Assembly: GCA_963681965.1 (NCBI GenBank)
Contig: OY820579.1
Span: 3,904,001 to 3,968,000 of the forward strand
DNA from: a bacterium
GTDB lineage: Bacteria; Electryoneota; JAOADG01
Length of the DNA: 64,000 nt
Reading direction: 5' to 3'
Shown here piece after piece: positions 1-64,000 of this stretch. The translations under genes were made by a program, and so were the position numbers. The notes under the pieces are model-generated. The model did no database searches. It was given only the letters and a program-made list of their open reading frames with translations, and had not been told where the DNA came from. Position 1 is the first letter of the stretch. Each line of letters opens with the position of its first letter.

Positions 1-4
1 TGCC

Positions 5-1390
5 ATGCGAAAAATGATTGGGCTTGTTGTTATCGTGGTGACGTTATTATGCCAAGTCGTGGGTGCACAAACCTGGCTTCCGATCGGACCGTTTTGGTTT
101 GCTCGCGATGCAATTTTAGACGGAAATAATAGATTGGTGTTATCACAGGACCTCAATAACGGTGGTGATTCTAATTATTACAGTCAATTCGATCTTGTGA
201 CCGGTCAACAATTGTGGCGCAGGTACGAGACCATTCAAATCGATCCATCCCGAACTGTAGGACTTGCAGCATCTAACGATCACTCTTTTTTCAGTCTAAC
301 TATGTGGGCTGGTCTCACATTTGCAAAATGGGATAGTAATGGAAATAATACTATACCACCTGTCAGCATTGATTCGACCTTTCGATATGTTCATTGGACT
401 AACTATTCATGTGACCAACTTGGTAATTTGTACATTACTTGGAATCAAAATCGAGTCGGTTGGTGGTACTGGAGGATAAACTCGCGAGGTGAAATAGATA
501 AAAGAATACTATTAAATCCGGGAACTGCATACAATTTTCGAGTTGCTTGTGATCATTTGGGAGGTGCATATCTCTGGGCAATAGAGGACTCAAGTAATAA
601 TTTCTTTCGTCATTATCTATGGCATATCGATGGAACAACCGATTCAGTTCAGGGACCGATTATATATCGAACAACATCGAGAAATGTTAATATGAGCGGG
701 TTATACTATTCCTGGAATGCAAGGAAACTAGTAGCGATAGAACAGTACGATTCACTTATTTTTCATCTTGAACGCGCAATTGAAATTGATCCCGATTCGT
801 TACGGATGACTCACATATGCATACCGTTTGATCATCCAACGCAAGGTAACGGTTGGTCGTATTGTGCAGATGCCGATACGATCTGGCAGTTAAGCCCGAT
901 AGGTGGTTACGATTCGTCGGGAATTTATCACGACGATTTTCGCTTAATTCTGTCAGGGCTTGCAGCTGATACAAATTGGTTTGTTGCCGAGACTCTTCCT
1001 CGGAATATGCTGGTCTCAAGACCGGATATTCCTAATAGGGCAATCGTTGCCCTAAATAATCAATTAGTTGTCCTCTGGAACGGTAGTGGAATTACTCGTC
1101 GAATTTCCAACACTGGTGTTGACAAACCTTATTACTCGCTACCACAATCGAATTTTTTCATTTTTCCCAATCCGACGAATGGCTGGTTCACGCTATCAGG
1201 ATTTTCAAACTCGAAATCACGCTGGCAACTATTCGATATACTCGGACGTGAAGTGCTGTCCGGCACCATTCCGCGCGGAACATCGCGCACCGCAATTCAA
1301 TTTCCGTCACAGCTTTCGTCGGGGAGTTATTATTTACAGCTTGCCGATCCGCCACAGTCGCAGATTCGAGCGATACGGCTGGTGCGATAA
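5..1390 (+). CDS. Secreted protein with T9SS type A C-terminal sorting domain
   Basis: N-terminal signal peptide; beta-rich body; C-terminal IFPNPTNG..LFDILGREV..LSSGSYYLQL..IRLVR motif typical of the Por/T9SS CTD. Confidence 0.8.
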   Translation: MRKMIGLVVIVVTLLCQVVGAQTWLPIGPFWFARDAILDGNNRLVLSQDLNNGGDSNYYSQFDLVTGQQLWRRYETIQIDPSRTVGLAASNDHSFFSLTMWAGLTFAKWDSNGNNTIPPVSIDSTFRYVHWTNYSCDQLGNLYITWNQNRVGWWYWRINSRGEIDKRILLNPGTAYNFRVACDHLGGAYLWAIEDSSNNFFRHYLWHIDGTTDSVQGPIIYRTTSRNVNMSGLYYSWNARKLVAIEQYDSLIFHLERAIEIDPDSLRMTHICIPFDHPTQGNGWSYCADADTIWQLSPIGGYDSSGIYHDDFRLILSGLAADTNWFVAETLPRNMLVSRPDIPNRAIVALNNQLVVLWNGSGITRRISNTGVDKPYYSLPQSNFFIFPNPTNGWFTLSGFSNSKSRWQLFDILGREVLSGTIPRGTSRTAIQFPSQLSSGSYYLQLADPPQSQIRAIRLVR

Positions 1391-1459
1391 GGTTTCGAGG
1401 AAAAACGATGAACAATGTTGGATGCAGATTTGATGGGAAGATTTTGTGGAGTCGATGAG

Positions 1460-2419
1460 ATGAAATATTTATCTTTAAAACCCACTCTCTTGTTTGTTCT
1501 ATTCGTTTTAATTTTATCTTCAGTCGTCGATGCTAATAAGTATTATGGTTCCTATTTTAGAATAGGTCCAACAAAACATGAAAATTTGAAAACCAATGAA
1601 GCATTTTCGGTTTGCACTGTATGGAAAATAGAAAAGAAAACTTCCTCAATTTCTGTCGACATATCTTTACCTGTCGGAGTCACATTACTAAGTGGCGATC
1701 TCCATTGGCAAACGGCAGTAGTGCAACATGAATCATATGACAAGTATTGCTCAGTTGTAATCGATGGATCAGGAATTTTTGTGGTTCCTTGTGTGTTCAA
1801 TGCGGTTCAATGTGAGGATTCCAGCTTCGCTAGATCATTACCAATTCACGACACGCTGTTTTTCGCCTCGCGCGAAGACACCGTTGCATATTTTGATTCC
1901 CAGCAGAAATTGGATCAGTATATCCGGGACTCTGCAAAATATTTCCCTCGAGTTCATCATAGAAAAACAAATCTTCAATTTGAAATTCATAACTTCAAAG
2001 AACAAGCTGATAGCATTATTGGAATTACGAATGGGGGTCCGTTTAATCGCATATTTAGTATTTTTTCGCTTTACGCACTCACTTTTCCAGACTCTAATTA
2101 TCGCGCTTCACTGCCTGATACATTTTCTCAAAACCAGTTGGAACGCATTCACACATTTCTTTTAATTTTTTCGCCACCTGATCAAACTCGGATTGCAAAT
2201 TTATGCAACTCGATCTTCCAGAGGGTAAATCCCAATCTGGCACTTGACAAACGCGAACGTTTCATCAATGCGGTTCAATTGCAGCTTGATGAGTTATTTG
2301 TGTTTGATCGGCAAATAATTATTGCTGAGAACTCGACGGTGGTCGACTCCCTGAATCTTAAGCGTTTTGGGCGAATTCTTTTGAGATTCAGCAAGCTATG
2401 CCATGAAGAAAAATGGTAA
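1460..2419 (+). CDS. Hypothetical exported protein
   Basis: ORF 1415-2419; likely start ATG 1460 (GGAG at 1448) giving a signal peptide MKYLSLKPTLLFVLFVLILSSVVDA; no recognisable domain. Confidence 0.6.
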   Translation: MKYLSLKPTLLFVLFVLILSSVVDANKYYGSYFRIGPTKHENLKTNEAFSVCTVWKIEKKTSSISVDISLPVGVTLLSGDLHWQTAVVQHESYDKYCSVVIDGSGIFVVPCVFNAVQCEDSSFARSLPIHDTLFFASREDTVAYFDSQQKLDQYIRDSAKYFPRVHHRKTNLQFEIHNFKEQADSIIGITNGGPFNRIFSIFSLYALTFPDSNYRASLPDTFSQNQLERIHTFLLIFSPPDQTRIANLCNSIFQRVNPNLALDKRERFINAVQLQLDELFVFDRQIIIAENSTVVDSLNLKRFGRILLRFSKLCHEEKW

Positions 2420-2632
2420 TGCTTTGTGGCGATTTTTTTCAATTCAGCGATCAGATCGCCAGACAATCGATGCGATTCACCCTTTTCTTTATTTTTCAAT
2501 CGATAACGTTCGAGTCTCGAGTTATTTCAATTTTACCGAATATTTGCTTGATTTATCGAAAGATTGATATTAGGTTATCTTTATCCGCGGAACGATGGTA
2601 CGCTGTTCGAACCTGCTAGAATATTCTTTTCC

Positions 2633-2933
2633 GTAGGGCAAAATTTATTCTGCCCAAATTATGTGATTACGATGAATTGAATAGCAGGTCGCAATTGGAG
2701 GCGCGGAAACAACCATCATACCCATTTACATCCCAGAAGTGGTCAGAATAAATTTTGACCTACGGAAAAGATGGGTGTTGGGAATTGGGAAAAGATAAAA
2801 AAACGGGCGAACACGGGGGTTCGCCCCTACTACAGGATAAAGATAGGGCGTATGCGATACGCCCATACGGAAAAGATGGGGCGAATGCGATTACCTTCAG
2901 TGAGCACTTCGTGATTCGCCCCTACGGAAAAGA
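2633..2933. repeat. Mosaic cluster of GTAG-type REP palindromes
   Basis: GTAGGGCAAAATTTATTCTGCCC (2633), GGTCAGAATAAATTTTGACCTAC (2741), CGGGCGAACACGGGGGTTCGCCCCTAC (2804), GGGCGTATGCGATACGCCCATAC (2846), GGGCGAAT..ATTCGCCCCTAC (to 2925), with recurring GGAAAAGA linkers. Confidence 0.8.
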
Positions 2934-2997
2934 AGTACTGTTCCACCAATTTTCGTGCATAGTTCGGTTTCACCTTGATGAATTGGAGGATTTTGTA

Positions 2998-5172
2998 ATG
3001 AAATCTCATCGCCACGTTTCCTGCTTACTTTCAGTTCTGCTCATCACGCTAGTCACCGTACCGATCGTCACTGCACAAATCGCCTGGGTTCCGATGGGAC
3101 CGTTCGGCGGTCACTGCACCGACATCGCTGCCACTTCCGACGGTACGTTGTACGCCTACAGCTACGGCGTCTATCGTTCGACCAACCACGGCGCCAGTTG
3201 GGAGCCGACCGGTTACTACGGGAGTTGGGATGGACACTTGCTGGTATCCGACAGTGCCGTATTCGTGACCACATTCAGCGATCTCTACCGGGTCGATTGT
3301 CAACCACCGCGATTCATCCCACGAGATGGCTCGTCAAACACACTGGTTTCGATCGATCACGATGGTCGACTGTTCCGCACCGGAGACTCGCATACCAATT
3401 TCCACTTCTTTCGCTCGACCGATTACGGTGAGCATTGGACGGTGATCGATACGTCGCTTTCCACGTATGGCAGCAGAATCGGAGCATTTCCCGACAATAG
3501 CTTGATCACCTCCGGCATCAACCAATCACGGATGACAAATTTCCGGTCGACTGATCACGGCGAGCATTGGTCTGTTTACGGCACCCCCGATCACAGTCTG
3601 GCAGTAGAGGTACTGCAATATGCCTTGGGCGAAGACGGTATCGGTTGCGCCGCCACCGATCGCGCTGTCCAGTATACCAGCGATTCCGGAATTTCATGGA
3701 ATGTAGTATTCAACATTCCGATCAATGGTTACATCGAAAAAATCGGACTGCAAGGAGACCAGCGCTTCCATTTCCTGACCTACACCGGGGGCGATTCCAG
3801 CACCTTCTTCTGGATGCCGGCAGCAAGTGGTTCATATGTGCCGACGGTATTCCATCACCGGATGTATTCCTTCGAATCGAATGATGCGTTGGGACCGATC
3901 TTTGCCGGTGAATATCCCGGAATCTGGCGCGCCGATTCGTCCGGAAACATCGCTCCGTTCGGCGATTCGCTCAATTCGTTGAATTGCCGACGGATTTTCG
4001 TCGATGCGAACAACCGGATTCATTGCTTTGCCGGGATCGATACTTCATTCTTTCATTTCTACAGCGACGATATCGGAATGCAGTGGACGCGAGCAGTATG
4101 TCCCTCGAATATTTATTATGCGAATTGCGTCATCACAAACAATTATTGGTATGCGCTCTCAACCAGCAACAACGAAATATTTCACTCTTCCGACGGCGGT
4201 TTAACCTGGTACTATCACGCCACCATTCCAACACGGATAGCCGCCTCGAATTTAGTGGCATTTGATGACGGCACACTGGTTACGTCGACCTACAACTCGC
4301 TGCAAATGCACTATTCGAGCGATGCCGGAACGAGCTGGCATGCGTTTGGATTTCCCGATTCAACCGATTACGAATTGATCTATGAATTCACAGCGATCGA
4401 TACATCGGTGATTGTCGGCTTGACGAATGGCACCATCAGTGGCACCTACCGGTGGTCATTGCACGATTCGCTGCGGCTCATCTCGCCATTTACCTGTCAG
4501 CGGCTGGCGTCCAAGGGGCTGGATGGAATGTACTACTGGTGGATGACCGATTCAGTCAGTCAATACTCACTGTATTTATCTTCGCCGGATTGGACTACGC
4601 TGCTTCATATACCGTTGCCCGATTCGCTCAGCGAGATTACGCCACTCGCAGTCGATGCTGCGGGGCAGCTCTATTTGCAGCGCAATGGCATCACGTGGAT
4701 GTCCAGCGATCGCGGTCAGCATTGGACGCAAATCACCACCGGTTTGCCGTATACCTCGAGTGATGAGAATGTCTTTTATGAATCCAATACCGTGACGGAG
4801 TTGGCAATACATCCCGTCACCGGTGTGCTTCTTGCCGGTATGACACACGGGATTTTCCGGACGGCGTCGTCCGTGACAAGCGTTGCCGAATCGCATCGGA
4901 CGGCATTGCCGACAATCCTCGCGCTCAGCAATTATCCGAATCCGTTCAACGGATCGACAGTCGTCTCGTTTACAGTTCCGCATGCGAATCGCGTGACTGT
5001 GGCGATTTACAATGTCAATGGCGAATTGGTTACGAAGCTGTTGAACAAATCGCTTGCAGCCGGTGAGCATTCGGTGAGGTGGAATGCGGAAGGGATTTCC
5101 AGCGGCGTTTATTTCTGCAAGGTTATCAGCGGCAACTTGAATGCGACGCGAAAGTTGATTTTAGTGAAATGA
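2998..5172 (+). CDS. BNR/Asp-box beta-propeller protein with T9SS C-terminal domain
   Basis: Start ATG 2998 after GGAGG; signal peptide; repeated SxDxGxxW Asp-boxes (STNHGASW, STDYGEHW, SSDGGLTW, SSDAGTSW, SSDRGQHW); CTD NYPNPFN..SSGVYFCKV..RKLILVK. Confidence 0.85.
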   Translation: MKSHRHVSCLLSVLLITLVTVPIVTAQIAWVPMGPFGGHCTDIAATSDGTLYAYSYGVYRSTNHGASWEPTGYYGSWDGHLLVSDSAVFVTTFSDLYRVDCQPPRFIPRDGSSNTLVSIDHDGRLFRTGDSHTNFHFFRSTDYGEHWTVIDTSLSTYGSRIGAFPDNSLITSGINQSRMTNFRSTDHGEHWSVYGTPDHSLAVEVLQYALGEDGIGCAATDRAVQYTSDSGISWNVVFNIPINGYIEKIGLQGDQRFHFLTYTGGDSSTFFWMPAASGSYVPTVFHHRMYSFESNDALGPIFAGEYPGIWRADSSGNIAPFGDSLNSLNCRRIFVDANNRIHCFAGIDTSFFHFYSDDIGMQWTRAVCPSNIYYANCVITNNYWYALSTSNNEIFHSSDGGLTWYYHATIPTRIAASNLVAFDDGTLVTSTYNSLQMHYSSDAGTSWHAFGFPDSTDYELIYEFTAIDTSVIVGLTNGTISGTYRWSLHDSLRLISPFTCQRLASKGLDGMYYWWMTDSVSQYSLYLSSPDWTTLLHIPLPDSLSEITPLAVDAAGQLYLQRNGITWMSSDRGQHWTQITTGLPYTSSDENVFYESNTVTELAIHPVTGVLLAGMTHGIFRTASSVTSVAESHRTALPTILALSNYPNPFNGSTVVSFTVPHANRVTVAIYNVNGELVTKLLNKSLAAGEHSVRWNAEGISSGVYFCKVISGNLNATRKLILVK

Positions 5173-5707
5173 TGGGTGGTAGGTGATTGGATTTCGGTGG
5201 GTCGGAATTTATTCCGACACCTCCTGTGTCTGGTATTTGGTGGCGCAGGCCTCCGAGCCTGCGATTCCTTTTAGTAGGTCGGAATTTATTCCGACTCCTC
5301 TTGTGTCCAAAATTGAAGAAGCAACGCAGGCTGAAGCCTGCGGCTACAAACGAATAAAAAAAAGACACAAAAACGGGCGGGCGTGGGAGCCCGCCCCTAC
5401 TACAGGATACAGGATACACGATTAAAAAAGATACAAGAAGTGGTCAGAACAAGTTCTGACCTGCGGAAAAGAAGATTGGTCGTGCACCTCGAAAAGGCAA
5501 AGGATACGGGCGGGCGTGGGAGCCCGCCCCTACTACAAGATACAGGATACACGATTAAAAAAAGATACAAGAAGTGGTCAGAACAAGTTCTGACCTACGG
5601 AAAAGAAGATTGGTCGTGCACCTCGAAAAGGCAAAGGATACGGGCGGGCGCGGGGATCCGCCCCTACTAAAAGATAAAAAAGATACGGCGCACAAGCCCG
5701 CCGCTAC
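5172..5707. repeat. Mosaic REP array (BIME-like) containing a 133/134-bp tandem duplication
   Basis: GTCGGAATTTATTCCGAC x2, GTGGCGCAGGCCTCCGAGCCTGCG, CGCAGGCTGAAGCCTGCGGCTAC; ACGGGCGGGCG..CCGCCCCTAC at 5373, 5506 and 5640 with near-identical intervening sequence; lies between convergent genes. Confidence 0.9.
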
Positions 5708-5713
5708 TGAAAA

Positions 5714-7105
5714 TTATTCGTCGAGTGCATCCTTCAGGTCGGGTGCAAAGCGCTTGCGGAGATACGGTTTCACCGTTACAATTCCGACCAAGCCGAGCAT
5801 CAGGATGATGCATCCCGCATACACCGTCCAAGTACCGGGATCGTAAGCTACCGAGAAAATCGAATAGGTCGGATTCCCCTCAATAAAACTCGATTGATAA
5901 AATTTCCAGCCGCGATGATCCAACGTGTGGTTCATGTAAATATCGTAGGGATACTCTCCCTGCTGTGGATCATGCACGACCACATCACTAGCGAAACTCG
6001 CCGATTGACGGGTACCGGGATAGAAATCACGTTTGAATTTCTTCAATTCGATCGCAAAACCGAGATCGTACTTTTCCGCCGACATGACAAACGTCGGTGA
6101 ATTGGGACCGAAGGCAAAATCCATCCCTTTCCTGATCCAGACCGCTTTGGAAGTATTCCCTTGAGGATCGGTTACACTGAATTGCAGCGCCTGAATCCCG
6201 TTCTGCCCTTTGGTCGGTTCGAAATAGGTTCGCAGTACTACATGTTCGCGCAATTGCGTCACTGTGATCGACGATTGCGCAGTGATCGAGAATTTCTGAC
6301 CAATTGTAATAGGATCGACCTGCGGTTTATTGTCGACCATGTGCCAGACATACATCTGACCCGGCACGGCAATCAGCAGATACTGCACATTCAACTGTGC
6401 CAAGAACGACACATCGGGGGGGATTGCATTCAGGGCGATCAACTGGATGGTTCCGACCATCGGCAATTGCCAGCGGGCATTCTCGGGTTTACCACTCCAC
6501 AACCATGCATCATTCGACGCCATCGGCGCATCGAATCGAATCGCAATCGCCGGTAGACCATTCGGATCGTCTTCCATCTTGACTTCACCGACTGCCGAGG
6601 GCAAGAACCGCAACAAATTCAATTTACCGCGCTGCTTGGGTAGATCGACTACTTTCGGTTTAGCATTTTCCGATCGCGGCAACGATTCCAGGCGCAGTGG
6701 TAAAATACCATTCACACCATCGGGATAAGTGACTTCCAATTGATGGGATATAAGATCAATCGAATTGGAAGACTGCCCTTCCGCAACTGCCATCTGCCCT
6801 TCGATGCCCCAGTTGCGACTGATGACGGCACCCGCCAAAATCACGAGTACACCAATGTGGGTGAAGAGCCAGACGATCTGATGCAGCTTGAAGGGATAGC
6901 GTTCCAACGTACATGCAATCAGATTGATGGCGAGCAATCCCAATAGGAAATCGAACCAGATACTGTGATAGACATCGACTTGCGCGACTCGAGCCCCGAC
7001 CGACGACTCGTAGGTCGTGCCGAACACCATTGCGAGACCGATTACGATCAGCAAAATCACAGTTAACCGAATGGACGCCAGCGGGCGAATAAATCGTGGT
7101 AACAA
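5714..7105 (-). CDS. resB: Cytochrome c biogenesis protein ResB/CcsB (system II)
   Basis: LASIRLTVILL..GT..E, YHSIWF, LLAINL, HIGVLVILAG..GIEG; C-terminal MNHTL..GWKFYQSSF..SV..DPG..VYAG; TTG start after GGAGG. Confidence 0.85.
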   Translation of the reverse strand: MLPRFIRPLASIRLTVILLIVIGLAMVFGTTYESSVGARVAQVDVYHSIWFDFLLGLLAINLIACTLERYPFKLHQIVWLFTHIGVLVILAGAVISRNWGIEGQMAVAEGQSSNSIDLISHQLEVTYPDGVNGILPLRLESLPRSENAKPKVVDLPKQRGKLNLLRFLPSAVGEVKMEDDPNGLPAIAIRFDAPMASNDAWLWSGKPENARWQLPMVGTIQLIALNAIPPDVSFLAQLNVQYLLIAVPGQMYVWHMVDNKPQVDPITIGQKFSITAQSSITVTQLREHVVLRTYFEPTKGQNGIQALQFSVTDPQGNTSKAVWIRKGMDFAFGPNSPTFVMSAEKYDLGFAIELKKFKRDFYPGTRQSASFASDVVVHDPQQGEYPYDIYMNHTLDHRGWKFYQSSFIEGNPTYSIFSVAYDPGTWTVYAGCIILMLGLVGIVTVKPYLRKRFAPDLKDALDE

Positions 7106-7154
7106 AAATGCCTCCCGAGTGGAGTAGCGATTAATTTCGTCAAATACATCGATT

Positions 7155-7191
7155 AAGAAAAGCGCAGGCTAACAAACCGCCTGCGCTTCTT
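7155..7191 (-). terminator. Rho-independent terminator after the c554-like cytochrome gene
   Basis: Minus strand AAGCGCAGGC-GGTTTGTTA-GCCTGCGCTT followed by TTCTT. Confidence 0.65.
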
Positions 7192-7220
7192 ACCAAACAA
7201 TACGAGTGAAAGCTGAAGAA

Positions 7221-7757
7221 TTACTTGGCTTTCTTGCTGTGTGCTACCTTTGCCCACATTTCATCGAACTTGAATTCACCCTTGTGAGTCGGGCTCTTCT
7301 CGTTGTGACAAGTGACGCACCCTTTTTTGGGATCGGCAGTCATACCGGCGGCGACGCTGGCATCGTGATCCTTCATCACCTTCATCGGGCTGTAATCGGC
7401 ACCGGCACCGTGACACGCTTCGCAGCCAACGCCTTCATCCTTTAATTCGGCATTGATCACGTGGCAGGACAAGCACTGGGGATTATCCTGAGCAGTGCCT
7501 TCGAGCTTCAACGTTTTCATCACGGCAGCAGATTCTTCACCACTCAAACGCTTGAATGCGTTGGCATGAGCAGTTTTTGCCCAAGTTTCGGCAATTTCAC
7601 CCTTCGCCGGTCCTTTGTGACACATTGAACATTTTTTGGCTCCGACAAAAGCGTGAGCTGGTGCGGCATCCTTCGCGGCTTTTTCTTCGGCTAACGCACT
7701 GGTGGTAAACGCAATTGTAACAACCAGAGCCAATGCCACGAGTAGTAGTTTCTTCAT
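7221..7757 (-). CDS. Periplasmic tetraheme cytochrome c (c554-like family)
   Basis: Start 7757 with strong RBS GGAGGAGGT; Sec signal peptide; 4 CxxCH (CSMCH, CLSCH, CEACH, CVTCH); FVGAKKC..W..T.HA.AF..GVGCEACHG.G pattern. Confidence 0.88.
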   Translation of the reverse strand: MKKLLLVALALVVTIAFTTSALAEEKAAKDAAPAHAFVGAKKCSMCHKGPAKGEIAETWAKTAHANAFKRLSGEESAAVMKTLKLEGTAQDNPQCLSCHVINAELKDEGVGCEACHGAGADYSPMKVMKDHDASVAAGMTADPKKGCVTCHNEKSPTHKGEFKFDEMWAKVAHSKKAK

Positions 7758-7904
7758 TCTTGACCTCCTCCATTGATCGATCATTCATTAGGTTAAACGT
7801 ATGAATCAGTTAAAAAGTTTAGATCTCTTGTAGTAGTAAATTTGAAAACAAGTTCGCGACGTATCTAATTATATATCGACAAGTTAGTTCCGGATCCTGA
7901 ATAA

Positions 7905-8507
7905 TTATCTCCGTTGCTCGGTCGGTTTGTTCCAGAAATAGTAACTTTCCCGCGAGTGACAACGATTACAGGTCACGGTAGTACTATCAAATCCGATATC
8001 GTAATACATATCGATTCTGCCATTCATGTGCGTCGGCGAATCCCACAGGGTCGGTGCATCGTGACAGGTAGAACAATTGAAGTCCGTCAATTCGGTTAAA
8101 TGGAATTGATGACGCCCGACGCCGCGCACCGTCATATCGGTCTCGCCCGAAAGCGATCGGGGCGGTGCCCAATTCGCCATCGTGCCTTTCGCAGCTTCCC
8201 CACCGGAACCGTGACAGAAATTACAGTTGGTGACAATCCCGGTCGAATTGGAATTGTGGCATTCGTTGCAACCAACCCCTGACGTCCCGCCATCAAAATA
8301 AGTTCCGTGACAAGCTTGGCACTGGCGGATGTTGAAGTGATTTGCCCGAAGCCAGTCGGCATGTTTGGTTTCCGCCGGCGATCCAAAGTAAGGGTGCGAT
8401 TGATAAATCCCTTCCAACGGAGTATAATTTTTATTCTTCTCAACCTTGCAGCCCATCGTTAACAGGATCGACAGCGCCGCAATCAGAAACAATGCGATTC
8501 GGTTCAT
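7905..8507 (-). CDS. Pentaheme cytochrome c lipoprotein
   Basis: Lipobox LTMG-C; 5 CxxCH (CQACH, CNECH, CNFCH, CSTCH, CNRCH). Confidence 0.85.
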   Translation of the reverse strand: MNRIALFLIAALSILLTMGCKVEKNKNYTPLEGIYQSHPYFGSPAETKHADWLRANHFNIRQCQACHGTYFDGGTSGVGCNECHNSNSTGIVTNCNFCHGSGGEAAKGTMANWAPPRSLSGETDMTVRGVGRHQFHLTELTDFNCSTCHDAPTLWDSPTHMNGRIDMYYDIGFDSTTVTCNRCHSRESYYFWNKPTEQRR

Positions 8508-8519
8508 CGGTAGCTGCTC

Positions 8520-9215
8520 CTATTTGTTATGGCACCGGGCACAAGTGGGTTCGCTCTTGCCAACATCGTGACAGGCGAGACAAGTCTCGATAAATTTCTG
8601 TGCTTCATCGCGATGCGCACCGCCTTGCAGATTCGCCCAAGCGGAACCGAGCGGATGACGCATCGGAATCGAGGCGCGATGACAGGAAGTACAATATTCC
8701 CGGGTTTCGTGACAGGTCAGGCACCGTCCGCCGAATGCGGCATCGGTGGCATGATTGAACCGGTATCCGGCAGGATGCGGTTTGCCGGTGACGCCGGTGC
8801 TGTTATGACAGGCATCGCAACTGCTCTGATTGTGACAAACCCAGCATTCGGTTTTGCGTGCAGTCGCTTCGATCCCATGCAGATTTTTCGTCCAATCGGG
8901 GGTGATATGCGAAGTCGGTTTGCCGAAACCACCACCCTTTTTACCGTTGATATGACAAAAATCGCAATTTTCCTTACCGGCAAATTCGTGACACTCGACG
9001 CACTGTGCATGCTGCGGAAGTGCGTGAATACCGGGTTTTACTTCGCGGGTCGCATCATGACATTTGTCGCACGCGAGTCCGACTTCATCGTGATGATAGT
9101 TATGACTGAATTTCAGATTGGTGACCGATTCATTCATGCCGAATGCGATTAACGCTGATGCGGCAAGAACGATTACAATCAAAATGGGCAGGAGTAATTT
9201 TCGACTGTGTCTCAT
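8520..9215 (-). CDS. Nonaheme periplasmic cytochrome c (c3/c7-like N-terminus)
   Basis: Start 9215 overlaps the porin stop (ATGA); signal peptide; FSHxxH then 9 CxxCH motifs in about 200 aa. Confidence 0.88.
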   Translation of the reverse strand: MRHSRKLLLPILIVIVLAASALIAFGMNESVTNLKFSHNYHHDEVGLACDKCHDATREVKPGIHALPQHAQCVECHEFAGKENCDFCHINGKKGGGFGKPTSHITPDWTKNLHGIEATARKTECWVCHNQSSCDACHNSTGVTGKPHPAGYRFNHATDAAFGGRCLTCHETREYCTSCHRASIPMRHPLGSAWANLQGGAHRDEAQKFIETCLACHDVGKSEPTCARCHNK

Positions 9216-10471
9216 TTCGCACCTCCTGTCACAAACCGGACAGTGACTGAGCCGAGCGCACGATTGTCGCTGTTCAGAGCCGGGGTCTTGTAGTACTGGA
9301 ATTCGCCGCCGAATGTGATCCAATCAAGTTGCTTCGGAGTATAGCGACCGCCTAGATTTGCGGAAGTCGTTTGTCCCTTGACCAAACTTACACCATCCCA
9401 AGAGTAGTCGACCACCGAACTATTCACGTACAGATCGACTTGTTTATCGAAATTGTACCAACCGGACAACCATGGACCATAGGCTTTCGACAACTCACCC
9501 GAGGCGATGCGGTAACCAATCTGTCCGTATGGGGTTGTCACAACGGGACCGCCGCGAAAACCGGTGGCACCTTCCGTCATTGCCAGTGTTCCCTCGGCAC
9601 CCACTCCCCACTTCGCCGGTTCGAGGTAGTAATCAAGTGAACCACGGATTCGCTTTTCAGTCGGTAATTCGAAATTCTTGAACCAACTATTCGCGGCAAT
9701 TTCCGGAGAAAGCGCACCAATTTCGACAAATCCAACCAGCTTCGGAGAATAGTAACGAGTGCGAAGTGTCAGTTCGCGAATATCGGACGACATCAACCGA
9801 TATTGGGTCGTAAAGAGGAATGTCCACCGCTGATTCATCTTCCCGTACATCTGGATACCGAGCAAGCGGCGATAATTTTCACCTTCACGCGATTGATCGA
9901 CATAGGATAATTTCCAGATTTCTTCGTCGAGTGGTTTCCATTTCGGCATGCGATAGCGAATTTCGCCACCGACGAATGGCGAGGATCCTTTCGCCAATTC
10001 GAACCGGCGATTTTCGGGACCGTTGGTGCCGCCAATCAGGGTGAAGCCCAACGACTTCCATTCGCGCGATACTTCCATCCCATCGATGGTTCCGAGCGCG
10101 ACACCGCGATACAAAAAGAAGCGCCCGAGATTCACTTCCCATGGCGAATCGTAATCGTAGTAAGTGAGTTTCATCGCATAGAGTCGGGTTTCGGCAGAGC
10201 GCGAATATTTGTCGACATTGTCACCGCGATACTGAAGATGCGAATTAAATTTCCAGCCGCCGGGTAAATTGTTGACTGTCGCATTGACACCAGTGAATAA
10301 CCAAAGGTGATCTTTTGCGTCGCCGGAACCGGGATCAACCGCTTGGTAGCCGTATGCTTCGGTATAAAAATTACCGCGCAATTGCGGACGCGATGCTTCT
10401 GCCGCCAAAACGCTACTCGCGCCACAACACACTAACAAGAAAAGAGAAATTAGATATTTCCGTCGAATCAT
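9212..10471 (-). CDS. Putative outer-membrane beta-barrel porin of a porin-cytochrome complex
   Basis: Signal peptide; amphipathic Tyr/Trp/Gly-rich beta strands; no TM helices or CxxCH; last strand GSVTVRF; translationally coupled to the multiheme cytochrome gene. Confidence 0.72.
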   Translation of the reverse strand: MIRRKYLISLFLLVCCGASSVLAAEASRPQLRGNFYTEAYGYQAVDPGSGDAKDHLWLFTGVNATVNNLPGGWKFNSHLQYRGDNVDKYSRSAETRLYAMKLTYYDYDSPWEVNLGRFFLYRGVALGTIDGMEVSREWKSLGFTLIGGTNGPENRRFELAKGSSPFVGGEIRYRMPKWKPLDEEIWKLSYVDQSREGENYRRLLGIQMYGKMNQRWTFLFTTQYRLMSSDIRELTLRTRYYSPKLVGFVEIGALSPEIAANSWFKNFELPTEKRIRGSLDYYLEPAKWGVGAEGTLAMTEGATGFRGGPVVTTPYGQIGYRIASGELSKAYGPWLSGWYNFDKQVDLYVNSSVVDYSWDGVSLVKGQTTSANLGGRYTPKQLDWITFGGEFQYYKTPALNSDNRALGSVTVRFVTGGAK

Positions 10472-10625
10472 ATCGGTACCTTCACGGTTTTATTGCAATC
10501 ATTTCACGCAGTATTCAGCAATCCTTCGGTTGATAAAGATACCGTAAGATAAACCAAATTATGCTAGAGTCAGATTGAAATGACTGCAAATAAAACAAAT
10601 ACTGTGCTATCCCCTTAGTTACGTC

Positions 10626-13238
10626 CTATTTCGCTTCGTGATGTTTTTCTTCGGTCGAATTCGGGTCGCCTTCTTGCACAAATCCAGGTGTTTCGACAGT
10701 CTTATCGGCTGCCTGACCGTGGTGATGTTTCCACTCTTCGAGCGACATTCGACCCGTAATAAACGTCCAGCTCATCGGGTACTGCTTCGGATGCATCATC
10801 ACAAAGAAGAAGTGCCAGATGACAATTGCGCTGACCGCGAGTATTGCTTCATAGTAGTGGATAACACCAGCGACACGCACCACCCAGCCGGGCGACCACG
10901 ATGTCGCAATTGCCGGGAACCACAGAATGACACCGGTTACCGCCATGATGAAAGTACCCCAGACCAACGCCCAATATTCGGCTTTCTGGGTATAATCGTA
11001 CGCTTCAAATCGCGGTGGATCTTTCCGCAACCGGAGATGGAACATCACATTTTGAATTGCTAGTGTCGCATCGGCAAGGTTCGGCAAATAATTCTTGATT
11101 TTCTCGCGACCGCGTTGCGTGGTCAACACGAAATGGAGATGCCAGAACGAGTCGACCGTAAGCAATACCGCAAGAATACGGTGGATCAATGCGCGCCGGG
11201 TTTCATCCATACCGAGGAAATGCAATCCCTTCACCCACCAGGTGTCGGTATTGCGAAGCGCCAGACCGGTGATTCCGAGACCGATGAAGGTGATCAGCAA
11301 CAAATAATGTTGCTGCCGCTCGATCTTGTTCATCCGGACGATATACTTCTCGGTCAGGTGCTGTTTACGGTGTTCGCGAAGATGATAGGCATATACAATC
11401 ACATTGTGTACGAACATGCCACCGAGCACGAGAATAATGAGAATGATGTAGAATACGCGGACGTAGTCGTGAATTCCCCAGACCTGACCAAATGCCGCAT
11501 GCGAATAGGAAGCGGCAAATGCGGGATTGGAGTCTTTGTGACACTTGCCGCAAGTCGTGGCGATGTTGTCTTTGTATGTCGTCGACCGGGGATCGAGGTG
11601 ACTGTGAATGGCGTGAGTCGTATGGCAATCGTTGCAATTCGCGACGATCTTCGATTTACTTAACGCCCATCCGTGATAACTGTCCTGATAACTCTTCACG
11701 ACTCCGCGCCAAATTCCGAATCGGTCGGTGAGCGCGTTGTTTTCGTGACAGCGACCGCAATCCTTAGCCACATTCATCGGGGCAGTATTGGAAGCCGGAT
11801 TCGAGCGCGGTAGAATTAAGTGCGATTCGTGACAATCGTTACACGCTGGAGCGTCGACAACACCGCGTTTCGCGGCAGCGCCGTGAATTGAACTGGCATA
11901 CTCTTTTGCAGGCTTTTCGTGACACTTCCCGCACGCCGTGGGCAGATTCAACCGTGAGGTTGAGCTGGTAGGATCACCGGCGGTCTGGATCGTATGACTG
12001 CCGTGGCAATCGACACAAATGGCACCACGAACGTTGGATTTCTTGTTCACCCATTCGCGCCACTTATCGGCGTGTACCGACTTCGACCAATTCGAGAGTG
12101 TCATCGGCATGCGCACAAAATCACTAGTGATCGTAAGACTGTCGCCGTGACATTTACCGCACGTAGAAGGGATATTGGCAGGATTCGCCATCGATTTTTC
12201 ATCGGTGACGCGCCGGACCCCGTGACCGCGATCGTGACAATCTCCGCAATTGGCTGCCACCCCTAATCCAGTGGGATCGTCGCGGAAGTGCATACTCTTT
12301 TTATACTGTTCCAACTCGTTCTTGTGACAGTCGCCGCAATGGAATGCCGGTTCGCCTTTGGTCAAATGCACCGAGTGGCAACTGGCGCAAGTCATTTCAT
12401 TACTGACCAATTTTGCCTGATGCACCGAACCGGAGAATTCACCCATCGTCTTCTTGTGACAGGTCAAGCAATTCGAGAAGGCATCGTTGGATCGTTTTGG
12501 ATCGGGAACGCCGTGCGGTTCGTGACAACTGGAACATGAGACGCGACGCGTAGAAAAAGTATCGATCGCAGCGGTCGTATGAATACCGTGAATGCCGTGC
12601 GGACCGTTACGGAGTTTTTCCATCGCATCGCTGTGACAATTCTGACAAGTACGAGTGATGGAAATTGGATCGCCAAGTTTGGTTTCACCATGCGGCGGAT
12701 GGCAAGTCGCACAACCGTTTTTCTTACCGAGACCGGGGAACTTTCGACTGTGAGTGCTGGCGTTGAATTTCTTCGCCTCTTCGGTATGACAGCGGATACA
12801 GGCAGTGCCTGCCGCACCGGAAGCGACCGAGGCGATGCGATGCGGATCGCCGGTACTGGAATGACAATCGTAGCAGTTCGCGGCTTGGAACGGGGCTTTG
12901 TCACCTCCATGACCGTGGACGCTCGTTTGCCACTTTTCGGGGATACCGGTATGGCATTCGCCACATTTCACCGGAGTGTAAGATTTGAAGTGCGGCGTAT
13001 TGTCCCAATCGCCGGTTTTATGGCAATCGACACAGGACAATGAACCGTGAATGCTCTTGGTGAATTGGTCGGAGACACCGACTTTCTTCCCCTTGGCATT
13101 TTTCAAATCGGGATCGGAATGGCACGTCAGACAGTTGCTGTTATCCGACCATTCGGAGCCAGCAGCGACTGAGTATTGACAAACCAACCACCCGCTCGCA
13201 AGTGCGAGCAGTAATAGCACTATTCGGATTCGTTGCAT
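10626..13238 (-). CDS. 19-heme cytochrome c fused to a C-terminal cytochrome b (FdnI/HydC-like) domain; CbcL-like quinol oxidoreductase
   Basis: 19 CxxCH counted; TM helices with His ligands (QHYLL, IHRIL, WHLHF, IHYYEA, IWHFF) and YDYTQKAEYWALVWG..TG motif. Confidence 0.9.
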   Translation of the reverse strand: MQRIRIVLLLLALASGWLVCQYSVAAGSEWSDNSNCLTCHSDPDLKNAKGKKVGVSDQFTKSIHGSLSCVDCHKTGDWDNTPHFKSYTPVKCGECHTGIPEKWQTSVHGHGGDKAPFQAANCYDCHSSTGDPHRIASVASGAAGTACIRCHTEEAKKFNASTHSRKFPGLGKKNGCATCHPPHGETKLGDPISITRTCQNCHSDAMEKLRNGPHGIHGIHTTAAIDTFSTRRVSCSSCHEPHGVPDPKRSNDAFSNCLTCHKKTMGEFSGSVHQAKLVSNEMTCASCHSVHLTKGEPAFHCGDCHKNELEQYKKSMHFRDDPTGLGVAANCGDCHDRGHGVRRVTDEKSMANPANIPSTCGKCHGDSLTITSDFVRMPMTLSNWSKSVHADKWREWVNKKSNVRGAICVDCHGSHTIQTAGDPTSSTSRLNLPTACGKCHEKPAKEYASSIHGAAAKRGVVDAPACNDCHESHLILPRSNPASNTAPMNVAKDCGRCHENNALTDRFGIWRGVVKSYQDSYHGWALSKSKIVANCNDCHTTHAIHSHLDPRSTTYKDNIATTCGKCHKDSNPAFAASYSHAAFGQVWGIHDYVRVFYIILIILVLGGMFVHNVIVYAYHLREHRKQHLTEKYIVRMNKIERQQHYLLLITFIGLGITGLALRNTDTWWVKGLHFLGMDETRRALIHRILAVLLTVDSFWHLHFVLTTQRGREKIKNYLPNLADATLAIQNVMFHLRLRKDPPRFEAYDYTQKAEYWALVWGTFIMAVTGVILWFPAIATSWSPGWVVRVAGVIHYYEAILAVSAIVIWHFFFVMMHPKQYPMSWTFITGRMSLEEWKHHHGQAADKTVETPGFVQEGDPNSTEEKHHEAK

Positions 13239-13282
13239 GATTTTCTCTGGGATCTGGGAATGTGGTGTACTTTCAACTGCCG

Positions 13283-13311
13283 AATATATGGGAAGTGGTA
13301 CGGAATTGCAA
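13283..13311 (-). promoter_or_regulatory. Putative sigma70 promoter of the multiheme cytochrome cluster
   Basis: Minus strand TTGCAA-17 nt-TATATT, 45 bp upstream of the start codon at 13238. Confidence 0.5.
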
Positions 13312-13700
13312 CGTTTTTCACTAATTCCTACTAAATATTGATGGTATTTTGCCGGAATCCAGCGATATTAGTTCAATGAAATCAACTGCGCGAAATTCCA
13401 CAGTTCGCGATACTTTTCACTGACAGTCAAATAATGTATTGAATTAATGGACATAACAAATGGAATATTAATTCATATCAATAACTATCGATTCGATACT
13501 GAGACGCGGAAAAATTCACAATCGTCTAGCCAACTTCGTGAAAGAAATTGCAAAGACTGTCGAGTCACTCCGATGGAGCGAGGTCAAAATTTTCTTCGAA
13601 CTTATCTGTCGTTCAAAAAATCTACTTGGATAATCGGCAAAGCGTTGCGTTGATGTTGGGCAGTAAATATATTCGCCTGAATACCTACCTGACTTTTCGA

Positions 13701-13814
13701 TAATGGTTCTTGAAAATTAGTTGTCATGATGCGGAGTCAGGCTTCGCCTGACCTGCGGGCGGACGCGGGGATCCGCCCCTACCACCGATAACAACTTATT
13801 TTTAAGCGATCCGA
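13701..13814 (+). mobile_element. 114-bp MITE-like element, copy 1
   Basis: TCTTGAAAATTAGTTGTCAT..GTCAGGCTTCGCCTGAC..GGGCGGACGCGGGGATCCGCCCCTAC..ATAACAACTTATTTTTAAG; matches five other copies. Confidence 0.8.
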
Positions 13815-13890
13815 AATTGTGAATTTCATTAACAGCACGACTCGATTTTCAAACAGGAATCCAATCAAGTAACAATCTTCCGAGGTAACG

Positions 13891-15195
13891 ATGCAGCGTC
13901 TCCAATCCATCCTCTTGATCGTGTTCGTAGTCATTGCGCTGATTGCAACTAGCGGCTGCAAAGACGACAGCAAAGACAATCCAACCGGATCGGGTCCGGT
14001 CACCATCGCGGATGTCGCCGGCACATGGTTGAATGTGGGATATGGCAATACAAACGGTACCGTTCGAACCGTAGCGCTCGATACTAACACCACAACTTTT
14101 GTGTTGCAGTCGAATGGCGATTGGCGCACGACGATTGTGGGTACATCAGTCACCACATGGTTCGCGGGTCATTCGAGTATGAATGGTGATACAGTAATTT
14201 CTTCGATCGATTCATCGTCGAATGGAACAATGGTTGGCGCGACAATGCGTGCGAAAGTCGACTACCATTCGAATTGGATGGTGTTCTTGAGCTATAGCTC
14301 AGCGTCTTATTATGTCCGGCGGTCATCTTCCAGTGGTGTGATTGCGGGATTTGTACTCGACCAACAAAATCAATCGCTAACTTCGGCATCCATTTTGATT
14401 CCATTGGCTGCCGGATCGCCGCTCACAACGACTTCGCAGACCGACGGCTTTTTCGCAATCAGCCAGATTGCCACCGGAACATACCATGTTCAAGCCGATT
14501 ATGCCGGTCGCTCCGTGACCCGTACCGGTGTTTTTGTACAGAATGGCGGCTTGGCGAAAGTAGTGCTGAATATTCCCGATGCGAGTACCGGTTTGACGTT
14601 TGCCTCGTTAGCCGGAAATTGGAAGCAAATTGGATGGTTTAGCAGTACCGACAGCACCTGCGGAGTCGATGGCGAATCGATCAGCTTTCAATTTTACTCG
14701 AATGGAAATTTCTACCGGACAGCCGTGATGAGTTCGGTTTCATACTGGTGGGCTGGTCACTCGACCATTCAAGGCGACTCGTTATTTGTTACGATCGATT
14801 CTTCGTCGCACTCCGGCGATAGTGGCAGATCCTTCCACAGCAAGTGCGAGATGCATACAGATTATTGGGTATCGAAATCGACTGACGGATATGTCGAATA
14901 TTATGCGAAACTCGGAGTCAGTAGTGGGACTTTATCAGGTTTCGTGAAAGATAATTCAGGCAAAGCAATCAACAATGCCGCAGTCTCGTTCCAGATTGGA
15001 AGCGGCACTCCGATTACAACATCTTCCGACAGCTACGGAAATTATTATTTCGGATCAGTGACACCCGGTGTTTACAACGGTCTTGCGACGATAACAATCA
15101 ATTCCATTTCGCACAATGCCGGATTGACAAATGTGAATGTTACGGCACAAACCGTTACGATTGCTGAATTTCAGATCAGTACCGGTGCGAAGTAA
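13891..15195 (+). CDS. Lipoprotein with two tandem (lipocalin-like + carboxypeptidase-regulatory-like) modules
   Basis: Lipobox ATSG-C; duplicated AGxW..F..SNG..W.AGHS..GD..IDSSS..YY..SSG..GFV.D module. Confidence 0.75.
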   Translation: MQRLQSILLIVFVVIALIATSGCKDDSKDNPTGSGPVTIADVAGTWLNVGYGNTNGTVRTVALDTNTTTFVLQSNGDWRTTIVGTSVTTWFAGHSSMNGDTVISSIDSSSNGTMVGATMRAKVDYHSNWMVFLSYSSASYYVRRSSSSGVIAGFVLDQQNQSLTSASILIPLAAGSPLTTTSQTDGFFAISQIATGTYHVQADYAGRSVTRTGVFVQNGGLAKVVLNIPDASTGLTFASLAGNWKQIGWFSSTDSTCGVDGESISFQFYSNGNFYRTAVMSSVSYWWAGHSTIQGDSLFVTIDSSSHSGDSGRSFHSKCEMHTDYWVSKSTDGYVEYYAKLGVSSGTLSGFVKDNSGKAINNAAVSFQIGSGTPITTSSDSYGNYYFGSVTPGVYNGLATITINSISHNAGLTNVNVTAQTVTIAEFQISTGAK

Positions 15196-15218
15196 ACATA
15201 TTTGGCAGTTAGTAAGGT

Positions 15219-15254
15219 AAAACGGGCGGGCATCGAAGCCCGCCCCTTTTTTTT
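15219..15254 (+). terminator. Rho-independent terminator
   Basis: GGGCGGG-CATCGAAG-CCCGCCC followed by a T-run. Confidence 0.75.
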
Positions 15255-15441
15255 GGATGCAGGATCGGTAATGAGAAAAAAGAGTAATGAACCCCGGTTT
15301 GTTTTTCTGACCGAATCAAACAAATAGTCAAAAAATAGATATTTCGACCTAAAGAAGATTTCTTTTTGTAAAATTGAATTCAGAAGAATAAATTACATAG
15401 CTAAATCGTAAACTACTTGAATATTACAATTGGAGTTATCT

Positions 15442-18400
15442 ATGTCGTTTGAAAAATACTTTCGATTTGTCCTCTTGCTGATATTGGTTTTTTCTTCCTT
15501 GGCGATCGCTTCCAGCAACGTGAATAGTCATTCTGAAACTGCCATAACCATCGCTAATCCGCTTATTCCCTCGTCGACCGACAGTTACGGTGGTCCCGAT
15601 GTTCTCGGCTACCGCTGGCGCGATAACAATAGCGATGCGTATGGACCGGCATACAACTGGTACGATATCTCTTCGACCGGTACTGCGATCACGTTTGCAT
15701 CCGGTAACGATGCGATCGCCACGATTCCGATCGGATTTTCGTTTACCTATGACGGTTACGCTAAAACCCGGGTTGGCGTCGCAATCGACGGCTATCTCAG
15801 CTTTACCGATACCACGAGCGATGTTCCGTCCAACGTAGCGATCCCGACCTCGACCTCACCCAATTATATGTTCGCACCCTTTTGGGCAGATCTGTACATC
15901 GGCACGACGGCTCCGTTGGGTGTCAAATATCGCAATGTCGGTACCGACACACTGGTAATCTCCTGGACTACCGTAAAGAATACAGCACGAACCGATACAC
16001 TGCGGTTTCAAGCGATACTGGTGCGGAGTGGCGACATTTTATTCCAGTATAACACCGTGACGAATCCAGCTAGTGTTATTCCGTCAATCGGTATTGAAAA
16101 CCACAGTGGTCAGATTGGATTGCAAGTCGCTTACAATACTGCCTATGCCACTGCAGGGCGGGTCGTACGCTTTACAACTCGAGTACTATCCGGTACGAAA
16201 ACAGTAGGACGAACGACTTCAGATTACCCGACTATCGCTGCAGCACTCACCGCTCTCTATACCGACGGGGTTAGTCAAAATGGGGTGACTTTCGATTTCG
16301 AAGGGGGTCCTTTCACCACTCCGTTTACGGTTAATCCGTTCCCTGGGATGGGCACATCCAATCCGGTAATTTTTCGCGGTCACAATTCAGTGACTTTGAA
16401 TCCACCTGTGGGCAGTTACGCGATCACCTTAGCCGGTGTGCAATATGTGACGATCCAGGATTTTATTATTACCGACAATTCGACCGGATCGGGAGTCGCG
16501 CGTGGGGGTATCTGCATCACCAACAGCTCGGTAACCACCGGATCGCAGAACAATACGATTAAGAATTGCGCAATTACGATGCGAGTGTCGTCGACAACCG
16601 ATACATCCTGCGGCGTAATCGTAAAAAACAGCTACGCTCCTTCCGGTTCGAATGGCGCAAACAGCTATAATAATTTTCTTAATTTAAAAATCTCAAAATG
16701 CAACTACGGTGTCTACGAACAAGGCTCTGCCTACTATCTTAATGTCAATAATGAGTATGGCAGCGATAGTACCGGTACCGGTTACTCCAAACGGTTCACG
16801 ATCGGTGCTGCGATAAACGATACGATCGGCGGATATACTGGTTACAATGGTATCTATATCCAATACGCCAATGGAGTATCGATCCACGATTTGGATGTCT
16901 GCCAGGTCTACGGAACCGGTACAGAATTAAATGTAGCGGGTATTTATCTGACTGGTTTGATGAGTACCAGCGCAATCTACAACTGCCGGGTTCACGATAT
17001 TAATCTAGCGGCGGCGACCACTCGCAGTTGTTATGGCATGTTACTTTCCAGTGCAGGCACAGTAAATTGTTATAACAATATGATTTATGGTCTTTACGGG
17101 ATGCCTGCCACGAGTTCATATTACCTCAGAGGATTCCACACAACAAATCGTGTGAATTTTTATAATAATTCGATTGTAATAGACACCCTTAAGCCGAATA
17201 TCTCGCGCTCAGTTTCAGGATCCTATTGTTTCAGTAGTTATTATGGCGACGTTAATATGTACAACAACATCCTGAACAATACCCAGCGAAACTCAATCCT
17301 CATTTCTGTCTCTTCGGGTACTTTCAACAGCGATTATAACGCTTTCAATTTCCCAAGTGATAATCACTTTTTTATCAATGCTTACACCGATTGGGCAGGC
17401 TGGTTAGCACCCAATCGCGACCGTCATTCGGTGCTTGGGGTTCCCTCATTCGCCGGCTATACCTATCCTCCGGATTTCCACATTCAACTCAATCAAAGCT
17501 CGTCGATCGTAGAAGGTGCCGGGTTGCACGAAGCATTGGTTACGACCGATATCGACGGTGAAATACGAGACACGCTATCTCCGGATATCGGCGCCGACGA
17601 AGGGAGCTTCGCCCCAATTTTATCGACGATGAATTATCCGGCATCAATTAGTTTTAACGATACTCGAACAGCTCATTTCGATTCAGTGTTAGTATCGATC
17701 CGTCAAAGTCAGAATCGCGCATTCACATTCTCCAATATTCAAACCAGCAATAATTCAGTTTTCAGTTATCGTGTCGTTAATAGCGGATCGACCATCAACG
17801 TACGCGATACGCTCCAGATCTGGGTTCGATTCAAACCCGATACGACTATAACCTATACGGATACTTTGAGAGTAACTATCAGCAGCCCGTACAACAGTGT
17901 CGCCCTGCCACTCAATGGACGCGGCAACGGTTACTATGTATCCATGCCAGCTTCGAGCATGTGTTTCCCGAATCCGCTATCGCCGGGTCAATTCGCTTCA
18001 CTCGAGTTGCCGGTGATTGTTAGAGGAAATAGCGCACTCGACAGCGCACACTGGATCACTTTGCCGTCCAACGCGCCATTTTATGTTCTGCCCGGCACGA
18101 TGTCATCCCTCCCAGTTGGAAATATTGTACCGTCACGATTATACTTCGCTCCGACTACTTCGGGATCGTTCTCGGCACAGGTCGGTCTGGTTTCGAATGC
18201 TGCCAACGGCGACACAATCTTGATGAATGTCAGTGGTGTAGCGCAATCGGCAGTTGTGACACCGGGTCTGGGGATCGCGATAAACGAATACAATACGGTC
18301 TTGAATTGGTCTCGTCCCGATACGCTGGTGCAGTATTATCTGGTGTATTTCCGCAACAGCGCGACCATTCCGTGGCAATATCTGACGAGCACGACTGGAG

Positions 18401-18576
18401 CCTACTCGACCACCTTCACTCATGTCAATGTCGTACGGTTCAGTCCACAGATGTATTATCAGGTGACAGCGTGGTACGGCAACAGTTCGGACGATTCGTT
18501 TGACCGCATCATTCGGACAATTCCAGTGGGTACGCCGGAAAGTGAAGTCATTCGCATATTGATGGGAACGCATTAG
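15442..18576 (+). CDS. Large secreted/surface protein (nidogen-like, beta-helix, Ig-like and FN3-like domains)
   Basis: Signal peptide; GGPD..GY..YNWYDI..APFWADL module; Asn-rich beta-helix repeats; DIDGEIR..PDIGADE; Ig-like VRFKP/LYFAP domains; C-terminal LNW..YYLVY..YYQVTA. Confidence 0.75.
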   Translation: MSFEKYFRFVLLLILVFSSLAIASSNVNSHSETAITIANPLIPSSTDSYGGPDVLGYRWRDNNSDAYGPAYNWYDISSTGTAITFASGNDAIATIPIGFSFTYDGYAKTRVGVAIDGYLSFTDTTSDVPSNVAIPTSTSPNYMFAPFWADLYIGTTAPLGVKYRNVGTDTLVISWTTVKNTARTDTLRFQAILVRSGDILFQYNTVTNPASVIPSIGIENHSGQIGLQVAYNTAYATAGRVVRFTTRVLSGTKTVGRTTSDYPTIAAALTALYTDGVSQNGVTFDFEGGPFTTPFTVNPFPGMGTSNPVIFRGHNSVTLNPPVGSYAITLAGVQYVTIQDFIITDNSTGSGVARGGICITNSSVTTGSQNNTIKNCAITMRVSSTTDTSCGVIVKNSYAPSGSNGANSYNNFLNLKISKCNYGVYEQGSAYYLNVNNEYGSDSTGTGYSKRFTIGAAINDTIGGYTGYNGIYIQYANGVSIHDLDVCQVYGTGTELNVAGIYLTGLMSTSAIYNCRVHDINLAAATTRSCYGMLLSSAGTVNCYNNMIYGLYGMPATSSYYLRGFHTTNRVNFYNNSIVIDTLKPNISRSVSGSYCFSSYYGDVNMYNNILNNTQRNSILISVSSGTFNSDYNAFNFPSDNHFFINAYTDWAGWLAPNRDRHSVLGVPSFAGYTYPPDFHIQLNQSSSIVEGAGLHEALVTTDIDGEIRDTLSPDIGADEGSFAPILSTMNYPASISFNDTRTAHFDSVLVSIRQSQNRAFTFSNIQTSNNSVFSYRVVNSGSTINVRDTLQIWVRFKPDTTITYTDTLRVTISSPYNSVALPLNGRGNGYYVSMPASSMCFPNPLSPGQFASLELPVIVRGNSALDSAHWITLPSNAPFYVLPGTMSSLPVGNIVPSRLYFAPTTSGSFSAQVGLVSNAANGDTILMNVSGVAQSAVVTPGLGIAINEYNTVLNWSRPDTLVQYYLVYFRNSATIPWQYLTSTTGAYSTTFTHVNVVRFSPQMYYQVTAWYGNSSDDSFDRIIRTIPVGTPESEVIRILMGTH

Positions 18577-18578
18577 CG

Positions 18579-18673
18579 ATAGGTGATGGGTAGTAGGTTT
18601 TGGGTGGTAGGAAAAGAAACAAGATAAAAGAAAAAAGATACAAGAACGGGCGGGCATGGGAGCCCGCCCCTAC
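18579..18673. repeat. G-rich heptamer tract plus REP
   Basis: ATAGGTG ATGGGTA GTAGGTT TTGGGTG GTAGGAA, a purine linker, then CGGGCGGGCATGGGAGCCCGCCCCTAC (18647-18673) between convergent genes. Confidence 0.8.
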
Positions 18674-18689
18674 TGATTTATATTATGAA

Positions 18690-20729
18690 CTACTTTAATA
18701 GTAGAATTTTTCGAGTGGATGTTTGGTTTCCGGCTGTCAATTCGACAAAGTAAGTTCCACTCGCGATCCCCTTCCCATTAAACTGAATGGAGTGCATTCC
18801 GGGATTCATCGTCTCATTATTCACAATCTGTGCCACTTGACGACCCATCAAATCGAATACCGCAAGCTTTGCCGGCATTCGCGCCGGTAATTCGAACCGA
18901 ATGATCGTTTCGGAATTGAACGGATTCGGATAATTCGCCAGCATCGTGATTCGCGTTGGGAGCTTATTCGTTGCATGGTCGCGAACCGACATCGTCGGGA
19001 CGATCAGATCGGGTTCGCCATCACCAGCATCCAATATGCCGTTACCTGCCTGATAACGATATCTTTCCGGTCGCCACGGGTGGGTGTCTTCGGTATGACC
19101 GAGTAAGTTTGGATTCCATAAGGTATCGATGATCCCGTTGTTTTCCGACCCATCCGCATCGGGACCGGGATACATCCCGTAATATATCCCATCAATAATT
19201 ACGCTATCACCCGGAGATACGCCGTACAAACCGTCACTTCCAGTGTCTTCGCCATACCACCCATCGCCGTTGGGAAATTGCAGGGTGTGGGTGTCAACCA
19301 TCGGTAAATCCAAGCCGGGGCGGATCACGTTAGCAAACGCTCCAATCGAATTGAATTGATATTTCGTCGGATCCAGCGTGTTGCCTACTTGTGGATTGTT
19401 CTCATCGTGAAATCCCCAAGCGCCAAACACTACCAACGAAATGGCGGTACTTTCTCCGGGATAGAGACGGTAGACCGCACGACCCTGAGGATCATAATTA
19501 TTAAAAATTCCCAACGGTCCGAACGAGATCAGGAAGCGCGCATCGTAACCGTTCGCGATATCGGCATTATTTGCATCAGGCCGACGCCAGTTGTGCGATC
19601 GAGTAGTATCGGCGGGATCGGGTTGCGGATGTGCCGCGATCCAAGCAGTATCGTTCACACGATATTGATCGAAGTCGTGTTCGCCGTTGCTCATGATTAA
19701 ATATTTGCGGGTATCCCCCATCGGCGTGCCGATCACGTCGGGCCAGCGATTGGGCAATTCACCGTTGACAACACCATCCTGCCAGCTCGGACCGTAATCC
19801 AAATCGGAATTTCCGTTCGATATCCACCAATTATAACTGGTCCGACAATGCGGATTTGGATCTTGAAACAGTTTGACGCCCACTGCTCCGGCGCAGGTAA
19901 AATCGTGTCCGGAATTCACATCATGCGGTCGTCCGTCATTGTCGGCAATCCACGCGGTATTTATCAACGATGAATCGTTCGGACCGTTATAATAATAATC
20001 GATGAAGCCTGTGATGTCGTCGGTGTGGTAATTCACCTCATCGGTTCTGCCGACATCGCCATCGAAATAAAATCCCAGATAGACGTTCTTCAGATAGTTG
20101 GTGGAGATATTCTCGATATTGTAAGTAATGACGATAAAATCGCTGTGCCAGTCGCAGCTTAGCTGTGTGACTTTGATTCCGAGTGGGAAATGGGTACCGT
20201 CGATCACGTCGGTGGGAACATAAGGAGCAGCGATGCTCGTATCGGTGTAACAGCATGCCATGCTGTTCGGGGCATTCGTAACGTTGGTCTGGAAATTTGC
20301 ATCGGTTCCTTCTCCGGGACAAAACTCACCGCGCAAACGACCGGCGGGATTGACCCACCCATCGATTCCGACACTGACCCGGGGAAATTCCGAACCATTC
20401 TGCTGGACAAGAGCGCCGACCCAGATTCCACCAATGTAGAGATACTCGGTATTCGATCCGACCGGAAATTCAAGCGGAGGCGCCCAACCACCGTAGATCG
20501 GATCGGTCAGAGCGTTTGGGTCACTGGCACTTTCATTGCCAAAGAAACCGTAATTGGTAAAGTTCATCCGCATTGTAAACGTATGCTGAACGCGGTTTTG
20601 CATATTGGGATTGAACGGATTGATTTCGTCGATTGCGGAACTCCGTATCGGACCGCGGGGGTCTCCGAAGACAATAGATCCGAGCAGTAATAAAAGAAGC
20701 ATCGAAATAATTATTGGACGAAATGACAT
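18690..20729 (-). CDS. Secreted Asp/Gly-rich protein with T9SS C-terminal domain
   Basis: Signal peptide; TNYGFFG..EFPVGS..EYLY.GGIWVGA; D-rich DTGSDG/DADGSENNG motifs; CTD NYPNPFN..ASGTYFVEL..RKILLLK. Confidence 0.85.
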   Translation of the reverse strand: MSFRPIIISMLLLLLLGSIVFGDPRGPIRSSAIDEINPFNPNMQNRVQHTFTMRMNFTNYGFFGNESASDPNALTDPIYGGWAPPLEFPVGSNTEYLYIGGIWVGALVQQNGSEFPRVSVGIDGWVNPAGRLRGEFCPGEGTDANFQTNVTNAPNSMACCYTDTSIAAPYVPTDVIDGTHFPLGIKVTQLSCDWHSDFIVITYNIENISTNYLKNVYLGFYFDGDVGRTDEVNYHTDDITGFIDYYYNGPNDSSLINTAWIADNDGRPHDVNSGHDFTCAGAVGVKLFQDPNPHCRTSYNWWISNGNSDLDYGPSWQDGVVNGELPNRWPDVIGTPMGDTRKYLIMSNGEHDFDQYRVNDTAWIAAHPQPDPADTTRSHNWRRPDANNADIANGYDARFLISFGPLGIFNNYDPQGRAVYRLYPGESTAISLVVFGAWGFHDENNPQVGNTLDPTKYQFNSIGAFANVIRPGLDLPMVDTHTLQFPNGDGWYGEDTGSDGLYGVSPGDSVIIDGIYYGMYPGPDADGSENNGIIDTLWNPNLLGHTEDTHPWRPERYRYQAGNGILDAGDGEPDLIVPTMSVRDHATNKLPTRITMLANYPNPFNSETIIRFELPARMPAKLAVFDLMGRQVAQIVNNETMNPGMHSIQFNGKGIASGTYFVELTAGNQTSTRKILLLK

Positions 20730-20957
20730 AAAACCTCCGGATTCGAAAATTGGTTCGATGGAGCCATTGCGAAAATATTTCGTCGATTGAAAATTTTTAT
20801 CGCGAATTTCAGTTCAGCGTGATTTTAGTGTTTGCCAATGATCAACAAATTGATGTATTCGTGAAAATATAAAAAGATTGCAAAAGAAAACACATTTCGA
20901 GAGATTTATTGAATCGTAATAAGTGGGGTAGCTCACATTTGATACCGTGTGGTACTC

Positions 20958-21092
20958 TTGGTGATTGGTATTTAGTGATTGGTGATTGGTGAAAGGATAA
21001 AAGATCCAATACAGGAGATGGGAGTTCGGTGGTGGGGGTTGGGAAAAGATGATAAGAAACAAGAACGGGCGGGCATGGGAGCCCGCCCCTAC
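20958..21092. repeat. TTGGTGA heptamer tract plus REP
   Basis: Five degenerate TTGGTGA units (20958-20992), a G-rich run, then CGGGCGGGCATGGGAGCCCGCCCCTAC (21066-21092), identical to the copy at 18647. Confidence 0.8.
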
Positions 21093-21141
21093 TATAGATA
21101 TTCAAAATTTCCATAACCGAGGAACCAAATACCCGGCTTTG

Positions 21142-22629
21142 TTAGAGCGAGAGCGGATCGGTTTCGAGTTCGACCAAGATATAGGGAATCGATTCCGCAA
21201 GCGACAAACTCTTCTGCCCGGCACGGAGTTGCAACCAGGTTTCACGCGCGATATGCGTATCATTCGGCACGGCGGCTTTCAACTCACTCTCGATCACCGA
21301 CGACATCAGTTTCGCCGTCAATGATCCAACCACAAGATCCTTCACCGACACTTCGTTCTTCGCCAATTCATCGGGACCGACAATCACCGCAAACCGAACA
21401 CCCATCGCATCGGCATAGGAGAGCATCTTCTTCAGATTCTTTTCCTTCCCGACATAGACTTCGGTTTTGATTCCGGCAATGCGATATTGTTTCGCGAGCA
21501 TGAACGCCTGCGCATGGGTGACGCCGAAGACCGGCAGGATCAGGACATCGGCGGTCGCTTTGCGCAATTTCACCGAACCCAATTCCACCAGCGCCATCAG
21601 CAATCGGTCGATACCGATCGATGCGCCGACTGCGGGAAGGGTCAGGTCGGAAAAGCGATTGACCAGACTGTCGTAACGACCACCGCTGAAGACCGCGCCG
21701 AATGCAGGAAGATCCACCAGCCAGCATTCAAAGACGGTACCGGTGTAATATGCCAGACCGCGCGCGATACTCGGATCGATCACAACTTCATCTTCGGGAA
21801 TTGCCATCGCATCGAGCAATTGATTCACTTCGATCAGTTGTGCAATACCCAGCTTGCCGATTTCGGTCGATTCCAATGGATGATTGTTCAATGCCGCCAA
21901 TGTCGCACTGCGGGTGTCTGCCGGAATTTTCAGAAAATCGGTGATCTTGGAAATTTGTTCCGGTTCCAGATTGAGTCCATGGATTTTATCGCCGCTCGCG
22001 TCAATCCTCCCACTCCCCAATTCCTTCGCGACGCCGTCGACACCGATCCGGTCGAATTTGTCGAGAACGCGCAATACGTCGGCTTCGCGATCTTTCGCGA
22101 TTCCGGCGACTTCGCAGAGACCGGAGAGAATTTTCCGATTTGAGAATCGAATGCGCGCTTTGACACCGAGCGTCTGGAACAACTCGAACATGATGCAGAG
22201 GACTTCGGCATCGGCAGCCATTTTATCGGTACCGACGATATCCAGATCCATTTGAATGAATTCGCGGAAACGTCCCGGTCCCGGTTTATCGACACGGAAG
22301 ACACTCGCTACTTGCCAGCGCCGGAACGGTTTGGCGATCTCGGGATATTGCGATACGACCCGTGCAAGCGGCACCGTCAGATCGAATCGGAGCGCCATCG
22401 GGGTTTCTTCGGGACCGATGAAATGAAAGATCGTTGCCGCGCCTTCGCTGCCATAGGCATCGCCGGTCAGGACATCGCGATGTTCCAGCGTCGGCGTCTC
22501 GAGCGGCAAGAAACCGTACCGTTCGTAGATCTTCTGACACTGTTCAATCAGTTCGCGACGTGCCCGGGTAATCTCCGGCATCAAGTCGCGAAACCCTTTC
22601 AATAACCGCGGTTGTATTCGATCCGCCAT
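21142..22629 (-). CDS. hisS: Histidine--tRNA ligase
   Basis: KGFRD, LRFDLTVPLAR, GRFREF.Q.D.D, RGLAYYTG, GGRYD, AVGASIGIDR motifs; start 22629. Confidence 0.96.
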   Translation of the reverse strand: MADRIQPRLLKGFRDLMPEITRARRELIEQCQKIYERYGFLPLETPTLEHRDVLTGDAYGSEGAATIFHFIGPEETPMALRFDLTVPLARVVSQYPEIAKPFRRWQVASVFRVDKPGPGRFREFIQMDLDIVGTDKMAADAEVLCIMFELFQTLGVKARIRFSNRKILSGLCEVAGIAKDREADVLRVLDKFDRIGVDGVAKELGSGRIDASGDKIHGLNLEPEQISKITDFLKIPADTRSATLAALNNHPLESTEIGKLGIAQLIEVNQLLDAMAIPEDEVVIDPSIARGLAYYTGTVFECWLVDLPAFGAVFSGGRYDSLVNRFSDLTLPAVGASIGIDRLLMALVELGSVKLRKATADVLILPVFGVTHAQAFMLAKQYRIAGIKTEVYVGKEKNLKKMLSYADAMGVRFAVIVGPDELAKNEVSVKDLVVGSLTAKLMSSVIESELKAAVPNDTHIARETWLQLRAGQKSLSLAESIPYILVELETDPLSL

Positions 22630-22786
22630 CTCAATTCCTTTTCCGAACTTATTCCGTTCCGCAATCAACTACGGAAGCGACAAGCTACCGATTGAAAATC
22701 AATTTACACCGTGCGGTATTTAAATCAAAGTACTGGCGAAACTGTTTTTTTTGTGTCAACCGCTCGCAGCTGTGTTTTCCCAATAC

Positions 22787-22834
22787 TTGCATTTGCCACA
22801 AAAAAGGATTATAATTTTTGATACCAAGTATCAA
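22787..22834 (+). promoter_or_regulatory. Sigma70 promoter with adjacent Fur-family operator
   Basis: TTGCAT-17 nt-TATAAT (22787-22815) followed by the perfect inverted repeat TTGATAC-CAA-GTATCAA (22818-22834). Confidence 0.7.
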
Positions 22835-22846
22835 TTTTCAGGAAAA

Positions 22847-23281
22847 ATGGTCTCCGAATTTAAAGCAGCCGGTCTCTCGTCGACACGTGTTCGTATTGCA
22901 ATCTTATCTGCGATACGAGCTTCTCGCACGCCACTTTCGGCTGAAGCTGTGGGGGAAGAATTGACGCGTAGTGGATGCACGATCGGTCGGGCGTCGCTGT
23001 TTCGAAATTTGGATTTATTTCGTTCCGCCGGTTTGATTGAGCGGATCGAAACGGGAAATCGTGGCAACCAGTATCTGGCAAAATGCAGTGGGAATCATCA
23101 TCATCACCACATTCTCTGCGAAAAATGCCGGAGCATCGAACCAGTCGATATCTGTCTCTCGACTGCGATGTTGAAAACGATCGAGCAATCGACCGACTAC
23201 CGCGTGACGGGTCATTCCCTGATGCTGTACGGGTTGTGCCGAAAGTGTCGCAAACGAAAGCAATCGCGAAGGACCGACTAA
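22847..23281 (+). CDS. Fur-family metal-dependent transcriptional regulator
   Basis: R..IL..SAE..IGRASLFRNL..GL, HHHHHILCEKC, GLCRKC; start ATG 22847. Confidence 0.9.
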   Translation: MVSEFKAAGLSSTRVRIAILSAIRASRTPLSAEAVGEELTRSGCTIGRASLFRNLDLFRSAGLIERIETGNRGNQYLAKCSGNHHHHHILCEKCRSIEPVDICLSTAMLKTIEQSTDYRVTGHSLMLYGLCRKCRKRKQSRRTD

Positions 23282-23284
23282 ACA

Positions 23285-24046
23285 ATGGAACTTGAATTAG
23301 GCACTCCGCTGCTGGTAGCATTCCTAATGGGTGGCTTGCATGTGCTCGAACCGGTGCATGGGCGATCGATCTTTCACGCGATTTTGGTCGGCAGCAGCAA
23401 ATCGGTCTGGCGGGTCATCCGCTTCGGTGCCGCAGTAACGATCAGTCATATTCTCACGGCAATTCTTCTGGCGCTGGCGGCAGTGCTGCTGAGTCATCAA
23501 TTCGGATACGAACAATTATCGCGCGGTGGACAAATATTCGGTGTAACGCTATCGCTGGGTATCGGGTTCGGGATGTTGTACAATTCTCTTCGCAAACAGG
23601 CACAGAAAAAAGCGAGCGATTGTCATTGCAGCTGTCATCATGTCGCAGCCGTAGACGATGGAACTGAACACACACCTGCCGATGCGCACGATCATCATCA
23701 CGATCACGACAATCACGACGATGGTCACCACCACGACCACGGCACCGGTTCCGCGACATTGTTGGGGATTTCCGGCGGTCTGATTCCGTGCAGTTCGTCG
23801 ATTGCGATCTTGATGTTGTCGATCAGTACCGGAAAGATTGCACTCGGATTGGCTGCGATGCTGGTCTTCGGCTTGGGCTTGGGTGTCACACTAACAGTCG
23901 TCGGAATGATTACCGTGTACACCAGTCATTTATTATCATTTTTAGACAGCAAACGGTACCAGCGCATTATGGTCTATACACCCGCTATTGTTATTATTCT
24001 AACTTCGGTCATTTCACTCATCTTAATTCTATTCTATCCTGAGTAA
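23285..24046 (+). CDS. RcnA-like nickel/cobalt transporter (NiCoT-related)
   Basis: GGLHVLEPVHG motif, His/Asp-rich loop, GISGGLIPC motif, about 6 TM helices. Confidence 0.85.
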   Translation: MELELGTPLLVAFLMGGLHVLEPVHGRSIFHAILVGSSKSVWRVIRFGAAVTISHILTAILLALAAVLLSHQFGYEQLSRGGQIFGVTLSLGIGFGMLYNSLRKQAQKKASDCHCSCHHVAAVDDGTEHTPADAHDHHHDHDNHDDGHHHDHGTGSATLLGISGGLIPCSSSIAILMLSISTGKIALGLAAMLVFGLGLGVTLTVVGMITVYTSHLLSFLDSKRYQRIMVYTPAIVIILTSVISLILILFYPE

Positions 24047-24049
24047 ATA

Positions 24050-24163
24050 TAGTGTTTCTTGAAAATAAGTTGTTATGATTCGGTGTCAAGTTTCGCCTGA
24101 CCTGCGGGCGAATGCGGGGATCCGCCCCAACTTCCGATAACAACTTATTTTCACGAGATACTA
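24050..24163 (+). mobile_element. 114-bp MITE-like element, copy 2 (TA-flanked)
   Basis: TA|TAGTGTTTCTTGAAAATAAGTTGTTAT...ATAACAACTTATTTTCACGAGATACTA|TA; 27-bp imperfect TIR. Confidence 0.85.
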
Positions 24164-24355
24164 TATACCCAACCATGATTGTGCTCTATGAGTACTCTCC
24201 GGGTAGATCTTCAGTGTCTCCAACGAGATTTGCGCCAGAATCTTACAGAATAGTTTGTTAGGAATCGACGGTTGCGACAAAGCCGAATCGAAAGCAACCG
24301 GGACGTCAGGAACCCTTGTCTGGATTCCAATGGTGCCGTATCTTGAGCTGCTTGA

Positions 24356-25651
<1,296 letters not shown>

Positions 25652-25698
25652 CCTACGAATTGCAGTTCGATCTCGTATTAATCTATGTATCACTCAGA

Positions 25699-25735
25699 TG
25701 GCGCAGGTTATTCAACTGATCTGCGCCACTTTTTT
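25699..25735 (+). terminator. Rho-independent terminator after eno
   Basis: TGGCGCAG..CTGCGCCA followed by a T-run. Confidence 0.6.
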
Positions 25736-25774
25736 CACTGGAATCTTACCAACTTCTAACCCGACGAGACTAGC

Positions 25775-26791
25775 ATGCGTTACACGATCATTGGAGCCGG
25801 TGCTGCTGGCTTAGCCGCAGTACGAGCGATTTATCGCGAAGAACCAACCGCCACGATCACCGTGATTTCTTCGGAACCTGCACCGTTTTATTTCCGTCCG
25901 ATGCTGGTTGAACTTTTCCAACGCGACCAATTTTCGCACGATACCGCGAAACCACCGCAATCGCTGGAATCGATCCAGTGGCGGGTGGGTGCGAATGTCT
26001 CCAGTCTCGATCCACAATCCAACACCGTTACTTTGAGTACCGGTGAAAAAATCGGTTACGATTTTCTGATTATCGCCTCCGGCTCGATTCCCGATCTCGA
26101 ATTCATTGCACCATTCTGGTTACCAATCCATACCGTGCACAACTTTGCCAGCGTGGCGCGACTGAAACGCGTTCTCGGTTCCGGCGAAGTACTGGTCATC
26201 GGCGGTGGGTATGTCGCGATCGAAATTATCCGGCAATTACATAACCGGGGCAATAAGATTCATTTCTTCACCCGTTCCGACTTATTGTGGAAGCGTGAAT
26301 TGCCGGGCGTCAGCGAAAAAGATATCGTCGAGTTGCTGAATGGAGTTGGCGTATCGCCGCAATTCGATACCGAAATCGTCGATGCGATCGACCTCAACGG
26401 TCAGCATATTGCGATTATCGACAATCATGGTAAGACGACTACTGTCGAAGCGGTGATTGCAGTCCCCGAAGAAGTGCCGAATATCGAATTTCTGAATGGT
26501 TCGGGGATCGGTTGCGACGAGGGAATCCTCGTGAACGAAGAGTTGAGAACGAATATCCCCAATGTGTTTGCTTGTGGCGATTGTGCTCAAGTACTCGATG
26601 TGAAAAATCAGATCAACCGAATCAATTTCGGCTGGCGCAGCGCGGAAAAGCAGGGTGAGATTGCCGGCAGGAACGCAGCAGGCAAGGCAACCGTTTATAT
26701 ACCAAACTCGGAAGATTTCTACTTCCTCGACCTCTTGGGAAAGAATCTGTTGGATCGCTGGGCTAATCTCGAATCACGTGCGGAAGAATAA
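25775..26791 (+). CDS. FAD-dependent pyridine nucleotide-disulfide family oxidoreductase (NADH:rubredoxin reductase-like)
   Basis: IIGAGAAG, IASGS.P, VIGGGYVAIE, TNIPNVFACGD. Confidence 0.85.
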   Translation: MRYTIIGAGAAGLAAVRAIYREEPTATITVISSEPAPFYFRPMLVELFQRDQFSHDTAKPPQSLESIQWRVGANVSSLDPQSNTVTLSTGEKIGYDFLIIASGSIPDLEFIAPFWLPIHTVHNFASVARLKRVLGSGEVLVIGGGYVAIEIIRQLHNRGNKIHFFTRSDLLWKRELPGVSEKDIVELLNGVGVSPQFDTEIVDAIDLNGQHIAIIDNHGKTTTVEAVIAVPEEVPNIEFLNGSGIGCDEGILVNEELRTNIPNVFACGDCAQVLDVKNQINRINFGWRSAEKQGEIAGRNAAGKATVYIPNSEDFYFLDLLGKNLLDRWANLESRAEE

Positions 26792-26887
26792 TATTTATCT
26801 AAAATATGTTATATTCTAACGTCAAAGTACTACTACAATTACGACTGACACACCGTATCACAAACATAGAAACATGAGTGGTGTTGT

Positions 26888-27466
26888 ATGCAATCAATTT
26901 TTCGGATCTTGTCGGTACCCTTCGCAATCTGCGTTTTCGGCTTCTTTTCAGCGAGTTCCGCCGAAATTGGCTCGCAATCGGTACAAACCCTACAAGGTGA
27001 AAAAGTTATCATAGGTTCGGGTGGCGCAATGCCTCAAGTCGTGTTCGTATTGGCTACCCGCTGCCCGATCTCGAATGCTTACAACGACCGAATGATGGCT
27101 CTTGCAACCGATTCAGTTTTTGCCAATAAGATTCGCTTTGTCGGACTTAATCCGAACGAAACCGAAAACAACGAAGAAGTTCGACACCACGCAACCGAAA
27201 ACAATATCACTTTTCCGATCTATCGCGACCCGACTTACAATATCATCGAGGCGTGGAAAATCAAAGTTACCCCCGAAGTATTTTTATTCGACAAAGGCGG
27301 TAAACTCGTCTATCACGGACGTATCGACGACAATCAGGATCTGAAAAAGATCAAGAGCAACGATTTGCGCACTGCAATCGAACGACTGCTTGCCGGAAAA
27401 TCAGTACTGGTCAGTGAAACTCATCCTTTTGGCTGCTCGATCAAACGACTAACACACTCGAAATGA
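26888..27466 (+). CDS. Exported thioredoxin-fold/AhpC-TSA family protein
   Basis: Signal peptide; RCPIS, TPEVFLFD..LVYHGRIDD, GCSIK. Confidence 0.85.
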   Translation: MQSIFRILSVPFAICVFGFFSASSAEIGSQSVQTLQGEKVIIGSGGAMPQVVFVLATRCPISNAYNDRMMALATDSVFANKIRFVGLNPNETENNEEVRHHATENNITFPIYRDPTYNIIEAWKIKVTPEVFLFDKGGKLVYHGRIDDNQDLKKIKSNDLRTAIERLLAGKSVLVSETHPFGCSIKRLTHSK

Positions 27467-28173
27467 TTACACTATACCACCCCGAATTGGATTTAGCCAC
27501 TTCTATTTGCGACGATCTTCCCGAGCAAGAGCGAAAACATCTGCGCTCACTCCGGGTCGGAATCGGTGAAGCAATCCGATTGGTTAATGGTCGTGGTTCG
27601 GCGTTAGAAGGGGTTCTCACCGACTTTTCGGCACATAAGTGCGCGATCGGCGATTTGGTTCACGTGTCGGCATTCGAACCGAATGGCGAGCGAATCATGG
27701 TCATTGGAAAAATTACCGAGTCGAAATTGGAGTGGGCGATCGAGGCATTGACACCGCTCGGTATGACACAGCTTTGGGTGGTCAATTCCGAATACTCGCA
27801 GCCAGTGACGTTGCGACACGACCGGTTGGAACGAATTGCCATCGCGGCAATGAAACAGTGTCGACGATCGCTGTTACCGACAATCCATTTAGGTTCATCC
27901 GATTCTGGCGTATCGCTCCCGCAATTGTTCGCTGCAATCGGACCACACAATTCGAATTACCACCGATTTCTTGCCGACTGCGACGGTTCGCCTATCGGCA
28001 GCATTGGAAAAATCAATCACTCCGATTCCATTTTCGCCATTGGTCCGGAAGGGGGATTCACAACCTCCGAGATTTCGTCGTTCGTGGATGAGGGATTTAA
28101 AAAAATCTCATTCGGCGACCGTATCCTTCGTGCCGAACTAGCTGCTACCGTTGCCCTTGCGACATTACTATAG
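27463..28173 (+). CDS. rsmE: 16S rRNA m3U1498 methyltransferase
   Basis: H..SLR..G, A.KQC.R, IGPEGGF, GDRILRAELA. Confidence 0.9.
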   Translation: MITLYHPELDLATSICDDLPEQERKHLRSLRVGIGEAIRLVNGRGSALEGVLTDFSAHKCAIGDLVHVSAFEPNGERIMVIGKITESKLEWAIEALTPLGMTQLWVVNSEYSQPVTLRHDRLERIAIAAMKQCRRSLLPTIHLGSSDSGVSLPQLFAAIGPHNSNYHRFLADCDGSPIGSIGKINHSDSIFAIGPEGGFTTSEISSFVDEGFKKISFGDRILRAELAATVALATLL

Positions 28174-28416
28174 CACTTCTTGAAAATAAGTTGACATGAT
28201 TCGGTGTCGAATAAATACAATTGTGTGCGGGCGGGCGTGGGAACCCACCCCTACTGAAAAAATGGGTGATAGGTGGTAGGAGTTGGGTAATGGGAAAAGA
28301 TAAATAATGATGCAAGAACGCAGGCTCGGAGGCTTGCGCCACCAAACAATAAAAGAACGGGCGGGCGCAGGGACCCGCCCCTACTTTCGATAACAATTAA
28401 TCTTCAAGAAATACAC
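28171..28416 (+). mobile_element. Expanded MITE-like element, copy 3 (about 246 bp) with internal REP mosaic
   Basis: Same ends as the 114-bp element (TAGCACTTCTTGAAAATAAGTTG...ATAACAATTAATCTTCAAGA) enclosing REP, heptamer tract (28262-28296), REP, REP. Confidence 0.78.
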
Positions 28417-28465
28417 TCACATTATTGATCGAAGTCAGCTATCTTCTACTTCGCCGTTTTTTTTC

Positions 28466-29647
28466 TCACCGATACAACCGATTTCGTTCCACTCTTTTAA
28501 ACAATCCCCGATACCGTAGCGTCGCCAATCCAGCATACAATACGCATAGCAGCGCTAAGTGAATTATTAGCGGCAATACCGGTTTCAATCCGGCGTTCAT
28601 CACGGCAATTCGTTGAAAGCTGGTGAGAAATGGCGCTGTCGGGAAGAGTGCTGACAACCACCGCAACGGCTGCGGCATCGCGAATGCAGGCCAGGTGTAG
28701 CCAGTCAGCAGAAAGAAGGGGTAAGAGCAAAATACCCCGATCGATAATGCCTGTAATTTCGACTGGAAAAAGCTCGCCATAAACAGACCGAAAAGCAACG
28801 TCGCGATCAACCATAATCCAACCATTACCAGCAATAATCCAGCATTCCCCGCAATGGGAATTGCGAACATTCGGAAGAATACCACTCCGAAAAACAGTGT
28901 ATAGATAAAAGTAATCAGAAAATATGGGACAATTTTTCCGGTCAGTATTCCCGCAATATGTCCTGAACCGGCTTTGCGCCATTCTCCGATTGTGCGCTGT
29001 TCGCGCTCGCGACCGATACTTTCCAATAAGGCAAACAATAGTGTTTGATGCAGAATCAGAACCAGTAGACAGGGCAGCAAGAAGTCGCCGTACGTTTCAG
29101 GTGGCACGAACAGCGAACGCATATCGATTCGAATCGGTTCGAATGAATTCATTGTCTGATTGACCGACAGACCACTGGTTTCCATCCGCTTGATTCGAAT
29201 TCCGGCATCGATCGTGCCAACCACTTCGGTGACTGAGCGGTTGATATCGTTCCCGATCAAAAACCGGCTCACATTGATGTAAGTGCCGATCTCAGCGGCT
29301 TGACTACTTTTGACCAATCGTGAAAAATCACTGGGGATCCAGACAATTCCGTACACTTTCAACTGGTTGAATGCTTGTGTTGCAGCGGCGAAATCCGGTT
29401 CAACCCGCTCGACCCGCAGCAGCGAATGACAATTCAAATTCCGGACGATCATACGGGATAATTCGCTATGGTCGTCATCGATCACCACGATCGGCACTTT
29501 CGTTTCGGTCTTATTGTAGTAGATCGTACCGAAAAACATGACATACATCAACGGCGAAAACAATAAGATCAGGATTATGTTTCGATCGCCGGTAATTCGT
29601 TGCCATTCGCGACGAGCGGTTTTCATCGAATGATTGAAGTAATTCAT
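28466..29647 (-). CDS. ABC-2 family permease (YbhR/YhhJ-like)
   Basis: REW.RI, PIVVIDDD.S..SR, REREQ.T, GK..PY, LTGYTWP..AMP; start 29647. Confidence 0.88.
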   Translation of the reverse strand: MNYFNHSMKTARREWQRITGDRNIILILLFSPLMYVMFFGTIYYNKTETKVPIVVIDDDHSELSRMIVRNLNCHSLLRVERVEPDFAAATQAFNQLKVYGIVWIPSDFSRLVKSSQAAEIGTYINVSRFLIGNDINRSVTEVVGTIDAGIRIKRMETSGLSVNQTMNSFEPIRIDMRSLFVPPETYGDFLLPCLLVLILHQTLLFALLESIGREREQRTIGEWRKAGSGHIAGILTGKIVPYFLITFIYTLFFGVVFFRMFAIPIAGNAGLLLVMVGLWLIATLLFGLFMASFFQSKLQALSIGVFCSYPFFLLTGYTWPAFAMPQPLRWLSALFPTAPFLTSFQRIAVMNAGLKPVLPLIIHLALLCVLYAGLATLRYRGLFKRVERNRLYR

Positions 29648-30831
29648 CACGCCACTACTCCCTTCCGCCACCGCGCGACACCCCACCCGAGTAAGAGCAG
29701 ACAGATAGCGTTGGCAATCGTCAACATCAACAATTCAGGAGTAGCAGCAGACCACGGGATTTGCATCACGCAGAGTTTGAAGTATCCGAAGGTAAAATGG
29801 GTGTGCGGTAAAATCTTGGCGTACCAGAAGTGCGGTGCGAGCATTGCATCGAGCGGGAAGGTGTAACCACTAAACAGAAACGCCGGAGTATTGATAATGA
29901 TCGATACTTCGGCAGCAAATTGACAGTCTTTGATCCATGTCGATAAGACAAATCCCATCAGAATCGATGCTGCCGAAAACATCAGGTAGAGAACAAAGAA
30001 GCGGAAGTAATTACCGGTTAATGTGACATTGAATAGCGGCATAACAATAAACAGAGTGATCGAAATGATCATTGAATGCACCAATATGATCGGCAACGCT
30101 TTTCCCAGATAGAGCCGCGACCACGAATTCCGTGCCAGCGCGAGTGCGTCCTTCAGCGTGTCGGAAGCTATTTCGCGATTGATCCGTTGCGCCGCGATCA
30201 TCATCAATCCCATCTGAAATGTGAAGATGAGCATCAGCAGTACTAGATATTGCTCGTAGTTGTAGTTGGGATTGAACAACGAATGATCGACGACGCGAAT
30301 CGGCGCTGCCGCTGCCATCGCCTGTTGCGGCATCATCCCTTTCGCTTGGAACGATTTCAAATTCTTTCCGGTGGAAAAGGTGCGGATGATGGTTGACGCA
30401 TCCTTCAGTACCGTGTTGCCGACAATCAGATTGGCATTGTTCTTGTAAACCGTCACGGTTGCAGTCTGATTGGTTTTCAGTTTACGGGATAGATCGGCGG
30501 GAAAATGGAATGCTGCCTGTATTTTTCCGGACTGAAATAAATTCTCGATCTCGTCAACCGAAGTCACGGTCTCAGTCACTTGGAACGAGCGGTTGGCATC
30601 GACGGCACGGATCATCTGTCGCGACACTTCGCTGCGATCCTCATCCCAAACGGCAACCGGCATATCCAGCAAAACACCACGCGCATAGATTCCGGTTAAA
30701 ATCAGGATTAAGGCAATCGGGATTACGACAAGAATCAGGAATGTCGTGCGATCGGCACGAATCCTCCGCCATTCCCGCCAGGCAATTGCGGAAATCGATT
30801 GACCGAAAGAATTTGCCGGTTGCTTCGACAT
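29647..30831 (-). CDS. ABC-2 family permease (YbhS-like)
   Basis: PVAVWDED.S..SR, LFNP.YNY, PAFLFSGYTFP..AM. Confidence 0.88.
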   Translation of the reverse strand: MSKQPANSFGQSISAIAWREWRRIRADRTTFLILVVIPIALILILTGIYARGVLLDMPVAVWDEDRSEVSRQMIRAVDANRSFQVTETVTSVDEIENLFQSGKIQAAFHFPADLSRKLKTNQTATVTVYKNNANLIVGNTVLKDASTIIRTFSTGKNLKSFQAKGMMPQQAMAAAAPIRVVDHSLFNPNYNYEQYLVLLMLIFTFQMGLMMIAAQRINREIASDTLKDALALARNSWSRLYLGKALPIILVHSMIISITLFIVMPLFNVTLTGNYFRFFVLYLMFSAASILMGFVLSTWIKDCQFAAEVSIIINTPAFLFSGYTFPLDAMLAPHFWYAKILPHTHFTFGYFKLCVMQIPWSAATPELLMLTIANAICLLLLGWGVARWRKGVVA

Positions 30832-30838
30832 TGCTGTG

Positions 30839-31819
30839 CTACAATTTCACTCGAGCCGTCATTCCCGCTCGCAGTCCGGCAATGGGCAACGCCGGTCGGA
30901 GCTGAATTTCGAATGTTTTGAGATCGAAATCGCCTTTCTGATTGGTCGCACGCCAGGTAGCGAAATCCGCCATCGGCGCGATATAAGCGACCTTCAACGG
31001 TACAGCGGACAGCGACAATGCCGGAATATCGGCGTCGATCGACGCACCCATCGAGAACTTCTTCATCAGATCTTCGCGAACTTGCAGTACGATCCACTGA
31101 TCGGGCGATTTCGTGACGGTAACGATTGGATAACCTGAAGCCACCATTTCACCGGGATCGACAATCAGTTTACTGATTTCGCCCTCGAGCGGGCTGTAGA
31201 TATGCGTCTCAGACTGATAGGAGAGTGCTTCAGCAAATCCGTTTTCAGCCTGGCGGAACAGCGCTTCGGCACCGCGAATTTCCTCGCTGCGAGCACCACT
31301 CTTTACCATTTCGTAACGGGCTTTAGCGGCATCGCGTTGCTCGCGGGCAGCTTTATATTGAAACTCGATTTGATCTTTTTCTTGCGTGGAAACGACGCTG
31401 TCGGTAAACAGTGCATGTACCCGATTCCATGTTTTCTCGGCTAAATCGAATTGCGCTTGCGCCTGATTAAACAGCTTTTCCGCCCCTTCACGCTCTTCGG
31501 GGCGAGCGCCGTTGCGTGCCATATCGTATTTCGCTTGAGCGGCATCCCGTAGCGCACGCGCTTGTTCGACTTTAGCATCGACTTCGCGACTCTGGATGGT
31601 GAATAGCAGTTGTCCTTTCACCACATGATCGCCGCGACTGACTACCACACTGTCGATGCGTCCCGGAATTTTCGATGAGACATCGATTTCAGTCGCTTCA
31701 ACCATGCCGGTCAGGATAGTCGGATTCGGAAGCAGTGCATTGACGATGATTATCACGATCACAATCACCAAAATCGACAACAGCAGCGTCAGTATTTTTC
31801 CCGAGTTTCCCGCTTTCAT
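30839..31819 (-). CDS. HlyD-family periplasmic adaptor
   Basis: TM anchor, VSSKIPGRI..GD.V.KGQ.L, coiled-coil hairpin, ADFATWRAT..FDLKTFEI. Confidence 0.9.
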   Translation of the reverse strand: MKAGNSGKILTLLLSILVIVIVIIIVNALLPNPTILTGMVEATEIDVSSKIPGRIDSVVVSRGDHVVKGQLLFTIQSREVDAKVEQARALRDAAQAKYDMARNGARPEEREGAEKLFNQAQAQFDLAEKTWNRVHALFTDSVVSTQEKDQIEFQYKAAREQRDAAKARYEMVKSGARSEEIRGAEALFRQAENGFAEALSYQSETHIYSPLEGEISKLIVDPGEMVASGYPIVTVTKSPDQWIVLQVREDLMKKFSMGASIDADIPALSLSAVPLKVAYIAPMADFATWRATNQKGDFDLKTFEIQLRPALPIAGLRAGMTARVKL

Positions 31820-33303
31820 TTTCCTACCTCCCCGTTCTGCCAGACGGTAATCATTTCGGATGGTATCCCGGCAGCGACATACAGTTCTGTCATCGACACA
31901 TTCCAGTCGTACAGCGATTGCAAGCGTTCGAGCCGGTTCTTTTCGTAGCTCAATCGGGCATCGATCACTTCCAGCGACGGCACCATTCCACTTTGAAATC
32001 GCTTCTCATTCTGGCGGAGACTCTCTTCGGCTAATGCGACATTCGCTTCCTGTTTGCGATACCGATATTCGGCATCGCGCAATTTCCGGTAGGTCTGTTC
32101 GACCCACAATTTTACTTTTCGCGAAGCATCGGCGCGCATCGCGGCGACTTCCCTGGTCAAATGTCGATCGGATTGCGTGCGATGATAGGATTGTAACCCG
32201 TCGAAGAGTGTGATACTGGCTTGGATCCCGATCACCCACCGGGGATCAAGACTCGATTGATATTGCGGATAGGTCTCGTATTTACCGAATGCAGCCACTG
32301 TCGGGAGCATATCGGCACGATCTGCTACTATTTTCGTTTTGGCGGAACTCTGCTTTGCATCGATCATTTGAAGCAACGGCTGATTCCGCTCGGCAAGTGT
32401 TAAGAATCTCGCGAGCGAATCGTTGATCATCGCCGGATGGAGCGTATCGGATAGTTCGATAACATCGCTGTTGGAATATTGCACGGTCAAACGCAAGGCG
32501 GTACGAGCCAATTCCAAGCGATTGCGGTCATCACTGAGGTTGCGTTCGGCATCGGCGACGGCTACTTCCGCGCGCAGCAGTTGTGCCCGCGCAATCAAAC
32601 CTTCCTGAAACAGTTTCCCGGCATCGGAACGATGTCGATTCATCCCGTCGAGTACGTCAGCTCGCACCTTCACGACATCCTGCAAGAGCAAGACCGCGAG
32701 ATAATTCCGGACCGTTTCAAACAACACTTCGTCGTCGACTTTGGTCAATTCCGCTTCGGCAAATTTTCGCTCGGCGTGAGCATATCGCTTTCCAGCCACT
32801 ATTTTACCACCGGTAAAAAGTGGTTGTACACCGACGACTGCAAGCGTTTTATAATCCTGTTGTTTGATCCGGTCGACAAATCGTGGAATCGCCGCGTCTA
32901 GTTGCGCAAACGCCTGTTGATAGACGGCTTGACGTTGCGCCGGAGTCAGCGCCGGCTGCGATGCAAGCAATTTTCCGATGTTGGTAAATTCCACCTGATT
33001 GCTTGCCTGCAGTTGAATCATGGCACTGCGAATCGGCGACAAATCGAATTCCAATGGGTCGTTCAGATGGTTGTAACTCCCATCCAGCCGTATCGTCGGG
33101 AGGAACCGTCCTAACGCTACCCGGTCTTCGAGTTTACGCTCTTCGAGTCGTTCGCGGTATTGCTGCACAGCGGGATGTCCCTTGTGCGCCAACCCGATTG
33201 CCTGTTTTAGTGTCAATGGTTCGGAATGGACTGTGACAAAATTGCACAGCGCAACCAGAACAGTGAAATAGGACACTAAATATTTATGTGAGTATATTTT
33301 CAT
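31816..33303 (-). CDS. TolC-family outer-membrane channel
   Basis: Signal peptide, LTLKQAI..A, QPLFTGG, RFQSGM...LEV.DA; start 33303. Confidence 0.9.
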   Translation of the reverse strand: MKIYSHKYLVSYFTVLVALCNFVTVHSEPLTLKQAIGLAHKGHPAVQQYRERLEERKLEDRVALGRFLPTIRLDGSYNHLNDPLEFDLSPIRSAMIQLQASNQVEFTNIGKLLASQPALTPAQRQAVYQQAFAQLDAAIPRFVDRIKQQDYKTLAVVGVQPLFTGGKIVAGKRYAHAERKFAEAELTKVDDEVLFETVRNYLAVLLLQDVVKVRADVLDGMNRHRSDAGKLFQEGLIARAQLLRAEVAVADAERNLSDDRNRLELARTALRLTVQYSNSDVIELSDTLHPAMINDSLARFLTLAERNQPLLQMIDAKQSSAKTKIVADRADMLPTVAAFGKYETYPQYQSSLDPRWVIGIQASITLFDGLQSYHRTQSDRHLTREVAAMRADASRKVKLWVEQTYRKLRDAEYRYRKQEANVALAEESLRQNEKRFQSGMVPSLEVIDARLSYEKNRLERLQSLYDWNVSMTELYVAAGIPSEMITVWQNGEVGK

Positions 33304-33382
33304 TGTGAGCGAATGCTCCCCTAGAAATCCCGGTCGTTTTAATTTTCCGGCAATCCGTCTCGAAATCTCGAATGGACTTACC

Positions 33383-33400
33383 AAACTGACTGGTTGGTTT
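33383..33400. promoter_or_regulatory. Possible TetR-type operator between the divergent efflux operons
   Basis: Imperfect palindrome AAACTGACTGGTTGGTTT. Confidence 0.35.
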
Positions 33401-33483
33401 AAATTATCTTATTTTTATACCAAATGCAATTGTCGTTGATATTATTGCATTTACAACATTCAATCTGAGAGTAGCACAGCAGA

Positions 33484-35283
33484 ATGCCCGATTTCGATCA
33501 ACAGGATTTGGAAGAACACCACTCCAGCTCGTTGCGTAAACGCGTAGCGGCACTTCGTCGTGTCTTGCCTTATGCCCGACCCTACCTAAGCAGTTTTGTC
33601 TTGGGGGGGATATTCATGTTGATTACGACGGCTGCTTCGGTCTTTCAGCCATTGCTTTTCCGCCGCATTTTCGATGTCAACCTCCCGGCGAAAGATTCAT
33701 TCGGTGTCATCATTTCCTCTTCGATCTTCTTGGGATTACTCGGTATTGCGACGTTCTTCCGGTATCTGCACAATATTTATCTCGGTAAAGCGGGCGTAAG
33801 CGTTGTCAACGATCTGAAGCGGGTTGTGTTCGACAAGATGCTGACGTTCGAGCTGGCATACTATGACAAGAATCCGGTCGGCAGGTTGGTTGCGCGCGTG
33901 GAATCGGATTGCGAGCGTTTGGTTAGTTTGTTTACGACGGTCGGGTTGCAACTCATCTCCACCTTTATTTTCATCGCCGGTATTCTGGCGGTGTTGTATC
34001 CGATCGATTGGCGGCTCGCAGTAGCACTCAATCTGCTGGTGATCATCGTTATTACCAGCGCGCTGATATTCTTCAACCGGATGCGTCCGAAATTCCGCGA
34101 GGAGCGTGCGAAAATCGCCGCCGTTACAGCAGTTGTCACTGAATTTACACAAGGTGCAAGATTGCTGCGCATGATGGGTCGGGAGGCTTATGCCGAGCAG
34201 CGATTGAGTTCGGTGAATGCGGATAAAGTCTCCTTTCAAATCGGTATCTTCATCCGGTTCACGACATTCTTCCTGCCGCTGGGATTGTTGAATATTGCCG
34301 CCGTCGGTGGAATACTCTGGATTGGTGCCGATTGGCAGCGGGTCGGCGCATTTACTGTCGGTACGGTGGTGATGTTTGCGCAGTATCTCGCACAACTCTT
34401 CCAACCTTTGTTTGAAATGACCGAGCAACTGGGTGAAATCCAGCGCGCACTGGGATCGGCAGATCGGATTCTGGAATTGTTGGATCGCACACCGGTCGTT
34501 TCGAATCCGAGTAGTCCGAAACCATTGCCAGCGCTGACGAGTACAATCTTGCTGAACAATGTCAGCTTCGCTTATGATGCCGAAAAACCGGTACTCAAGA
34601 ATGTTTCGCTGGCGATTCCCGCAGGAAAGCGAATTGCCATTGTGGGACCGACCGGTGGCGGTAAATCGACGATCATCAATCTGCTCTGCCGGTTTTACGA
34701 TCCGATCGCCGGAACGATTACCTGGGATGGGATCGACCTTCGCAACGTGTCGCAAGAAGAACTCCGCTCGCGGATTGGTTTGGTGTTGCAGGATCTCTAT
34801 CTCTTCCCCGGAACCGTCGAAGAGAACCTGAAAGTGTTGCGCACCGATGTACCTCGTGAGCGCGTTCAACGCGCAATCGACCGGCTCGGAACCGGCGATC
34901 TGATTGCGAAATTGCCGAATGGACTGGACTCGGTGTTTGCCGAACGGAGTGCGAATATCTCCTTCGGCGAACGGCAATTGATCGCCTTTACGCGCGCACT
35001 GGTATTCGATCCGGAACTACTGATCCTGGACGAAGCCACTTCCAGCGTCGATCCCGAAACAGAACGGGCAATCGAGGATTCATTACAGAAGTTACTTTCC
35101 GATCGCACTGCGGTGATTGTCGCGCACCGGCTTTCGACGATTCGCAACGCCGACGCGATTGCCGTCGTGAAGAACGGCGAAATCATCGAATTGGGAACAC
35201 ACGATCAATTGCTGGCAAAGCAAGGGTTCTACAGCAAATTGTACCGGATCCAATTCCCCGGGAGCGACCATGTTCCAGCATGA
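33484..35283 (+). CDS. ABC exporter, fused TMD+NBD, heterodimer subunit 1
   Basis: 6 TM helices, GPTGGGKS, degenerate signature ISFGERQ, LILDEAT, AHRLST. Confidence 0.92.
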   Translation: MPDFDQQDLEEHHSSSLRKRVAALRRVLPYARPYLSSFVLGGIFMLITTAASVFQPLLFRRIFDVNLPAKDSFGVIISSSIFLGLLGIATFFRYLHNIYLGKAGVSVVNDLKRVVFDKMLTFELAYYDKNPVGRLVARVESDCERLVSLFTTVGLQLISTFIFIAGILAVLYPIDWRLAVALNLLVIIVITSALIFFNRMRPKFREERAKIAAVTAVVTEFTQGARLLRMMGREAYAEQRLSSVNADKVSFQIGIFIRFTTFFLPLGLLNIAAVGGILWIGADWQRVGAFTVGTVVMFAQYLAQLFQPLFEMTEQLGEIQRALGSADRILELLDRTPVVSNPSSPKPLPALTSTILLNNVSFAYDAEKPVLKNVSLAIPAGKRIAIVGPTGGGKSTIINLLCRFYDPIAGTITWDGIDLRNVSQEELRSRIGLVLQDLYLFPGTVEENLKVLRTDVPRERVQRAIDRLGTGDLIAKLPNGLDSVFAERSANISFGERQLIAFTRALVFDPELLILDEATSSVDPETERAIEDSLQKLLSDRTAVIVAHRLSTIRNADAIAVVKNGEIIELGTHDQLLAKQGFYSKLYRIQFPGSDHVPA

Positions 35284-37018
35284 TTTCCGATGGTTCATGA
35301 ATTACTGGAAACAACGCCGCGGGCTGATGTTGACGGTCTTGATCCTGACGGTATTTTCGATCGTCGCGCGAACGGCATACCCGCTGATGTTCAAATTCGT
35401 GCTCGACAAACTGACAGCAAAAGCGGCACCATCGGAAATTCGCACTTGGGTCTGGTTCCTGATTATCGTCGGAGTCTATCAAGGGTTGATGTTCGCCATC
35501 CTCCCCAACTCGCGTGCTTACGGCAATCTGGTGTTCGGGCGATTGATGCGGGAAACGGTATTCCGGAAAATCCTGCGTAAAGGACACGACTTCTTCCTGA
35601 AATTCCGTACCGGCGATTTGATCACGCGCTTGACCGACGACATCGAAGGATCGGATCTAAAACTGTCGTGGTATAGTTGCAGCGGCGTGATGCGCCCGGT
35701 GGAAATGTCGCTGGTAATTCTGTTTTCGCTCGGTGTGATGTTCTCGCTGAATTGGAAATTGACATTACTAGTGTTTATCCCCCTGCCGTTTTTCATCTGG
35801 CTCTTGGCTCGGACGATGGGCATGCTGGAGAAACGCGCGCAGGAGCGACAGAAGGCGATCAGCGAAGTAAACGATTTACTGGAAACAAGTATCAGCGGGA
35901 TTCGGATCGTTAAAGGATTCTGCGCCGAAAAGCAATTGGGCGAAAAATTGACAGCGACGCTCTCGCATCGGGTCGATACCGAAGTCAGCTTTATTCGCAT
36001 CAATGCGATGGTCCAGACGGTCGGATTGATGGTGCAGAATTTCGGAATCGTAATCGGATTGTTTGTCGGTGGCGTATTGACGATTCGCGGCGAAATGACC
36101 GTCGGTAGTTTCTTCGCATTCGCCAATTATTTTCAATTCCTCGTCGAACCAATTTTTACGATCGGCTATTTCTTCGCGATTACGAAGATCAATTTTGCTT
36201 ATGTCGATCGGTTGAAGGAAGTTGAAAATTTCCCTGAACCGAAGCGATCGACAGTTGCCTGCTCCGAATCGATGCAGAAATTGGAATTCAAGAATATTTC
36301 CGCGAAGTTCCCCGATACCGAACGGATGATTCTCGAAGACGTGAGTTTCGCAATCGAGCCGCGACAAACCATTGCGGTGGTTGGACCGATCGGCTGTGGT
36401 AAATCGACACTGGTGGAAGTTGCCCTCGGCGAAATGAAGCCGGAATCGGGAGCAGTCTATTGGAATGATCGGAATATCGATCAACTCGAGCCACACAGCC
36501 GGCTATCGCACATTGGACTAGTACCACAAGAACCGCTGCTGTTCAGCGAGACAGTGACCGAGAATATCCGCCTGGGCGATCCTTCGATCTCCGATCAAGC
36601 GATCACGCAATCGTTGAATGCCTCGCGACTGGAATCCGAATTGAAGTTATTCCCGCACGGCGGCAACACACTGCTGGGTCAACGCGGTATCGAATTAAGT
36701 GGTGGTCAGAAACAGCGGCTGGCGTTAGCACGAGTATTAGCGCGCCGTCCCGATTTGTTATTACTCGACGACGTGACCAGTGCACTGGATGCCGAAACCG
36801 AACAAATGTTCTGGCGCAATTTCCGGACGGAATATCCCGACACGGCTGTATTGGTAGTGACCCACCGGCTCGCGACAGCGGCACAAGCCGATCAGGTATT
36901 GATGCTTGACGATGGAAAAATTGTTGCCTACGGACCACACCTGACATTGATGGAGACCAACGATCGGTATCGGGCATTTGTCGAACGCGAAGAGACGGAA
37001 GAGGCGGTAACGAAATAA
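35270..37018 (+). CDS. ABC exporter, fused TMD+NBD, heterodimer subunit 2
   Basis: GPIGCGKS, LSGGQKQR, degenerate Walker B LLLDD, THRL. Confidence 0.92.
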   Translation: MFQHDFRWFMNYWKQRRGLMLTVLILTVFSIVARTAYPLMFKFVLDKLTAKAAPSEIRTWVWFLIIVGVYQGLMFAILPNSRAYGNLVFGRLMRETVFRKILRKGHDFFLKFRTGDLITRLTDDIEGSDLKLSWYSCSGVMRPVEMSLVILFSLGVMFSLNWKLTLLVFIPLPFFIWLLARTMGMLEKRAQERQKAISEVNDLLETSISGIRIVKGFCAEKQLGEKLTATLSHRVDTEVSFIRINAMVQTVGLMVQNFGIVIGLFVGGVLTIRGEMTVGSFFAFANYFQFLVEPIFTIGYFFAITKINFAYVDRLKEVENFPEPKRSTVACSESMQKLEFKNISAKFPDTERMILEDVSFAIEPRQTIAVVGPIGCGKSTLVEVALGEMKPESGAVYWNDRNIDQLEPHSRLSHIGLVPQEPLLFSETVTENIRLGDPSISDQAITQSLNASRLESELKLFPHGGNTLLGQRGIELSGGQKQRLALARVLARRPDLLLLDDVTSALDAETEQMFWRNFRTEYPDTAVLVVTHRLATAAQADQVLMLDDGKIVAYGPHLTLMETNDRYRAFVEREETEEAVTK

Positions 37019-37423
37019 CGCGAAGTCGGGTCAAATCTTGCATTTGTCTAACTATACTAATAACCGTTATATACCCGTCAGCTGATCCGCAAATCATTGA
37101 ATAATTTCGATACCAATAAAACTCATTTTTGCGGTTATTTCTCATTGATTATGAAAGCATTAAATCTTTACTACTTGTATTTATAGAAATTTACGGTATT
37201 TTTTATTAATTTCGGATTTACAATTCATATCCTCTCGCGACACCGACACATTCATACCGTAACTAATTAAATATCATTTTATTATAATCACCATTCAAAG
37301 AATTGAAATTTATATAACCGATTTTGCGCTGCAAATTCGATTCATAGTGAGAATTAATAAAAATTATATTATATTTGTAGTACAATTTGTACTCTTACAA
37401 GAATAGACGAAATCGGGGGACCT

Positions 37424-38236
37424 ATGACGACAGAAAAAGGCATCGAGACGACTTTCGCACAGCACCTTGGTGATCTCACAAAATTGGTATTGCAACACCG
37501 AACTGAGTTAAATAAACAACTCGAACACAAAGAATTCGAAAAAGCCAAAGTAACCATCGATTCAATCCAATCGATTCTGGAAATATTGACTCGTCTGCGT
37601 ACGATCGAAATCGACTGGAAACGATTACAATCACTCACGGCTCCGGTAAGTTCCGATATCGTAAAGGGACCGAAAGGCAAGCGGGGTCGGCAAGCAAAAC
37701 CGGTTGCTCTGGAACCACTTACGGAAACGGTCGAGCTGGTCGAACCGAAGAAACGTGGTCGGAAACCGGGTCAGAAGAACGTCAAGACCGACAAACGAAA
37801 AGGAAAGCGGGGACGAAAACCCCGCAACGAAAGTTCCTCGTTACCGCATTTGAGTCAAAAAGAGTATTATCGACCGATACTCGAAACGCTGCACGAAAAC
37901 GGTGGTCAGCTCGAAAGCAATCGTTGCCGCGATCTATTGCGCAATCGCTTGACTCATGTCTTACAACCGGGCGATTTCGCTCCGGTCGGCGATACGAAAA
38001 TTGAGCGCTGGGCGTATCTCATTCCGTGGGCGAAATTAAAATTAGTGAAAGCCGGGTTAATGAGGGACGATGTTCCTCGAAAAATCTGGGCTATTTCCGA
38101 TCACGGGAAAGATTGGTTGACCGGAAAACTGGAATTGACGATCTCCAATATCGATAAACTTCATGGAGTACCGGGTGTTCCGGAAAGCGATGCGAATGCG
38201 GAACCGAAACGTCGCGGACGGAAACCGAAAAAATAA
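37424..38236 (+). CDS. Basic DNA-binding protein: coiled coil, AT-hook-like repeats and Mrr N-terminal-type winged helix
   Basis: KRGRQ, KKRGRKP, KRGRKP, KRRGRKP motifs; YRPILETL..GG..RW..IPWAK..LVKAGL..IWAISDHG matches the Mrr_N pattern; no nuclease domain. Confidence 0.75.
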   Translation: MTTEKGIETTFAQHLGDLTKLVLQHRTELNKQLEHKEFEKAKVTIDSIQSILEILTRLRTIEIDWKRLQSLTAPVSSDIVKGPKGKRGRQAKPVALEPLTETVELVEPKKRGRKPGQKNVKTDKRKGKRGRKPRNESSSLPHLSQKEYYRPILETLHENGGQLESNRCRDLLRNRLTHVLQPGDFAPVGDTKIERWAYLIPWAKLKLVKAGLMRDDVPRKIWAISDHGKDWLTGKLELTISNIDKLHGVPGVPESDANAEPKRRGRKPKK

Positions 38237-38261
38237 CCGACTAAGTTGTTTACGATCCTTA

Positions 38262-38294
38262 TAAAAACGCCGCTTAGCGGCGTTTTTCTTTTTT
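38262..38294 (+). terminator. Rho-independent terminator
   Basis: AAAAACGCCGC-TTA-GCGGCGTTTTT followed by CTTTTTT. Confidence 0.8.
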
Positions 38295-38417
38295 CGATGA
38301 TGCGAGTATAAACGACAACAGATATTCCGTTTACTAACAAAAAGATGAAAACTGACACAGATTTTTGCACTTTCACAAGAGAATAACTTGGAATGAAATT
38401 TGCTTCAATTTATGTTA

Positions 38418-38566
38418 TCATATCTCTTGAAAAAATGTGTCATTATTCAGTGTCAGCCTTCGATTGATAGGTACAGACAAGAGTGTCTATCTGTACAGTT
38501 CATTACGGACGTCCATTATATAGCGGATCGCCCATATTGGGGTAACAATTTTTTTGAGAAACACTA
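38418..38566 (+). mobile_element. Degenerate MITE-like element, copy 4
   Basis: TCTTGAAAAAATGTGTCATTATTCAGTGTCAGCCTTCG...GGATCGCCCATA..GTAACAATTTTTTTGAGAAACACTA; ends recognisable, interior diverged. Confidence 0.55.
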
Positions 38567-38596
38567 AAGACTAACCGTCACGCGACAGGAAATTCA

Positions 38597-39898
38597 ATGA
38601 CTACAGGACATTCATCCACAACTCTGCGAAAAATTGTGGAAATTACTGCCGGATTCCCGGTGATCTCCGAGACTTTTATCCTTGACATGCTAACCGGACT
38701 GATCGATCGCCAGTTACCAATGGAACATTGGACAACGGATCGTATCGAGCAATCGACGATTCATCCGAATGTTCTTAAATACGATTTGATGAATCGTACT
38801 AAATTCTTAAAAATTCCGCCACTCGTCGGTAATGACAGTGCCTGGACGCTGCAGTTCTGTAGGCTGAACAGCATCGATTCCATCGACACGATCGATGCGT
38901 ACCATGTTCATTTCGGTACGACATTTTTGCGATTGGCACCATATTTCCGGATCAATCAGCAACCGTTAATCGTCTCTTTTCACGGTTTCGATGCGTCGCG
39001 CACATTTCTCGAACTGGGCGACCATTGCTATGACGAATTGTTCGCTCGTGCATCGCTCATCACGACTCCCAGCCATATTATGAAAGCGGCATTGACGTCG
39101 CGCGGCTGCCCCGAACAGAAAATTCGGGTGCATCGCTATGGCATCGATATCACGAAATTTCATCCACAGGAGAAGCCGCTTCGACCCGATCGGATTGAAT
39201 TATTGACCGTCGGTCGGTTTGTTGAAAAAAAGGGGATTGGCGATTCGCTGCGAGCATTCGCGAAGCTTCCGAACCGGGAACGGTGCCGGTATCGGATCAT
39301 CGGCAATGGTCCGTTACTGGAAGAGATGCAGGCGATTATTGCCGAAACCGGGATATCAAAACTAGTTGAGTTATTAGGCGAGAAGACGAGCGACGAAGTC
39401 GCACAAGCAATGCGCGAAACCGACATTTTTATCCTGACGAGTGTCACCGCATCGACCGGCGATCAGGAAGGATTGCCGGTATCGCTAATCGAGGCACACA
39501 CCAATGGTTTGCCGGTTATCAGTACAATCCATGCCGGAATTCCGGAACTGGTCGCGCACGGCGAAACCGGTCTGTTGGCGGCAGAACACGATATCGATAC
39601 GATTGCCTCCCACCTATTCCGTTTGACGGAAGACGATCAACTACGTGCGAATATGGCACGTAACGCGCGAATTCGTGCTGTAAAAGAATTTAATATTGTG
39701 TCATTGAATGATAAACTGGCAGGCTATTTTTTCGAATTGCATGCTCAACATCACGAAGAAGTCGAAGACCCGATCGTGAAGGCGATTGGAATGGCGCAGA
39801 AAGGATATAAACGCGCCGCGAAGGCACAACTGGAACGATTGCTGACCGATCCGGTGTATGGCGAAGCAGCAGTAAAAGCACTTGCAGATCTAGAGTAA
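38597..39898 (+). CDS. GT4 glycosyltransferase (WcaL/AmsK-like)
   Basis: HVHFG, SFHGFD, VGRFVEKKG, GDQEGLPVSLIEA..GLPVIST.HAGIPE. Confidence 0.9.
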   Translation: MTTGHSSTTLRKIVEITAGFPVISETFILDMLTGLIDRQLPMEHWTTDRIEQSTIHPNVLKYDLMNRTKFLKIPPLVGNDSAWTLQFCRLNSIDSIDTIDAYHVHFGTTFLRLAPYFRINQQPLIVSFHGFDASRTFLELGDHCYDELFARASLITTPSHIMKAALTSRGCPEQKIRVHRYGIDITKFHPQEKPLRPDRIELLTVGRFVEKKGIGDSLRAFAKLPNRERCRYRIIGNGPLLEEMQAIIAETGISKLVELLGEKTSDEVAQAMRETDIFILTSVTASTGDQEGLPVSLIEAHTNGLPVISTIHAGIPELVAHGETGLLAAEHDIDTIASHLFRLTEDDQLRANMARNARIRAVKEFNIVSLNDKLAGYFFELHAQHHEEVEDPIVKAIGMAQKGYKRAAKAQLERLLTDPVYGEAAVKALADLE

Positions 39899-39913
39899 TT
39901 CGGTGTGCTTATT

Positions 39914-42328
39914 TTAAGGTTTTTGGAGCAGGATCTTCAATCCGGTGGTTGCCAAATCGTCGTCGGATAACGATTGAAAGAGAGGTAATAGTTTCGATTT
40001 GAGATCTTGCGGAAGGGTACTGTCGGAAATACTCTCTTCCGATAATACGACATAACCGGTCGATTTCGCCAATTCGAGGATTTGCGATTTCCGCAATTTA
40101 TTGCTGACGCTATGTGGGTCATCATCTTCGCACGTTAAGAACGACCAATAGTGATATCGTTCCGGTTCGGAATAGACGCGATGATCGACCAGATCGATTT
40201 CGTGATAGGACAATCCGCCCGACGGCTGCATTTTGAAGAGCGTGGCAAATACCTGCGATAAATCGGTACAGTGTTCGAGCACTGCAGTAGAATTGATTAA
40301 ATCGATACTCTCCGACTGATATCGCCCCGGATAACCAGCATCCCCGACTTGATAATGAATCGGAACCGCGGCAATTCCCTGTTCCGGTTTGCCATCTTTC
40401 AATGCCGCTAAATTGAATTCACGAATCCGGCGTTCGTAATCGACTAAATCGATTTCCTCCTGCCACCACTCCTGCGGATGTGCCAATGCCGCAAGCAACT
40501 CGTCGTAGAGCGCTTCGGCTGCGCGTTGTGGTTCAGCATGATCGTCATCGATCGCGTAACAGGTACCGGCACCATTGATAAAGAAGAAGGCGATTGTGCC
40601 GTACGGATGATAATGACCACATCCGAGATCGAGATATTTTTTTCCGGTTATGGAAGTATGGGCATGAAATTGATCGTAGACTTTTTTCGAAACTTTGAGT
40701 ACCCGATCGGGACCGTGCCGCCAGCGCTCCGACACCGATTGCAGGTAGCGTCGGGAAGTGGTAAAGACGGCATCCATCGCATTCCAAGTGAATGGGTGAT
40801 CGCGTTCGGACAACTGTCCGACATAATCCACGATCTGCACCATATTCTCTTCAGTCATCCGATTAACCGGCTTGGGCGTTTGAGGTGCAAACACAATTTC
40901 CGATTCAATGCGGTCGAACAATCGCTCATATTCCGAGAAGTGGTAAACTCGCTCGGATTCGACGATGGGTTCTGCCGGTTGATTCAGTAACTCCTTGACC
41001 AGCGCCAAAGCATTCGCGTGCTCGCGCAGAGGAATATAGGTCGAGAAGGGATAGCACTCGGCAATGGTCTCCGGCGAATCGGGCAAGAACGGTGAACAGA
41101 ACAAACCGATCTTGCGGGTGAACATAGAAGCTTCCATCACCATCGAACCGGGCGATGCCAATATCACATCGGCAACAGAAAAGAGATCGTATTTCCGGTC
41201 GCTGCTAGCAATGAAAGTACGGATACTATCGGCACGGTGATTGGCAATATCTTCGTAACCGGGGTGAGGTCTGATCAGAATCTGGATATCGTCCGAGGAC
41301 TGAATTAATGCGTCGATCAGCCAGTATAGATTCTGATAATCCTGTTTCCCGCTCGTGACAATCAGGACGACACGTTTTCCCGTCAAACGGTATTTATCAC
41401 GGATTTCGGCAATATTCGTGGGATCGGGACGATACAAGCGGAATTCCGACATTCCATTGTGATAGGAATTTTCGATGCGGCAAAGTGGATCGTTTTTGGG
41501 AATTTGACGGGTCGGCATACAAAACAGCGAGTAAAACCGATCCAACGACAGGTGCTCTTCCTGATATCTTTGAACAGGTGGCAGTGGCGGGAACGGTTCA
41601 CTGTTCCCGTAATCTTTATAGGCGTGCTGCACTTGAATCACGCCAAAGGGATTGCGCAGTCCGGCAGTGAATTCAGAGCCTCGACCACCGATGATGGCGC
41701 GCACCTGAAAATTAACCGCCAGTGCCTGCTTCAAAACGATATGCTGAAGAATTCCTTCGAGCGAGAGATAGATTGCAGCCAGATCGCGGGCTTCTTCGAT
41801 CCATTCCGCTGGAAACGGAGTCGCTTGAAATAGCTGACCAATCGCTTGCCGGAATAATCGGGTTGCGGTATCGATTTCATGTTGGGTCGGTTTAACCGTT
41901 TCGAAGAGACATTCGTAGGGAATAGTATTTTGGGCAAATCGACTCAGCAGATACTTACTGTCAACAGCGCCACCGGAAGGTTCTTCCAGAATCAAGAACG
42001 TAGAACCGCGACGCGACAGATATTCAAACAAGTCGAGATAGTGCACCGGCTCGACGATATCGGGATCGGTAGTTCGCATCGACGATTTGATGAAGAAGAG
42101 ATAGTCGTAGGATCGGTCGAGTAGCGCGGCTTTCTTTAAGAAATCGGCGCGCCGCACAGCATCGAAAATACGCGCTGGTCCGGGAACTTGCGGATTAAGT
42201 CGATTGATAAAAAGTTCTTTGGCAACATGGTACCACGGGTACCCGAAATGATCGATTCGATAGAGGTTCGTGTGCTCTTCGATGAATTGGAAGAAATTAC
42301 GCAACCGCTCATACGAATCGATTGCCAT
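39914..42328 (-). CDS. Putative nonulosonate transferase (GT-B-like) fused to a class I SAM methyltransferase
   Basis: N-terminal QVQH and IRPHP..ADVI..S.VMEA motifs; C-terminal YLDLGCG..AVLEH..HEIDL.DH; start overlaps the pseB stop. Confidence 0.65.
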   Translation of the reverse strand: MAIDSYERLRNFFQFIEEHTNLYRIDHFGYPWYHVAKELFINRLNPQVPGPARIFDAVRRADFLKKAALLDRSYDYLFFIKSSMRTTDPDIVEPVHYLDLFEYLSRRGSTFLILEEPSGGAVDSKYLLSRFAQNTIPYECLFETVKPTQHEIDTATRLFRQAIGQLFQATPFPAEWIEEARDLAAIYLSLEGILQHIVLKQALAVNFQVRAIIGGRGSEFTAGLRNPFGVIQVQHAYKDYGNSEPFPPLPPVQRYQEEHLSLDRFYSLFCMPTRQIPKNDPLCRIENSYHNGMSEFRLYRPDPTNIAEIRDKYRLTGKRVVLIVTSGKQDYQNLYWLIDALIQSSDDIQILIRPHPGYEDIANHRADSIRTFIASSDRKYDLFSVADVILASPGSMVMEASMFTRKIGLFCSPFLPDSPETIAECYPFSTYIPLREHANALALVKELLNQPAEPIVESERVYHFSEYERLFDRIESEIVFAPQTPKPVNRMTEENMVQIVDYVGQLSERDHPFTWNAMDAVFTTSRRYLQSVSERWRHGPDRVLKVSKKVYDQFHAHTSITGKKYLDLGCGHYHPYGTIAFFFINGAGTCYAIDDDHAEPQRAAEALYDELLAALAHPQEWWQEEIDLVDYERRIREFNLAALKDGKPEQGIAAVPIHYQVGDAGYPGRYQSESIDLINSTAVLEHCTDLSQVFATLFKMQPSGGLSYHEIDLVDHRVYSEPERYHYWSFLTCEDDDPHSVSNKLRKSQILELAKSTGYVVLSEESISDSTLPQDLKSKLLPLFQSLSDDDLATTGLKILLQKP

Positions 42329-43371
42329 TATGCCGCACCTCGCGCAACATGATGCACCTGTTCCGAATGATTGTTGCCAGTTTCCGGTTCGCCGTCCGGT
42401 TCGACCAGATTGCGCAATTCCTCATCGGTCAGCCATTGCGAGTTGAAATCGCTGGTGTAATGAAATCCTTCCGGGCACGGTTTTCCGTTCGACCAATTGA
42501 TCGGTTTCCACCACGGGTATGCCGGTCGAATAACGAACATATCGTCCAATTCGACGGTACTTCGCGCTTCATCTTCGCCGATCAATGCCTCGTGCAATTT
42601 CTCGCCTGGTCGGATACCGATATTTTTGACAGCACATTCCGGAGCGACTGCTCGTGCAAGATCGAGAATCTTCATACTGGGAATTTTCGGAATAAATACT
42701 TCACCGCCGTGCATCTGTTCGACGCAGCGAATGACGAACCGGGCAGCTTGATCCAGTGTCAGCCAGAATCGGGTCATCCGATCGTCCGTCACGGTCACTT
42801 CTCCAGTCAATCGTTGCTGTTTGAAGACCGGAATGACACTTCCGCGACTGCCTACAACGTTGCCGTAGCGAACGCAACTGAGCATCGTTTGACCACCACG
42901 GGCATACGAATTACTCTGGATAAACAGCTTTTCGGCACATAGTTTGGTCGCACCGTAAAGGTTGACCGGGTTGACCGCTTTATCGGTACTCAATGCAATC
43001 ACGCGCTCGACTTGACTGTCAATTGCCGCCTCGATCACATTCTTGCCGCCGATAATATTGGTCAGGATTGCTTCCATCGGATTGTATTCGCATGCCGGAA
43101 CCTGTTTTAACGCAGCCGCGTGGATTACCACCGTGACCCCGTTCATGGCGCGCATCAGACGGTCGCGATCACGGACATCGCCGATAAAATAGCGGATGCG
43201 CGAACCGGTTTCGTCGGAATATAGTTGCCGCATTTCATGTTGTTTTAGTTCGTCACGGCTGAATACGATCAATCGTGCCGGACGATACTCTTCCATCATG
43301 ATTTTCGTCAATTTCTTTCCGAGCGATCCGGTACCACCGGTAATCAACACTTGCGCGGACGACCAATCCAT
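42328..43371 (-). CDS. pseB: UDP-GlcNAc 4,6-dehydratase (inverting)
   Basis: ITGGTGSLG, SRDELKQ, HAAALKQVP.CEYNP, LSTDKA..P.NLYGATK, RYGNV.GSRGSV, GIRPGEKLHE. Confidence 0.93.
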   Translation of the reverse strand: MDWSSAQVLITGGTGSLGKKLTKIMMEEYRPARLIVFSRDELKQHEMRQLYSDETGSRIRYFIGDVRDRDRLMRAMNGVTVVIHAAALKQVPACEYNPMEAILTNIIGGKNVIEAAIDSQVERVIALSTDKAVNPVNLYGATKLCAEKLFIQSNSYARGGQTMLSCVRYGNVVGSRGSVIPVFKQQRLTGEVTVTDDRMTRFWLTLDQAARFVIRCVEQMHGGEVFIPKIPSMKILDLARAVAPECAVKNIGIRPGEKLHEALIGEDEARSTVELDDMFVIRPAYPWWKPINWSNGKPCPEGFHYTSDFNSQWLTDEELRNLVEPDGEPETGNNHSEQVHHVARGAA

Positions 43372-43429
43372 TGTGAACTCCTACTACATTGCTTTACTAC
43401 ATAACACTCAATCAGACACTGGTCTATTG

Positions 43430-43446
43430 AGCAAATCTCACGCCAT
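43430..43446 (-). promoter_or_regulatory. Putative sigma54 (-24/-12) promoter of pseB
   Basis: Minus strand ATGGCGTGAGATTTGCT, GG-N10-GC spacing, 59 bp upstream of pseB. Confidence 0.65.
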
Positions 43447-43461
43447 TCAACAGCTCAAATA

Positions 43462-43575
43462 TTATGGATCTTGAAAACAAGTTGTCATGATTCGGTGTCA
43501 GGCTTCGCCTGACCTGCGGGCGGACGCGGGGGTTCGCCCCTACTATCGATATCAACTTATTAGCAATAGATTCTA
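43462..43575 (+). mobile_element. 114-bp MITE-like element, copy 5
   Basis: TCTTGAAAACAAGTTGTCATGATTCGGTGTCAGGCTTCGCCTGACCTGCGGGCGGACGCGGGGGTTCGCCCCTAC..CAACTTATT..CTA. Confidence 0.82.
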
Positions 43576-43585
43576 TACCAACGAT

Positions 43586-44644
43586 TCACGCTGATTCGAT
43601 CAAGCTCCAATCCAGCGGTGTACCGCGAGAAATATCACATTTCGCCCGCTTTCCGACGATTTCCGGTAAATTCTTTGGTGGCAGTCCATTACTCGGTCGA
43701 ATTGACCGAATATTTTGGGTGGTAAATTCCGCTCCGGCAGCAATATTTTCCACTACGAACAGTGACCGACGGAACGCGAGACTTGCCCGCTCATCCTCGG
43801 TCGGACCGAAACTTGGTGTTCCGAGCGCTTGCTCCAGATTGCGTATGGTGGAAACCATCTGCTTGAATTCGTGCGGTTCGAGTGAAAAAGCACTGTCGGG
43901 ACCACCATCCGCGCGGGAGAGTGTAAAGTGCTTTTCCAGTACCCGTGCGCCCAGCGTAACGGCAGCTAACGGTACTTCCAGCTCGAGTGAGTGATCGGAC
44001 AATCCGACCAAACAACCGAAACGCTGGTGCAATACCGGTATCGAGCGCAGATTCATCGTTGACGCTCGTGCGGGATAGGCGCTGGTACAGCGCAAAAGCA
44101 CGATATTATCGTTACCAACTGCGAGACACGTGTCGACGGCATCGGCAATCTCTTCGAGGCTCGCCATACCGGTTGATATGATCAAAGGTTTGCCTGTTAG
44201 AGCAGCATGCCGGATCAGCGGGAGATCGACGATTTCGAATGAAGCGATTTTGTGACAGGGTACGTTGAATGATTCGAGGAAATCGACGGCAGTGTGATCG
44301 AATGGCGTTGAGAAAACCGGAATATTGTGCGACTTCCCGATTTGAAAAATATCCCTGTGCCATTCCCACGGGGTATAGGCTTCCCGATACAATTGATAGA
44401 GTGTCTTGCCAGCCCAGATTGTACCGACACCGATCCGGAAACAGTCGTTGTCGCAATCGATCGTTAGTGTGTCGGCGGTATAGGTTTGGATCTTGATCGC
44501 ATCGGCACCAGCTTCCTTTGCCGCGACGATGAGTTTTTCAATCTGATTGAATTCCTGTCGATGATTCGCCGACAATTCGGCGACGATCCAGACGGGATGC
44601 GCTTCACCGATCCAACGGTCAGCGATGGATAATTCGGATTTCAC
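43586..44644 (-). CDS. pseI: Pseudaminic acid synthase
   Basis: IVAELSANH, K.QTYTADT.TID, KIASFE..D, IISTGMA, GLSDH, EKHFT..DGGPDSAFS, C-terminal SAF domain. Confidence 0.93.
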   Translation of the reverse strand: MKSELSIADRWIGEAHPVWIVAELSANHRQEFNQIEKLIVAAKEAGADAIKIQTYTADTLTIDCDNDCFRIGVGTIWAGKTLYQLYREAYTPWEWHRDIFQIGKSHNIPVFSTPFDHTAVDFLESFNVPCHKIASFEIVDLPLIRHAALTGKPLIISTGMASLEEIADAVDTCLAVGNDNIVLLRCTSAYPARASTMNLRSIPVLHQRFGCLVGLSDHSLELEVPLAAVTLGARVLEKHFTLSRADGGPDSAFSLEPHEFKQMVSTIRNLEQALGTPSFGPTEDERASLAFRRSLFVVENIAAGAEFTTQNIRSIRPSNGLPPKNLPEIVGKRAKCDISRGTPLDWSLIESA

Positions 44645-45873
44645 TTCGCTCCCTCGCGGGTGTAGATCATCCGGAGTGCTTCCGTACCGCTCAGTTGCTC
44701 GGTGCCATCGGGTACATATCCCGCTTTGGCAAATGCTTTGACAGAAGCGTCATTGTCAGGTTTGATATAGGCGAAAACCGCCTCGATTTCGGGATTATCG
44801 GCAAGGATTCGATCGGAACCGATGCGAATCAACCGTGCACCGACTCCCTTCCCGCGCGCTTCCGGTGCAACGTTCACTGAGATCACGGCTCGTTCGTTTT
44901 CACAATCGAAGCGAACCAATCCGACTTTCTCACCAGTCTCGCGCTCGCCAATAAACATGTGGCTTCCAGAGCAGATTAGTTTGCGTCGAAACCAGGCAAA
45001 ATGAACTTCCCACGGAATGGGATCGGGTGAAAACGAAACACTGCGCGAAACCGGATCATTAGCCCAATTCCAGAGAATCCAAGCATCGTCTTCGATTACA
45101 TCGCGGAGTGAAATCGCTTGACTAGCACTTTTTCCGGTTAGTTCATCAATCGGTTTTTGAGAGATACCACTGTTGATCAACTCCCATTCGGGATGGATCT
45201 GAGTACCCGCCAATACTTCGGTCCAAGTGAATTGGTTCGATCCGAAATAGCGGTAGACTTCCCGCACAAATGCGAAATCTTCGGGGGTATCGACCGTCCA
45301 GCGGTGGTTGGAACAATCGGAATTATGACAGAAATTCCGTTGTGGAAAGCGATCGGGTTGCGACCAGATAAAGGGGGTGACGTGCTCGCGTTGAGCGGTC
45401 TGCGATGCCTGTTCCCATGCGCTCTGCAGCGACTGAAAAGTGAATACTTCGGTATCCAAACCACGCGGGAATGTTCGAATTGGGATCACATTGCTGGCAT
45501 AGACGCAGGTTTCGCGATGATCGATTAGTTGCTCGATGACTTGATCGATCACGACAGGATCAATCAACGGGCAATCGGCGGTGATGCGGACTACGATCGT
45601 TGCTTTGTGTTGAATTGCTGCTTGGTAATAGCGATCCAAAACATCATATTCCGAACCGCGATAACAGGCAATATCTCGCTGCCGGCAAAGCGATTCGACG
45701 GGATCGTCTTTCGGATCGGTGGTGGTGGCAAGTACGATTTCATTCAGCAATTTCGAGCGTCGTACACGCTCTACGACCTGCACCAGCATGGGAATATCGA
45801 GCAACGGCATCAGGATCTTGCCGGGCAACCTCGTACTCCCCATCCGCGCCTGTATGATTGCGACGATCTTCAT
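44641..45873 (-). CDS. SpsF-type cytidylyltransferase (PseF role) fused to a GNAT N-acetyltransferase (PseH role)
   Basis: IIQARMGSTRLPGK, RGSE.DVL.RY, RITADCP, REHVTP, WTVDT.ED; then WANDP..R..SF, ARGKGVG, N.AS.KAF.KAGY; start 45873. Confidence 0.85.
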   Translation of the reverse strand: MKIVAIIQARMGSTRLPGKILMPLLDIPMLVQVVERVRRSKLLNEIVLATTTDPKDDPVESLCRQRDIACYRGSEYDVLDRYYQAAIQHKATIVVRITADCPLIDPVVIDQVIEQLIDHRETCVYASNVIPIRTFPRGLDTEVFTFQSLQSAWEQASQTAQREHVTPFIWSQPDRFPQRNFCHNSDCSNHRWTVDTPEDFAFVREVYRYFGSNQFTWTEVLAGTQIHPEWELINSGISQKPIDELTGKSASQAISLRDVIEDDAWILWNWANDPVSRSVSFSPDPIPWEVHFAWFRRKLICSGSHMFIGERETGEKVGLVRFDCENERAVISVNVAPEARGKGVGARLIRIGSDRILADNPEIEAVFAYIKPDNDASVKAFAKAGYVPDGTEQLSGTEALRMIYTREGAK

Positions 45874-47123
45874 TTGGCGTAGGCTCCACATACTTTGGCG
45901 ATTGCCGCAATGACATCTTCGCAATCGGCATCGGTCATTTTCGGAAAGAGCGGTAACGTCAAAATCTGTTCGTAGGCAGCTTCCGCTACCGGGCAGAGTC
46001 CGGGGTGTGTTCCATAGGTTTCGCGATAGTATGGGTGCAAATGAACGGGGATATAGTGGACATTTACACCGATGCCTTCGCTGCGCAACGCGCGGAAAAT
46101 TTGTCCACGATCGACGGAAAGTTGCTCAAGCGCTAACTTCACGACATAAAGATGATAAGCGTGGATGCCGTTACTGGTCGTCGATAAGGGCTTTACGAAT
46201 GACGATTTACCGAAAACTTCATTGTACTTTCGCGCCATCAGTCGTCTACGCCAGATCCACATCGGCAGCTTACGCATCTGCTGCACACCAAGCGCTGCCT
46301 GCAAGTCTGACATCCGATAATTAAATCCGAGATCGACAACTTCATAGAACCAATTTCCCGCGGTTTCACGCTGCCGGAAATCGGTGGCGATATTGTGATT
46401 GCGGAATCGTTTCATGCGCGAAGCATATTCGGGGGAATCGGTAACGATCGCACCCCCCTCGCCACTGGTTACAGCTTTCACTGGATGGAAACTGAAGCAG
46501 GTAACATCGGCTAATGTGCCAACCGGATGATGTTGATAAGTGCCACCGATCGAATGACAGGCGTCGGCAATGAGTTTCAATCCGAAGCGGTCGCAGAGAT
46601 CGCGTAAGGCAACGTAATCACATGGTTGCCCGGCATAATCGACAGCGACGATTGCCTTGGTGCGTTTGGTGATGAGCGCCGGAATTTTCGCAGGATCGAT
46701 CAGCAACGTTTCGGGATCGACATCGCAGAAAACCGGTACACCGCCGAGGTAAATCGCCGCATTCGCGGACGCGGCAAAGGTCATCGGGGGTACAATTACT
46801 TCATCGCCGGGTTGGAGATCGATGGCATACATGGCAGCATGGAGCGCTGCAGTACCGCTATTGACGGCGATGGCGTGGCGCGCTTTGGTCGCATTTGTCA
46901 ACTCTTCTTCGAAGGCGCCGATTTGCGGACCGGTAGTCAACCAGTCGGAACGCAAGACATCGACAACGGCTTGGATATCCGCTTCGTCGATCCACTGTTT
47001 GCCGTACGGGAGCAATTCCGTGCGCACGGGATTGCCACCATCGATTGCCAACTGACCCATTGCACCGATTCGATAATTGGATTGTCGATGACGACCGTCA
47101 TCGTACTCTTTTACGGCAAACAT
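45870..47123 (-). CDS. pseC: UDP-4-amino-4,6-dideoxy-N-acetyl-altrosamine transaminase
   Basis: LPYGKQWIDE.DI..V..VL.SDWLT.GP, NSGTAALH, DACH, FSFHPVK..T.GEGG, LGFNYR; start 47123 or 47060. Confidence 0.9.
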   Translation of the reverse strand: MFAVKEYDDGRHRQSNYRIGAMGQLAIDGGNPVRTELLPYGKQWIDEADIQAVVDVLRSDWLTTGPQIGAFEEELTNATKARHAIAVNSGTAALHAAMYAIDLQPGDEVIVPPMTFAASANAAIYLGGVPVFCDVDPETLLIDPAKIPALITKRTKAIVAVDYAGQPCDYVALRDLCDRFGLKLIADACHSIGGTYQHHPVGTLADVTCFSFHPVKAVTSGEGGAIVTDSPEYASRMKRFRNHNIATDFRQRETAGNWFYEVVDLGFNYRMSDLQAALGVQQMRKLPMWIWRRRLMARKYNEVFGKSSFVKPLSTTSNGIHAYHLYVVKLALEQLSVDRGQIFRALRSEGIGVNVHYIPVHLHPYYRETYGTHPGLCPVAEAAYEQILTLPLFPKMTDADCEDVIAAIAKVCGAYAK

Positions 47124-47130
47124 ATTCGCC

Positions 47131-48309
47131 TCACTCGGTTGAATGAACTGTTCCATACGCAGTCGGTTCGCCCCAGATCGTATCCTTCACCCATTGACCG
47201 TTCTCGATTCGCCAGACCCGTCGATCGCGAAACGTATCGCAGATCCGGTCGAATTCGGCTTCGGTCATATCGACATATTTTAGCCAGCGGTCGAGGTCGC
47301 GTCGCGATTTTACATGGTCGTATTTGCGCACCATTTCGATCCCCTGCTCGCGGGTCATGATCCCGGCGCGAATATCCTTGCAGGCGTGATCGGTTCCTCG
47401 TCCATAGCCGACTTTGATAAATTTGAGATAGTCGTGAATCCCGTTTTCATGCATATCGTCGAGATTCGACATCCGGCGATAGGTGCGCTCGAACGGCTCT
47501 TGCGCTTCCAACCAGTCGTAATGCTCTTTCACCAATTTCACATGGTCGTTCGCTTCCCACTTCGCGAAATTGCTGAGATAAATTCCGCGGACACCGACAT
47601 CGTCGATTTCATCGTCGGATGGATACTGTGCCCAGAGGAGATCGTGATCGGTCAAGCCTTCGCATAATTCGGGACGACCGAGTTTCTTCAAGCCTTCATC
47701 GGTAAAATCGTACCAGTCGTACCCGCGCAGCGCATGTTCCTTGCGGAATTTGGCGGTGAATTCGACCAGATCCTTATAGGAATACATGCCGCCGAGATCC
47801 ATAAAGCCATGTTCGCCCCACAACATGAGCGGCACTTTGTAGCGCACGGCTACTTGAATCGGAACTGTGAAAATTCCGCAGTGACCGTGCCAATTCATAT
47901 CGCCCTGCAACTTGAAGCAAAGGCGATTCATCTTGATCAGCGTTTTGACGCTCGGACGAACGATGATGTGATCGCAATCGAAAACATCGCGCATCCGGAA
48001 GAGATTGTATTCCCCTTCGGGGGTATAGTTGTTGCCGTGATAGGTTACCAGCAGTGGTTTCAAACCGAGTGAAATCGCGACATGCGTTTGATAATAGGAA
48101 TCCTTGCCACCACTGACTGGAATCAGAATGTCGTATTGGCTCTGCGACCGGTACTCGTTCACAATTTTCCGGAACCATTCCCAGCGCTCGTCCCAATTAA
48201 TTTTGTCCCGCTGATCGGCAGTGCGGCAACCGCTACAAACGCCGAGCTCGTCAAAGAACAGCGGAGTGGCGGATATTGCCGGATAGACACAACGCGAGCA
48301 GTATTGCAT
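47131..48309 (-). CDS. N-acetyl sugar amidotransferase (PseA/WbuX family)
   Basis: YC..C..GVCSGC, PVSGGKDS PP-loop, WGE, LKFIK.GYGR.TD.AC.DIR.G..TRE. Confidence 0.88.
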   Translation of the reverse strand: MQYCSRCVYPAISATPLFFDELGVCSGCRTADQRDKINWDERWEWFRKIVNEYRSQSQYDILIPVSGGKDSYYQTHVAISLGLKPLLVTYHGNNYTPEGEYNLFRMRDVFDCDHIIVRPSVKTLIKMNRLCFKLQGDMNWHGHCGIFTVPIQVAVRYKVPLMLWGEHGFMDLGGMYSYKDLVEFTAKFRKEHALRGYDWYDFTDEGLKKLGRPELCEGLTDHDLLWAQYPSDDEIDDVGVRGIYLSNFAKWEANDHVKLVKEHYDWLEAQEPFERTYRRMSNLDDMHENGIHDYLKFIKVGYGRGTDHACKDIRAGIMTREQGIEMVRKYDHVKSRRDLDRWLKYVDMTEAEFDRICDTFRDRRVWRIENGQWVKDTIWGEPTAYGTVHSTE

Positions 48310-48312
48310 GGA

Positions 48313-49113
48313 TTATCCTTTCACAATCGGGCGAACATCGATCCCGGCTTTCGCCATGGCGCGTTTGCCACTGCGATCGGTGAGTTCCTTGAAATGCCAG
48401 ATATTGGCAGCCGCAACGGCAGAAGCACCGGCTTTGATACCCTCGACATAGTGTTCGAACTGACCGACACCACCGAGCGCAATCACAGGAATTTTCGTCA
48501 CCGCAGTTACTTCGGCGATCAAATCACAATCGTAACCATTCCCTTCGCCATCGCGATCGATACTTTGCAGTAAGATTTCTCCAGCACCGAGATCTTCGAC
48601 CCGTTTTGCCAATTCCATGGGAGAGCATCCGACTGGTGTCTTGCCCCATTCGATAAACGCATCCCAACTATGAATCGCATTTCTACGTGCATCGATACAG
48701 ACGACGACTGCCTGATTGCCGAAGGTTTTCGCACATTCAGTGATTAACTCGGGCTGAGTAACAGCGGCAGTATTTAAAGTGATTTTATCAGCTCCGGAAT
48801 TGATGCGCACGCGAGCATCATCGAGTGATCGAATCCGCCCACCCCACGTCAGCGGCATGAAACAGCTCTTGCTCACTTGCTCGAGAATCGCCAGTGAATT
48901 GTCGAGGTTTTTGATTTTCGCATCGTCGCGACGAAGATCGTATGTATCGTCGGTGGAAATATCGATGTAAATCAGCTCGTCGACATTCCACTCGTTAAAT
49001 CGCTCGACTTCGTGAATGGGATTGCCGAGACCCTGATGGATCGAGAATGCTTCACTCCGCACCAGCAGACCATTCTTCAATAACAGAACCGGAATCAGGC
49101 GTTTCTTCAGCAT
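48313..49113 (-). CDS. HisF-like cyclase subunit (WbuZ/AglZ-like) of the amidotransferase
   Basis: MLKKRLIP.LL, VDEL..IDI, FMPLT.GGRI, GAGEILLQSIDRDG..GYD; inside the Pse operon. Confidence 0.85.
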   Translation of the reverse strand: MLKKRLIPVLLLKNGLLVRSEAFSIHQGLGNPIHEVERFNEWNVDELIYIDISTDDTYDLRRDDAKIKNLDNSLAILEQVSKSCFMPLTWGGRIRSLDDARVRINSGADKITLNTAAVTQPELITECAKTFGNQAVVVCIDARRNAIHSWDAFIEWGKTPVGCSPMELAKRVEDLGAGEILLQSIDRDGEGNGYDCDLIAEVTAVTKIPVIALGGVGQFEHYVEGIKAGASAVAAANIWHFKELTDRSGKRAMAKAGIDVRPIVKG

Positions 49114-49739
49114 CGGAGATCTCCTTTAGTGAGGAAATTCTTCAGCACGCGCAATCCGGCATGTTGACTTTTTTCGGGATGAAATTGAACTGCGGCGATA
49201 TTGTCCTGTTGTAGCGCGGAGGCAAACACGATGCCGTATTCAGTGGTACCGACAATAACTTCGGGATCTTCCGGTATAACGATGTAGCTATGAACAAAAT
49301 AAAACGAGGATCGATCGGGAATTCCGGTGAATAACCAATTGTTGTTCCGGATCTCGACATCGTTCCAGCCGATATGCGGTATGCGGAGGGATTGATCGGC
49401 ACATTCAATTCGTACCACTGATCCGGGGATCCAGCCGAGTCCTTGATGAGTGCCGTATTCGGTACCGGTGGTGGCGAGCAGTTGCATCCCGAGACAAATT
49501 CCGATGAATGGTTTGCGATCGACGATGACATTGCGCTCGAGCGCTTCGAGATATCCACGCTCCCGTAAGTTGTGCATGGCATCGCCAAATGCACCAACGC
49601 CCGGCAGAATAATTTTATCCGCTTGATCCAACTCATTCGGATCATGGACAATCATTGCTTCGAAACCGAGTCGCTCGACTGCATTTGCGACCGAGCGTAA
49701 ATTCCCCATTCCGTATTCAATGATTGCTACCGGTTTCAT
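49107..49739 (-). CDS. HisH-like glutaminase subunit (WbuY-like)
   Basis: YGMGNL.SV, LPGVGAF, GICLGMQ, PHIGWN, YFVHSY, QFHPEKS. Confidence 0.88.
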   Translation of the reverse strand: MKPVAIIEYGMGNLRSVANAVERLGFEAMIVHDPNELDQADKIILPGVGAFGDAMHNLRERGYLEALERNVIVDRKPFIGICLGMQLLATTGTEYGTHQGLGWIPGSVVRIECADQSLRIPHIGWNDVEIRNNNWLFTGIPDRSSFYFVHSYIVIPEDPEVIVGTTEYGIVFASALQQDNIAAVQFHPEKSQHAGLRVLKNFLTKGDLRC

Positions 49740-50794
49740 TCGACTGCCTGTTCGATTTCCAACATGGTTTGTACTACTCGTTCCGCCCCTTTGCCATCGA
49801 TCATCTTGCGGGCATTCTCACCTAGCTTCTCGCGCAATGGGTTATCGCGGATGGCATGTTGAATCACTCCCGCCAGCATTTTTTCCGTCATCAACCGTGC
49901 TTCACCGAGATTGATCGCAGCATCGTTTTCGATCAAACCAGCGGCGACGATATTTTGATTTTCCGCAGTGGTCATCACGATCATCGGTCGAGCCAGCGAC
50001 GCCAATTCCCAGCAAACACTTCCAGCAGCAACGATCGCCAGTTCCGATTGAGCGAAATACGGCTTCAGATTGCGAATTCCGGATAGGATCTCCACTCGAT
50101 GGTGAGCCGTTTTCACAAATGTTTCGACCAAATCGTGGTATTGAAATCCGGGACCGAGCACTACTTTTATCAGTAAATCGGGATCGTTTACATGACTCAA
50201 CGCTTTTAGTACTAGCGTGGTGTAATTGTTTCGATCGGATCCACCCATCAACACCAGTATCTGCTTATCGCCATCGGATAAAAATTCGGTCTTGATCCGG
50301 TATTCGCGACGCAACATCGCATAGTGAGTACCACTCAATACTTTACAATCGGTATTGATCGGATAATTCAAGCGGTCGGAAGCGGGGTTTTGATTGACTA
50401 GCAGGTCAGCTTGATATTCGGGAAGGTGAGCATAATCGTCGATCACGCAGGTCAGTAAGCCGATATTCCGCAAATTGGATTGGTATTCGGTATCGAACTT
50501 GTAACCATCGAGTACGATCCATGCGGGACGCTCGGTATGCGGGATTGCACAATATCGTTCGGTTAATTCACTGATTTCTGCGATTGCTCCGGTTTGCTTG
50601 AATATCGTGAGGTGACAACCTTCTTCCAGCAGCCACTCGCGAATCATCGGTAACATATCGCGGCAGAAAAATTCGACTTTTCCCCCGGCATCGCGCCAGA
50701 CCTGTGCTAGAGCGAGACACCGCATCACGTGACCGATCCCGATCTCACGATCGGCATCGACCCGGATCCATAACCAGCCATCGACGAAATTCAT
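49736..50794 (-). CDS. pseG: UDP-2,4-diacetamido-2,4,6-trideoxy-altropyranose hydrolase
   Basis: RVDA..IG.GHVMRCLALA, LDGY, IDD, MGGSD, AAGS..WE, AENQ, IDGKGA.RV; start 50794. Confidence 0.88.
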   Translation of the reverse strand: MNFVDGWLWIRVDADREIGIGHVMRCLALAQVWRDAGGKVEFFCRDMLPMIREWLLEEGCHLTIFKQTGAIAEISELTERYCAIPHTERPAWIVLDGYKFDTEYQSNLRNIGLLTCVIDDYAHLPEYQADLLVNQNPASDRLNYPINTDCKVLSGTHYAMLRREYRIKTEFLSDGDKQILVLMGGSDRNNYTTLVLKALSHVNDPDLLIKVVLGPGFQYHDLVETFVKTAHHRVEILSGIRNLKPYFAQSELAIVAAGSVCWELASLARPMIVMTTAENQNIVAAGLIENDAAINLGEARLMTEKMLAGVIQHAIRDNPLREKLGENARKMIDGKGAERVVQTMLEIEQAVE

Positions 50795-50805
50795 GTTTCC
50801 CCCGG

Positions 50806-51405
50806 TTACTTCCGTTCGAACAGCCACCAATGCGAGCGATCAAAGCCGTGTTGATCATCCCAGTATCCTTCGCGAACTAGCGATAAATCGGGAAATTGTG
50901 TGAGGTAGTGCTGTTTAAAGTTGCGCTTCCACAAGAGATTGGTATGATCGCGATAAGGAATTTCGGTTTCCTGTAGGTCAAAATATTCGATTGCGAGGAT
51001 GTACCGGTTCGACACCCGATAGATTTCAGCTAGCGCTTTCGGTAAATCCTGCAGAGATATATGGATCAAGACCCCGGCAGTGAAACTGAGATCGAAAAAT
51101 CGATCTTTAAAAGGAAGGTTGAACACATTTCCTTCCAAGGCATCGATATCCTCATTCTGTTTTGCCATATCGACTGCATAGCGGTTCGGATCGATACCGA
51201 TTGTCGACAATTCCGGAAAGATTCGCTTAAGGGCAATGAGATTGTGCCCCTTGTTGCAACCGACTTCCAAAACGCGCTCAAGCTGTAGATCACCGATCAT
51301 GGCTTGAAACGCGATCATCCGGTCTTGCCAGCGAACAGCATTCCGGTCGGTGTAGGCAACCCCGAAATCGCTCGACCATTCTTTTAATTGTTCCGTGACG
51401 GGCAT
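50806..51405 (-). CDS. Pseudaminic acid biosynthesis-associated methyltransferase
   Basis: TEQ..W..DFG..YTDRN, LEVGCN.G.NL, FDL.FT.GVLIHI, EY......YR.H...L.KR.F. Confidence 0.85.
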   Translation of the reverse strand: MPVTEQLKEWSSDFGVAYTDRNAVRWQDRMIAFQAMIGDLQLERVLEVGCNKGHNLIALKRIFPELSTIGIDPNRYAVDMAKQNEDIDALEGNVFNLPFKDRFFDLSFTAGVLIHISLQDLPKALAEIYRVSNRYILAIEYFDLQETEIPYRDHTNLLWKRNFKQHYLTQFPDLSLVREGYWDDQHGFDRSHWWLFERK

Positions 51406-51552
51406 AATTCATCCAATCGATGATACTTAGTTAACTCCACTCAACCAATACTAATTATTTATTAATAATTAGATAGCTAATATTCAAAGCAATAACTATA
51501 CAACTTCTTTGCATTTCAATAGAAATTAGCATACTTCTTCGCCTCCTTATGG

Positions 51553-51569
51553 AGCAAAGAGTACGCCAA
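51553..51569 (-). promoter_or_regulatory. Putative sigma54 promoter of the Pse operon
   Basis: Minus strand TTGGCGTACTCTTTGCT, GG-N10-GC spacing, about 150 bp upstream of the methylase gene. Confidence 0.65.
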
Positions 51570-51781
51570 TTATTGAAAGCATCTAATAACAAAGATTATC
51601 AGTAGAACTTGAGTAATTCTGCGAGGCTTTGATCAACGTTTTCCACTAACTAGGCAAATTTGACCTAGAGTGGAAACGAATGATCGAAAAACGAAGAAAT
51701 TGCTCGGTGGAGTTCGGTATCGAAAGGGATCATTCAAATCAGGTAAGGTTGTCAGGCTGAAGATTAACCTCCAATGAAGTA

Positions 51782-52084
51782 GTCAGGCTGATGGCTTTTA
51801 ACTATTTATCTTTACATCTTTGGTAGGGGCGGTTCGCGAACCGCCCGAAACGTGATGTCTGAAAGACATCACGCGAATATGAAAAATAAATCAATGTATG
51901 AATCCGGAAATATTTCTGCGTCATCAATGGATTAGGGCGGTTCGCGAACCGCCCCTACCATAAACACGCTGATTTGTCGATTCGATCTTCAATCCGCAAT
52001 TCTTGATAATATGATGCTGAGAATGGACTAAAGTAAACGCTACAGCGAAGTCAATTTATTTAGTTTTAAAGCCATAAGCCTGAC
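51782..52084. repeat. Nested inverted-repeat element containing an inverted REP pair (REPIN-like)
   Basis: Outer arms GTCAGGCTGATGGCTTTTAACTA / TAGTTTTAAAGCCATAAGCCTGAC; inner TGGTAGGGGCGGTTCGCGAACCGCCC (51821) and its inverse ending 51960; hairpin CGTGATGTCT-GAA-AGACATCACG. Confidence 0.75.
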
Positions 52085-52262
52085 CTCCGATAGTAGTTTA
52101 TTGTGGATAATCACCACATTCCGGGAATGAAAAGATGAGATATTACATCTACATTCAACATAGTTTTCCTGTTAGGTCACAATCGCTTATTTTAGTGCGT
52201 TCCAGTTGACCAAACAGTAGGTTTCAGCGGGGTTATTTCATACCGAAATTCGAAGGATATCC

Positions 52263-53630
52263 ATGAGCGACAGTATTTCCCGGCAGATTGCGCGATTCGC
52301 CTGCCAATTGAGTTACAAGGACCTGCCAGAAGCAGTTGTCACCGAAGTCAAACGTTATTTGTACGACTCCGTCGGGTGCTCGTTCGGCGGGTACCACACG
52401 AAAGACGTAAAAATTCTGCGCGACCTCTATCTAACGATGGGCGGCACGGGCGAAGCGACAGTATTGGGTTATGGCGATAAACTACCCGCCGTGAATGTTA
52501 CTCTGATCAATTCACTGATGATCCGCGCACTCGATTTCAACGACATCTACTGGCGTGAAGATCCATCCCACCCATCCGATATCATTCCCGCCGCACTTTC
52601 GATTGGTGAATTGGTGAATGCGTCAATGGAAGAGGTCATTGTCGCGATCGTGCTAGCCTACGAATTCGAGCAGCGACTGTGCGAATTCGCCGTTCCCGGT
52701 GTGCGCGAACGGAAGTGGCACCACGCGACTTTGACGCAATTCGTTTCGCCGATTGTCGCCGGTAAACTTCTGGGATTGACTGAAGACCAGATGGTCAACG
52801 CGATCGGTATTTCCGGATGCCACAGCCACACGATCGGTTGTCCGACAGCCGGCGGCTTGACGATGATGAAGAACACCGTCGATCCGATGGCAGTGCAAGC
52901 CGGTGTATTTGCAGCACTGATGGCACAGCGCGGTTATACCGGTACCGAAAAAGTGTTCGAAGGGAAAGAAGGATTCATGGAATGCTTCGGACCCGATTGG
53001 GCAATCGACAAATTGGTCGACGGTCTCGGAACAAATTACAAGATCCTCGAATGCGGTATGAAAGCATTCCCGACCGAAGCCTTGACGCATACGCACATCA
53101 CGGCGACGTTGAAAGCGATCATCGATAACAAAATTTATCCCGAAGATATCGAAGAAGTCGTGGTAACTACGATTGCGCGCGCCTGCGATATTCTCTTCGA
53201 TCAACACAAATACGAACCGAAGTCGCGCGAGACAGCGGATCACTCGCTGCCGTATTGTATCGCACGCGCCATCCTCGACCGGAAGATCACCACCCAATCG
53301 TTCAGTCAGGAAATGATCGATGATCCGAAATTGAAAGAAGTCATTTTCAAGATCAAAGGGGAAGCCAGTCTCGAATTCGAGCAGATGTTCCCGGCGAAGC
53401 AACCGTCGCGCGTGACGATCAAGACAAAAGCCGGCAAATCGCATTCGGTGTATCTCGAATACCCGAAGGGCGATCCGCGCGAACCGATGACGATGAGCGA
53501 TCTGGAAAATAAATTCAATGCGCTATCGGCACCGTTGCTTTCACCGGAACGTCAACGCGAATTACGCGACATGATCTTCTCGTGTGAAAAATTTACGACC
53601 CGCGATTTCATGAATAAAATCGTTGCCTAA
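52263..53630 (+). CDS. prpD: MmgE/PrpD family protein (2-methylcitrate dehydratase-like)
   Basis: R.LDFND...HPSD, WHH, ETADHSLPY, PKGDP..P. Confidence 0.8.
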   Translation: MSDSISRQIARFACQLSYKDLPEAVVTEVKRYLYDSVGCSFGGYHTKDVKILRDLYLTMGGTGEATVLGYGDKLPAVNVTLINSLMIRALDFNDIYWREDPSHPSDIIPAALSIGELVNASMEEVIVAIVLAYEFEQRLCEFAVPGVRERKWHHATLTQFVSPIVAGKLLGLTEDQMVNAIGISGCHSHTIGCPTAGGLTMMKNTVDPMAVQAGVFAALMAQRGYTGTEKVFEGKEGFMECFGPDWAIDKLVDGLGTNYKILECGMKAFPTEALTHTHITATLKAIIDNKIYPEDIEEVVVTTIARACDILFDQHKYEPKSRETADHSLPYCIARAILDRKITTQSFSQEMIDDPKLKEVIFKIKGEASLEFEQMFPAKQPSRVTIKTKAGKSHSVYLEYPKGDPREPMTMSDLENKFNALSAPLLSPERQRELRDMIFSCEKFTTRDFMNKIVA

Positions 53631-53641
53631 ATGCTGTTCCT

Positions 53642-53676
53642 GAGGCGGGAGCAATTCCCGCCTCGTTGTTTTTTTT
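53642..53676 (+). terminator. Rho-independent terminator
   Basis: GAGGCGGGA-GCAAT-TCCCGCCTC followed by GTTGTTTTTTTT. Confidence 0.75.
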
Positions 53677-53703
53677 GTTATTACCGAAGTAAGAAGTACC
53701 GCT

Positions 53704-56391
53704 ATGGATATTCACAACCTCGATCCCATTTTTCATCCGAAACGCATCGCGCTAATCGGTGTCAGCTCAAACCCTAACAGTGTCGGCGGCAAAGTACTTG
53801 CCAATATCGTCGGCAGCGGTTTCACCGGCGTGGTATATCCGGTGAATGCCGATTTCGAAGCAGTGATGGGGATCCAATGTTATCCCGATCTGAAATCGGT
53901 ACCGAATCTTCCCGATCTGGCAGTGATCTGCACCGGCGCCGAGAAAGTACCCAGCTTAGTGCAAGAGTGTGCCGAAATCGGGGTCTTGGGTATCATCATT
54001 CTCTCCGCTGGATTCAAAGAAGCGGGTGAAGCGGGAAAGAAACTAGAAGCCGAAATCATCGCAATTCACAATCAGTATCCGAAGATGCGGATCATCGGAC
54101 CGAATTGTCTCGGTGTGATTGTTCCCGGATCGAAATTGAATATCAGTTTTGCCTCGGGAATGCCGAAGGCGGGAAATGTCGCCTTTATCTCGCAATCGGG
54201 AGCACTCTGCACCTCAGTCCTCGATTGGGCACTGGAAGGGAAAGTCGGTTTTTCCTACTTCATTTCGATCGGCAATTCACTCGATGTAGAATTCGGCGAT
54301 TTGATCGACTATTTCGGAGACGACGAAGCGACACAATCGATCGTACTCTATATCGAATCGTTGCAACAAGCTCGCAAATTCATGACTGCCGCGCGCGCAT
54401 TCGCCCGCAGCAAACCGATTCTCGCATACAAAGCGGGACGGTTCCCGGAATCGGCGCAAGTCGCAGCATCGCATACGGGCGCATTGGCAGCGGAAGATGC
54501 CGTGTACGACGCGGCATTCCAACGCTCGGGACTCGCGCGGGTCTACGATATTGGCGATATCTTCGATGTCGTTGGTCTGATTGGACGTGGTAAATTTCCC
54601 GAAGGACCGAATCTTGCGATCGTTACCAATGCCGGTGGACCGGGCGTCATGGCGACCGATGCGCTGATTGCCGCCAATGGCAGTTTAGCGAAATTGAGCG
54701 ATTCCTCGATGGCTCAACTCAATGAGGCGCTGCCACCAATCTGGTCGCACGGAAATCCAGTCGATGTGCTCGGCGATGCCCGATCGAAACGAATTGAAAA
54801 AGCGACGCAAATCGTCATCAAAGATCCCGGGGTCGATGCCGTACTCGTTATTATCACTCCACAGGCGATGACGAATCCAACAGCGATTGCGAAAGTGATT
54901 GGAAAATTAGCGGAAACGACATCGAAACCGATTCTTGCCTCATGGCTCGGTGGCGAATCGATGCGTGAAGGGATGCGGATTTTAATCGAGAATGGTGTTG
55001 CTGCTTATCAGACTCCGGAACAGGCAATTCGCTCATTCATGATTCTCGTGCAGTACAACCGGAATCTGAAGACACTATACGAAACGCCACTCGATCTGCC
55101 AGTCAATTTCCAATGGGATCGCAAACAAAAGCGGGATGAGTTCGTTGCGAATCACTTCCCCGAAAAAGGGATCTTGAACGAAGAGATTTCGAAACGATTG
55201 ATTGAATCTTACGGAATTCCAACATCGATTCCGGAACCGGCTGCGACAGCCGAGGAAGCTATTCAAATCTCGGAACGATTGGGTTACCCCGTCGTCTTGA
55301 AAATCCACTCTCCTGACATTACGCATAAAACCGATGTCGGTGGCGTCGTACTGAATGTCGAAGACGCGGCAATGGTGCGCTCATCGTTCGAACGCATTGT
55401 TGACGGCGCCAAGGCAAAACGACCGGATGCACGGATCGAAGGTGTTACGGTACAGCCGATGATTCGCGCGAAAGATTCGCTGGAGTTAATTGTCGGAATC
55501 AAGAAAGATCCGGTGTTCGGTACTGTCATTCTGGTGGGTATGGGTGGCATTACCGCCGAATTGTTTGCCGATCGTTCACTCGGTTTTCCACCGTTGAATG
55601 AGCGTCTCGCGCGCCGGATGCTGGAATCGCTGCGAATCTACCCGCTCCTCACCGGTTATCGCGGGCGCGCTCCAGTGAATATGGAAAAATTGCTCGATGT
55701 GATTATTCGCCTTTCCTATTTAGCAGTCGATTACCCGGAAATCACCGAATTGGATATTAATCCTCTATTGGCATCACCCGGTAACGTAGTAGCACTCGAC
55801 GCGCGAGTTGTGATCGATCGCACTCCAATTTCGAAGGATGGCGATCCCTACGCTCATTTATCGCTGCGACCTTATCCGGAAAAATTCGTCAAGCGGATCG
55901 TTCTGAAGAATAAGAGTGAAGTTCTGTTACGACCGATTAAACCGGAAGATGAGCCGCATTGGATGAAATTGCTTGCGAGTTGCTCGAAAGAGTCGATTTA
56001 TTCGCGATTCCGGTACTTTTTCCATTGGGAATCGCATGAAGTTGCCAGTCGGTACTGCTATATCGATTACGCACGCGAATTGGCAATTGTTGCAGAAATC
56101 GAAGTCGATGGGGAACGCAAATTTGTCGGTATCGGTCGCTTGATTGCCGATCCGAACAACGACACCGCGGAATATGCCGTCCTGATTCAAGATGGCTGGC
56201 AGCACAAAGAACTGGGAAGTGTTCTGACCGATTATTGTATCGATGTCGCTCAGCAGCAATGGAACATTAAAAAGATTTATGCTCAGACGACTACCGACAA
56301 CCGTCCGATGATTGCAGTGTTTGAAAAGCGGGGCTTTACAGTCACTGTCGATGAAAGTGGCTCTGCGGTAGACTGTATTAAGGTATTATAG
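53704..56391 (+). CDS. ADP-forming acyl-CoA ligase fused to a C-terminal GNAT domain (Pat/YfiQ-like)
   Basis: GPNCLG, SQSGAL, SHTGALA, TNAGGPG, NPVD, HKTDVGGV, DINPL, then GNAT LRPIKPED..YSRF..IDY.RE. Confidence 0.92.
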   Translation: MDIHNLDPIFHPKRIALIGVSSNPNSVGGKVLANIVGSGFTGVVYPVNADFEAVMGIQCYPDLKSVPNLPDLAVICTGAEKVPSLVQECAEIGVLGIIILSAGFKEAGEAGKKLEAEIIAIHNQYPKMRIIGPNCLGVIVPGSKLNISFASGMPKAGNVAFISQSGALCTSVLDWALEGKVGFSYFISIGNSLDVEFGDLIDYFGDDEATQSIVLYIESLQQARKFMTAARAFARSKPILAYKAGRFPESAQVAASHTGALAAEDAVYDAAFQRSGLARVYDIGDIFDVVGLIGRGKFPEGPNLAIVTNAGGPGVMATDALIAANGSLAKLSDSSMAQLNEALPPIWSHGNPVDVLGDARSKRIEKATQIVIKDPGVDAVLVIITPQAMTNPTAIAKVIGKLAETTSKPILASWLGGESMREGMRILIENGVAAYQTPEQAIRSFMILVQYNRNLKTLYETPLDLPVNFQWDRKQKRDEFVANHFPEKGILNEEISKRLIESYGIPTSIPEPAATAEEAIQISERLGYPVVLKIHSPDITHKTDVGGVVLNVEDAAMVRSSFERIVDGAKAKRPDARIEGVTVQPMIRAKDSLELIVGIKKDPVFGTVILVGMGGITAELFADRSLGFPPLNERLARRMLESLRIYPLLTGYRGRAPVNMEKLLDVIIRLSYLAVDYPEITELDINPLLASPGNVVALDARVVIDRTPISKDGDPYAHLSLRPYPEKFVKRIVLKNKSEVLLRPIKPEDEPHWMKLLASCSKESIYSRFRYFFHWESHEVASRYCYIDYARELAIVAEIEVDGERKFVGIGRLIADPNNDTAEYAVLIQDGWQHKELGSVLTDYCIDVAQQQWNIKKIYAQTTTDNRPMIAVFEKRGFTVTVDESGSAVDCIKVL

Positions 56392-56423
56392 AATAGATAC
56401 TTCAAGTAAACGGAGAGCTTCAA

Positions 56424-56708
56424 ATGAAATGTCCGATATGCGATGAAACTCTTCATCTCGCCGATCGCAATGGAATCGAAATTGATTTTTGTCCGAAGTG
56501 CCGAGGCATCTGGCTGGATCGGGGTGAATTGGATAAAATTATTGAGCGTTCTAATTCACCGATCTATCAGCAGTACAATCCTTACTCCAATGGTAACGCG
56601 GATAAATCCAGTGAATCTCCTCGTCATTCCGATTCCAGACTGGATGAACACCGTGATGCGGATCACCAGAAGAAGCGTGGTTTTCTTGGTGAACTATTTG
56701 ATTTTTAA
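56424..56708 (+). CDS. zf-TFIIB zinc-ribbon protein
   Basis: MKCPIC..GIEID.CPKCRGIWLDRGELDKII..KKRGFLGELFDF. Confidence 0.9.
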   Translation: MKCPICDETLHLADRNGIEIDFCPKCRGIWLDRGELDKIIERSNSPIYQQYNPYSNGNADKSSESPRHSDSRLDEHRDADHQKKRGFLGELFDF

Positions 56709-56941
56709 TATATTAATTCTATTTTTAATCAATAGCCGCTGATCGATTGTCAGAGAGCTAAGCCACTACTCGGAAAATCTGGCTTTGCGATTGCGAATCG
56801 GTATGAATTTGTTCGTCAAATCATTATTGTATAGAAAATTGATTTCGATCACAGAAAAAAGCAATTTTGCTGTAGATTTGTTTGAATGATTTCGAAACGT
56901 ATTGTATGATTCCGATAGCACTGAATACTCGGGAGACCATC

Positions 56942-59900
56942 ATGTTACTGCGAGCCACATCCTTGCGAAAACTACCGACCCCCATTCTACACGCGTTGGT
57001 TGTTTTTTCCTTACTATTTACCGCGCATCCTTCGATAAGCCGTGCACTCACACCGGCGGATTACGATTTCGATGGCGTACCGGTTACAAATTCGATTCAT
57101 ATCAACGTGACGACACTCGGTGTCGGACATCTGTTCCTCCGGTTCGAAGCCCCGGCTATTTCGATGGAATCGGTTACTGCAAACGATCGCGATTGGACGC
57201 TAGTGAAGCTTGATGGCGAAGGGCGGATTTGGGAAACCGGGAAACCCGCACTACCAGCGGTGATGCGTGCCGTACGGATGCCCAATACCGGGAATGTAGA
57301 AGTACGAATTCGCAATGCTCAGTATCAGGATTATTACAATATCGATATACTTCCTCAGCAACCGTTTGCCGATGTCGATGCAACCGGAAATTCGCTAATT
57401 CCGCCTTTTGTTTACGATGATAAAACTTATTTATCCGATTCATGGTACCCCTCGAATCCATACTTATTAAACAATACCGCGATCATGCGCGATGCGCGAA
57501 TTTCTTTATTCAGCTATTATCCGGTGCAATATCAACCGTCAACGCGAACCCTGCGGGTGTACACGCAATATGAACTTGAAATAATTCCGGTCGGTGGTGT
57601 CGGTGTCAATGAATTGCTTTCCAGCCCCAAACCGGTCCCAAGTTTCGCATCGTTGTATCGGGATATTCTGGGTGCCGACGATTTAGTCGAAGACAATCTT
57701 GCAGCCACTCCGGGACAGATTCTGGTTATTGCACGCAGCAGTACTAGTACTACCGCGGCATTCCAGAGTTACATCGAATGGAAAACATTATCGGGACATC
57801 CGGTTCGACTCATGGCTCCCGCCAATCAGGGGTGGAGCACATCCGATGTAATGAGTGTCATTCAGACGGCATATACTACTTGGAATCCACCACTCGAATC
57901 GGTCATACTCGTCGGTGAAGGTGGCTCGACGATGCAATCATTGTACTTGCCGTCGTACATCGTTGGCGAAAATCTGGCAACCGATCATTCCTATATGCAA
58001 CTGGCAGGCGACGATATTCTCGCCGATGTTCCGCTCAGTCGCATGTCTACTTCTCAGATCTCGCAATTGCAGACAATGATCAGCCGCACGATCGGTTTCG
58101 AGAAAGCACCACCGATTTCCGATTCGATTTACTTTACTACCGGTTGGGGTTATGCCGGAGTTTCGCACGAAGTATTATCCAATCGACCGGCAGTGCGGTT
58201 TATGTTGGAGATGATGAATCGTCGCGGAGTCACGAATACCCGGTACGACGAACATAGCTCTTCGGTCAATTACACAACGATTCAGCAAGCAACGATGCAC
58301 TCGATTCTCTGGGCACATCGAGCGGCGTGGGTCGGTGAATTGGATCCCGCAAATTTCCTCACGTTCATGAATACGTTTCGACCATTCGTCTCGCTCAATC
58401 TGACCTGTGGCAGCGGAAATTGGTTCGGGGATCAGTTGACCGGAATAAACGAAGCGTTGATTCGCTCCGGTTCATCGGCACTACCAACCGGTGCGCTTTC
58501 TGGGATGTCGACGGAATCATCGGAAACCAAACCGGCATTTAACAATGTGGTTGCAACGGGTGTTTACTACGGATTTGGCGTGAATGACAACACCAACCCT
58601 GGATCGATGTATTTGGCTGGAAAATTCAATCTCTGGCGCAACTTCCAAGTAAGTCAAGCGGATCAGGTGACGAACTTCTCGCAATGGAACAACATCATGG
58701 GCGATGTCACGCCCTTGATCTGGACTGGTATGCCGAAGCGAGTGACTTGTACGATGCCGGATACCATCTCGCGCAATGCAACGCAAATGATCTGTAACGT
58801 TACTCGTAACGATGAACCGCTCGGAAAAGCCTTAGTGACAGCTTGGAAGCGCAATGCCACAGGTACGAACGAAACGTATGTACGCGTTACTACCGATGCC
58901 AATGGGAATGCAATTATTCCATTGACCAATCAAACCGACGGTGTCATGCTGATATCCGTAACCGGTAATCTTCCCGGACAAAATATTTATCCTTATGTCG
59001 ATTCTGTCCGAGTGCTTCGACAGTCAGTCGATTTGACCGTCGGCACGACAATCGTCAACGACAGCGATACCGGCACTGTCGGCAACGGTAATGGACAATT
59101 AAATCCGGGCGAAACGATCCGCGGTGCAATACAATTGACAAATTCGGGCGATGTTGCACTGACAAATCTTAATGCAGCGATTTCTTCCAGCGATCGTCGC
59201 GTTACGATTCTCGACACGAGCGTTTCTCTTGCCAGTATCGGAACCGGCAGTTCGGTTACGTTACCGTCGATCAGACTTCAAGTAGCTTCTACATACAGCG
59301 ATGGCGAGACAGTACCGCTCGCATTGAATATTACTACGACTCAGGGCAGTTTGAAGGTCTATGTCAACATTCCGGTTCGCTCGTTCCACCTGAATCTGGT
59401 AACAACCCATTTAATCAATTTTCCTGCGCTAGAACCGCAGATGATCAGCGATTTTGCCGTGACGGTCAACAACAGCGGTGGTTGGTATCCCAGCAGTGCG
59501 ACTTCGGCGGTATTGTATTCGTTGAATCGTGAAATCCGGGTTACCCGCAGTACGACTTCGTTTGCCTCACTTCCCAACAATGTCGATGTGACGAATTTAG
59601 CGACCGATCGTTGGGAAATTTCTACTACCTCGTTACTGGATCCGGGTCTACCAGCATCGATGATGGTTGTTTTCAGCAATGGGAGTATTCGCGACACAAT
59701 TCGATTCGATATTCCGGTAGTGGGACCATCCTCTTCACAACCAACCGGACCCGATAGTTACGGTTATCGCGCATTCGACATGAACGATATCGATTACGGT
59801 CAAGTTCCGTCCTACAATTGGCGCGAGATTATCGATAACAGCCTCGGGTATCGTCTCGATCTTCACGACGATGCCTACAATCGCGATTCCAGCGTGGTCG

Positions 59901-62167
59901 TCCGATTGCCATTCCCAGTGCAGTATTACGGCAAGCGGTACGATTCGTTGACGATCTGCTCCAATGGTTGGGCAGCATTCGGCAGTCAGCCGATGTACAA
60001 CAATTTCCGGAATTGGCACTTACCCGCTGCTGAAGGTCCGCGGAATTTGGTGGCAGTGTTTTGGGAAGATTTGATGTTCGGTACTCCGACCAGCGGTGTT
60101 TATATCTACAACGATACCGCATCTCATCGGTACGTCGTGACCTGGAGGACGCAGAATACTTTCGGAAATATGCCGAATGAATTTCAGTTGTTGATCTATC
60201 AGCAGGAAAATTGGCCGACTTTGACCGGCGATGCGCCGTTGACGTTCCAATACAAGGATTTCAACAATATCACCGGCGACACCTACGAACCGGATTTTGC
60301 GACGATTGGAATCGCCGACAACAGTCGCCTCTCGGCAATCGAGTACAGTTATGAAAATTTGTATACGCCGGGGAGTTCCTTTATCGCGAACAATACCGGT
60401 GTAAATTTCGCGATATCGTTTACTACTTCTCCGACCGACACGATGCTGCATATCTATACTCCGAATGGTCGGGATACCCTGCAAGTCGGATCTCCCTACC
60501 GGTTCTCGTGGTCCGGTCGACCCGCCCTCGCTACTCTTCATATCGAGTTGAAGCGGGACTTCCCGAATGGTGTTTGGGAACGAATTCTCCGCAATGTTCC
60601 CAATACTGGTTCGGCAACTTGGACGGTTGCCGGGAATGTTTCAAATCATGCCCGTTTCCGGCTACTGTCGTTGGATGGAATTGATAGCGACACTTCGAAG
60701 GCATCGGTAATTTCGAGTGGAACTTCGACACTGGCACTAACCAACCATGATTATCTCGATTGGGTAATTGGCGATCCGGTCGCGATCAATTGGGATGGTG
60801 CGATGCTGGTCGGTACCGTTCGCATCGAGTTAAACCGCGACTACCCAACAGGTACTTGGGAAACGATCGTACCCGATGCCGTTTCTTCGACTCGTACGGC
60901 AGTTTGGACGGTTACCGGACCGGTCACCGACCATGCGCAATTCCGGATTTTCTTCAATCATCTACCGACAGTTGGCGATACTAGTTCGGTGGTGGTGATT
61001 TCGCAACCGGCACACTTAATTGTTGATCCGAATCCCATCAATCGAACGGTTTCTCCTGCCGACTCAACCACTTCGATCATCACTGTCACGAACGATGGTG
61101 GATCGCCGTTCGTCGGTACGCTGTCTGCGAATTGCGGCGTCGATGGGTTCACCTTCATCAAGTCGAGTGAGGTGGGTGGTCCGACTTACTCTTGGATCAG
61201 CAATACTAGCGGGACAAGAGTCAATCAATTGGTAAATGGACCGTATACGTTACCGTTTACATTCTCATTGTATGGGACGGCATACACACAAATGTGGATC
61301 GGTTACAACGGCTGGCTCACGTTCGAAAATCCAGGCGCGAATCAAGCACTTCATCAGCAGCAGTTGCCGTATACGGTGATGCAAAGCTTCCTGACACCGC
61401 TGTGGAGCCATTACCAGTCCGGATCGGGGACAGTACGGTATACTTTTAATCGACAATACTGCTTGATCTCCTGGGAAGGGATGCAACGATATCAGATGAC
61501 CGGTTCCTCTTATACTTTCGAAGCCATGCTCTATCCCGATGGCTCGATCGTGTATCAATACCAGACAGCAGTTGAGGCTGATACCGTTTGCTGCTCAGGG
61601 GTACAGAGCAGCGATCACACGATGTATCTCAATGCGATCCATCGCGAACCGGTACCGACTCCATCGGCTACAAAATTTTATACGTCGCAACGGTGGTCAG
61701 TTCCACAATTGACCAGTTTATCCATTCCGAGTGGCGGACAGCAGCAAATCACTGTAAGTTGGAATGCCCGAATTCGGGTGTTAGGTGATTCACTGGTTGG
61801 GAACTATGTGTTTGCCGGAAATGAAAATCGAGTTCGATTGGTGGTTCCGGTTAGTATGGTCGTTCGCACGACCGATGTTGCGAACACCATGCTGCAATTG
61901 CCCGATCGGTTTGCTCTGCATCCCAATTATCCCAATCCATTCAATCCAGAAACGATGATCCGATTTGATCTGGCGCATTCCGATTTGACTTCGGTAAAAG
62001 TCTTCGATGTGACGGGACGCTTGGTTTCTACTCTGATGAATGGAAAACAGATTGCGGGTCGGCATACGATTCGATTTAATGGAAACCGATATGCCGCCGG
62101 GGTCTATTTCGTGCAGGTGAAGAGCGGCCCGAATACCGCCACGCAGAAGATTGTTCTGGTGAAGTAG
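56942..62167 (+). CDS. C25 (gingipain-like) peptidase family multidomain protein with T9SS C-terminal domain
   Basis: Propeptide GKPALP..MRD.R; TDHSY..L.GDD..DV..SR; LTCGSG; NIMGD; GNGNGQLNPGE; two nidogen-like modules; CTD NYPNPFN..AGVYFVQV..QKIVLVK; start 56942 after GGAG. Confidence 0.85.
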   Translation: MLLRATSLRKLPTPILHALVVFSLLFTAHPSISRALTPADYDFDGVPVTNSIHINVTTLGVGHLFLRFEAPAISMESVTANDRDWTLVKLDGEGRIWETGKPALPAVMRAVRMPNTGNVEVRIRNAQYQDYYNIDILPQQPFADVDATGNSLIPPFVYDDKTYLSDSWYPSNPYLLNNTAIMRDARISLFSYYPVQYQPSTRTLRVYTQYELEIIPVGGVGVNELLSSPKPVPSFASLYRDILGADDLVEDNLAATPGQILVIARSSTSTTAAFQSYIEWKTLSGHPVRLMAPANQGWSTSDVMSVIQTAYTTWNPPLESVILVGEGGSTMQSLYLPSYIVGENLATDHSYMQLAGDDILADVPLSRMSTSQISQLQTMISRTIGFEKAPPISDSIYFTTGWGYAGVSHEVLSNRPAVRFMLEMMNRRGVTNTRYDEHSSSVNYTTIQQATMHSILWAHRAAWVGELDPANFLTFMNTFRPFVSLNLTCGSGNWFGDQLTGINEALIRSGSSALPTGALSGMSTESSETKPAFNNVVATGVYYGFGVNDNTNPGSMYLAGKFNLWRNFQVSQADQVTNFSQWNNIMGDVTPLIWTGMPKRVTCTMPDTISRNATQMICNVTRNDEPLGKALVTAWKRNATGTNETYVRVTTDANGNAIIPLTNQTDGVMLISVTGNLPGQNIYPYVDSVRVLRQSVDLTVGTTIVNDSDTGTVGNGNGQLNPGETIRGAIQLTNSGDVALTNLNAAISSSDRRVTILDTSVSLASIGTGSSVTLPSIRLQVASTYSDGETVPLALNITTTQGSLKVYVNIPVRSFHLNLVTTHLINFPALEPQMISDFAVTVNNSGGWYPSSATSAVLYSLNREIRVTRSTTSFASLPNNVDVTNLATDRWEISTTSLLDPGLPASMMVVFSNGSIRDTIRFDIPVVGPSSSQPTGPDSYGYRAFDMNDIDYGQVPSYNWREIIDNSLGYRLDLHDDAYNRDSSVVVRLPFPVQYYGKRYDSLTICSNGWAAFGSQPMYNNFRNWHLPAAEGPRNLVAVFWEDLMFGTPTSGVYIYNDTASHRYVVTWRTQNTFGNMPNEFQLLIYQQENWPTLTGDAPLTFQYKDFNNITGDTYEPDFATIGIADNSRLSAIEYSYENLYTPGSSFIANNTGVNFAISFTTSPTDTMLHIYTPNGRDTLQVGSPYRFSWSGRPALATLHIELKRDFPNGVWERILRNVPNTGSATWTVAGNVSNHARFRLLSLDGIDSDTSKASVISSGTSTLALTNHDYLDWVIGDPVAINWDGAMLVGTVRIELNRDYPTGTWETIVPDAVSSTRTAVWTVTGPVTDHAQFRIFFNHLPTVGDTSSVVVISQPAHLIVDPNPINRTVSPADSTTSIITVTNDGGSPFVGTLSANCGVDGFTFIKSSEVGGPTYSWISNTSGTRVNQLVNGPYTLPFTFSLYGTAYTQMWIGYNGWLTFENPGANQALHQQQLPYTVMQSFLTPLWSHYQSGSGTVRYTFNRQYCLISWEGMQRYQMTGSSYTFEAMLYPDGSIVYQYQTAVEADTVCCSGVQSSDHTMYLNAIHREPVPTPSATKFYTSQRWSVPQLTSLSIPSGGQQQITVSWNARIRVLGDSLVGNYVFAGNENRVRLVVPVSMVVRTTDVANTMLQLPDRFALHPNYPNPFNPETMIRFDLAHSDLTSVKVFDVTGRLVSTLMNGKQIAGRHTIRFNGNRYAAGVYFVQVKSGPNTATQKIVLVK

Positions 62168-62196
62168 ACACTGAACGATCGGTATTCTTGCTTTTA

Positions 62197-62310
62197 TAGT
62201 GGTTCTTGATAATATGTTGTCACAATTCGGTGTCAGGCTTCGCCTGACCTGCGGGCGGACGCGGGGATCCGCCCCTACTAGTGATAACAACTTATTTTCA
62301 AGAGATGCTA
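62197..62310 (+). mobile_element. 114-bp MITE-like element, copy 6
   Basis: TAGTGGTTCTTGATAATATGTTGTCAC..GTCAGGCTTCGCCTGAC..GCCCCTAC..GTGATAACAACTTATTTTCAAGAGATGCTA. Confidence 0.85.
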
Positions 62311-62315
62311 CAAAT

Positions 62316-62346
62316 AAAACGGGCGACCACGATGGTCGCCCGTTTT
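62316..62346. terminator. Bidirectional terminator-like hairpin between convergent genes
   Basis: AAAACGGGCGACCA-CGA-TGGTCGCCCGTTTT. Confidence 0.7.
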
Positions 62347-62367
62347 CATATCAACTATCCGTCAATA

Positions 62368-63999
62368 TTATGCGTGGATTGCTTTCCGGTTAATTTTGCC
62401 GATCCAGATCAGCAATACTACGATGATGATGGCATCGAAGATCGCGACCTGCCAGATGAGCGGCTGGTATCCCGCCTCGACACAATACATTGTCAATCGA
62501 GCCAGAATAACTGTCATCCCAGTGATCAGATACACCATCGGATGCGGATCGATGATGAATTTCAACACGAGATACATCACCCCGACCGTCGCAATCGCAT
62601 TGATGAAACCGTATAGCCATTCACCGGGATAGATGGCTTGACCCGGCATAAAGGCAATGACGAGGATCGCACCCAATAGCAGCCTTTGCAGCGGTTTCTG
62701 CCATTTCTGCGACCAGATGTAGAGGATGAATGCACCTAGAGCAAATATCGAGATACTCATCCCGATTAATTCCGAAATCAGTTGAAATGCTTGAACCGGT
62801 GCGAACATAAATTCATTACTCAATAGCTGTTGCGGTGGTAAGAATTTCGTACTGACCGATGCCAACAGACTGGAAATGACACCGAGAAGCAACCGCCCAC
62901 CGATAACAGCAGCAACTGCAATCAGGATCGATTGGAAATTGATTTTCAATTTGGGTTTTCGCAACGACTCGAAAGCATTCGGGAACAGACCGAGCAATAC
63001 CCCGAAGACCAGCCAAACACCGACCCAGATCGAAATACCGGATATCACCCAGGTGACAAATTGGGTAACCCGGAATACTTGCAAAGGAATTTCGGGATTA
63101 TCGAAATGCATATCGCGCATCGTCACGAAAGTGTTGTAGTTACTAATCAAGATCAGAATTCCCGGTACAATCGACCACATCAACGCCTTTTTCCACGGGA
63201 TGAGACCCTTGCGAGCAATCAGGAAAATCGTGACAATCAACCCAAAAACGATGGTTGCGATGGCGAGGATATTGATGGTTCGATAGATCGCGCGACTTGG
63301 GGTTGTAGCGTGATGGTCGCGAATCCATTTCTCCGGGACCTTGAAGTAGTAATTCGGACCAAACTGAATCTTATTACCGGTAACGACACCAGTCACTCGA
63401 TACTTTGCATCGAAGAAATGGCGGGAGTCGCCGTCTTTTGCTTCGTAGGTGATGTAGTGATCGATCCGCTTCGGTTTTTTCTCCTGATTGTACTCTTTGA
63501 CCTCCCACTGCGATAGATCCATTCCCCTTGCCCGCATTAACACTTCGATCATTGCCTGAGCGGAATCGCGACTCAGTGAATCGCCGGGCATTTCCTCCGG
63601 TGGAATCAGTCCAAGAGAGAGAATATTTCCAGTTGCAATGGATGCGCGTCCCCAGTATTTCAATCGAGATTCCGGTTTATATGCATTGACGATCACCGAC
63701 GGTTCGCGGAAACGCGTTTGCAACAAATTGTTTGCTTCTTTGATTGACCGGGAATGTTTGAGGAGGTACGCATTGAAATCGGGATCGGTACTATTATCGT
63801 TCTGTTGAACCGGCACATACATCGTCAGGGTGTCGGGATTCGCCCAGCCACTGCTGCGGAGGGTATCGGCGAAGTTCTTCAGCATCGTCGCTTTCGACGC
63901 TTTATACGTGATGTAACTGCGGAATTGATCGATCGGTAGCAACGACCCAGCGATACCGACGATCAGCAAGATTACTACGAGTGCCCAACCACGACCGTG
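62368..63999 (-). CDS. Integral membrane protein, 5' end beyond the window
   Basis: Frame open to the window edge; TM helix, large extracytoplasmic loop, then about 8 TM helices. Confidence 0.7.
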   Translation of the reverse strand, partial: HGRGWALVVILLIVGIAGSLLPIDQFRSYITYKASKATMLKNFADTLRSSGWANPDTLTMYVPVQQNDNSTDPDFNAYLLKHSRSIKEANNLLQTRFREPSVIVNAYKPESRLKYWGRASIATGNILSLGLIPPEEMPGDSLSRDSAQAMIEVLMRARGMDLSQWEVKEYNQEKKPKRIDHYITYEAKDGDSRHFFDAKYRVTGVVTGNKIQFGPNYYFKVPEKWIRDHHATTPSRAIYRTINILAIATIVFGLIVTIFLIARKGLIPWKKALMWSIVPGILILISNYNTFVTMRDMHFDNPEIPLQVFRVTQFVTWVISGISIWVGVWLVFGVLLGLFPNAFESLRKPKLKINFQSILIAVAAVIGGRLLLGVISSLLASVSTKFLPPQQLLSNEFMFAPVQAFQLISELIGMSISIFALGAFILYIWSQKWQKPLQRLLLGAILVIAFMPGQAIYPGEWLYGFINAIATVGVMYLVLKFIIDPHPMVYLITGMTVILARLTMYCVEAGYQPLIWQVAIFDAIIIVVLLIWIGKINRKAIHA

Positions 64000-64000
64000 C

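Follow-up and report, generated by a model that had tools for sequence, protein, structure and literature searches.

Six genes on the minus strand of the window (the whole 64 000-nucleotide stretch of an Electryoneota genome that was analysed) likely encode a porin–cytochrome set of the Pcc type, similar to OmbB–OmaB–OmcB, that passes respiratory electrons of menaquinol to an extracellular acceptor. Read directly from sequence are the order of the genes, their heme motifs and signal peptides, the lipobox, the histidines of the cytochrome b domain and the co-occurrence across the phylum; the plug-less 22-strand barrel is a modelling prediction. The features are listed below in gene order.

10626..13238, minus strand: 870-aa protein of the CbcL/MtrH/MtoC family with a signal peptide, 19 CxxCH motifs and a cytochrome b domain, predicted menaquinol oxidase
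9212..10471, minus strand: 419-aa predicted outer-membrane beta-barrel of 22 strands, plug-less, from an unnamed family
8520..9215, minus strand: 231-aa periplasmic 9-heme cytochrome with a signal peptide, predicted barrel insert
7905..8507, minus strand: 200-aa 5-heme lipoprotein cytochrome with lipobox Cys20
7221..7757, minus strand: 178-aa periplasmic tetraheme cytochrome (PF13435), c554-like in its N-terminal half, predicted shuttle
7155..7191, minus strand: terminator-like hairpin with a U-rich tail in the gap between the tetraheme gene and resB (-23.1 kcal/mol, z = -4.2)
5714..7105, minus strand: ResB/CcsB cytochrome c maturation protein (PF05140), second copy, without ccsA

In the proposed pathway, the cytochrome b domain of the 19-heme protein would oxidize menaquinol and its 19 c-hemes would bring the electrons into the periplasm. 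The next carrier, reached directly or via the tetraheme protein, would be the 9-heme protein with its all-bis-His hemes, lodged inside the barrel, and the 5-heme lipoprotein would cap the outer face and hand the electrons on. They might end up on Fe or Mn oxides, on humic matter or sulfur particles, or in a partner cell. The conduit may also feed a 9-heme lipoprotein or OmcE-like cytochromes encoded elsewhere in the genome; homologues of OmcE are found about 7.7 kb from the cluster (7TFS, E = 3.5e-33).

Gene layout and cytochrome maturation

All six open reading frames are co-oriented, as the original prediction had it, and its total of 37 CxxCH motifs is reproduced (19, 0, 9, 5, 4 and 0 in gene order), against about 0.005 expected from the genome composition. 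The ATGA overlap between the barrel and 9-heme genes is also present, with the barrel stop codon at 9212–9214 and the ATG at 9213–9215. A 267-aa open reading frame for the 9-heme protein was replaced by the 231-aa start at this overlap, which comes with a signal peptide. The tetraheme gene probably starts at 7757, where a GGAGG site precedes it. The hairpin between this gene and resB combines a strong fold with a U-rich run, and none of 200 shuffled sequences is equally stable; it is absent from the listing of a consensus terminator scan.

The last gene does encode ResB, with a score above the Pfam cut-off. It is 57% identical to the housekeeping resB that adjoins ccsA at G000:C1:326707-329848. 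The cluster itself contains no ccsA, and the single ccsA match in the genome lies 3.58 Mb away next to its own resB. The suggestion that the pathway is self-contained therefore stands only in part, since CcsA is encoded elsewhere and the resB of the cluster is a second copy that a terminator-like hairpin sets apart from the other genes. This extra ResB would raise the capacity for heme attachment. A resB–ccsA pair is located inside the cluster at locus L061, and resB is inside the cluster at L062.

The barrel and its cytochromes

The 419-aa protein had been proposed to be a barrel, and its AlphaFold2 model is indeed all-beta with 22 strands (pLDDT 95.2). In the model the first strand starts at residue 7 of the 396-aa mature chain, so that the predicted barrel is without a plug. 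A search with the 419-aa protein gave no Pfam or NCBIfam matches and placed it in no named family. None of 110 barrel homologues matches the MtrB/PioB family or the TonB-receptor family, and weak matches to OMP_b-brl and Porin_4 are seen in eight and five of them, respectively. Among solved chains no relative is found by sequence; by structure comparison of the model, the nearest solved folds are the barrels of TonB-dependent transporters. A paralogue of the barrel in the same genome (E = 2e-19) also adjoins the gene of a 56-heme cytochrome, and outside the phylum family members are labelled Calditrichia, Fidelibacterota and Zixibacteria.

The 9-heme protein has 22.8 residues per heme and does not match TIGR03508, the MtrA/DmsE decaheme family. 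Eight of the histidines outside the heme motifs are invariant in all 21 family sequences and a ninth is present in 17 of the 21; such a set of nine conserved distal histidines, matching the number of hemes, suggests a wire rather than a catalytic site. Complex prediction weakly suggests that this protein would bind the barrel: the score is 0.53 (runs of 0.15, 0.53 and 0.55) compared with 0.00 for the best control, with at least 30% of contacts shared and a partner pLDDT of at least 54. In the benchmark, 116 of 157 solved pairs and two of 215 mismatched pairs attained this mark, but only 18 of the 157 did so with a score of 0.60 or lower, as did both mismatches.

The 5-heme protein is a lipoprotein as anticipated, with a lipobox Cys20 that all 18 aligned homologues share. 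It is the shortest form in a family that spans 5–24 CxxCH motifs, and TIGR01904 (the CxxxxCH/CxxCH domain) matches 15 of the 18 family members, not including this one. An acidic patch is the export signal in Bacteroidota. Between positions +2 and +8 this member carries a net basic set of residues (one acidic, three basic), unlike its 17 homologues, all of which are net acidic there. An aspartate at +2 is absent from all 18. The c554-like character attributed to the tetraheme protein holds for its N-terminal half only, with a match to 1bvb (E = 3.4e-6) confined to query residues 14–101; against the full-length CycA family it scores 38.8 bits, far from the cut-off of 400.

The 19-heme protein scores above the cut-off for PF01292, and its residues 631–840 match FdnI (1kqf_C, E = 4e-4). 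His611, His644, His686, His700, His794 and His809 are invariant in all 18 aligned sequences. It has the signature of the CbcL/MtrH/MtoC family, with 19 N-terminal CxxCH motifs (family range 3–23) followed by a C-terminal FdnI/HydC-like cytochrome b with conserved histidines. Four membrane segments exceed the hydropathy threshold and alignment adds a fifth; the 17-heme paralogue in this genome has a C-terminal helix that is missing here. Most members of the family have six transmembrane helices and a few have five or four (PMC6295460). The genome also carries menB.

Distribution in Electryoneota and direction of electron flow

The genome belongs to Electryoneota (AABM5-125-24) and carries SprA, which bears out the FCB-type, T9SS-bearing lineage that had been read from the window. 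It also contains two COX1-family genes and a cluster that from its gene layout reads as alternative complex III. The survey covered 79 genomes of the phylum; relatives among them do not count as independent, and many of the assemblies are incomplete. An orthologue of the barrel is found in 60 of them. The 9-heme family (58 genomes) and the CbcL-type cytochrome b (53 genomes, in 27 of them within 16 kb) occur in every case together with the barrel, and in 19 genomes all three are absent. The tetraheme family occurs in 63 genomes and accompanies the barrel in 58 of its 60. For comparison, dsrA occurs in 37 of the 79 genomes, and 35 of the 42 that lack it carry the barrel.

In 55 of the 60 genomes the next gene downstream of the barrel belongs to the 9-heme family; in four of the other five, a contig end is close by or the genes are divided between contigs. 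The two genes overlap or abut across the phylum. Synteny had been put forward as a check, and the order barrel, periplasmic cytochrome, lipoprotein cytochrome proves strongly conserved: it is seen in 33 of 35 loci read, among them all 14 left out of building the cytochrome profiles. It recurs in two of three loci with kinship to a Calditrichia barrel; a contig end truncates the remaining one. The exact order of this cluster, in which a cytochrome b/c gene directly precedes the barrel, is restricted to the four genomes of this family; in G015, a genome assembled as a single contig, megabases separate the barrel from the cytochrome b genes.

It is unlikely that the same conduit works mainly inward in an Mto/Pio-like manner, with Fe(II), reduced minerals or a syntrophic partner as electron donor for menaquinone, which in turn would supply sulfate, nitrite or oxygen respiration. 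MtoC of Fe(II) oxidizers belongs to the same family as the 19-heme protein, and within this family no sequence feature tells a quinol oxidase from a quinone reductase (PMC6295460). The COX1-family genes and the alternative complex III-like cluster would suit the inward direction. So would dsrA, which occurs in 25 of the 60 genomes that bear a barrel; however, it is missing from the present genome at 99.9% completeness. An outer lipoprotein cytochrome is encoded in 33 of the 35 loci, whereas Fe(II)-oxidizing clusters are often without one (PMC4245776), and the loci repeatedly contain several quinol-reactive cytochromes in parallel, as in the outward pathway of Geobacter. Against the outward reading stands Ignavibacterium album, which has a pcc cluster yet showed no growth with oxides of Fe(III) or Mn(IV) (PMC4245776).

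Quite improbable is a purely periplasmic role, with the cytochromes as a wire or charge store for soluble reductases, the lipoprotein facing inward and the barrel only anchoring or exporting cytochromes. The N-terminus of the 5-heme lipoprotein without the acidic patch of its homologues and the weak modelling support for barrel–cytochrome binding are in line with it. The genome also carries NrfA-like genes and genes of the octaheme tetrathionate reductase family, and such periplasmic sinks could draw the electrons of the 19-heme protein instead. A soluble reductase as constant companion would have spoken against the original prediction, but no molybdopterin, NrfA or octaheme reductase gene recurs beside the triad in the loci read, where neighbours were partly scanned. 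The overlapping or abutting barrel and 9-heme genes argue the same way, and a plug-less barrel of 22 strands would need a filler. That the barrel is a transporter for heme, iron or another solute merely placed among cytochrome genes is very improbable. Its nearest solved folds, the few weak OMP_b-brl and Porin_4 matches and an HmuY gene near one locus (L065) lean towards this; the predicted lack of a plug domain, the lack of TonB-receptor matches and the same multiheme family beside the barrel in 55 of 60 genomes argue against it.

Relation to known conduits

The outward conduit proposed here is best compared, by layout and counts, with OmbB–OmaB–OmcB, ExtABCD and ExtEFG of Geobacter, which share the order porin, periplasmic multiheme cytochrome, outer-membrane lipoprotein multiheme cytochrome (PMC4245776). 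Pcc systems have 18–22 strands, 5–14 periplasmic hemes and 1–15 outer-membrane hemes (PMC4245776), and the 22 predicted strands, the nine periplasmic hemes and the five hemes of the adjacent lipobox-bearing cytochrome fit these ranges. Homologues of the lipoprotein carry the atypical CxxxxCH motif, like GSU_2724 and IALB_1837 (PMC4245776). Unlike in Geobacter, the 19-heme CbcL-family gene and the c554-like tetraheme gene are in the same run, and the lipoprotein has only five hemes. Triads with an extra periplasmic cytochrome are also known from the FCB lineage, in I. album (IALB_1837–1840), Melioribacter roseus and Caldithrix abyssi (PMC4245776, PMC6137239, PMC7399161), although IALB_1838 has 14 hemes in 400 aa compared with nine in 231 aa here. 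With its Calditrichia, Fidelibacterota and Zixibacteria members, the barrel family may be the same as that of these porins. The published pcc porins mean that a conduit in an FCB lineage is not in itself novel.

Nor is the joining of quinol oxidase and conduit in one cluster. CbcL, MtrH and MtoC share N-terminal c-hemes (3–23) fused to an FdnI/HydC-like cytochrome b, and mtrH and mtoC already stand in mtrAB and mtoAB clusters with their own porin–cytochrome genes, as the 19-heme gene does here (PMC6295460); cytochrome b/c genes also occur in some pcc clusters (PMC4245776). The 19-heme protein differs from CbcL in its heme number (19 versus nine), has about five predicted membrane helices, and is partnered by a predicted 22-strand barrel rather than MtrB. 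The pair is rightly set apart from the MtrAB/PioAB type: the barrel has 22 predicted strands, neither it nor the 9-heme protein matches the MtrB/PioB or DmsE families, and the cytochrome is not a decaheme. MtrB, with 649 residues in 6r2q, is a barrel of 26 strands (PMC12133095), and the MtrB type ranges from 26 to 28 strands. PCC3/PCC4 (PMC5566968) and EET1–4 from peat (bioRxiv 10.64898/2026.05.27.727921) are likewise whole-envelope porin–cytochrome clusters inferred from genomes of non-model lineages. PCC3/PCC4 have a separate inner-membrane protein of about 300 aa with two HX13H motifs, and no such gene is present in 5714–13238; it is the 56-heme locus of this genome, not the 37-CxxCH cluster, that resembles their layout.

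What looks new is an unnamed barrel and cytochrome family kept across a phylum. Our literature search found no description of a conduit in Electryoneota, an uncultured phylum whose published accounts centre on sulfate reduction and proteolysis (PMC9324843). A more specific reading is doubtful but possible, namely that an unnamed family of 22-strand porins and 9–12-heme cytochromes, distinct from the porins of Geobacter, is shared with Calditrichota, Zixibacteria and Fidelibacterota, appears here in a minimal 9+5-heme form and feeds OmcE-type nanowires about 8 kb away. If the conduit works as proposed, Electryoneota would play a part in electron flow that involves metals, humic matter, sulfur or other species. 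Annotation with Pfam or NCBIfam misses the barrel, as neither library has a model for it, and a profile of the family would be a usable marker. The barrel, the 9-heme protein and the 5-heme protein, about 780 residues in all, are a compact target for the structure of a non-Mtr conduit.

Gene content and host of the cluster

Six open reading frames lie on the minus strand between window positions 5714 and 13238, as originally predicted, and encode in order a 19-heme cytochrome b/c (870 aa), a predicted 22-strand outer-membrane barrel (419 aa), a 9-heme cytochrome, a 5-heme lipoprotein, a tetraheme cytochrome and ResB. Their CxxCH motifs number 19, 0, 9, 5, 4 and 0, giving the predicted total of 37 against a chance expectation of about 0.005. 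The expected ATGA overlap is also present: the TGA of the barrel gene shares bases with the 9-heme gene's ATG start codon, which places that gene at 8520–9215 (231 aa, with a signal peptide). The remaining intergenic gaps are, in gene order, 154, 12, 147 and 115 bases. Between the tetraheme gene and resB lies a hairpin (z = −4.2) that runs into a U-rich tail; it is not among the sites listed by a consensus terminator scan. After resB (5373–5676) there are two 171 bp direct copies, 95% identical, that carry a REP-like palindrome found in the genome 24 times at up to two mismatches and 70 times at up to four (both strands). Genes flanking the cluster (2755–5172 and 18690–20729) encode large secreted proteins that carry Por secretion C-terminal domains.

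The source genome belongs to Electryoneota (AABM5-125-24), which the accessible text of PMC9324843 describes as an FCB lineage, bearing out the proposed FCB-type host. It is a single contig of 4.24 Mb, 99.9% complete, in which SprA and menB were both found and a search for dsrA gave no match. Ca. Electryonea clarkiae has a homologue of the barrel. A third, divergent ResB copy of the source genome (31% identical; L021:14508–15842 = G000:C1:3880508–3881842) has Gln in its third membrane helix where the other two have His.

Distribution and neighbourhoods of the barrel

The cluster is real and well conserved. Conservation searches took in all 79 Electryoneota genomes of the set; with genomes related to each other, many of them incomplete, the counts serve as description only. 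The barrel profile matched 61 genomes, counted as 60: G026, whose sole match is weak and inside a longer frame, was left out, while G017 was kept despite a half-length match. The 9-heme family is found in 58 of the 79, every one barrel-bearing, and lies at most 1.2 kb downstream of the barrel in 55 of the 60; the remaining five are G017, whose layout differs, and four genomes where the locus is close to a contig end or divided between contigs. All 53 genomes with the cytochrome b domain likewise carry the barrel (27 have it at most 16 kb away, 25 on a different contig and one megabases off), and the cytochrome b gene is immediately upstream of it only in the four genomes of the source genome's family. 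Barrel, 9-heme family and cytochrome b domain are all absent from 19 genomes. The tetraheme cytochrome occurs in 63 (58 of the 60 with the barrel and five without) and dsrA in 37, 25 of which have the barrel. A second, longer family (530–600 aa frames), present in the source genome and many others of the phylum, gives weak matches to the barrel profile (E of 1e-6 to 1e-18).

Neighbourhoods were read for 35 genomes, picked by barrel match from the 59 that carry the barrel besides the source genome. The triad order of barrel, 7–12-heme cytochrome and lipoprotein cytochrome recurs in 33 of these 35 loci, and in 14 of the 14 outside the set used to build the cytochrome profiles. A tetraheme gene and a 17- or 19-heme cytochrome b/c are each present in 19 of the 35; 13 have a 9-heme lipoprotein and 11 a 17–18-heme NapC/NrfH-like protein. 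Further additions at some loci are ccsA–resB, a rhodanese lipoprotein, or a 13-heme protein together with an HmcB/HmcC-like pair. In the source genome the NapC-like protein, a 17-heme paralogue, the 9-heme lipoprotein and an HmcBC-like unit are at scattered sites.

Partner genes scattered in the source genome and clustered with the triad in relatives
L024:9269–11845, 17-heme cytochrome b/c paralogue
L025:8958–11012, 17-heme NapC/NrfH-like protein
L029:8258–9775, 9-heme lipoprotein
L030:9557–11960, HmcB/HmcC-like pair with a tetraheme cytochrome

As these partners are scattered here and often adjoin the triad in relatives, the window cluster is a reduced version of a larger system whose genes often sit together.

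Distant relatives of the barrel carry the labels Calditrichia, Fidelibacterota and Zixibacteria. Of three metagenome loci with relatives of the Calditrichia protein, two have the same triad; the third breaks off past the second gene's start and apparently represents one of the other two again. In G017 (L049:9556–14200) one frame joins the N-terminal half of the barrel to a 3-heme cytochrome segment, and tetraheme-like, cytochrome b/b6 and 9-heme genes come next in that order; a fusion or an assembly error could account for this. Near the triad some relatives pair a rhodanese-domain lipoprotein with a 9–10-heme cytochrome (L034:3919–6069, L040:13704–15837 and L063:5620–7763), a hint of surface sulfur chemistry.

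Proposed electron path and its direction

In the proposed mechanism the cytochrome b domain of the 19-heme protein would oxidize menaquinol, and electrons would travel its 19 c-type hemes and then, directly or via the tetraheme cytochrome, reach the 9-heme protein. The latter would form a wire inside the barrel, passing electrons to the 5-heme lipoprotein and an acceptor outside the cell. The cluster would work like the Geobacter-type porin–cytochrome (Pcc) conduit, a likeness in gene order and in strand and heme numbers. Complex prediction for the barrel and the 9-heme protein scored 0.53, and the highest-scoring of three controls had 0.00; the runs gave 0.15, 0.53 and 0.55, with at least 30% of contacts in common and a partner pLDDT of at least 54. 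In the benchmark 116 of 157 solved pairs and two of 215 mismatched pairs reached that mark, and at scores up to 0.60 only 18 of the 157, plus both mismatches, did so. The predicted model of the 9-heme protein is of poor quality, and the modelling weakly supports its binding to the barrel.

Several observations count against an outward conduit. Shi et al. define pcc clusters by strand and heme ranges that fit this one and include I. album, which has such a cluster yet failed to grow on Fe(III) or Mn(IV) oxides (available sections of PMC4245776). In the CbcL/MtrH/MtoC family of the 19-heme protein, direction is not readable from sequence (PMC6295460). The NrfA-like and octaheme reductases of the source genome offer possible periplasmic electron sinks. 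The first residues of the 5-heme lipoprotein are net basic, and net acidic in all 17 homologues; in Bacteroidota an acidic patch drives lipoprotein surface export. On balance, we consider the cluster probably to be an outward electron conduit.

Known systems and further cytochrome loci

The co-clustering that the original prediction took to be new is already published: some pcc clusters contain cytochrome b/c genes (PMC4245776, in part), and mtrH/mtoC are encoded together with mtrAB/mtoAB (PMC6295460). The accessible parts of the respective sources report Geobacter-like pcc porins in Melioribacter and Caldithrix (PMC6137239; PMC7399161), unnamed barrel–multiheme clusters in a Bacteroidetes genome (PMC8258643) and in peat lineages (bioRxiv 10.64898/2026.05.27.727921), and an Mtr-type cluster in an RBG-1 genome (PMC3903129). 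No Electryoneota conduit is described in the literature searched, which lay mostly outside subscription journals, and the supplements of PMC4245776 and PMC6295460 may list related loci. The term 'extracellular electron' does not occur in the available text of the phylum's naming paper (PMC9324843), and a survey, as far as accessible, records a wealth of secreted multiheme proteins in two of the phylum's genomes (PMC11495043). The value of the cluster lies in its phylum-wide spread and in an unnamed, compact barrel–cytochrome family, not in co-clustering.

Beyond the window, 7.7 kb to the left of resB, two OmcE homologues are encoded; such homologues occur in only four of the 79 genomes and OmcE is therefore accessory. 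A second cytochrome cluster left of the window (L022:147–17991 = G000:C1:3884147–3901991) contains two OmcE-like tetrahemes, an 11-heme protein whose start resembles OmcE, 8- and 9-heme proteins, repeat proteins resembling NHL propellers and a 572 aa probable barrel.

Elsewhere in the source genome a 56-heme cytochrome gene lies next to a paralogue of the barrel (E = 2e-19). The layout of this locus (L023:6396–14471 = G000:C1:1526396–1534471) resembles that of PCC3/PCC4, whose membrane component is unlike that of the window cluster (PMC5566968, accessible part). It consists of a 1432 aa protein with 56 CxxCH motifs and then the paralogue, past which lie a 308 aa histidine-bearing membrane protein and a probable Fe–S/FAD oxidoreductase.
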